Assembly (NCBI GenBank): GCA_964016885.1
Contig: OZ024760.1
Coordinates: 31,930,001-31,994,000, forward strand
Length of the DNA stretch: 64,000 nucleotides
Reading direction: 5' to 3'
Origin: Eledone cirrhosa
Lineage: Eukaryota
This document shows, piece after piece, positions 1-64,000 of this stretch. Made by a program: the position numbers and the translations under genes. Within the stretch, counting starts at the first letter, position 1. Each line of letters begins with the position of its first letter. A model generated the notes under the pieces. That model saw only the letters and a program-made list of their open reading frames with translations, was not told the DNA's origin and ran no database searches.

Positions 1-632
1 GGGTTCTATAGAAGTGGTTGTTAGCTTCCGGTACCTAGGCGATCAGATTAGCATAGGGGAGGGGGGGGGGGGTTCCGGGGCCATAGTATCTAGAATAAGG
101 ACGGGTAGGAAGAAGTTTAGGGAACTGCTTCCTCTGTTGACAAAGAAGGGTTTCTCCCTGCATATGAAAGGATGGTTATATGATGCCTGTGTGAGATGCG
201 CGATGCTGCATGGTAGTGAGACATGGGCAGCAACTGTTGAAGATATGTGACGGCTGGAGAGAAATGAGGCAAGCATGCTCTGTTGGATGTGCAATGTCAA
301 TGTGCGTGAATGACCAAGCATAGACAAGTTGAGAAAGAAACTGGGTATAAGAGGGATAAGTTGTGGTGTGCAGGCGAGAAGGCTGAGATGGTGTGGACAT
401 GTGATGCACATGGAGGATGACCGATGGGTGAAGCAGTGCTAGGAAGTCCAAGTGGAGGGAAGACGCAGTAGAGGTAGACCACAAAAACATGGGCAGAGGT
501 GGTGAGAGCAGACCTCAGATTGCTGAAGCTCACGAGGGAGATGACGAAGGACCGTGACAAGTGGAGAGATGCTGTGCTGAATAAGACCCGTCCCACCTTT
601 GCAAGCAGGGAAAAGCGGACGTAAAATGATGA
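1..632 (+). mobile_element. RTE-clade LINE, decayed 3' fragment
   Basis: Frames give SFRYLGDQIS...KKFRELLPLL...LYDACVRCAMLHGSETW with stops downstream; ends GCGGACGTAAAATGATGAT like copies at 15.65 kb and 46.8 kb. Confidence 0.9.
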
Positions 633-1019
633 TATACACACACACATATATATATACACAGCTAATCTACATATATACACATGCTTACATAATCTAGGAG
701 ATATGTGTTGATATACAAACACATTATTTAAGGCAAAATAGCAGAGGAGGTGGGGAGGGGGGCAGAGAGACAGAGAGAAAGACAAAGAGAGAGAGAGTTA
801 TGATAAATGTGGAAGGAAAGAGACAGACAAAGAGAGAGAGTGGGAGAGAGAGAGAGAAAGAGAGAGAGAAAGAGGTGGGGTGAGGACTAGAAGTGAGAAT
901 GTGTGTGGGGGGTCTAACCCCCCCTCATGGTACCTGACTTATCTTGTAACAAACAACCTACCCCCCCTATATATTTTATCCTGATACTGAACATATTTTA
1001 AGTTTGATGTCCTTACCAA

Positions 1020-1305
1020 CACACCACCATCACCACCACCACACCACCATCACCACCACCACCACCACCACCAACACACCACCACCATCACCACCAGCAC
1101 CACCACCACACCACCACCATCACCACCACCACCACCACCACACCACCACCATCACCACCACCACCACCACCACACCACCAGTGGTAGTAGTGGTAGTAGT
1201 AGTAGTGTAGTAGTAGTAGTAGTGGTAGTAGTAGTAGTAGTGGTAGTAGTAGTGGTGGTAGTAGTGGTGGTGATAGTAGTAGTGGTAGTAGTAGTGGTGG
1301 TAGTG
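1020..1305. repeat. (CAC)n followed by (TAG/TGG)n microsatellite
   Basis: Direct reading. Confidence 0.9.
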
Positions 1306-1474
1306 TACAGCTGAGGACCCAGATTTCTATGAATTTAAAGCCTGGCAGTCTTCCAGAAAAAACACACGCAGACACACACATATATACATACATACTCACA
1401 TACGCACACACACTCACACATACACACACACATATGCACACACATACCCATACATACAGATTGAGACCTAGATA

Positions 1475-1680
1475 CACATGTTACTCCAAAGACCCTTCAG
1501 AGGAACCCCATTCTAACCCCATTCTAACCATAGTATCGGAGCTGTGACCTCTCAATTCGGAGAAGTAGTGGTTCTACCTGGAGCGACTGTCTTGTCTCCA
1601 AGCTACACACTCAAGTAACGTTACTCCAAGGACCCCATTTTGTCCACTTGTATTCGCGATCGTATTCTTTTGGTCATTAC
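1475..1680 (-). mobile_element. RTE (Rex3/Expander-like) LINE fragment
   Basis: Shares TATCGGAGCTGTGA..CTCAATT..GAGAAGTAG with 39.6 kb and 46.05 kb; minus strand reads VMTKRIRSRIQ-like, degenerate. Confidence 0.6.
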
Positions 1681-1777
1681 TGAGAAATTACCAGCTTAAT
1701 GTGAATTAGGCCACCACTCAATATGGTAAGAGCTAACAAGAAAAATCATACTACATTGTCCTTTGTGTGGGTTAATC

Positions 1778-2478
1778 AGGGACACATTCAGGTCTTAGGT
1801 AGACAAGGGCTGGGCGAAACATTCAGGGACACGTTCAGGTCTTAGGTAGACGAGGGCTGGTCGAAACATTCAGGGACACATTCAGGTCTTAGGTAAACGA
1901 GGGCTGGTCGAAACATTCAGGGACACATTCAGGTCTTAGGTAGACGAGGGCTGGTCGAAACATTCAGGGACACATTCAGGTCTTAGGTAGACAAGGGCTG
2001 GGCGAAACATTCAGGGACACGTTCAGGTCTTAGGTAGACGAGGGCTGGTCGAAACATTCAGGGACACATTCAGGTCTTAGGTAAACGAGGGCTGGTCGAA
2101 ACATTCAGGGACACATTCAGGTCTTAGGTAGACGAGGGCTGGTCGAAACATTCAGGGACACATTCAGGTCTTAGGTAAACGAGGGCTGGTCGAAACATTC
2201 AGGGACACATTCAGGTCTTAGGTAGACGAGGGCTGGTCGAAACATTCAGGGACACATTCAGGTCTTAGGTAGACAAGGGCTGGGCGAAACATTCAGGGAC
2301 ACGTTCAGGTCTTAGGTAGACGAGGGCTGGTCGAAACATTCAGGGACACATTCAGGTCTTAGGTAAATGAGGGCTGGTCGAAACATTCAGGGACACGTTC
2401 AGGTCTTAGGTAGACGAGGGCTGGTCGAAACATTCAGGGACACATTCAGGTCTTAGGTAGACGAGGGCTGGTCGAAAA
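1778..2478. repeat. 47-bp minisatellite, ~15 copies
   Basis: Unit CAGGGACACATTCAGGTCTTAGGTAGACGAGGGCTGGTCGAAACATT with few variants. Confidence 0.95.
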
Positions 2479-3171
2479 ATATATTGCAGTCTCCAGTTCA
2501 TGCTGTAAAAACTGGTGATGGGCTCTGCTACCTGTCCTGGGAGGTGTTGGGTGGACACACAAAGATTGCATATCCTGAGACCCTAAAGAGGGTCTGGAAG
2601 GAACAAAACTTGCTTATAGTTTTTTTTCTTAATTAATTTTTGAAATACTGGTGAATTTTAAAGGCTTTAGAAGAAACTTTCTCATAATTAACTTGGTGTT
2701 TGGAACATAACTTAACAAAAGTTCTTACATAAAATTATGATGGAAGGTTTTTGACACTTTCATTACCATATTTCTAATGAAAGATACTGTCGTGGTGGTG
2801 GTGTGATGGTGGTGGTGGTGGTGAGATGGAATGTGATGTGGAGGAGTAATGTAGGGATGTAGCTTCTTCCTTGCTCTCTATAGTTCATGTTTACCTTTTA
2901 ACTAAGGATTACACCCCACCACATCGTATATATATATATGTGTATATGATATAAAAATAATATGGTACGTATGGTATATATATATATAACATATATATAG
3001 GGTAATATATATGTATGTATATATTATGTATGTATATATTATGTATGTATATATATATGTATGTATATATGGCTCTGCGACAATAACAACACATGTACTC
3101 AAGCGAAGAATGAACTCTGATGTGAATTTAACTTTAAAACCCCTCCTGGGTCTGATCATTTTTTTGTTTTC

Positions 3172-3216
3172 TATACCCTTGAGAAGCCCGGTCTGGGCGA
3201 AACGTACGTAGGTGCA
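3172..3216 (+). ncRNA. Variant (U3:A8) minimal hammerhead ribozyme-like motif in a TA-flanked ~0.4-kb element (~3065-3482)
   Basis: ataccc-TTGAGAA-gcccggtctgggc-GAAA-cgtacg-TA-ggtgc; stem II and palindromic stem III good, stem I weak. Confidence 0.45.
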
Positions 3217-3503
3217 TTGTTATATAAACACGTTTTAACGGTTTTTACTTCTTTGTACTCATTTCTTTTGTAACCGTTCTGCTTATTTCTCGCGCACTAA
3301 ATATTAACGCTTCTAATATTTAACCCAGTAGGCACAAGTATTGAGCACATTTGCACAAACTATTGGCAACTAAATATATGTATCGCTTATCTTTCCTTTT
3401 TCTATCTCTCGATACTTAAACATTCTGTATGTTTTAGCCATACGAAGACGCCATCCCACTGGCTGAGCGGGCAGGCTGATATTTATATATATATATATAT
3501 GTA

Positions 3504-3577
<74 letters not shown>

Positions 3578-3579
<2 letters not shown>

Positions 3580-4195
3580 TTAGTATATCTACCAACATAT
3601 GTATACAGAAACTAATTAGTTGGAGTGAAAACTTTAGTAAGTAAGTTAATTTTAAAATTTTCTTATTTTACGTCTTTCATATAATTGTTCTGCATCCCCT
3701 TGCATAGAACCACAAAGTTACTAAGACAAAACATATATATTTGCTAGCATAGGTATACATCTGTATACATATGTTGGTAGATATACTAATTCTCTATATT
3801 TATCTCCAAATTATTTGTTGAGCAAAACTTGCCGAAATTTACTGCTATGGTTCATGGTAGTAGTTAGGCTCTTGTCTTATTACCACTCCACTCCTCACTG
3901 ATTAACCTCAGTGTCACGTGATTGATTCTTTAGAATTTGCCACTGACCAAGTAGGCAGTGAATTTTTTCAGTGCCCTGGAATCTAGTCCCCGCTCGCTTT
4001 TTTCCATCCACTGAATTATTACTTTTATATGGGTTCCTAGTGCCTGGGAACTTAGCTGAGAATAGACTCCCTGATGACGTAAGGATTTCTCTATGGTTGC
4101 GTTGCGTAACTATATTTATTCCCTTACAGAAACTAATTAGTTGGAGTGAAAATTTTAGTAAGTAAGTTAATTTTAAAATTTTCTTATTTTACGTC

Positions 4196-4200
<5 letters not shown>
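3578..4200 (+). mobile_element. Penelope-like pseudo-LTR fragment with partial tandem repeat and short inversion
   Basis: 3604-3682 directly repeats 4125-4200; 3578-3608 is inverted at ~3762-3795; contains a hammerhead; ends in (TA)n. Confidence 0.65.
4066..4147 (+). ncRNA. Type I hammerhead ribozyme
   Basis: actcc-CTGATGA-c-gtaagg...ccttac-a-GAAA-ctaattag-TT-ggagt: perfect 5-bp stem I, stem II with long loop, palindromic stem III. Confidence 0.7.
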
Positions 4201-4252
<52 letters not shown>

Positions 4253-4294
4253 GATATTAAATAAATGGAAACTATATTTATAAAACCATATTTA

Positions 4295-4351
4295 TTCTAT
4301 TATATATATTTCAAGGGTACCAAAACTTTGGTACGCTTTCATCAGATAAAA
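4295..4351 (-). ncRNA. Minimal type I hammerhead ribozyme
   Basis: Reverse complement of the motif at 7267-7323. Confidence 0.75.
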
Positions 4352-5519
4352 AACGAAGTGTGTTTTATAAATGTTGACAACCAAGAAAAGATACTTTAAC
4401 GGTTCAACTTTTTCTTGGATAGTGAAGGAAAAGAGAAGAAAAGGCAGATATTTCAAATTGTTAAGATGAGTATGCAAATGAGGTTGAGGTATAGGGCTGA
4501 AAAAACGTTATTTTTAGACGCTATGGAGAATTGAAATAATTATGATATGTGTTTGTATAAGTAGGAAGAAGAAAAAGGAAGAAGAGCTTGTATTTACGTT
4601 AATTTGGGGGAAAAGGTGGAATATGATTCCAGAGTTTAAATTTAAATTTATTTACCTATATTATGAGTTATATGAAGAATTATGGTTGTAAGTATTTTGA
4701 TCTTATTACATTACAATAGGTTATATGTATATAAATATCTATATAGATTAATAATTGTGCATGTATTATAGAAATAGAAATAATTTACAATTATTGGTTG
4801 TTTACATTTCTAATATGAGTTACGAAGGAAGTTGATTTTGTATTTTACATAAAAATAGGTGGTTCAAGTTGGGAGAGGAGAACAATTTGAAGATTCGAAT
4901 ATTTTGTTCAACATTGAAAATGTTTTTAGAATATTGTTAATTTAGCGAAGTTATATAGATTATCATACATAATATGTTTATGTTTGCACGATTGAGAAAG
5001 GAAAGACAACTCCAATTTTGTTTGTTAACCGTTAAATTTGATGAATGATTTACTCAAAAATATATAGAGAAAATTATATATTATTTTGAGTGAGATTAAT
5101 TATTTTAGTCGAAGGATATGTGGATGTTTGAATATCAAAAAAAGAGGAAAAACGTAATGTGCTTTTAGAAGAACTATCGTAAAGAGGATAAATTTTCAGA
5201 ATGTCAATTAAAGATTATCAATCTACATCTAAAAATAATATATTTAGAGGGGTGTCATTAGAAAAATAATGTCAAAATTAAAAATAATGTCAGAATTAAA
5301 ATAATGTCAAAATTAAAAATATTAAATATATATATTAAAAAAATTAATGTGAAAAGGTAAAAATATTAGAAATATTAGAGATATTAAAAAAAAAATTAGA
5401 AATATTAAAAATATTAAAAATATTAAAAATATTAAATAATTAAAAAAATTTACATTTAAATTTTTAAGGAAGATACGATCATTTTGAAGGTGTATAGGAA
5501 TATTATAAATTTAAAATAG

Positions 5520-6250
5520 TTCTGAACGTAGAATTTTGGCGATGTCTGCAAGAAGAAAATAATTCTGTTCTAAGATTAATAGAGTTTTGACAGTTAATTA
5601 TATAAAAAATTTCTTCGATACACAAGTTACAGAATCTTGATAAAGCCATATTTCGGTATGCAAGTGCTTTCGAAATCGTTCTCCAAGATATTGAATAGTC
5701 TATATTGTTGTCTTTTAAGTTCCAAATTAGATGTGAAAGTGAAGTAGAAGATTTTTTTTATCAGATCTCCTAAATGTGTGTTTATTGAAGTGGCACCAAC
5801 ATAGTTAAATATTTTGTCGCTAGTTTTAACTGTGCATTTATAAAGTACGTTTTTGTCTAAACAATTATTTTGTAAAGGGCAGTTTGATTTAATTCTACAG
5901 TTACATTTTCTGGAGTTGTTGTTCGGAACGGTACCATTATTCTGAATATTGTTGTTAGAAATATTATTATTGCTATTTTGGTTAGTTTGGTTAGGGTTTA
6001 AATTTAAGTTTCTATTATTAAGTTTCTGTTTTACGTGCTGTTAGAATTATATTCATTTCATCACTAGATAAGTCTGTATGTTTAGACGCGTAGATAAGTG
6101 CCTTATTAAGTAAACTAGGGGTAATAAAGGAGTAGTAATTTACAATATCCATTTAAATGAATTTTTTGTTATGTTTTAATTTTATGATATTGAACCAATC
6201 TATAACTTCATTAGTACCGTTCCATAGTTTAAAATGTGATTTTTCTTTAA
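5520..6250 (-). pseudogene. Penelope-like RT N-terminal motif fused by deletion to GIY-YIG endonuclease remnant
   Basis: Manual translation: LWNGTNEVIDWFNII..KFI*MDIVNYYSFITPSLLNKAL..IILTARKT, Asn-rich linker, CNCRIKSNCPLQNNCLDKNVLYKCTV..FNYVGAT, then FCNLCIEEIFYII..INLRTELFSSCRH. Confidence 0.85.
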
Positions 6251-7266
6251 GTAGTGGTATAATTCTATCTAATATTTCTTTTTAATATTTCTAATTTTTA
6301 ATATCTCTAATATTTCTAATATTTTTACCTTTCACATTATTTTTTTTTAATATATATATTTAATATTTTTAATTTTGACATTATTTTAATTCTGACATTA
6401 TTTTTAATTTTGACATTATTTTTCTAATGACACCCCTCTAAATATATTTTCTTTAGATATAGATTGATAATCTTTAATTGACATTCTGAAAATTTATCCT
6501 CTTTTTCCGACTAAAATAATTGATCTCACACAAAATAATATATAATTTTCTCTATATATTTTTGAGTAAATCATTCATCAAATTTAACGGTTAATAAACA
6601 AAATTGGAGTTGTCTTTCCTTTCTCAATCGTGCAAACATAAACATATTATGATTGATAATCTATATGACATCGCTAAATTAACAATATTCTAAAAACATT
6701 TTCAATGTTGAACAAAATATTCGAATCTACAAATTGTTCTCCTCTCCCAACTTGAACCACCTATTTTTATGTAAAATACAAAATCAACTTCCTTTGTAAC
6801 TCATATTAGAAATGTAAACAACCAATAATTGTAAATTATTTCTATTTCTATAATACATGCACAATTATTAATCTATATAGATATTTATATACATATAACC
6901 TATTGTAATGTAATAAGATCAAAATACTTACAACCATAACTCTTCATATAACTCATAATATAGGTAAATAAATTTAAATTTAAACTCTGGAATCATATTC
7001 CACCTTTTCCCCCAAATTAACGTAAATACAAGCTCTTCTTCCTTTTTCTTCTTTCCTACTTATACAAACACATATCATAATTATTTCAATTCTCCATAGC
7101 GTCTAAAAATAACGTTTTTTCAGCCCTATACCTCAACCTCATTTGCATACTCATCTTAACAATTTGAAATATCTGACTTTTCTTCTCTTTTCCTTCACTA
7201 TCCAAGAAAATGTTGAACCGTTAAGGTATCTTTTCTTGGTTGTCAACATTTATAAAACACTTCGTT

Positions 7267-7323
7267 TTTTATCTGATGAAAGCGTACCAAAGTTTTGGTA
7301 CCCTTGAAATATATATAATAGAA
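7267..7323 (+). ncRNA. Minimal type I hammerhead ribozyme
   Basis: ttttat-CTGATGA-aagcgtaccaaagttttggtaccctt-GAAA-tatata-TA-atagaa. Confidence 0.75.
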
Positions 7324-7457
7324 TAAATATGGTTTTATAAATATAGTTTCCATATATTTAATATAATTGAAATACTCTGGAAAACTTGTAGAGTGCTTTG
7401 AATCAGTTCTAAACATTTATATTTGTTGAATTACCAACAAATTGAATATCCCTTCTG

Positions 7458-7502
<45 letters not shown>

Positions 7503-8400
7503 TAATATAAGTTATTTAAATTTCTGTGAAGTGTGGGAGAGATGTGGGAGTTTTGGAGGAAGATATGTATAATGCAGGGTTATGTGTGTGTGTGTATATA
7601 TGTGTATATGTGTGTGTATATGTGTGTGTGTATATGTGTCTGTGTATATGTGTCTACCCCCTCCCCTGGTTCATTCCTTTCTCAGAGGATGTCCATGGTG
7701 GGTGGTGTGGTGGAGGGGAGGGGCTGGAAATCAGCTTTTCTACTCTATTGACACAAACCACAAAACTTCATCATCATCATTCACACCACCACCACCACCT
7801 CCATAATTACTACAACCAACATCATCATCATCAACACCAACACCATCACCACCAACAATACTACCACCAACACCATCACCATCATCACCACCATCACCAT
7901 CCTCGTGGTTTACCCCAGGGTGGGATGTGGGGTCACCAGTCCTCACTGTCAAGGGTTACGCCCCCCCCCCCCCCCTTCTGGGATATTTTGTGACAATGTT
8001 TTACAGCCAGATGTCCTTCTTGATAGCAACACTTCTGTTTGTTTGTTTCTACCACACACACACATATATATACACACATATATAGACACATATATATACA
8101 CACATATATATAGACATGGCCTCAGCCGGATGGCTGAAACAGGTAAAAGAGTATACACACATATATATAGACATACATATATATTTATATATATGTATGT
8201 CTATATATATATTGACATACATATATTTATATATACACATATATATATATATATATACATACATATACATATATATATATATACACACATATATATATAT
8301 ATACCCATATATATATACACACATACACATATATATATATACACGCATATTTATATATACAAACACATATATATATATATATATACACACATGTATATAG

Positions 8401-8431
<31 letters not shown>

Positions 8432-8721
8432 TATACATACACACACATATATACACATATATATGTATACATATATATACACATACACATATATACATAT
8501 ATATACATACACATATATATACATACACATATATATATACATACACATATATATATACACACATATATATATACATACACACATATATATATATACATAC
8601 ACACATATATATATACATACACACACACACACATATATATATACACACACACACATATATATATACACACACACACATATATATACACATATATATATAC
8701 ACATATATATATATATACACA

Positions 8722-9378
8722 CTGGGTGCTGAAGGTGGAAGACTTACATAGATTAGAAAGAAACGAGGCCTGCATGCTCCATGGATGTGTAATAGTAATA
8801 TACGCGAACGACAAAGCATAAATGAATTGAGAGAGAGACTGAGCATAAGAGGAATCAAACGCTGTGTGCAGGAGAGGCGGTTGCGTTGGTATGGACATGT
8901 GATGCGTATGAAGGATGACAGCTGCATAAAAAGGTGCAGAGCACTAGAAGTTAATGGAAACCTCGGAGTGGGGAGACCCAAGAAGACCTGGGATGAGGTG
9001 ATAAAAGCCGACCTTACCCAATTACACCTCTCAAAGGCAATGACACACGACCGTGACCTCTGGCGTCATGCAGTAATACAAAGTACCCGACCTCCCATGG
9101 GTACAAGCTGAAGCATATAGACAATATGCCCCCACACCCTCCCACTGCAAAGTGGTCGTGGAGGTGCCACGGCAAAAAAGCACCCAGCACTCACTGTAAA
9201 TGAGGTTGGTGTTAGGAAGGGCATCCAGCTGTAGAAATCAAGCCAAAATCAGTTCCTGTATGAGCAAGGCATGGTCAGCCGACCAGACACTGCCCACAAC
9301 AGGAGAACCCGTCTAACCCATGCTAGCATGGAAGAACGGACGTAAAACGGTGATGATGATGATGATGATGATGATGAC
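8722..9378 (+). mobile_element. RTE-clade LINE 3' fragment with 3' UTR and (GAT)n tail (second family)
   Basis: ORF 8785-9111 [23 protein letters not shown]; near-identical copy on minus strand at 17.37-17.96 kb. Confidence 0.9.
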
Positions 9379-9391
9379 ACATGCATATATA

Positions 9392-9453
<62 letters not shown>

Positions 9454-10042
9454 TGTATATATATACATACACACATACACACATATATATACACACACAT
9501 ATATATATACACACATATATATATACTCACATATATATATACACATATATATATACACATACATATATATACACATGTATAGATTTACACACACACACAT
9601 ATACACACAGAAATACAGTGTACCTATTCTAAAAATCAGACTACTTAAGATGTAGGTAAAATAGTATGGTGGGGTGGGTGGTGTATGGGGTGGGGGGTGA
9701 GGATGGGGCAGGATGAGTGGGGGTTAGGGTGGGGTGGGGTGAGTGTGGTTGGTGGTGGGGTGGGGGTGAGTTGGGGTTGGTGGTCATACAGTGAAAATGT
9801 AGGTAAAGTTGGAAGGAAGAGGAGAGGATGTGTGGGCAGAAGGGATGCTGGGTGGGGTGTGTGTGGGTGTGCGTGGGTGTGCGGGTGTGTGTGTGGGGTG
9901 GGGTGTTATATGGGGGGGGGGGGGGGGGGTGTTATTAGGGTAATGTGTCTGTTATTAGATTTGATGCTGTTCTTTGAAAGCTGTTCAAAGGGAGAAAAGC
10001 ACACACACACACATACACACACACACATGTGTATATATACAC

Positions 10043-10138
<96 letters not shown>

Positions 10139-10162
10139 ATATCTGTGTTTATAATTATTTGA

Positions 10163-10237
<75 letters not shown>

Positions 10238-10238
<1 letters not shown>

Positions 10239-10379
10239 TGGAAGGTAATATCTGTAGTGGTAGAACACTCAGTCCATGGGACGAGTTAGGTAGAAGTGGT
10301 TACACAACAGTTAGTTCACCATACCGAGAACAATATTGTTCTCGGTATGGTGAACTAACTGTTGTGTAACCACTTCTAT
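10238..10379 (-). mobile_element. TA-embedded short element with perfect ~44-bp-arm palindrome
   Basis: TAGAAGTGG...GAACAAT|ATTGTTC...CCACTTCTA; left tail matches 40382-40430. Confidence 0.6.
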
Positions 10380-10538
10380 ATATATATATATAGATGTGCA
10401 TTTGTGTGTGTATATATATATATAAAATGTATATATATATATATATATATTATAGAATACTGTTGGCTTCTTGCTACAATACTTTCTATACCTTTCATTT
10501 ATATACATATATATATATACATATATATATAAATATAC

Positions 10539-10571
<33 letters not shown>

Positions 10572-10820
10572 CATATATATACATGTGTATATAAGTGGTG
10601 GAGGGTGGTCATTGTAGTGTTGTATAGAATGCTTTACGGTATTTGTTCTGGCTCTTTACATACACACACACTCACACACACACACTCACACACACACACA
10701 CTGACACACACACTCACACTCACACACACACTCACACACACACTCACACACACTCACACACACACACACTCACACACACACATATATATGTGTGTGTGTG
10801 TGTATATCATATATATATAA

Positions 10821-11493
10821 TCTCTATATATAAAACTGTAGTTGTCTGTGTGTGTCCTCACTTTTGCAAAGTCTATACAAATCCACATTTCAACTCCAAT
10901 TGACTTCAAACTTACATTTATATATTCCTTGCGGTCTAAAGATATTAACAGCAGCTTTTATTTTTCAATTTTCTGTTGTTGAAGGGGTGTTAGGCGCCGG
11001 TTATCCATCTCCGTAGCGCTCTTATAATATCTGTCTGTATGCCTGGCTGTCTGCATTACGACATTCTGACGAACATTGATGACGTATTATGTTCACTATT
11101 TTCCGTTCTTTGCCAGGGAACGTCTTCACGAACCAAAGTATCGTCTTCCTGTTTTCCTTCGGTTGTAACATTTTTCGAAATATTTACTAGCCTACACCTT
11201 ACTGCTATGACACTGGAACCTTCTGCCAACTTAACCTGTGACTTTCTCTTTCACATTTACTCCAATAGGCCAAAACAGAGGAGTATGAAAAGAAGGGGCT
11301 CAACAATATTTGTGTGAACACTGCACGTAGACAGCTAAACTCTACTTTCAACTTCTTAATTTTCTCCAAATAAAACAAGTTTCCTGTCGGTATATTTTCG
11401 TGAGTTTTTAACAGGCACTCACAAACAAACGTTTCTCATTGGAGGTGCTATTACCAATGTTCTTACCCGTGCAACGCCGGGATACACTGCTAG
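10821..11493 (+). mobile_element. Non-autonomous Helitron
   Basis: 5' TCTCTATATATAAAA after A; 3' hairpin CCCGTGCAACGCCGGG then CTAG followed by T; no TSD. Confidence 0.8.
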
Positions 11494-11558
11494 TATATAT
11501 ATATATAAATGTATATATATGTGTAGATATTCAATATATATATTCTTTTTTCTCTCTG

Positions 11559-11589
<31 letters not shown>

Positions 11590-11655
11590 AGATATTCAAT
11601 GCACACACACACACATATATATATTTCTCTCTCTGTATATATATATATTTCTCTG

Positions 11656-11689
<34 letters not shown>

Positions 11690-11916
11690 TCTCTCTCTAT
11701 ATATATATATATATATATACATGTGTAGATATTCAAGCTATGGCAACCTTATCTATATGTGTGGTAAATCCTGCTCCTAGCACCAGGTTCTTGGTTCCTC
11801 TGCCACTTTCTTACATTTTTCTTATCATCTCCCTCTCCTGGGGTGGTGATGGTATGCTGTCTTTCAGTATGTCTATCCCTGGTCTGTGTGTTAGTATGCA
11901 TCTTACACAACTACAG

Positions 11917-12088
<172 letters not shown>

Positions 12089-12287
12089 CATATACATACA
12101 TATATATATATATGTATATATATACATACATATATATATATATGTATATATATACATATACATACATATATATATATGTATACATATACATACATATATA
12201 TATGTATACATATACATACATATATATATATATGTATATATATATGTATATATATACATATACATACATATATATATATGTATACAT

Positions 12288-12332
<45 letters not shown>

Positions 12333-12465
12333 CATACATATATATATGTATACATATACATACATATATATATATATGTATATATATATGTATATATATA
12401 CATATACATACATATATATATATGTATACATATACATACATATATATATATATATATACATATAC

Positions 12466-12504
<39 letters not shown>

Positions 12505-12599
12505 CATACATATACATATACACACATATATATATATATATATATGTGGGAAAGTGAAAAATCGGAGAATAGACCGTTAAAACATGTTTATATATTAAT

Positions 12600-12755
12600 A
12601 ATTGTTTCTACTTTAGGCACAAGGCCAGCAATTTGAAGAGGATGGGAAAGTCAACTAAATTGACACCAATTCATAACTGGTACTTTGGGGTCGATTTAAT
12701 CGACTTTCCCTTCCCCTGCAAATTGCTGGCCTTGTGCCAGAAGTAGAAACAATAA
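12600..12755. mobile_element. Two SINE 3' ends in opposite orientation
   Basis: TTGTTTCTACTTTAGGCACAAGGCCAGCAATTT ... AATTGCTGGCCTTGTGCCAGAAGTAGAAACAAT. Confidence 0.7.
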
Positions 12756-26770: not shown

Positions 26771-27244
26771 ATATATCTATCTATCTATCTATATATATAT
26801 ATATATACACACACTCTGCATACCTTTTCACCTCTATCTTTTGTGGATCCCTGTTTTTCACACACATAAATACACACACACTTACACACACACATTCTCT
26901 CCATCTCTTTGTAACAACACACATGCTTACACACACACACACACATATCTCTTTCACTCTCTCCCCTCTCTTCTCCCTTTCTTTGACAACCTCCCCCTCT
27001 CTCACACCATCTGTATCTCTCTCTCACTCTTACTTTCTCTCTCTCACAGTCTATCTCTCTCTCCCCTGTCTGTATCCCCCTCTCCCCCTCTCTATCCCCC
27101 TATCTCCCCATCTCCCCCTCTCTCACCGCCTCTCCCCCTCTTCCCCCTCTCTCACCGCGCTTTCTCCCCCATCTATATTTATCTCAACTCACATCTAACT
27201 GTTACACATCAAAACCATCTTCTTCCAAGTTCCTCCTAGTTTCT

Positions 27245-27253
27245 CTCACACAG

Positions 27254-27310
<57 letters not shown>

Positions 27311-27365
27311 GTAACACACACACACAGAGTAACACACACACACACACAGAGTAACACACACACAG

Positions 27366-27422
<57 letters not shown>

Positions 27423-27880
27423 GTAACACACACACACAGAGTAACACACACACACACACAGAGTAACACACACACAGAGTAACACACACACACACATAGT
27501 AACAGACACACACACAGAGTAACACACACACACAGAGTAACACACACACACATAGAGTAACACACACACACATAGAGTAACACACACACACACAGAGTAA
27601 CACACACACACACACAGAGTAACACACACACACACAGAGTAACACACACAGAGTAACACACACACACAGAGTAACACACACAGAGTAACACACACACACA
27701 CATAGAGTAACACACACACACACATAGAGTAACACACACACATAGAGTAACACACACACAGAGTAACACACACACACACATAGATTAACACACATAGAGT
27801 AACACACACACAGAGTAACACACACACATAGAGTAACAGACACACACATAGAGTAACACACACACATAGAGTATCACACA
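27245..27880. repeat. (CA)n punctuated by GAGTAA
   Basis: Direct reading. Confidence 0.9.
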
Positions 27881-28208
27881 CATATACAGATATACAATAA
27901 CACACACACAGTTACACACACATACACACAGAAGTACACATGCACTGCATATATAAATATTGTCATATATATATATATTATATATACATACTACATATAT
28001 ATAGTATGTGTGTATAATATATATATATAGTATGTGTGTATAATATATATATATAGTATGTGTATAATATATATATATAGTATGTGTGTATAATATATAT
28101 ATATAGTATATGTGTATAATATATATATATATATAGTATGTGTATATAATATATATATATATATATATATAGTATGTGTATATAATATATATATATATAG
28201 TATGTGTG

Positions 28209-28239
<31 letters not shown>

Positions 28240-28578
28240 GTATGTGTATATAATATATATATATATATATATATACATACACGCAGACACACACACATAT
28301 GCATACCCATATATATATATGTATCATCATCATCATCATTATTTAACTGTCAATTTCCCCTATAATGTGTGTGGTAATGTGTGTGTAATTTTATTTGGTT
28401 TAAAAGTGACATCTACAGGACTAGCACTGTTTCACTCTGTGGTGAAATCATCAGGAAATCCCAAATAATTCTGGTTAATACAATATTGATATAATAATAG
28501 CTGACGGGGGGGGGGGGGTGTACAAGTGTGTGTGTATATATGTATGTATATATGTGTATATATATGTGTGTATGTGTT

Positions 28579-28635
<57 letters not shown>

Positions 28636-29239
28636 ATGTTTGTATATATATATATATATGTATGTATGTATATGTTTATATGTACGTTTTGTATGTATGC
28701 ATCTATGTATCTATATGTATGTTTGTATATATATATATATATACATATATGTGTGTATGTATATATGCATGTACGTATGTGTACATGTATGTGTGTATAT
28801 ATATATATATGTATGTATGTATGTGTAAGTATACATATATATATGTATGTGTATATATGTATATATATGTGTATATATGTATATAAAAACAACTTCTTAA
28901 TGCTGTTGATATCTTAAAACTGCACCCAGTCCACCCTGTAAAGTGGTTGATGTTAGAAAGGGTATGTAACCTTATAAAACCTGTCAAAATGTAAGACATG
29001 AGCTGCTAGGACACCAGCATGGATGGATTTAGCCAGTCATATGAACTCCAGTCCTTACATTTCTTTTGAATCACTTTTTAGTCAAACTTTTATGTTTTCG
29101 AATATTTTGGCAGGGTCTTTTCTGGCTGGAAGCCCTTCCTATCACCAACCACTTTACAGAGTGGACTGGGTGCATTATTTCTGCCACCAGTACTAGACTA
29201 ATGTTTGTCTCGAGCCCGGAGGTTCATTTGGCCAGTACT

Positions 29240-29475
29240 TATCCTAGTTTCCTTGGTGTGAAACGACTGAGAGTGCCACACTCCCTCTGGACAGGACACC
29301 AGTCCATCACAGGGTTAAACCCCCAGCTATTACTGGTACTCATTTTTAGCTGAGTATACTAGAGCTACATGAAATGAAGTGTTTTGTTCAAGAACACAAC
29401 ACAACCCAGTCCAGGATTCAAACCTACAACATTATGATCGTATGTCCAACACCCTTACCACTAGGCCACATGCTA
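29240..29475 (-). mobile_element. tRNA-derived SINE
   Basis: Minus strand TGTGGCCTAGTGGTAAGG...GGTTTGAATCC, then GTGTTCTTGAACAAAACACTT core-like segment. Confidence 0.7.
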
Positions 29476-29559
29476 CCAGACACCAACACTAGAGAGGGCG
29501 TCTTACTGGACTCAAGAATCCTCTCCACCCTATATCAGTTTATATTTCAGTGTCTACTC

Positions 29560-29715
29560 TCCTAGACAGGTTGCCTTCACTACAGCTTACAGAGCCCTCA
29601 TCTGCCTCATCCAGTCATTCCTTATCAGAGTCCCTGTCCTCCTAGACAGGTTGCCTTCACTACAGCTTACAGAGCCCTCATCTGCCTCATCCAGTCATTC
29701 CTTATCAGAGTCCCT
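29560..29715. repeat. 80-bp tandem duplication
   Basis: CCTAGACAGGTTGCC... at 29561 and 29641. Confidence 0.9.
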
Positions 29716-29794
29716 CCTCTTCTAAACATGTTGCCTAAATAACAACTGATACTCCAAGTTATAACTGATTCTATAGAGTACCTCACTTGGGACA

Positions 29795-29952
29795 ACACAT
29801 GTAGTGACAGAGACGTGATGAAATACACCATGTACACTCTGTAAAACACCACATGTAATGGTAATGACATGATGAAATACACCATGTACACTCTGTAAAA
29901 CACCACATGTAGTGGTAGTTAAATGGTGAAGTACACCATGTACACTCTGTAA
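29795..29952. repeat. 54-bp tandem repeat, 3 copies
   Basis: TACACCATGTACACTCTGTAAAA repeated three times. Confidence 0.85.
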
Positions 29953-30254
29953 AAGAGATATTAGACCCAAGTTAGTTGAGATAACTCTGTTGCTATGGGT
30001 ACGAGATAACCATGGCAGCTGGTCCAACAGTTTCCAACATGGAGGAAGTGTGTGTAAAATAACAATGATTGAGACCATAATGATGTGTGTGTGTGTTTTC
30101 AATGAGCGTGTGTGTGTTCATGCATGTGTGTGTTTTCATGTATGTATGTGTGTGTTCATGTGTGTTCATGTGTGCGTGTGTATGTATGCATGTGTGTGAT
30201 CACGTGTGTGTGTGTTCTTGTATGTGTGTGTGTTCATGTTTGTATGTGTATTGT

Positions 30255-30285
<31 letters not shown>

Positions 30286-30377
30286 CCATTTAACATCCAT
30301 TTTCCCCGCTAGCATGGGTTAGGCAGGTTGTCACGTTATGAGACAAGTCAGGTCTAGAGACCACGTCATAAAAAATA

Positions 30378-30640
30378 ATAATGAAAATTATTGTGTACAG
30401 TGCTCAGGTGCACTACAACTCATCAAAGGTGCATGTATAGTACATAGAGTAATGTAGAAATATCAGGAAAGTGAACACTGTATGAGTCATGATATACACA
30501 CAGATACATGAGTGTGTATGGAGGAGTGATATGAGGTGTAGTGTTGGAGAATTTTTGGGAAGCATAGAACTTTTTAAGGATGCAGTGTCCCGACAGCTAA
30601 CAACTGATGCAGGTAGTTTGTTCCATGCTTCAAGAATTCA
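30378..30640 (-). mobile_element. CR1-like LINE 3' end
   Basis: Minus strand LEAWNKLPASVVSCRDTAS (WNxLP motif) plus 3' UTR. Confidence 0.65.
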
Positions 30641-30774
30641 TACAGATCTGTATTTTGGCTTGGTTTGTATGGATGGACGTCCTTCCTAATACCAACCATG
30701 CTACAGTGTAGACTGGCTGATTTTTATTATGGCACCGAAATTACCACTTTTCAGTGACTTCAATCCTACTTATA

Positions 30775-31945
30775 TATATAAGTAACAACCTGTTTTACAT
30801 GTGGCTGGTGCACAGGGGCAGTAAGTAGCAAGAACTCTCAGGATACAAACTCCTTCAAGTGCCGAGAGGGATCTGTAGAAGTGGTAAAGAGTTTCATGGG
30901 TGACCAAATCAGCAGTGGTGAAGGGTGTCCCGAAAGCACAGTAACCAGAGAACAGGCTGGAAAAAGTTCAGGGAGCTACTACCGTTACTAACTACAAAAG
31001 GATTTTCTCTCAAAATGAAAGGCAGACTGTATGATACACGAATACAAACAACAATGTTGCACAGCAGCGAGGCCTGGGTACTGTGTGCTGAGGACCTGGC
31101 ACAGCAGCGAGGCCTGGGCACTGTGTGCTGAGGACCTGGCACAGCAGCGAGGCCTGGGTACTGTGTGTTGAGGACCTGGCACAGCAGCGAGGCCTGGGCA
31201 CTGTGTGTTGAGGACCTGGCACAGCAGCGAGGCCTGGGCACTGTGTGTTGAGGACCTGGCACAGCAGCGAGGCCTGGGCACTGTGTGCTGAGGACCTGGC
31301 ACAGCAGCGAGGCTTGGGCACTGTGTGTTGAGGACCTGGCACAGCAGCGAGGCCTGGGTACTGTGTGTTGAGGACCTGGCACAGCAGCAAGACCTGGGTA
31401 CTGTGTGTTGAGGACCTGGCACAGCAGCGAGGCCTGGGCACTGTGTGTTGAGGACCTGGCACAGCAGCGAGGCCTGGGCACTGTGTGTTGAGGACCTGGC
31501 ACAGCAGCGAGGCCTGGGCACTGTGTGTTGAGGATCTGGCACAGCAGTGAGGCCTGGGCACTGTGTGTTGAGGACCTGGCACAGCAGCGAGGCCTGGGTA
31601 CTGTGTGTTGAGGACCTGCAGAGATTGGAAATAAATGAAGCCTCCATGCTTCGATGGATGTGCAATAGCAATATACCTGAGCAGCAAAGCAAAAACGAAC
31701 TGCGAGAGAAATTACACATAAGAGGGATGAGATGTTGTGTGCAGGAAAGGAGATTGCACTGGTATGGACATGCGATGTGTATGAAGAGTGACAGCTGTGC
31801 AGAGTGCTCAAAGTTGATGGAAGCTATGGAGTGGGCAGACCTAGGAATACTTGGGATGAGGTTATAAAAGCTGACTTTACACAATTACACCTGTCTAAGG
31901 TGATGACACAGGACCGTGATGTCTGAAGACCTGCCCTCACATATG
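30775..31945 (+). mobile_element. RTE LINE fragment interrupted by an internal minisatellite
   Basis: GWKKFRELLPLL..GRLYD..MLHSSEAW | EDLQRLEINEASMLRWMC..RLHWYGH. Confidence 0.9.
31059..31619. repeat. 40-bp minisatellite, ~14 copies
   Basis: Unit ACAGCAGCGAGGCCTGGGCACTGTGTGTTGAGGACCTGGC. Confidence 0.95.
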
Positions 31946-32972
31946 CAGGAGATGAGGCATACATGTACCACCCTCTCTCCCATACACCTCCCATATCACC
32001 CCCACCCCTATATCTACCTCCCCAATTTCCAATGCATCTCCCCCACCCAAGTCCCCAGTCCACTTCATAAAGAGGCCATGCTGGAGCCACAACAATAAGC
32101 ACCCACACTGTAAAGTGGTTGGTGTGTGTGTGTGTGTCCCTGTGTGTGTGTGTCCGTCCCTGTGTGTGTCTCCCTGTGTGTGTGTCTCTCTGTGTGTCTC
32201 CCTGTGTGTGTGTGTGTGTGTGTCTCTCTGTGTGTGTCTCCCTGTGTGTGTGTGTGTCTGTGTGTGTCTCCCTGTGTGTGTGTGTGTCTCTGTGTGTGTG
32301 TGTCTCTCTGTGTGTGTCTCCCTGTGTGTGTCTCTCTTTGTGTGTGTGTCTCTCTCTGTGTGTCTCCGTGTGTGTCCGTCCCTGTGTGTGTGTCTCTCTG
32401 TGTGTGTCTGTGTGTGTGTGTGTCTCTCTGTGTGTCTCTCCCTGTGTGTGTCTCCCTGTGTGTGTGTGTCTCCCTGTGTGTGTGTGTCTCTCTGTGTGTG
32501 TGTGTGTCTCTCTGTGTGTGTCTGCCTGTGTGTGTGTCTCCCTGTGTGTGTGTGTCTCTCTCTGTGTGTCTCCCTGTGTGTGTGTGTGTGTGTGTGTCTC
32601 TCTGTGTGTGTGTCTGTGTCTACGTTTGTTTATGTCCTGCAACTTAACAGTTTGACTTTTGACTAAAAGAGATTGGAAAGAATATGTAATTGGTGGAGTT
32701 GATATAATTGGCTACATCCTTTCATGTCGGTGTCCTAGCATACTGCAGTCTGATGACTGAAACCAACAAAACAATATATATATATGTGTGTATGTGGAGG
32801 GAAGGGGGTCACGTGTGTGTGTTTGTGGTCGGGGCTGTATGTATATGTGTATGTATGTCTTTTGAAATATTAGCATACTTATTTTTTCATAGATATTTAA
32901 TTTTAAAAAAAAGTATATATATATATATCATCATCATCATCGTTTAATGTCCATCTTTAAATGCTAGCATGG

Positions 32973-33014
<42 letters not shown>

Positions 33015-33055
33015 TTCAAAATATTAACAAAAATAGACATTCGTGTGATCAAGTA

Positions 33056-33122
33056 TATTTTATTATACATATTTCAGAGGTACTGAGCTATCTTCAACAG
33101 TACGTCCTCATCAGATAAAATA
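33056..33122 (-). ncRNA. Minimal type I hammerhead ribozyme
   Basis: Reverse complement of 33223-33289. Confidence 0.75.
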
Positions 33123-33222
33123 AGATGATGCATGACATACCCTGACTTAGTAGATGGTTAAGATTCATTACCATGACTGAATCTTAACCATCTACTAAGT
33201 CAGGGTATGTCATGCATCATCT

Positions 33223-33289
33223 TATTTTATCTGATGAGGACGTACTGTTGAAGATAGCTCAGTACCTCTGAAATATGTATAATAAAATA
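33223..33289 (+). ncRNA. Minimal type I hammerhead ribozyme
   Basis: tattttat-CTGATGA-ggacgtactg..cagtacctct-GAAA-tatgta-TA-ataaaata; perfect 8-bp stem I. Confidence 0.8.
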
Positions 33290-33430
33290 TACTTGATCAC
33301 ACGAATGTCTATTTTTGTTAATATTTCGAATTAATATTAATAACTTTGTGGAGTGCTTCCAATCTATTGTAAAACTCATACTTTGATTTATTCATTGAAC
33401 CTTGTTTAACCTTTAAATATATATATATAT

Positions 33431-33875
<445 letters not shown>

Positions 33876-34244
33876 CTTTCAGTGTTTGGGCTCTGAACAC
33901 CTGATGGATTCCTAGGGCCCCTGTTTTGGACATTTGACATCTAGTAGAGCTTCCTCCCCCTCCAGATGTGAACACAGCTGATTTCTTTGAAATATTGGAG
34001 ACAACAGATGGAGGAAATATAATTCAATATATGACAGCAGCAACAACAACAACAACAACAGCAACTACAACAGCAACAACAACAACACCACCACCAACAG
34101 CAGCAACAACAGCAACAACAACAACAGCAACAACAACAGCAACAACAACAGCAGCAACAACAACAACAGCATCAACAACAACAGCAACAGCAACAACAAC
34201 AGCAACAGCAACAGCAACAACAAAAAGAACGACAACAACAATAA

Positions 34245-34970
34245 CTGCTTCTACTTTTGGCACAAGACCAGCAATTATCCCAGTGTATTACTGGTACTTT
34301 ATTCTATCGACCCCATAAGGATGAAAGGCAAAGTTAACCTCAGTGGTTTCGTATATAAGCACAAGGCCAGCAATTTGGGGGAAGGGGAAAGTCAATTAAA
34401 TCACACCCAGTGTATTACAGGTACTTTACTTTATCGACCTCATGGGGATGAAAGGCAAAGCTAACCTCGGTGGGATTTGAACTCAGAACGTAAAGGGCCT
34501 CAACTCTATGCTGCTAAGCATGTTGTCCGACGCTCTATCAATTCTGCCAATCCCCCACCCTAATAATAATATTAAAAGGGCGATGAAAGAGGTTGAGGTG
34601 ACCCCAGGTTGGGACATTCGGTAGTGTTAGTACCTGAAGTGAAAGCCATTTTTTTTTATAAAACCGGGGCCAACATCAGGGTAAGGCCCTGACAGAAAAC
34701 AAAACTACACTCATTGGAACTGCCAGGGTACTGAGAAGGGTTGTTGACAATTGAAGGTGTCACCTTAGGCCACAGGTTGTAGACTGGGGTGACACCAAAA
34801 CTACATCACACGCCAACAAATGCTGTGTGACAAGCTGATAATAATAATAATGACAATGGGTTCTGATTTCGGCACAAGGCCAACAATCTGGGGGGGGGGG
34901 GGGGGTTGATTAAATAGATCCCAGTGTATTACTGGTATTTTATGTTATTCACCCCATAAGGATGAAAGGC
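34245..34970 (-). mobile_element. Cluster of three tRNA-derived SINE copies/fragments
   Basis: GGCACAAGGCCAGCAATT..GGATGAAAGGCAAAG at ~34245-34345, 34358-34560, 34860-34970. Confidence 0.8.
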
Positions 34971-35361
34971 AATACCAGTAATAATACCAGTAATTGTAGC
35001 TTCATTTATTGGCCACAAGGGCCGACATATAGGGGACAGTACAGGACTGGGGCAGTGGGGGAGGGGGTACAATAAAATTGAGTAAAAAGTACATAAATAA
35101 CAAAAACAAATAACAATGAAAAAATATAAAAATATTAAAATATTAAAATAAATATTTAAAAAAATATAAAATATAAAATACCAATAAAAATACCAATAAA
35201 AAAACAATAATAAAATGGTCAACAAGAAAAAATTGTTTGGGTGGGGGTCATATATGGAAATTCAAATAATAATAATAATAATAATAATAATGTGAACTAC
35301 CTGGAATTGTTGTCCTGCAAACTTTGGCTTCAGGGGTTTTACACAAAAGAAAAAAAATCAA

Positions 35362-35392
<31 letters not shown>

Positions 35393-37481
35393 GTATGTAT
35401 ATGTATATATATATATATATAACCCTAATTAAACACACAAATCAACCTCTGTGTGTATATATATGTTTATATATACATACATATATACATATATATGTTT
35501 CTAGTACATATATAGATATATAAATATATATGTAAGTATATATAAATATATATAAAATATATATAAATATATATATATAAATGTGTATGTATATATATAT
35601 ATATATGTATATATATATGTGTGTGTTGTGTGTGTATAAGTATGTGTGTGTGTGCCACTGGAATCGGCCACTTCCAGGAGAAATTCTTGGGTCGATATGC
35701 AGAAGGCTCTGCTTGGCTCTCTCTAAAAAACCAGAATCAACTATACGGTGCCATTTCAATGTTCTAATCAAGTAAAGAGTCTACCTCAATAGCAGTACCA
35801 ACACTCCACCTCCACCTCACTCACACTCACACTCACACTCCAGCTGCCATTACATACAGACACACTCACACTCCAGCTGCCATTACATACAGATACACTC
35901 ACACTCATACATAGAGATACACTCACACACACAGATACATAGAGATACACACACAGACATACATAGAGATACACACACACACAGACATTCATACATGGAT
36001 AGATACACACACACACACGTATACACACAGACATACATACAGATAGACTCAGACACAGACATACATAGATACACACACACACACACATATACATGGATAG
36101 ATGCACACACACACATATACATGGATAGATGCACACACACACACATATATACACACACAGGCACACATACACATACACACACACAGACACACACTCACAC
36201 ATTCATGCATAGATACACACACACACACGTATACACAGACATACACATACACAAGCATAGATGCACACACACACATAGACATATATACACAGACACATAT
36301 ACACATACAAACAGGCACACACATACATAGACACATATATACATACACATACCTACATGCACACAGAGACACACACACACTCACACACATACTCACACAC
36401 ACACATTCCACACACACACTCACACACTCACACATTCACACACACACATACACGCACACTCACACATTCACACACACATACTCACACACACACACACACA
36501 TTCCATACACACTCAGACACACTCACACACACACTCACACACACACTTACACACACACATTCCACACACACTCACACACACACACTCACACACACACACT
36601 CACACATTCCACACTCACACACACATTCCACACACACTCACACACACATAGATAAAGACACTACTATGAAAACAATCTTTTTCTTCTCATCTTCTACACT
36701 CCCCCCCCCTCTCTCTCCCTCTCCCTCTCCCCCTCTCCCACCTCTCTCCCCCTCTCTCTCTATCTCTCATCTCTTACTTCCCCTCCCATATTCTAACTAG
36801 GCAGCATCCCTTCTTTTAAGGGAGAAGCTATAGTGATGGTGGAGGTGGGGTGGTGGTGGTGGTGGTAGTGGAGGTGGTGGTGGTGGTAGTGGAGGTGGTG
36901 GTGGTGGTAGTGCTGGTGGTGGTGGTGGTGGTGGAGGTGGGGTTGTGTTTAGCTTGGATCTTCTTCCTTCTAGAGAAGATCCAGCCCAGCCACCCCCCCC
37001 CCCCCACTACATAACTGGCTCTCTTGCCTTCCAAACATTCATAGACTCACACGTACACACCCTTACACACACACACACACACCTTTACACACACACACAC
37101 ACACTTACACACACACACACACACACACCTTTACACATACACACATACACTTACACACACACACACTCACGTACACACCCTTACACACACTCACACACAC
37201 ACACTCATACACTTACACACACACACGTACACACACTCACACACACACACTCATCCACTTACACACACACACGTACACACCATTACACACACTCACACAC
37301 ACACACCCTTACACACACACACACTCATACACTTACACACTCACACACGTACACACCCTTACACACACACACACGTACACACTCTTACGCACTTACATAT
37401 ACACACACATACACACTACATCTGTGTAGTTGTGTGTGTTGTATACATATGCGTGTCTGTGTGTGTATATATATATATTTA

Positions 37482-37514
<33 letters not shown>

Positions 37515-37617
37515 GTGTATATATATATATGTATGTGTGTATATATATATATATGTATGTGTGTGTGCATATATATGTGTGTTGCATATGTGTGTGTATA
37601 TATATATATATGTATGT

Positions 37618-37659
<42 letters not shown>

Positions 37660-37775
37660 CTGTGTATATATATATATATATGTGTTTGTGATATATATAT
37701 GTATGTGTGTCTGTATATATATATATATGTATCTGTGTGTGTATATATATATATGTATGTATGTGTGTGTGTGTG

Positions 37776-37820
<45 letters not shown>

Positions 37821-37833
37821 CTGTGTGTGTGTG

Positions 37834-37870
<37 letters not shown>

Positions 37871-38287
37871 GTATGTGTGTGTGTGTATATACAGAGTGAA
37901 GAGAGGGTGGGGTGGCAAAGAATGATGAGTTTAAGTTAGCAAAGTTGGAGGAGTGAGAGAAGGAAGAGGAGTAGATAGAGAAAGAGGGGGAGTAGATAGA
38001 GAGAGAGGGGAGTAGATAGAGAGAGGGGAGTAGATAGAGAGAGTGGAGGAGTAGATAGAAAGGGGGGCGAGTAGATAGATAGAGAGAGAGGAGTAGATAG
38101 AAAGGGGGGCGAGTAGATAGATAGAGAGAGAGGAGGAGTAGATAGAGAGGGGGGTGAGTAGATAGATAGAGAGAGAGGAGGAGTAGATAGAGAGAGGGGG
38201 GCAGTAGTTGGAGAGAGGGGGGAGAGCAGGCTGAAAGACAGACAGTGTTAAAAAAACTTGAGATGCCACAGCTCATTCCTGATTGAT

Positions 38288-39128
38288 AGTGGTGGTGGTG
38301 GTGGTGGTAGTGTAGTGGTGGTGGTGGTGGTGGTGGTGTAGTGTAGTGGTGGTGGTGGTGGTGGTGTTAGTGGTGGTGGTTGTGGTGGTGGTGTGGTGGG
38401 GTGTGGTGGTGGTGGTGTTGGTGCTGGTAGTGTAGTGGTGGTGGTGGTGTTAGTGGTGGTGGTGGTGGTGGTGGTAGTGTAGTGGTGGTACGGCTGTGGG
38501 GGGTAGTGTAGTGGTGGTGGTGGTGTTGGTGGTGGTGGTGGTGGTACGGTGGTGTTGGTGGTGGTGGTAGTGTAGTGGTGGTACGGCTGTGGGGGGTAGT
38601 GTAGTGGTGGTGGTGGTGTTGGTGGTGGTGGTAGTGTAGTGGTGGTGGTGGTGGTGGTGTTGGTGGTGGTGTAGTGGTGGTACGGTTGTGGGGGTAGTGT
38701 AGTGGTGGTGGTGGTGTTGGTGGTGGTGGTAGTGTAGTGGTGGTGGTGGTGTTGGTGTAGTGGTGGTACGGTGGTGTTGGTGGTGGTGGTAGTGTAGTGG
38801 TGGTGGTGGTGGTGGTGGTGTTAGTGGTGGTGGTTGTGGTGGTGGTGGTGACTGTGGTAGTGATGTTGGTGGTGGTAGTGGTGGTAGTGGTGGTGTGGTG
38901 GGGTGTGGTGGTGGTGGTGTTGGTGCTGGTAGTGTAGTGGTGGTGGTGTTGGTGCTGGTAGTGTAGTGGTGGTGGTAGTGGTGGTGGTGGCGGTGGTAGT
39001 GTAGTGGTGGTGGTGGTGTAGTGGTGGTGGTGGTAGTGTAGTGGTGGTGGTAGTGTAGTGGTGGTGGTGGTAGTGGTGGTGGTGGTGGTGGTGTAGTGAT
39101 GGTGGTGGTAGTGTAATGGTGGTGGTGG
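38288..39128. repeat. (GGT/GTA)n compound microsatellite
   Basis: Direct reading. Confidence 0.9.
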
Positions 39129-39374
39129 CAGAGAAAGGGTGTGTGTGTGAGAGTGAGAGATAGTCAATCCATAGGACTGCATTAGAGTGGACTTAAAGGC
39201 AGACAAGGGCCATTTGGTGGAGTTAAACTAGGTGACAGATTAAGTTTTACCCACCCGAGTAAGCCAGGACAAAATTTGGACAAAGGACACAAAGAACCAG
39301 AGCAAATACCACAAGGTATCTAATGCCACCAATTCTCTGAACAAGGGGTTCTTTCTTAGTTTGATCAAACCTCT

Positions 39375-39702
39375 TCTTCTTCTCCCCGTTATTCCTGAGG
39401 GGCTTATGAGGGCAAAGTCCTGAAACACTCCCTTCAGCAGGTCCAGTCAGAAGCAACCATCTTCAACTGATCCAGCTGGATCCCTCAAGTGAGACCAGCC
39501 AAGCTCATGTATGTTATCCAACCATCTTGCTCAGGGGTCTACCCCTGGTTCTCCTGTCGTTTGGTTTTGCCCATAAAATCTGTCAAGTGATTCTTTCCTG
39601 AGACATTCTAACCACATGTCCAGAGTATCGGAGCTGTGAGCTCTCAATTTGGAGATGTAGCGGCTCTACCTAGGGTGACTCTCTCATCTCCGAGTTACAC
39701 AC
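39375..39702 (-). mobile_element. RTE (Rex3/Expander-like) LINE 3' fragment
   Basis: Minus strand VEPLHLQIESSQLRYSGHVVRMSQER..RRTRGRP. Confidence 0.75.
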
Positions 39703-40534
39703 ACTACTGAGGGGTGGTGGTGGTGGTGGTGTACGCTAGTGGTGATGGTGGAGGTTCTAGTAGTGGTGGTTGTGTGATGGTGGTGGTGTATGGTAGTTCT
39801 GGTGGTGGGGTGGGTGTGTCGAGGTGGGGGGTGGGGGGATGGTGCAGGTAGTAGCGGTGGGGGCTTCCAGTAGGGGGGGGGGGGGCGTGATGTGGGGGTG
39901 CTGGGGTGGAGGTTCCAGTTGTTGCGGCGGGGGTGGTGGAAGCAGTAAGGAGGACAACTACTGTTGTTGGGTGGCTTCAAGTGGTGAAGTAGCCACAGCA
40001 GCGGGGGGGGGGTAAGGGGGGAAGATGAAGAAAAAGAAGATAAGGAGGTTAGATGTGTAGAGAAAGAGAAAAGAGGAGGAGGAAGTAGTTTAATACCAGA
40101 GGGAGGCGGAGGGGTGTAGGTAGCAGACTTGAGTAAATTGCAAAAAGCTGTCCTTGTTTCCACATTAGTATATATGGTGGTGGTGTGGGGGGTGATGATG
40201 ATGGGGGGATGTTGTTGTTGTTGGTGGTGGTGGTGGCGGGAGGTTGTTGTTGTTGTTGGTGGTGGTGGCGGGTTGTTGTTGTTGGTGGTGGTGGTGGTGG
40301 TGGTGGTGGTGGTGGGGTTTATGTTGTTATCTTTAGTACACACACACACACATATATATATATAGAGAGAGAGGTAGAACACTGGAAGGTAATATCCGTG
40401 GTGGTAGAGCACTCAGTCCATGGGACGAGTTATATACATATATATATATATATTATCCGTTGTCACAAACAGTCATGACAGGCATGGGCTGGTGTTTGGA
40501 TTCTGTCGATCGATTGGTTATTGATTAAGCGACA

Positions 40535-40644
40535 CCCGCTGATGAAGCCGCATAAGCCGATTGTGCATTGTTGCATAATATATGCAGACAGATGGTGCAG
40601 TGCACCTTACTGCTGCATTAGTGTGGCAGAAACTCGAGTCCGGG
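40535..40644 (+). ncRNA. Type I hammerhead ribozyme with extended stem II
   Basis: cccg-CTGATGA-agccgca...tgtggca-GAAA-ctcgag-TC-cggg; canonical GUC site, palindromic stem III. Confidence 0.75.
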
Positions 40645-40779
40645 AACCATTGTAGGCACCCGTTTTACGTGTGTTGTATTGAAGTGAATAATTATGTGTA
40701 TACTCTGGGAGTGTATCTCAGTGTACTCCCATGGAGTACACTGAGATACAATCGGTCCTGTCATTGATAAATATGCTGG

Positions 40780-40975
40780 GGCCGTCAATTCCTTATAGGC
40801 AGTATCGGTAGAGGGTCGGACACCATGCTTTGAAGCATAGAGTTACCTCCCTTTATGATCTGAGTTCAAATCCCGCTGGGGTTAACTTTGCCTTTCACCC
40901 TTACAGGGTCGATTAAATAAAGTACCAGTAATGTACTGAGATAATTGCTGGCCTTGTGCCAAAAATAGAAACAAT
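40780..40975 (+). mobile_element. tRNA-derived SINE (same family as 15 kb and 34 kb)
   Basis: GAGTTCAAATCCC..GCCTTTCACCCTT..GGGTCGATTAAATAAAGTACCAG..GGCCTTGTGCC. Confidence 0.8.
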
Positions 40976-41025
<50 letters not shown>

Positions 41026-41509
41026 GCTTTTCAAATTCATATTTAATAAAAACCCCATGTTTTTTATTCATTCTGACAACTGAAAACAGATATATCTGCT
41101 TTCAAGAAACCACTGGTAAATGAAATAATTATCCTATGTTGTTTATTACATAACTAATAAGCTGTGTAGCCTACATAGAGCATTCTTTTTTCCTGTACGT
41201 TTCCGACGGAATTACTTCATTTATATATATATATATATACATATTTATGGTAAAGATGTTGAGTAATTTGAGTTGTGTATTCAACTCATTGATCAGTATA
41301 TAATGATACAAATGGGTTTAAGCACTCAACATCATGTATTTTCTTTCAAATATAATTTGTCAGTCTGTGACAAAGTAGATCAATCAAATATTTTTGCAGA
41401 AAAATATCTTTCCTTCTCCAATAAAAACATACTATGTATTTTGCATGTCAAATTCAAACTTACAATGATTGGCATGATATATATATATATATATATAAAT
41501 ATATATATA

Positions 41510-41704
41510 ACGAAGGAAATGTGGTAAGGAACCAGGTGGACCATAACGCACCAAAGTACTCAATACTTAGGGTGGTAGAGTGGGTAATAGGAACAAGTAA
41601 GACCCCGACGGCTGAGCTCAAACCGTTTCGACGGCTAATTCTGGACTGAGTCCAGAATTACCCGTCGAAACGGCTTGAGCTCAGCCGTCGGGGTCTTACT
41701 TGTT

Positions 41705-41709
<5 letters not shown>
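41510..41709 (-). mobile_element. TA-embedded hairpin element carrying the 3' half of a hammerhead
   Basis: 41587-41709 palindrome centred at 41648; arm contains GAAA-cggct..agccg-TC-gggg. Confidence 0.65.
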
Positions 41710-41740
<31 letters not shown>

Positions 41741-41745
<5 letters not shown>

Positions 41746-42200
41746 TGTTTGTTAAAAAAATCAAATTAAATTAATTCAACAGTTAAACACACATAGGAAT
41801 AATAAAGTTGTTACCAAAGAGCCAGAAGATTGATAAGTCGACCCTAAATATTATTAATAGCTCTAGGAAAGCCATTTTTAACTTTGATTTTGAAAGTAGG
41901 TTTATAATTATTAATTTTCATTACACTTTTGTAGCTGTCTCGGTGGCCTAGTTGGAGGAATCATAGGCTGTGGTGTTCCTAGTCTGACGTTCAATCCTGG
42001 TTGGGAGTAAGGTTCCTGGTAAACCTTTGCAGTTTCAAATTGTAAAATAAAAACTGAAGAAGGCTACATGTACATCTTGACCAGGATTGAACCCAAGGCC
42101 AGGATCTCCACCGTCTCTAGTACCTACTGCTAGGCCACAGAGACAACTACAAAAATCTTCTGAAAATTCATACTTATAAACCTACTTTCAAAATTTTCAA
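41741..42200. mobile_element. Element with two inverted tRNA-like heads; second copy at 43921-44300
   Basis: 41888-42002 inverts 42080-42195; A-box GTGGCCTAG and B-box GTTCAATCC on both strands. Confidence 0.65.
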
Positions 42201-42294
42201 TACAAAACGATGAGGCTTCATCCATGTCTTTCTCAATGTTATTGCTCCTACTTAAGGTTGACTTCTAAATCATTTGGGTGTTTCATAAACTAAG

Positions 42295-42525
42295 AGCCCA
42301 CCAGATTATAGCACGAGGAACTCTGTTGAAGGCTTTTTCGAGATCAACGAATGCCAGGTAGAGTGGCTTACTTTTAGCTAGTTATAGCACAGTTGATTAG
42401 GGACCGGGTGAAACTAGATGAGATGCAATTTGGGTTTGTGCCAGGAAGAGGCACCATTGATGCCCTCTTCCTTGTGAGGCAGTTACAGGAAAAGTACCTA
42501 GCTAAAAGTAAGCCACTCTACCTGT
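42295..42525. mobile_element. RTE RT fragment with internal inversion
   Basis: Plus: IAQLIRDRVKLDEMQFGFVPGRGTIDALFLVRQLQEKYLAKSKPLYL; minus: LAKSKPLYLAFVDLEKAFNRVPR. Confidence 0.85.
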
Positions 42526-42680
42526 CTGTCTACTAAAACGGTCGGCACACATCTCCTCCTAAACCGTACGTTCAAATTTCGGTGAAATTGCTACACTTAT
42601 AGATGAAGGTCCGGCGAAGACATCGGTCAAAAAAAATTTCCAATCGAACCACGCCAAGTGCAAAAATCGAATTTGTAATG
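42525..42680 (+). mobile_element. Possible DINE-1/HINE-like (Helentron-associated) core
   Basis: CTGTCTGTC..CTCCTCCTAAACCGT..GGTGAAATTG..ACAC resembles such cores; ends not defined. Confidence 0.35.
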
Positions 42681-43393
42681 TATTGATTTTTCAGTTCAAA
42701 TGTATAAATAGAGATGAGAGACGAGTTATTTCCCTTTTATGGCGTCATTTGTTTATCTATTAACGTTTACAAAAAATACACGAACAGTTTTCGGGCCAGC
42801 AAAATTTTAACCTGCAAAATTCACGAGTTCGAAGTTTCAACATTAAGCTTCCATTTTGCTTCATTTCCATTAAAAAGTCTTTTAAAACAATATTTTTACT
42901 TGAAAACAAGCCTATTTGAATACACCGTAAAACAAGCAAATATTTTGTAAAAAAAGCATTGATCTATATATTTAATCTCGAATAAAGCCTTATGAGATTT
43001 TCATTTAGAAGCAATGATTTTAAACGACAGACAGGTAACGCATTTTTTTTTGTTTTTGTTTTTCATGTCCATCCAATTTCTTTGTTTCAAAATAACTGAT
43101 AGTTTGGTTACGCTGATGTTTTTTTCTGAGACAAGTGTTGCAATGTTTACATTTCGATTTTTGTTAATAGATTACTAGTGCAGTTTTTATCCCCAGCATC
43201 CTCTTTTGTTTAACATTCGGGTTATGATTATGTTTTCTTAACTTCATAAGGCACACTGTTGGTCGAGGGAATATTAATCAAAAGTACCACAAGAAAGTCT
43301 ACAGTGTAGACTCTACAGATTTTAAGCCAAGAAAGGAACTTAACATTGTAACTTTAACACAGCTACTGAGCAGCCCTGTGTGTATATATATAA

Positions 43394-43436
<43 letters not shown>

Positions 43437-43438
<2 letters not shown>

Positions 43439-43905
43439 AAAGTTTTATTTAAAATTGTTGGGATACAACAAGTAAATATTTTATAATTGATATAAAGCAC
43501 TCGACAAGTTTTTGGAGTAGATATACGATATTAAATAAATGGAAACTATATTTATAAAACCATATTTATAAAACCATATTTAAATATGGTTTTATAAATA
43601 TAGTTTCCATTTATTTAATATCGTATATATATATAAGCAGAAGGGTTATTCAATTTGTTGGTAATTCAACAAATATAAATGTTTATAACTGATTCAGAGC
43701 ACTCAACAGATTTGCTGGAGTATAATATACAATGATATTAAATAAATGGAAACTATATTTATAAAACCATATTTATTCTATTATATATATTTCAAGGGTA
43801 CCAAACTTTGGTACACTATCAACAGATAAAATACGAAGTGTGTTTTATAAATGTTGACATAACCAAGGAGAATATACCTTAACGGTTCATGTTATCCCTG
43901 GATAT
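43437..43905 (-). mobile_element. Two adjacent Penelope-like pLTR fragments (43437-43625 hairpin; 43634-43905 with mutated hammerhead at 43776-43831)
   Basis: First matches 33640-33770; second matches the reverse complement of ~7200-7462 but core reads CTGTTGA. Confidence 0.75.
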
Positions 43906-43920
43906 ATATATATACATATA

Positions 43921-44300
43921 TTATTTGTTTGCTAAAATAATCAAATTAAATTAATTCAACAGGAATAATAAAGTTGTTACCAAAGAGCCAGAAGATTGAT
44001 AAGTCGACCCTAAATATTATTAATAGCTCTAGGAAAGCCATTTTTAACTTTGATTTTGAAAGTAGGTTTATAATTATTAATTTTCATTACACTTTTGTAG
44101 CTGTCTCGGTGGCCTAGTTGGAGGTGGTGATCCTAGTCTGACGTTCAATCCTGGTTTGCAGTTATTTTCAAATTGTAAAATAAAAACTGAAAAAGGCTAC
44201 ATGTACATCTTGACCAGGATTGAACCCAAGGACAGGATCTCCACCGTCTCTAGTACCTACCGCTAGGTCACTGAGACAACTACAAAAATCTTCTGAAAAT
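43921..44300. mobile_element. Second, partly deleted copy of the inverted tRNA-head element
   Basis: Direct repeat of 41741-42170. Confidence 0.7.
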
Positions 44301-44302
44301 TG

Positions 44303-45273
44303 AGTGGTGATGGTGGTGGTGTAGTGGTGGTGGTGGTGTGGTGGTGGTGTTGTAGTGGTGGTGTAGTGGTGGGGTCGTGGCGGTGGTGGTGGTGTAGTGA
44401 TGGTGGTGGTGTAGTCGTGGTGTAGTGGTAGTGGTGGTAGTGTGGTGGTGGTGGTGTAGTGGTGTGGTGGTGGTGTAGTGGTGGTGGTGGTGGTGTAGTG
44501 GTGTAGTGGTGGTGGTGGTGGTGTAGTGGTGGTGGCGGTGGTGTAGTGGGGTGGTGGTGTAGTGGTGTGGTGGTGGTGTGGTGGTAGCAACAGAGGTAAG
44601 AGCAGTAAATGTGAAGGATAAAAAAGGGGGAGAATTGTGTAAATATTTTTGGCAAAGAACCAGAATGTTGAAACATGGCTCCATGGGAACGTTGGAAAGA
44701 TGGCATAGTTCTTTAATTTGAGTGGTGAGGGTGGTGTAGTGGTGGTGGAGGTAGTGGTGGTATAGTGGTGTAGTAGTGGTGGTGGTGGAGGTAGTAGTGT
44801 AGTGGTGGTGGTGGTGGTGTAGTGGTGGTGGAGGTAGTGGTGGTTGTGTAGTGGTGGTGGTAGAGGTTGTGTAGTGGTGGTGGTAGAGGTTGTGTATTGG
44901 TGGTGTAGTGGTGGTAGTGGTGGTGTAGTGGTGGTAGTGGTGGTGGTGGTGTAGTGGTGGTGGTGGTAGTAGTGGTGGTGGTAGTGGTTTTGGTGGTAGT
45001 GGTAGTGGTGGTAGTGCTGGTGGTGTAGTGGTGGAGGTAGTAGTGGTGGTGGTAGTAGTGGTGGTGGTAGTAGTAGTAGTGGTGGAGGTAGTAGTGGTGG
45101 TGGTAGTAGTGGTAGTGGTATTAGTGGTGGTGGTGTAGTGGTGTAGGTAGTAGTGGTGGTAGTAGTGGTAGTGGTAGTAGTGGTGGTGGTAGTAGTGGTG
45201 TTGGAGGTAGTGTAGTGTTTTTATTTCCTACTCAATGTCTACCTCCATTTCAATGGTTTCCATGTCCTCAACA

Positions 45274-45311
<38 letters not shown>

Positions 45312-45676
45312 AATAACAACAACTACTACTACTACTACTACTACTGCTACTACTACTACAATAACAACAACAACTACTACTGCTACTACTACTACAATAA
45401 CAACAACTACTACTACTACTACTAGTATTATTACTACTACTACTACTGCTACTGCAATAACAACAACAGCAACAACTACTACTACTACTGCTACTGCAAT
45501 AACAACAACAGCAACAACTACTACTACTACTGCTACTGCAATAACAACAACAGCAACAACTACTACTACTACTGCTACTGCAATAACAACAACAGCAACT
45601 ACTACTACTACTACTGCTACAACAACAACAACAGCAACTACTACTACTACTACTGCTACAACAACAACAACAACTA
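44303..45676. repeat. (GTG/GTA)n then (CTA/CAA)n compound microsatellites
   Basis: Direct reading. Confidence 0.9.
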
Positions 45677-45824
45677 TGAACTAAGGATCAGACACCTTTG
45701 TCTAGTTTTAACCTTGTCATTACCATATTGCTAACAAAAGACACAATTATCATTTTCAAATAATTTTTAAAATGATCAAGAATTTCAGGATTGACTTCCT
45801 CATTATCTGATGTTTGGGGCATAA

Positions 45825-46110
45825 CATCTTCTTCTCCCACTTATTTCTGAGAGGGTCATGGGGCAGAGTCCTCAAACACTCCTTGCAGCAGGTCCTGTCA
45901 GAAGCAACAGTCTCCAACTGATCCGGCTGGATCCCCAAAGGAGACCAGCCATCTTGCTCAGGGTCTGTCCCTGGGTTTCTTGCCAGTTGATTTTGCCCTT
46001 AAAATCTGTCCAGTGATTCTTTCCTGAGATATTCTAACCACATGTCCTGAGTTTCGGAGCTGTGATCTCTCAATTCAGAGAAGTAGCGGCTCTACCTAGG
46101 GTGACTCTTT
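45825..46110 (-). mobile_element. RTE (Rex3/Expander-like) LINE 3' fragment
   Basis: Homologous to 39375-39702. Confidence 0.7.
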
Positions 46111-46144
46111 GATCTGTTCTTATAATATATATATATATATATAA

Positions 46145-46730
46145 TTAAGAGTAATCAGGAACCAACAGCTGAGCTCTTGCCATTTTAACAGCTAGTTCCA
46201 GACATATATATGTATGTATATGTATGTATAGTATATTTGGTAATATACTGTATGTTTAATTAAAAACATTTTGAAGACCTTGCGCTATCATTTTAGAGTA
46301 GTGACTATGTCACTTCTTTTTCCAGCAAATGAAGGGAGAGAAGCTGACAGATCTGTTTCACACTGTTGGTGTTCCTCAGAGCAACGTACTCCCCGACCTC
46401 TGCCAAAAATTATAGAGGCTGGATTCTTATAGAATTCCAGTAATAATCAGGAACTGATTATACAGAGCGATTGCCGGTCCAGCAAAAATTAAAAATTAGG
46501 AATGGTGCTCTGAAATAGTGATGTATACATGAATGTATGTATAGTGTGAAATAGAATCTGTCAGCTTCTCTCCCTTCCTTTGCCGAAAAAAGAAGTAAGT
46601 GACATAGTCACTACTTTAATATGATAGCGCAAGGTCTTCAAAGTGTTTTTAATTAAACATACAGTATATTACCAAATATATTATACATACATTCATGTAT
46701 ATATCTCTATTTCAGAGAACCAATCTTAAT
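46145..46730. mobile_element. TA-flanked foldback element
   Basis: 46222-46364 inverts 46544-46690; 46500-46545 inverts 46680-46725. Confidence 0.6.
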
Positions 46731-46767
46731 ATATATATATATACACACACACATACAGATATATATA

Positions 46768-47123
46768 TATCATCATCATCATTTTACGTCCGCTTTTCCC
46801 TGCTTGCAAGGGTGGGACGGGTCCTATTCAGCACAGCATCTCTCCACTTGTCACGGTCCTTCATCATCTCCACTGTGAGTTTCAGTGATCTGAGATCCGC
46901 TCTCACCACCTTTGCCCATGTTTTTCGTGGTCTCCCCCTACCACGTCTTCCTTCAACTGGTATTTCTTGCCACTTCTTTACCCAGCGGTCATCCTCCATG
47001 CGCATCACATGTCCATACCATCGCAGTATCCTCTCCCGCACACCACAACTTATCCCTCTTAAACACAGTTTCTCTCTCAACACATCCATGCTCGGTCGTT
47101 CATGCACATTGACATTGCACATT

Positions 47124-47125
<2 letters not shown>
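46768..47125 (-). mobile_element. RTE LINE 3' fragment
   Basis: ORF 46784-47122 [22 protein letters not shown]; (GAT)n tail. Confidence 0.9.
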
Positions 47126-47163
<38 letters not shown>

Positions 47164-47684
47164 TATATATATATATAAATATATATACACACACATATAT
47201 ATATATAAACACATGTATAATTGGGAGTGTGTGTGTGTGTAGGGGGTGTAAGTCAGTGTGTGTATGTGTGTGTTATGTGTGTGTGAATCTGTCTGTTTGT
47301 ATGCCAAGTACAGAAGGATGATGGAAGGTGAGCTAGAGTAGGGAGGGTGGGGAAGTTATCTAAGTGTATTTATATATACATATGATATTTATACACACTA
47401 ACACACACACACACACACACACACATGCATATATATGATATATGTCAATTTATGTATATATGCATACACACACATATCTCTCTATATTTAAATTATACAA
47501 GATATATATCAATGTATGTGTATATATGCACACACAACTATATATATATATGCATATATATAGTTGTATATATATATGTATGCATATATATATATAGTTG
47601 TATATATATATGTGTATGCATATATATATGCATATATATATATATATATATATATGCACATATATATATATGCATATATATATA

Positions 47685-47738
<54 letters not shown>

Positions 47739-48487
47739 TATATATTTATGTAAATGTATGTGTATATATATATATACTGAGAGAGAGAGAATGAGGAGGT
47801 GGGGGCAAGGGTGGAGGAGGAGATGTAGTGGGGGTGGATGAGATGTAGTAGTGGGGGTGGGGTGAGGAGATATAGTGGGGGGTGGGGGTGGAGGAGATGT
47901 AGAAGTTAAAGCGAAAGTGTTTAAAACCACATCAGAAAACATGAAGTAAAACATCCTGAAAACTGTATTTTATTATTTCAGCTTAGATAAATATTTTGGC
48001 AGGAATTTCATGAATCTTACCCAATAACCTATTCCCTAATTTAGTTGGTCCCTTTTGTTACCTAATAACTCTAGTTACAGCAAGCTAACCCCATCCCCCT
48101 TATAAGCTACTTAATAAGATTTTTTTCCTGTTTCTATCTATAAAAAAATTCTTCATCCTAGCAAGTCGATGATGTGGTTTAACAACAACTTAAAGGATTA
48201 GCTAAGGACTTGTTATTAGACCCAATACTGGTTAACACTCATAGGAAAGTTTCTTAACATATCCTGGATGAACATAGCTTAGAAACCTGAAATATGGTTT
48301 GTTTAGAGGTGAAAATGTTTTCAGAGGAGTGCTTGACGTGGGTGAATACATATTAATGTAGAGTATCGTATTCTGAATAGAGGGAGTGGAGTCTTCAATC
48401 AACTGAGGCTATCCTTGTTATTTCAACACTGAAATTCCCTTCCCTTCGGGTGGGTGTTCAGATCATAGTAACTAAAGTACAGAACTC

Positions 48488-51400
48488 CTATAGTCTGAGT
48501 TGTTCCAAGGTTTTGAGAAGTAAGGGAGAGAAAGACTATAGACTGGGTTGATCCAAGGTTTTGAGAAGTAAGGGAGAGAAAGGCTATAGACTAGGTTGAT
48601 TCAAGGTTTTGAAAAGTAAGGCAGAGAAAGAATATAGTCTGAGTTGATGCAAGGTTTTGAGAAGTGAGGGAGAGAAAGGCTATAGTCTGAGTTGATTCCA
48701 GGTTTTGAGAAGTAAGGGAGAGTAAGGCTATAGAGTAAGTTGATGCAAGGTTTTGAGAAGTAAGGGAGAGAAAGACTATAGTCTGAGTTGATCCCAGGTT
48801 ATGAGAAGTAAGGGAGAGAAAGATTATAGACTAGGTTGATCCCAGGTTTTGAGAAGTAAGGGAAAGAAAGACGATAGACTGAGTTGATCCAAGGTTTTGA
48901 GAAGTAAGGGAGAGAAAGGCTATAGACTGAGTTAATCCCAGGTTTTGTGAAGTATGGCAGAGAAAGATTATAGTCTGAGTTAATCCAAGGTTTTGAGAAG
49001 TAAGGGAGAGAAAGGCAATAGGCTGAGTTGATAAAAGGTTTTGAGAAGTAAGGGAGAGAAAGGCTATAGTTTGAGTTGATCCCAGGTTTTGAGAAGTAAA
49101 GGAGAGAAAGATTATAGTCAGAGTTGATACAAGGTTTTGAGAAGTAAGGGAAAGAAAGACTATAGACTGAGTTGATCCAAGGTTTTGAGAAGTAAGGGAG
49201 AGAAATACTATAGTCTGAGATGATCACAGGTTTTGAGAAGTAAGGGAGAGAAAGACTATAGACTGAGTTGATCCAAGGTTTTGAGAAGTAAGGGAGAGAA
49301 AGACTATAGACTGAGTTGCTCCAAGGTTTTGAGAAGTAAGGGAGAGAAAGGCAATAGTCTGACTTGATCGCAGGTTTTGAGAAGTAAGGCAGAGAAAGAA
49401 TATAGTCTGAGTTGTTCCAAGGTTTTGAGAAGTATGGCAGAGAAAGACTATAGTCTGAGTTGTTCCAAGGTTTTGAGAAGTATGGCAGAGAAAGATTATA
49501 GTCTGAGTTAATCCAAGGTTTTGAGAAGTAAGGGAGAGAAAGGCAATAGGCTGAGTGGATAAAAGGTTTTGAGAAGTAAGGGAGAGAAAGGCTATAGTCT
49601 GAATTGATCCAAGGTTTTGAGAAGTAAAGGAGGAGAAAGACTATAATCTGAGTTGATCCAAGGTTTTGAGAAGTAGAGGACAGAAAGGCTATAGTCTGAG
49701 TTGATCCAAGGTTTTGAGAAGTAAGGGAGAGAAAGACTATAGACAAGGTTGATCCCAGGTATTGAGAAGTGAGGGAGAGAAAGACGATAGACTGAGTTGT
49801 TCCAAGGTTTTGAGAAGTAAGGGAGAGAAATACATTAAACTGAGTTAATCCCAGGTTTTGAGAAGTAAGGGAGAGAAAGACTATAGTATGAGTTGATTCA
49901 AGGTTTTGAGAAGTAAGGGAGAGAAATACTATAGACTGAGTTGCTCCAAGGTTTTGAGAAGTAAGGGAGAGAAAGGCAATAGTCTGACTTGATCGCAGGT
50001 TTTGAGAAGTAAGGGAGAGAAAGACTATAGACTGAGTTGCTCCAAGGTTTTGAGAAGTAAGGGAGAGAAAGGCAATAGTCTGACTTGATCGCAGGTTTTG
50101 AGAAGTAAGGCAGAGAAAGACTATAGTCTGAGTTGTTCCAAGGTTTTGAGAAGTATGGCAGAGAAAGATTATAGTCTGAGTTAATCCAAGGTTTTGAGAA
50201 GTAAGGGAGAGAAAGGCAATACGCTGAGTTGATAAAAGGTTTTGAGAAGTAAGGGAGAGAAAGGCTATAGTCTGAATTGAGCCAAGGTTTTGAGAAGTAA
50301 AGGAGGAGAAAGACTATAATCTGAGTTGATCCAAGGTTTTGAGAAGTAGAGGACAGAAAGGCTATAGTCTGAGTTGATCCAAGGTTTTGAGAAGTAAGGG
50401 AGAGAAAGACTATAGACAAGGTTGATCCCAGGTATTGAGAAGTGAGGGAGAGAAAGACGATAGACTGAGTTGTTCCAAGGTTTTGAGAAGTAAGGGAGAG
50501 AAATACATTAAACTGAGTTAATCCCAGGTTTTGAGAAGTAAGGGAGAGAAAGACTATAGTATGAGTTGATTCAAGGTTTTGAGAAGTAAGGGAGAGAAAT
50601 ACTATTATTTGAGTTGATCCCAGGTTTTGAGAAATAAGGGAGAGAAAGACTATAGACTGAGTTGATCCCAGGTTTTGAGAAGTAAGGGAGAGAAAGCCTA
50701 TAGACTGAGTTGATCCCAGGTTTTGAGAAGTAAGGGAGAGAAATACTATAGTTTGAGTTGATCCCAAGTTTTGAGAAGTAAGGAAGAGAAAGACTATAGT
50801 CTGAGTTGATCCTAGGTTTTTGAGAAGTAAGGGAGAGAAAGAATATAGTCTGATTTGATCCCAGGTTTTGAGAAGTAAGGAAAAGAAAGACTATAGACTG
50901 AGTTGATCCAAGGTTTTGAGAAGTAAGGGAGGGAAAGGCTATAGACTGAGTTGATCCAAGGGTTTTAGAAGTGGGGGAGAGAAAGACTATAGTCTGACTT
51001 GATCCGCGGCTTTGAGAAGTAAGGGAGAGAAAGACAATAAACTGAGTTAAACCCAGGTTTTGAGAAGTAAGGGAGAGAAAGACTAGAGTCTGACATGATC
51101 GCAGGTTTTGAGAAGTAAGGCAGAGAAAGACTATAGTCTGAGCTGTTGCAAGGTTTTGAGAAGTAAGGGAGAGAAAGATTATAGTCTGAGTTAAAACAAA
51201 GGTTTTGAGAAGTAAAGCAGATAAAGACAATAGTCTGAGTTGATCCAAGGTTTTGAGAAGTAAGGGAAAGAAAGGTTATAGTCTGAGTTGATCCCAGGTT
51301 TGGAGAAGTAAGGCAGAAAAGTCTATCGTCTGACTTGATTCAAGGCTTTGAGAAATAAGGGGGAGAAAGGTTATAGTATGAGTTGATTCAAGGTTTGGGG

Positions 51401-54400
51401 AAGTAAGGGAGACAAGGACTATAGACTGAGTTGATCCCAGGTTTTGAGAAGTAAGGGAGATAAAGGGAGTCTGAGTTGATCCAAGGTATTCAGAAGTAAG
51501 GGAGAGAAAGGCTATAGACTGTGTTAATCCCAGGTTTTGAGAAGTAAGGGAGAGAAAGACGATAGTCTGAGATGATTCCAGGTTTTAAGAACTATAGGAG
51601 AGCAAGATTATAGTCTGAGTTGATCCAAGGTTTTGAGAAGTAAAGGAGGAGAAAGACTATAATCTGAGTTGATCCAAGGTTTTGAGAAGTAAGGGAGAGA
51701 AAGGCTATAGTCTGAGTTGATCCAAGGTTTTGAGAAGTAAGGGAGAGAAAGACTATAGACAAGGTTGATCCCAGGTATTGAGAAGTAAGGGAGAGAAAGA
51801 CGATAGACTGAGTTGATCCAAGGTTTTGAGAAGTAAGGTAGAGAAATGTTATAGTATGAGTTGATTCAAGGTTTTGAGAAGTAAGGGAGAGAAATACTAC
51901 TATTTGAGTTGATCCCAGGTTTTGAGAAGTAAGGGAGAGAAAGCCTATAGACTGAGTTGATCCCAGGTTTTGAGAAGTAAGGGAGAGAAATACTATAGTT
52001 TGAGTTGATCCCAAGTTTTGAGAAGTAAGGAAGAGAAAGACTATTGTCTGAGTTGATCCTAGGTTTTTGAGAAGTAAGGGAGAGAAAGACAATAAACTGA
52101 GTTAAACCCAGGTTTTGAGAAGTAAGGGAGAGAAAGACTAGAGTCAGACATGATCGCAGGTTTTGAGAAGTAAGGCAGAGAAAGACAATAGTCTGAGTTG
52201 TTGCAAGGTTTTGAGAAGTAAGGGAGAGAAAGATTATAGTCTGAGTTAAAACAAGGTTTTGAGAAGTAAAGCAGATAAAGACAATAGTCTGAGTTGATCC
52301 AAGGTTTTGAGAAGTAAGGGAAAGAAAGGTTATAGTCTGAGTTTATCCCAGGTTTGGAAAAGTAAGGGAGAGAAAGTCTATCGTCTGACTTGATTCAAGT
52401 CTTTGAGAAGTAAGGGCGAGAAAGGTTATAGTATGAGTTGATTCCAGGTTTGGGGAAGTAAGGGAGACAAGGACTATAGACTGAGTTGATCCCAGGTTTT
52501 GAGAAGTAAGGGAGATAAAGGGAGTCTGAGTTGATCCAAGGTATTCAGAAGTAAGGGAGAGAAAGGCTATAGACTGTGTTAATCCCAGGTTTTGAGAAGT
52601 AAGGGAGAGAAAGACGATAGTCTGAGATGATTCCAGGTTTTAAGAACTATAGGAGAGCAAGATTATAGTCTGAGTTGATCCAAGGTTTTGAGAAGTAAAG
52701 GAGGAGAAAGACTATAATCTGAGTTGATCCAAGGTTTTGAGAAGTAAGGGAGAGAAAGGCTATAGACTGTGTTAATCCCAGGTTTTGAGAAGTAAGGGAG
52801 AGAAAGACGATAGACTGAGATGATTCCAGGTTTTAAGAACTAAAGGAGAGCAAGATTATAGTCTGAGTTGATCCAAGGTTTTGAGAAGTAAAGGAGGAGA
52901 AAGACTATAACCTGAGTTGATCCAAGGTTTTGAGAAGTAAGGGAGAGAAAGAGGATAGACTGAGTTGATCCAAGGTTTTGAGAAGTAAGGTAGAGAAAGG
53001 TTATAGTATGAGTTGATTCAAAGTTTTGAGAAGTAAGGGAGAGAAATACTATTATTTGAGTTGATCCCAGGTTTTGAGAAATAAGGGAGAGAAAGACTAT
53101 AGACTGATTTGATCCCAGGTTTTGAGAAGTAAGGGAGAGAAAGAATATAGTCTGAGTTGATCCCAGGTTTTGAGAAGTGAGGCAGAAAAAGACTATAGAC
53201 TGAGTTGATCCAAGGTTTTGAGAAGTAAGGGAGAGAAAGACTATAGACTGAGTTGATCCCAGGTTTTGAGAAGTAAGGGAGAGAAAGACTATAGACTGAG
53301 TTGATCCAAGGTATTCAGAAGTAAGGGAGAGAAAGGCTATAGACTGTGTTAATCCCAGGTTTTGAGAAGTAAGGGAGAGAAAGACAATAGACTGAGTTGA
53401 TCCCAGGTTTTGAGAAGTAAGGGAGAGAAAGAGGATAGACTGAGTTGATCCAAGGTTTTCAGAAGTAAGGTAGAGAAAGGTTATAATCTGAGTTGATCCA
53501 GGGTTTTGAGAAGTAAGGGGGAGAAAGGCTATAGTCTGAGTTGATCCAAGGTTTTGAGAAGTAAGGGAGAGAAAGTCTATAGACAAGGTTGATACCAGGT
53601 ATTGAGAAGTAAGGGAGATAATGACGATAGACTGAGTTGATCCAAGGTTTTGAGAAGTAAGGTAGAGAAAGGTTATAGTATGAGTTGATTCAAGGTTTTG
53701 AGAAGTAAGGGAGAGAAAGACTATAGACAAGGTTGATCTAAGTTATTGAGAAGTAAGGGATAGGAAGACGATACACTGAGTTGATCCAAGGTTTTGAGAA
53801 GTAAGGGAGAGAAAGGTTATAGTATGAGTTGATTCAAGGTTTCGAGAAGTAAGGGAGAGAAATACTATTATTTGAGTTGATCCCAGGTTTTGAGATATAA
53901 GGGAGAGAAAGGCTATAGACTGTGTTAATCCCAGGTTTTGAGAAGTGAGGGAGAGAAAGACTATAGACTGAGTTGATCCCAGGTTTTGAGAAGTAAGGTA
54001 GAGAAAGGTTATAATCTGAGTTGATCCAGGGTTTTGAGAAGTAAGGGAGAGAAAGCCTATAGATTGAGTTGATCCCAGGTTTTGAGAAGTAAGGGAGAGA
54101 AATACTATAGTTTGAGTTGATCCCAAGTTTTGAGAAGTAAGGAAGAGAAAGACTATAATCTGAGTTGATCCTAGATTTTTGAGAAGTAAGGGAGAGAAAG
54201 AATATAGTCTGATTTGTTCCAAGGTTTTGAGAAGTAAGGCAGAGAACGACTATAGACTGAGTTGATCCAAGGTTTTGAGAAGTAAGGGAGAGAAAGGCTA
54301 TAGACTGAGTTGATCCAAGGTTTTGAAAAGTAAGGGAGAGAAATACTATTATTTGAGTTGATCCCAGGTTTTGACAAATAAGGGAGAGAATGACTATAGA

Positions 54401-57400
54401 CTGAGTTGATCCCAGGTTTAGAGAAGTAAGGGAGAGAAAGGCTATAGACTGAGTTGATCCCAGGTTTTGAGAAATAAGGGAGAGAAAGACTATAGACTGA
54501 GTTGATCCCAGGTTTTGAGAAGTAAGGGAGAGAAAGCCTATAGACTGAGTTGATCCCAGGTTTAGAGCAGTAAGGGAGAGAAATACTATAGTTTGAGTTG
54601 ATCCCAAGTTTTGAGAAGTAAGGAAGAGAAAGACTATTGTCTGAGTTGATCCTAGGTTTTTGAGAAGTAAGGGAGAGAAAGAATATAGTCTGATTTGATC
54701 CCAGGTTTTTGAGAAGTAAGGCAGAGAAAGACTATAGACTGAGTTGATCCAAGGTTTAGAGAAGTAAGGGAGAGAAAGGCTATAGACTGAGTTGATCCAA
54801 GGGTTTTAGAAGTAAGGGAGAGAAAGACTATAGTCTGATTTGATCCGTGGCTTTGAGAAGTAAGGGAGAGAAAAACAATAAATTGAGTAAAACCCAGGTT
54901 TTGAGAAGTAAGGGAGAGAAAGATTATAGTCTGAGATGATCGCAGGTTTTGAGAAGTAAGGCAGAGAAAGATTATAGTCTGAGTTAAACCAAGGTTTTGA
55001 GAAGTAAAGCAGAGAAAGACAATAGTCTGAGTTGATCCAAGGTTTTGAGAATTAATGGAAAGAAAGGTTATAGTCTGAGTTGATCCCAGGTTTGGAGAAG
55101 TAAGGGAGAGAAAGTCTATCGTCTGACTTGATTCAAGGCTTTGAGAAGTAAGGGCGAGAAAGATTATAGTATGAGTTGATTCCAGGTTTGTGGAAGTAAG
55201 CGAGACAAGGACTATAGACTGAGTCGATCCCAGGTTTTGAGAAATAAGGGAGAGAAAGGCTATAGACTGTGTTAATCCCAGGTTTTGAGAAGTAAGGGAG
55301 AGAAAGACAATAGACTGAGTTGATCCAAGGTTTTGAGAAGTAAGGGAGATAAAGACTATAGTCTGAGATGATTCCAGGTTTTAAGAAGTAAAGGAGAGCA
55401 AGATTATAGTCTGAGTTGATCCAAGGTTTTGAGAAGTAAAGGAGGAGAAAGACTATAATCTGAGTTGATCCAAGGTTTTGAGAAGTAAGGGAGAGAAAGA
55501 CTATAGACAAGGTTGATCTCAGGTATTGAGAAGTAAGGCATAGAAAGACGATACACTGAGTTGATCCAAGGTTTTTAGAAGTAAGCTAGAGAAAGCTTAT
55601 AGTATGAGTTGATTCAAGGTTTTGAGAAGTAAGGGAGAGAAATACTATTATTTGAGTTGATCCCAGGTTTTGAGAAATAAGGGAGAGAAACACTATAGAC
55701 TGATTTGATCCCAGGTTTTGAGAAATAAGGGAGAGAAAGAATATAGTCTGAGTTGATCCCAGGTTTTGAGAAGTTAGGCAGAAAATGACTATAGACTGAG
55801 TTGATCCAAGGTTTTGAGAAGTAAGGGAGAGAAAGACTATAGACTGAGTTGATCCCAGGCTTTGAGAAGTAAGGGAGAGAAAGACTATAGACTGAGTTGA
55901 TCCAAGGTATTCAGAAGTAAGGGAGAGAAAGGCTATAGTCTGTGTTAGTCCCAGGTTTTGAGAAGTAAGGGAGAGAAAGACTATAGACTGAGTTGATCCC
56001 AGGTTTTGAGAAGTAAGGGAGAGAAAGAGGATAGACTGAGTTGATCCAAGGTTTTCAGAAGTAAAGGAGGAGAAAGACTATAATCTGAGTTGATCCAAGG
56101 TTTTGAGAAGTAAGGGAGAGAAAGGCTATAGTCTGAGTTGATCCAAGGTTTTGAGAAGTAAGGGAGAGAAAGTCTATAGACAAGGTTGATACCAGGTATT
56201 GAGAAGTAAGGGAGATAAAGACGATAGACTGAGTTGATCCAAGGTTTTGAGAAGTAAGGTAGAGAAAGGTTATAGTATGAGTTGATTCAAGGTTTTGAGA
56301 AGTAAGGGAGAGAAAGACTATAGACAAGTTTGATCTAAGTTATTGAGAAGTAAGGGATAGGAAGACGATACACTGAGTTGATCCAAGGTTTTGAGAAGTA
56401 AGGGAGAGAAAGGTTATAGTATGAGTTGATTCAAGGTTTCGAGAAGTAAGGGAGAGAAATACTATTATTTGAGTTGATCCCAGGTTTTGAGATATAAGGG
56501 AGAGAAAGACTATAGACTGATTTGATCCCACGTTTTGAGAAGTAAGGGAGAGAAAGAATATAGTCTGAGTTGATCCCAGGTTTTGAGAAGTGAGGCAGAA
56601 AATGACTATAGACTGAGTTGATCCAAGGTTTTGAGAAGTAAGGGAGAGAAAGACTATAGACTGAGTTGATCCCAGGCTTTGAGAAGTAAGGGAGAGAAAG
56701 ACTATAGACTGAGTAGATCCAAGGTATTCAGAAGTAAGGGAGAGAAAGGCTATAGACTGTGTTAATACCAGGTTTTGAGAAGTGAGGGAGAGAAAGACTA
56801 TAGACTGAGTTGATCCCAGGTTTTGAGAAGTAAGGTAGAGAAAGGTTATAATCTGAGTTGATCCAGGGTTTTGAGAAGTAAGGGAGAGAAAGCCTATAGA
56901 TTGAGTTGATCCCAGGTTTTGAGAAGTAAGGGAGAGAAATACTATAGTTTGAGTTGATCCCAAGTTTTGAGAAGTAAGGAAGAGAAAGACTATAATCTGA
57001 GTTGATCCTAGATTTTTGAGAAGTAAGGGAGAGAAAGAATATAGTCTGATTTGTTCCAAGGTTTTGAGAAGTAAGGCAGAGAACGACTATAGACTGAGTT
57101 GATCCAAGGTTTTGAGAAGTAAGGGAGAGAAAGGCTATAGACTGAGTTGATCCAAGGGTTTTAGAAGTAAGGGAGAGAAACACTATAGTCTGATTTGATC
57201 TGAGGTTTTGAGAAGTAAGGGAGAGAAAGACAATAAACTGAGTTAATCCCAGGTTTTGAGAAGTAAGGGAGAGAAAGACTATAGTCTGACATGATCGCAG
57301 GTTTTGAGAAGTAAGGCAGAAAAAGACTATAGTCTGTGTTGTTCCTAGGTTTTGAGAAGTAAGGGAGAGAACGACTATAGACTGAGTTGATCCCAGGTTT

Positions 57401-60400
57401 TGAGAAGTAAGGAAGAGAAAGACTATAGACTGAGTTGATCCAAGGTTTTGAGAAGTAAGGGAGAGAAAGGCTATAGACTGAGTTGATCCAAGGGTTTTAG
57501 AAGTAAGGGAGAGAAAGACTATAGTTTGATTTGATCCGAGGTTTTGAGAAGTAAGGGAGAGAAAGACAATAAACTGAGTTAATCCCAGGTTTTGAGAAGT
57601 AAGGGAGAGAAAGACTATAGTCTGACATGATCGCAGCTTTTGAGAAGTAAGGCAGAGAAAGACTATAGTCTGATTTGTTCCAAGGTTTTGAGAAGTAAGG
57701 GAGAGAAAGATTATAGTCTGAGTTAAACCAAGGTTTTGAGAAGTAAGGGAAAGAAAGGTTATAGTCTGAGTTGATCCCAGGTTTGGAGAAGTAAGGGAGA
57801 GAAAGTCTATCGTCTGACTTGATTCAAGGTTTTGAGAAGTAAGGGCGAGAAAGATTATAGTATGAGTTGATTCCAGGTTTGGGGAAGTAAGGGAGACAAG
57901 GCCTATAGACTGAGTTGATCCCAGGTTTTGAGAAGTAAGGGAGATAAAAACTATAGTCTGAGTTGATCCCAGGTTATGAGAAGTAAGGGAGAGAAATATT
58001 ATAGACTAGGTTGTTCCCAGGTCTTGAGAAGTAAGGGAGAGAAAGACGATAGACTGAGTTGATCCTAGGTATTCAGAAGTAAGGGAGAGAAAGGCTATAG
58101 ACTGCGTTAATCCCAGGTTTTGAGAAGTAAGGGAGAGAAAGACTATAGACTGAGTTGATCCCAGGTTTTGAGAAGTAAGGGAGAGAAAGACTATAGTCTG
58201 AGATGATTCCAGGTTTTAAGAAGTAAAGGAGGAGAAACACTATAATCTGAGTTGATCCAAGCTTTTGATAAGTAGGGGAGAGAAAGGCTATAGACTGAGT
58301 TGATCCAAGGTTTTGAGACGTAAGGGAGAAAAAGACTATAGACAAGGTTGATCCCAGGTATTGAGAAGTAAGGGAGAGAAAGACTATAGACTGAGTTGAT
58401 CCAAGGTTTAGAGAAGTAAGGGAGAGAAAGGCTATAGACTGAGTTGATCCAAGGGTTTTAGAAGTAAGGGAGAGAAAGACTATAGTCTGATTTGATCCGT
58501 GGCTTTGAGAAGTAAGGGAGAGAAAAACAATAAATTGAGTAAAACCCAGGTTTTGAGAAGTAAGGGAGAGAAAGATTATAGTCTGAGATGATCGCAGGTT
58601 TTGAGAAGTAAGGCAGAGAAAGATTATAGTCTGAGTTAAACCAAGGTTTTGAGAAGTAAAGCAGAGAAAGACAATAGTCTGAGTTGATCCAAGGTTTTGA
58701 GAATTAATGGAAAGAAAGGTTATAGTCTGAGTTGATCCCAGGTTTGGAGAAGTAAGGGAGAGAAAGTCTATCGTCTGACTTGATTCAAGGCTTTGAGAAG
58801 TAAGGGCGAGAAAGATTATAGTATGAGTTGATTCCAGGTTTGTGGAAGTAAGCGAGACAAGGACTATAGACTGAGTCGATCCCAGGTTTTGAGAAATAAG
58901 GGAGAGAAAGGCTATAGACTGTGTTAATCCCAGGTTTTGAGAAGTAAGGGAGAGAAAGACAATAGACTGAGTTGATCCAAGGTTTTGAGAAGTAAGGGAG
59001 ATAAAGACTATAGTCTGAGATGATTCCAGGTTTTAAGAAGTAAAGGAGAGCAAGATTATAGTCTGAGTTGATCCAAGGTTTTGAGAAGTAAAGGAGGAGA
59101 AAGACTATAATCTGAGTTGATCCAAGGTTTTGAGAAGTAAGGGAGAGAAAGACTATAGACAAGGTTGATCTCAGGTATTGAGAAGTAAGGCATAGAAAGA
59201 CGATACACTGAGTTGATCCAAGGTTTTTAGAAGTAAGCTAGAGAAAGCTTATAGTATGAGTTGATTCAAGGTTTTGAGAAGTAAGGGAGAGAAATACTAT
59301 TATTTGAGTTGATCCCAGGTTTTGAGAAATAAGGGAGAGAAACACTATAGACTGATTTGATCCCAGGTTTTGAGAAATAAGGGAGAGAAAGAATATAGTC
59401 TGAGTTGATCCCAGGTTTTGAGAAGTTAGGCAGAAAATGACTATAGACTGAGTTGATCCAAGGTTTTGAGAAGTAAGGGAGAGAAAGACTATAGACTGAG
59501 TTGATCCCAGGCTTTGAGAAGTAAGGGAGAGAAAGACTATAGACTGAGTTGATCCAAGGTATTCAGAAGTAAGGGAGAGAAAGGCTATAGTCTGTGTTAG
59601 TCCCAGGTTTTGAGAAGTAAGGGAGAGAAAGGCTATAGACTGAGTTGATCCCAGGTTTTGAGAAGTTAGGGAGAGAAAGAGGATAGACTGAGTTGATCCA
59701 AGGTTTTCAGAAGTAAAGGAGGAGAAAGACTATAATCTGAGTTGATCCAAGGTTTTGAGAAGTAAGGGAGAGAAAGGCTATAGTCTGAGTTGATCCAAGG
59801 TTTTGAGAAGTAAGGGAGAGAAAGTCTATAGACAAGGTTGATACCAGGTATTGAGAAGTAAGGGAGATAAAGACGATAGACTGAGTTGATCCAAGGTTTT
59901 GAGAAGTAAGGTAGAGAAAGGTTATAGTATGAGTTGATTCAAGGTTTTGAGAAGTAAGGGAGAGAAAGACTATAGACAAGTTTGATCTAAGTTATTGAGA
60001 AGTAAGGGATAGGAAGACGATACACTGAGTTGATCCAAGGTTTTGAGAAGTAAGGGAGAGAAAGGTTATAGTATGAGTTGATTCAAGGTTTCGAGAAGTA
60101 AGGGAGAGAAATACTATTATTTGAGTTGATCCCAGGTTTTGAGATATAAGGGAGAGAAAGACTATAGACTGATTTGATCCCACGTTTTGAGAAGTAAGGG
60201 AGAGAAAGAATATAGTCTGAGTTGATCCCAGGTTTTGAGAAGTGAGGCAGAAAATGACTATAGACTGAGTTGATCCAAGGTTTTGAGAAGTAAGGGAGAG
60301 AAAGACTATAGACTGAGTTGATCCCAGGCTTTGAGAAGTAAGGGAGAGAAAGACTATAGACTGAGTTGATCCAAGGTATTCAGAAGTAAGGGAGAGAAAG

Positions 60401-63400
60401 GCTATAGACTGTGTTAATACCAGGTTTTGAGAAGTGAGGGAGAGAAAGACTATAGACTGAGTTGATCCCAGGTTTTGAGAAGTAAGGTAGAGAAAGGTTA
60501 TAATCTGAGTTGATCCAGGGTTTTGAGAAGTAAGGGAGAGAAAGCCTATAGATTGAGTTGATCCCAGGTTTTGAGAAGTAAGGGAGAGAAATACTATAGT
60601 TTGAGTTGATCCCAAGTTTTGAGAAGTAAGGAAGAGAAAGACTATAATCTGAGTTGATCCTAGATTTTTGAGAAGTAAGGGAGAGAAAGAAGATAGTCTG
60701 ATTTGTTCCAAGGTTTTGAGAAGTAAGGCAGAGAACGACTATAGACTGAGTTGATCCAAGGTTTTGAGAAGTAAGGGAGAGAAAGGCTATAGACTGAGTT
60801 GATCCAAGGTTTTGAAAAGTAAGGGAGAGAAATACTATTATTTGAGTTGATCCCAGGTTTTGACAAATAAGGGAGAGAATGACTATAGACTGAGTTGATC
60901 CCAGGTTTAGAGAAGTAAGGGAGAGAAAGGCTATAGACTGAGTTGATCCCAGGTTTTGAGAAATAAGGGAGAGAAAGACTATAGACTGAGTTGATCCCAG
61001 GTTTTGAGAAGTAAGGGAGAGAAAGCCTATAGACTGAGTTGATCCCAGGTTTAGAGCAGTAAGGGAGAGAAATACTATAGTTTGAGTTGATCCCAAGTTT
61101 TGAGAAGTAAGGAAGAGAAAGACTATTGTCTGAGTTGATCCTAGGTTTTTGAGAAGTAAGGGAGAGAAAGAATATAGTCTGATTTGATCCCAGGTTTTTG
61201 AGAAGTAAGGCAGAGAAAGACTATAGACTGAGTTGATCCAAGGTTTAGAGAAGTAAGGGAGAGAAAGGCTATAGACTGAGTTGATCCAAGGGTTTTAGAA
61301 GTAAGGGAGAGAAAGACTATAGTCTGATTTGATCCGCGGCTTTGAGAAGTAAGGGAGAGAAAAACAATAAATTGAGTAAAACCCAGGTTTTGAGAAGTAA
61401 GGGAGAGAAAGATTATAGTCTGAGATGATCGCAGGTTTTGAGAAGTAAGGCAGAGAAAGATTATAGTCTGAGTTAAACCAAGGTTTTGAGAAGTAAAGCA
61501 GAGAAAGACAATAGTCTGAGTTGATCCAAGGTTTTGAGAATTAATGGAAAGAAAGGTTATAGTCTGAGTTGATCCCAGGTTTGGAGAAGTAAGGGAGAGA
61601 AAGTCTATCGTCTGACTTGATTCAAGGCTTTGAGAAGTAAGGGCGAGAAAGATTATAGTATGAGTTGATTCCAGGTTTGTGGAAGTAAGCGAGACAAGGA
61701 CTATAGACTGAGTCGATCCCAGGTTTTGAGAAATAAGGGAGAGAAAGGCTATAGACTGTGTTAATCCCAGGTTTTGAGAAGTAAGGGAGAGAAAGACAAT
61801 AGACTGAGTTGATCCAAGGTTTTGAGAAGTAAGGGAGATAAAGACTATAGTCTGAGATAATTCCAGGTTTTAAGAAGTAAAGGAGAGCAAGATTATAGTC
61901 TGAGTTGATCCAAGGTTTTGAGAAGTAAGGGAGAGAAAGTCTATAGACAAGGTTGATACCAGGTATTGAGAAGTAAGGGAGATAAAGACGATAGACTGAG
62001 TTGATCCAAGGTTTTGAGAAGTAAGGTAGAGAAAGGTTATAGTATGAGTTGATTCAAGGTTTTGAGAAGTAAGGGAGAGAAAGACTATAGACAAGTTTGA
62101 TCTAAGTTATTGAGAAGTAAGGGATAGGAAGACGATACACTGAGTTGATCCAAGGTTTTGAGAAGTAAGGGAGAGAAAGGTTATAGTATGAGTTGATTCA
62201 AGGTTTCGAGAAGTAAGGGAGAGAAATACTATTATTTGAGTTGATCCCAGGTTTTGAGATATAAGGGAGAGAAAGACTATAGACTGATTTGATCCCACGT
62301 TTTGAGAAGTAAGGGAGAGAAAGAATATAGTCTGAGTTGATCCCAGGTTTTGAGAAGTGAGGCAGAAAATGACTATAGACTGAGTTGATCCAAGGTTTTG
62401 AGAAGTAAGGGAGAGAAAGACTATAGACTGAGTTGATCCCAGGCTTTGAGAAGTAAGGGAGAGAAAGACTATAGACTGAGTAGATCCAAGGTATTCAGAA
62501 GTAAGGGAGAGAAAGGCTATAGACTGTGTTAATACCAGGTTTTGAGAAGTGAGGGAGAGAAAGACTATAGACTGAGTTGATCCCAGGTTTTGAGAAGTAA
62601 GGTAGAGAAAGGTTATAATCTGAGTTGATCCAGGGTTTTGAGAAGTAAGGGAGAGAAAGCCTATAGATTGAGTTGATCCCAGGTTTTGAGAAGTAAGGGA
62701 GAGAAATACTATAGTTTGAGTTGATCCCAAGTTTTGAGAAGTAAGGAAGAGAAAGACTATAATCTGAGTTGATCCTAGATTTTTGAGAAGTAAGGGAGAG
62801 AAAGAATATAGTCTGATTTGTTCCAAGGTTTTGAGAAGTAAGGCAGAGAACGACTATAGACTGAGTTGATCCAAGGTTTTGAGAAGTAAGGGAGAGAAAG
62901 GCTATAGACTGAGTTGATCCAAGGGTTTTAGAAGTAAGGGAGAGAAACACTATAGTCTGATTTGATCTGAGGTTTTGAGAAGTAAGGGAGAGAAAGACAA
63001 TAAACTGAGTTAATCCCAGGTTTTGAGAAGTAAGGGAGAGAAAGACTATAGTCTGATATGATCGCAGGTTTTGAGAAGTAAGGCAGAAAAAGACTATAGT
63101 CTGTGTTGTTCCTAGGTTTTGAGAAGTAAGGGAGAGAACGACTATAGACTGAGTTGATCCCAGGTTTTGAGAAGTAAGGGAGAGAAAGACTATAGACTGA
63201 GTTGATCCAAGGTTTTGAGAAGTAAGGGAGAGAAAGGCTATAGACTGAGTTGGTCCAAGGGTTTTAGAAGTAAGGGAGAGAAAGACTATAGTTTGATTTG
63301 ATCCGAGGTTTTGAGAAGTAAGGGAGAGAAAGACAATAAACTGAGTTAATCCCAGGTTTTGAGAAGTAAGGGAGAGAAAGACTATAGTCTGACATGATCG

Positions 63401-64000
63401 CAGCTTTTGAGAAGTAAGGCAGAGAAAGACTATAGTCTGATTTGTTCCAAGGTTTTGAGAAGTAAGGGAGAGAAAGATTATAGTCTGAGTTAAACCAAGG
63501 TTTTGAGAAGTAAGGGAAAGAAAGGTTATAGTCTGAGTTGATCCCAGGTTTGGAGAAGTAAGGGAGAGAAAGTCTATCGTCTGACTTGATTCAAGGTTTT
63601 GAGAAGTAAGGGCGAGAAAGATTATAGTATGAGTTGATTCCAGGTTTGGGGAAGTAAGGGAGACAAGGCCTATAGACTGAGTTGATCCCAGGTTTTGAGA
63701 AGTAAGGGAGATAAAAACTATAGTCTGAGTTGATCCCAGGTTATGAGAAGTAAGGGAGAGAAATATTATAGACTAGGTTGTTCCCAGGTCTTGAGAAGTA
63801 AGGGAGAGAAAGACGATAGACTGAGTTGATCCTAGGTATTCAGAAGTAAGGGAGAGAAAGGCTATAGACTGCGTTAATCTCAGGTTTTGAGAAGTAAGGG
63901 AGAGAAAGACTATAGACTGAGTTGATCCCAGGTTTTGAGAAGTAAGGGAGAGAAAGACTATAGTCTGAGATGATTCCAGGTTTTAAGAAGTAAAGGAGGA
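48488..64000. repeat. 48-bp satellite array (>15.5 kb, runs off window) with higher-order structure
   Basis: Unit CTATAGACTGAGTTGATCCAAGGTTTTGAGAAGTAAGGGAGAGAAAGA; 16-aa periodic ORFs. Confidence 0.97.

Follow-up and report, generated by a model that had tools for sequence, protein, structure and literature searches.

A probable Hydra-type Penelope-like element with mirrored 3′ ends in a (TA)n microsatellite of Eledone cirrhosa, and how such insertions may form

Structure of the 3.2-kb element

The window (the whole stretch of 64,000 nucleotides that was analysed) contains a 3.2-kb element flanked by (AT)25 at 4200–4250 and (TA)20 at 7460–7500; with (TA)n on both sides, the repeat would mask any target-site duplication. 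Self-alignment of the window delimits two inverted arms, the left one (4251 to ~5420) of ~1,170 nt and the right one (~6276 to 7367) of ~1,090 nt. The global alignment of 4254–5417 with 6276–7364 gives 1,068 matches and 19 mismatches (1,087 aligned bases) with 8 gaps, the largest of which is a stretch of 66 nt missing from the right arm. A tail of 92 nt (7368–7459) is present on the right side only. The spacer (~5420–6275) consists of an RT fragment fused to a frameshifted endonuclease region. The features are listed below, where E1 is the short end (without tail) and E2 the long end (with tail).

4200–4250, no strand: left flank, the (AT)n microsatellite that served as target; a target-site duplication, if any, would be masked by it.
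4251–5420, minus strand: left arm, the 3′ UTR/pLTR of the body, ending at E1; continuous with the EN region in the full-length relatives L031 and L035.
4295–4351, minus strand: putative type I hammerhead with minimal palindromic stem III, from sequence and family stem II covariation; predicted cut between 4301 and 4300.
5503–6027, minus strand: linker and GIY-YIG-type endonuclease remnant; CxCX5C at ~5905–5879, CxxC at ~5635–5620, CxH at ~5553–5542, stop at 5503–5505.
6027–6031, minus strand: internal-deletion junction, 750–810 nt lost (the rest of the RT core and the thumb), the size varying with the reference copy.
6027–6281, minus strand: RT fragment of 85 codons with one internal stop; the body is 5′-truncated ~620 nt into the ORF.
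6270–6281, no strand: head-to-head junction of body and inverted arm, with an AT-rich overlap of 3–6 nt.
6276–7367, plus strand: right arm, an inverted, 5′-truncated second copy of the 3′ UTR/pLTR; private 66-nt deletion.
7267–7323, plus strand: putative type I hammerhead, identical in sequence to the left one; predicted cut after 7317.
7368–7459, plus strand: tail of 92 nt, E2; in full-length copies it lies between the 5′ pLTR and the ORF start.
7460–7500, no strand: (TA)n target microsatellite, right flank, from the window sequence.

Along the minus strand, the order is tail and 3′ end (both reversed), the junction at ~6276, RT fragment, deletion, broken endonuclease, 1.25-kb 3′ UTR, hammerhead, and end. 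The endonuclease remnant carries frameshifts and a 28-nt deletion at ~5785. Judged from its sequence, the element is a minus-strand Penelope-like element (PLE) that is truncated at the 5′ end, has lost an internal segment, and carries its own 3′ end a second time, inverted, at its 5′ side; we regard its identity as a PLE as close to certain. The copy in the window is dead, and no function is implied. An earlier note on this DNA had described near-perfect inverted arms of ~1.15 kb (the average of the two lengths), an outward-pointing hammerhead near the outer end of each arm, a spacer with coding remnants, an extra tail on the right only, and (TA)n on both flanks, and the present analysis agrees with it on all of these.

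Relatives, proteins and clade

The genome search that the earlier note had proposed recovered full-length relatives. In L042, L031, and L090, the order is pLTR, tail, ATG, RT, EN, 3′ UTR, hammerhead, and end; the tail is therefore the sequence between the pLTR and the start codon. L090 belongs to a sister subfamily (~68% identical over the ORF), and its ORF is split into 537 aa and 221 aa by one frameshift, located in a C run. The L090 protein as a query found 291 homologues, many of them 700–800 aa long, the best named ones being from Argonauta hians. The EN region aligns with the C-termini of the homologues; RT and GIY-YIG-type endonuclease, in this order, are encoded by a single ORF, of which the window contains only remnants. 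Pfam scans of the family proteins and four homologues gave no meaningful match to RT or GIY-YIG, and neither was matched in a PDB sequence search; the domain identity therefore rests on motifs and homologues, which agree with the Penelope-like identity and the RT and GIY-YIG-type remnants proposed earlier.

The clade was assigned using the motif definitions of PMC8557442. The N-terminal RWK position is RWR in L042 and L090, RCR in L031, and RWK or RWR in the homologues; DKG is replaced by DKT (KSDKTNN in L031, L042, and L090). Both regions are absent from the window copy. The linker motif CxCX5C is found in the window copy itself as CNCRIKSNC, as are CxxC and CxH near the C-terminus (FCNLC and SCRH). 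CCHH is absent, with one cysteine located between the VY and YVG motifs. Insertion into (TA)n is seen at the window flanks and at most of 100 sampled ends, and the features of EN+ PLEs (pLTRs from partial tandems, an inverted 5′ copy, and a one-sided tail) all occur in the family. These motifs, with the reference Hydra RTs compared by eye from the supplement text, would place the element and its family in the Hydra clade. Naiad and Chlamys were rejected, as the EN is C-terminal rather than N-terminal to the RT and a canonical hammerhead is present; Neptune and Nematis were rejected on the linker (CxCX5C rather than CX2-5CxxC) and the absence of CCHH from the EN. A non-LTR retrozyme was rejected for the element on account of the coding remnants and a layout that is inverted rather than head-to-tail tandem.

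The family shares with the Hydra clade, as described in PMC8557442, an RT followed by a C-terminal EN, the motifs RW(K/R), DKT, CxCX5C, CxxC, and CxH, the absence of CCHH, (TA)n targets, and a type I hammerhead near the 3′ end. It differs in size, with a unit of ~3.5–3.7 kb and a 3′ UTR of 1.2–1.4 kb as compared to generally <3 kb for Hydra, and in the tail, ~90 nt as compared to the 30–40 nt given for PLEs in the same paper; there are tens of thousands of ends in one genome. Craig 2021 lists a Hydra family from Octopus bimaculoides, Hydra-1_Obim (PMC8557442); its hammerhead has a different sequence, so the family here is another one. An inverted 5′-truncated copy with a one-sided 30- to 40-bp tail is typical of PLEs according to Craig 2021 (PMC8557442), and the supplement describes such a copy of 966 nt in Penelope-13_HM, with a hammerhead on each strand. 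Penelope/Poseidon elements (Pen2a_Av, PMC3846280; PAc, PMC11167929) likewise show an inverted 5′-truncated copy, a hammerhead in the pLTR, and, on one side only, a tail that extends the pLTR in the direction of the ORF start; for rotifers, this layout is shown in PMC3846280. In those elements, however, the hammerhead and tail overlap the ORF, whereas here they lie upstream of the ATG; the linker Zn-finger is present only in the family described here, and its (TA)n target hides any target-site duplication. The layout is already published, and this family is a further case of a known PLE insertion form. Literature searches, with subscription papers, Repbase, and Dfam outside their scope, found no description of this family and no one-tail counts.

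Insertion forms and their possible origin

The terminal 30-mer, common to several subfamilies, has 38,702 exact matches in the searched genome (3.0 Gb, microsatellite-rich), as compared to 0 for the control. The sample, sequence retrieved around the first 100 listed matches of contig C1, comprises 83 insertions; 27 have both termini in inverted arrangement, 13 have an inverted tail fragment only, and 43 are without a detected partner. Five automatic partner assignments were changed by hand, as the assigned partner was part of another insertion, kilobases distant (L086:8274, L089:3842, L089:4127, and L145 to no partner; L140 to tail-only). An inverted partner is present in 40 of the 83 insertions, and this is a lower bound because the unpaired copies inspected (36 of 43) include 7 that fold back near the 5′ end and 3 with short inverted tail scraps. 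The earlier note had presented the locus as a special palindromic element; it has instead the usual PLE insertion form. Arm lengths range from ~40 nt to 3 kb (L031), making the 1.1-kb arms long but not exceptional. Junction positions vary between copies, and nine of the 27 two-ended insertions are palindromes that lack a spacer and differ in their centres. The locus itself is an unremarkable dead copy with a common insertion form, and what the family counts add to the still open question of mechanism is modest and testable.

At L031:2056–9215, a 7.2-kb insertion of the window's subfamily consists of a 3-kb inverted copy and a full-length partial-tandem copy. Very young sister subfamilies, with arms 0.0–0.4% apart, are found at L090:3889–8781 and in L081–L084, L087, L092, and L093; near-intact young copies such as L090 are assay candidates. 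A 5′ boundary that lies ~79–92 nt upstream of the core of the hammerhead, on or close to a motif resembling ACTATCC, recurs in 11 of 123 hammerhead-bearing ends (L107, L148, two in L089, L151, L152, L147, L122, L144, L149, and L109) and at 43904 in the window. It may mark where transcripts begin, or a preferred site of microhomology with (TA)n.

Among the 27 two-ended insertions of the C1 sample, 26 have one tail, 1 has none, and 0 have two. Independent choice of the end by each arm would make at most half of them one-tailed (P = 2e-7 for 26/27 at 0.5). In a second set, picked by spacer similarity, the counts are one tail 8/10, two tails 1/10, and no tail 1/10. The tail is on the long arm in 8, on the short arm in 9, and on neither in 1 of 18 asymmetric two-ended insertions; for all asymmetric one-tail cases, it is on the shorter arm in 22 of 30 (9 two-ended and 13 tail-only), and the window element also has its tail on the shorter arm. 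A tree of 25 arm sequences pairs the two arms of each of the five long-armed insertions as mutual nearest neighbours, with 1.6–3.5% between them as compared to ≥4.3% to most other copies. The window arms differ by 1.6% from each other and by 4.4–5.0% from the next copy, and 11 substitutions occur in both of them but in none of the other 23 sequences. The inverted arm of L031 clusters with the 3′ end (2.1%), but the direct 5′ pLTR does not (4.8–5.7%). At the target junction, each strand of an insertion starts with 3′-end sequence in antisense, as a target-primed cDNA would. The near-strict one-tail rule and the shared arm template are counts that any model of the PLE mechanism must explain.

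We think it likely that the element is a dead Hydra-type PLE copy in (TA)n whose mirrored ends arose at insertion, with both target strands priming cDNA on the same RNA 3′ region. Both target strands would be nicked, and each would prime its own cDNA, one primer starting at E1 and the other ~92 nt further 3′ at E2. Each cDNA would stop at its own point, and the cDNA ends would join head to head through an overlap of a few bases, followed by fill-in. For the window copy, this would mean an E1 cDNA of ~2.8 kb that extends into the RT gene and an E2 cDNA of ~1.2 kb; the loss of the internal segment and the differences between the arms would have arisen during or after insertion. We prefer this two-primer reading because 26 of 27 insertions have one tail and the arms are nearest relatives; the two-primer step itself we infer only from genomic shapes. 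Given the PLE identity, we rate it somewhat better than an even bet that one RNA end was primed twice in a coupled manner, at E1 and at E2, and that the products were then joined head to head. For the general statement, that PLE integration is a coupled two-primer reaction with the RT at E1 and a partner at E2 and that every two-ended insertion has one tail, the chances appear evenly balanced. With ≥60,000 intact cores of the hammerhead, a tail of 92 nt, and subfamilies that are very young, this genome is a natural test data set for such coupling. In LINE-1 twin priming, an inverted 5′ segment likewise results from two primers on a single RNA; the second of them anneals at an internal site, and the 3′ end is not repeated in the inverted part. 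Here, unlike in LINE-1, both arms repeat the 3′ end and differ by the tail.

The in vitro study of a PLE protein reports nicking and extension of both strands and predicts a dimer, with the RT starting at two internal sites that delimit the tail (PMC11167929). Use of the start sites showed no difference between the strands (PMC11167929), and a strict one-tail rule is thus not predicted by that alone. The same study leaves the later integration steps unvalidated (PMC11167929), and the formation of tandem and inverted PLE structures is called undefined in PMC8557442.

A different origin of the mirrored ends would be snap-back synthesis, in which a single cDNA turns back or switches onto itself to copy its own end, after which the endonuclease cuts one of the arms back to E1 and leaves a one-sided tail. 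This is close to the ‘EN-mediated resolution’ of Craig 2021 (PMC8557442), and self-priming is proposed in PMC3846280. It would account for the template shared by the arms, for the nine spacer-less palindromes among 27 insertions, and for the partial 5′ fold-backs in 7 of 36 inspected unpaired copies. A self-copy is, however, limited to the content of the first cDNA, and the tail would be expected on the longer arm, not on the shorter one as in 22 of the 30 C1 cases; the window element contradicts snap-back in the same way unless an antisense RNA template exists. We regard it as unlikely. The earlier proposal of a template switch during integration keeps its timing, since the inversion most likely dates from integration, but a simple switch or snap-back fails on the short-arm tails. 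The spacer-less palindromes and 5′ fold-backs do look like snap-back synthesis, and there may be more than one route; gene conversion between the arms could be another source of their likeness.

We consider each of the remaining explanations very improbable. Had the palindrome been copied whole as a non-autonomous transposing unit (a MITE-like or retrozyme-like subfamily), the cis sequences kept at both ends and the several inverted end pairs 3.2–3.6 kb apart would be explained, but those pairs differ in arm lengths and junctions, and neither window junction recurs: no second copy of the deletion junction was found among 40 scored of 4,330 candidates, and none of the inversion junction among 40 scored of 1,030. 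Two separate insertions, or a later duplication-inversion that put a second 3′ end beside an older body, would be about as improbable. PLEs insert into AT-rich DNA including other PLE ends, and nested neighbours are common in the sampled loci; against this, the inner junction lacks (TA)n, the arms are sisters with 11 shared private substitutions, and the one-tail rule holds across loci. An assembly or chimeric-read artefact we find hardly credible, although long-read data are known to produce false palindromes and assemblers have difficulty with PLE structures (PMC8557442). Between the arms there are 19 substitutions and 8 indels, almost every one of them seen in a single arm; the spacer is unique, only one side has the tail, and the same layout grammar is found at dozens of loci.

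Hammerheads and neighbouring elements

Read directly from the sequence, each window hammerhead combines CUGAUGA and GAAA with a 6-bp stem I, a stem II of 3 + 8 bp that contains a C-C mismatch, a stem III formed by the palindrome ATATATAT, and a UA at the cleavage site. The core is intact in both arms, and the motif sits in the pLTR. The hammerhead pattern has 60,377 genomic matches, as compared to 4 for the reversed control. Of 141 matches in the loci retrieved, 133 have a paired stem I and 125 a paired stem II; stem II swaps A-T/G-C and T-A/C-G at several positions, although the copies are related and the events not independent. Rfam scans of the window gave no hammerhead, only microsatellite-driven miRNA matches, and single-sequence folding recovered stem II only (z about −2). 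The minimal hammerheads of metazoan PLEs described by Cervera and De la Peña in 2014 (PMC4209133) also have a short palindromic helix III and an enlarged helix II and occur in opposite-strand pairs, there 100–700 bp apart; the putative ribozyme here would differ from them in family sequence only. A stem III of this minimal kind is presumed to require dimerisation or additional factors (PMC4209133). In the anole PLE, the ribozyme depended on protein and was dispensable for insertion in vitro (PMC11167929).

In a read-through transcript of the element, the outer 445 nt of each arm give 439 computed pairs, and the transcript is predicted to fold back. A search of sequencing runs listed no RNA run, and the best-matching runs shared 0.34–0.37 of the sequence words; the result has no bearing on expression. 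The 3′ self-cleavage suggested by the earlier note is unlikely for such a transcript, because the sense hammerhead would pair with the antisense copy and be sequestered in the duplex. With at least 60,000 hammerhead cores, the genome would offer a rich set for ribozyme and dsRNA studies if they are transcribed, and the family may seed tens of thousands of hairpin-forming loci.

The short hairpins of the window, which had been linked to an autonomous partner through this copy, are ends of the same or related PLE families; the window copy is dead, and the full-length partners lie elsewhere (L031, L042, and L090). Only one of them, at 43633–43904 (minus strand), belongs to the subfamily of the 3.2-kb element (93%); it is a solo tailed stub that starts at a TATCC site. 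Short one-tailed inverted stubs at 33438–33768 and 43439–43622 match sister subfamilies better. The region 33011–33420 contains a 340-nt spacer-less palindrome (33011–33350) with a hammerhead in each arm and extra sequence on the right only; it is from a more distant PLE family.

The left neighbour (3604–4200, plus strand) shares the (TA)n with the 3.2-kb element and consists of a ~525-nt unit with an 80-nt terminal repeat. Elsewhere, this unit forms head-to-tail tandems (six units at C1:178960281–178963550) and has inverted 5′ parts, the copies being 92–96% identical. A type I hammerhead at ~4066–4147 has CTGATGA, a GTAAGG/CCTTAC stem II with a long loop, GAAA, a palindromic CTAATTAG, and an ACTCC/GGAGT stem I. 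By these features, the unit looks like a non-LTR retrozyme; it has no similarity to the ends of the 3.2-kb PLE. Long arrays of 48-bp tandem repeats, with open frames of 300–500 codons, are located at 13113–14829 and ~48400–64000, and further arrays have repeats of 47 bp (1776–2477), 50 bp (18547–22494), and 40 bp (31059–31618).
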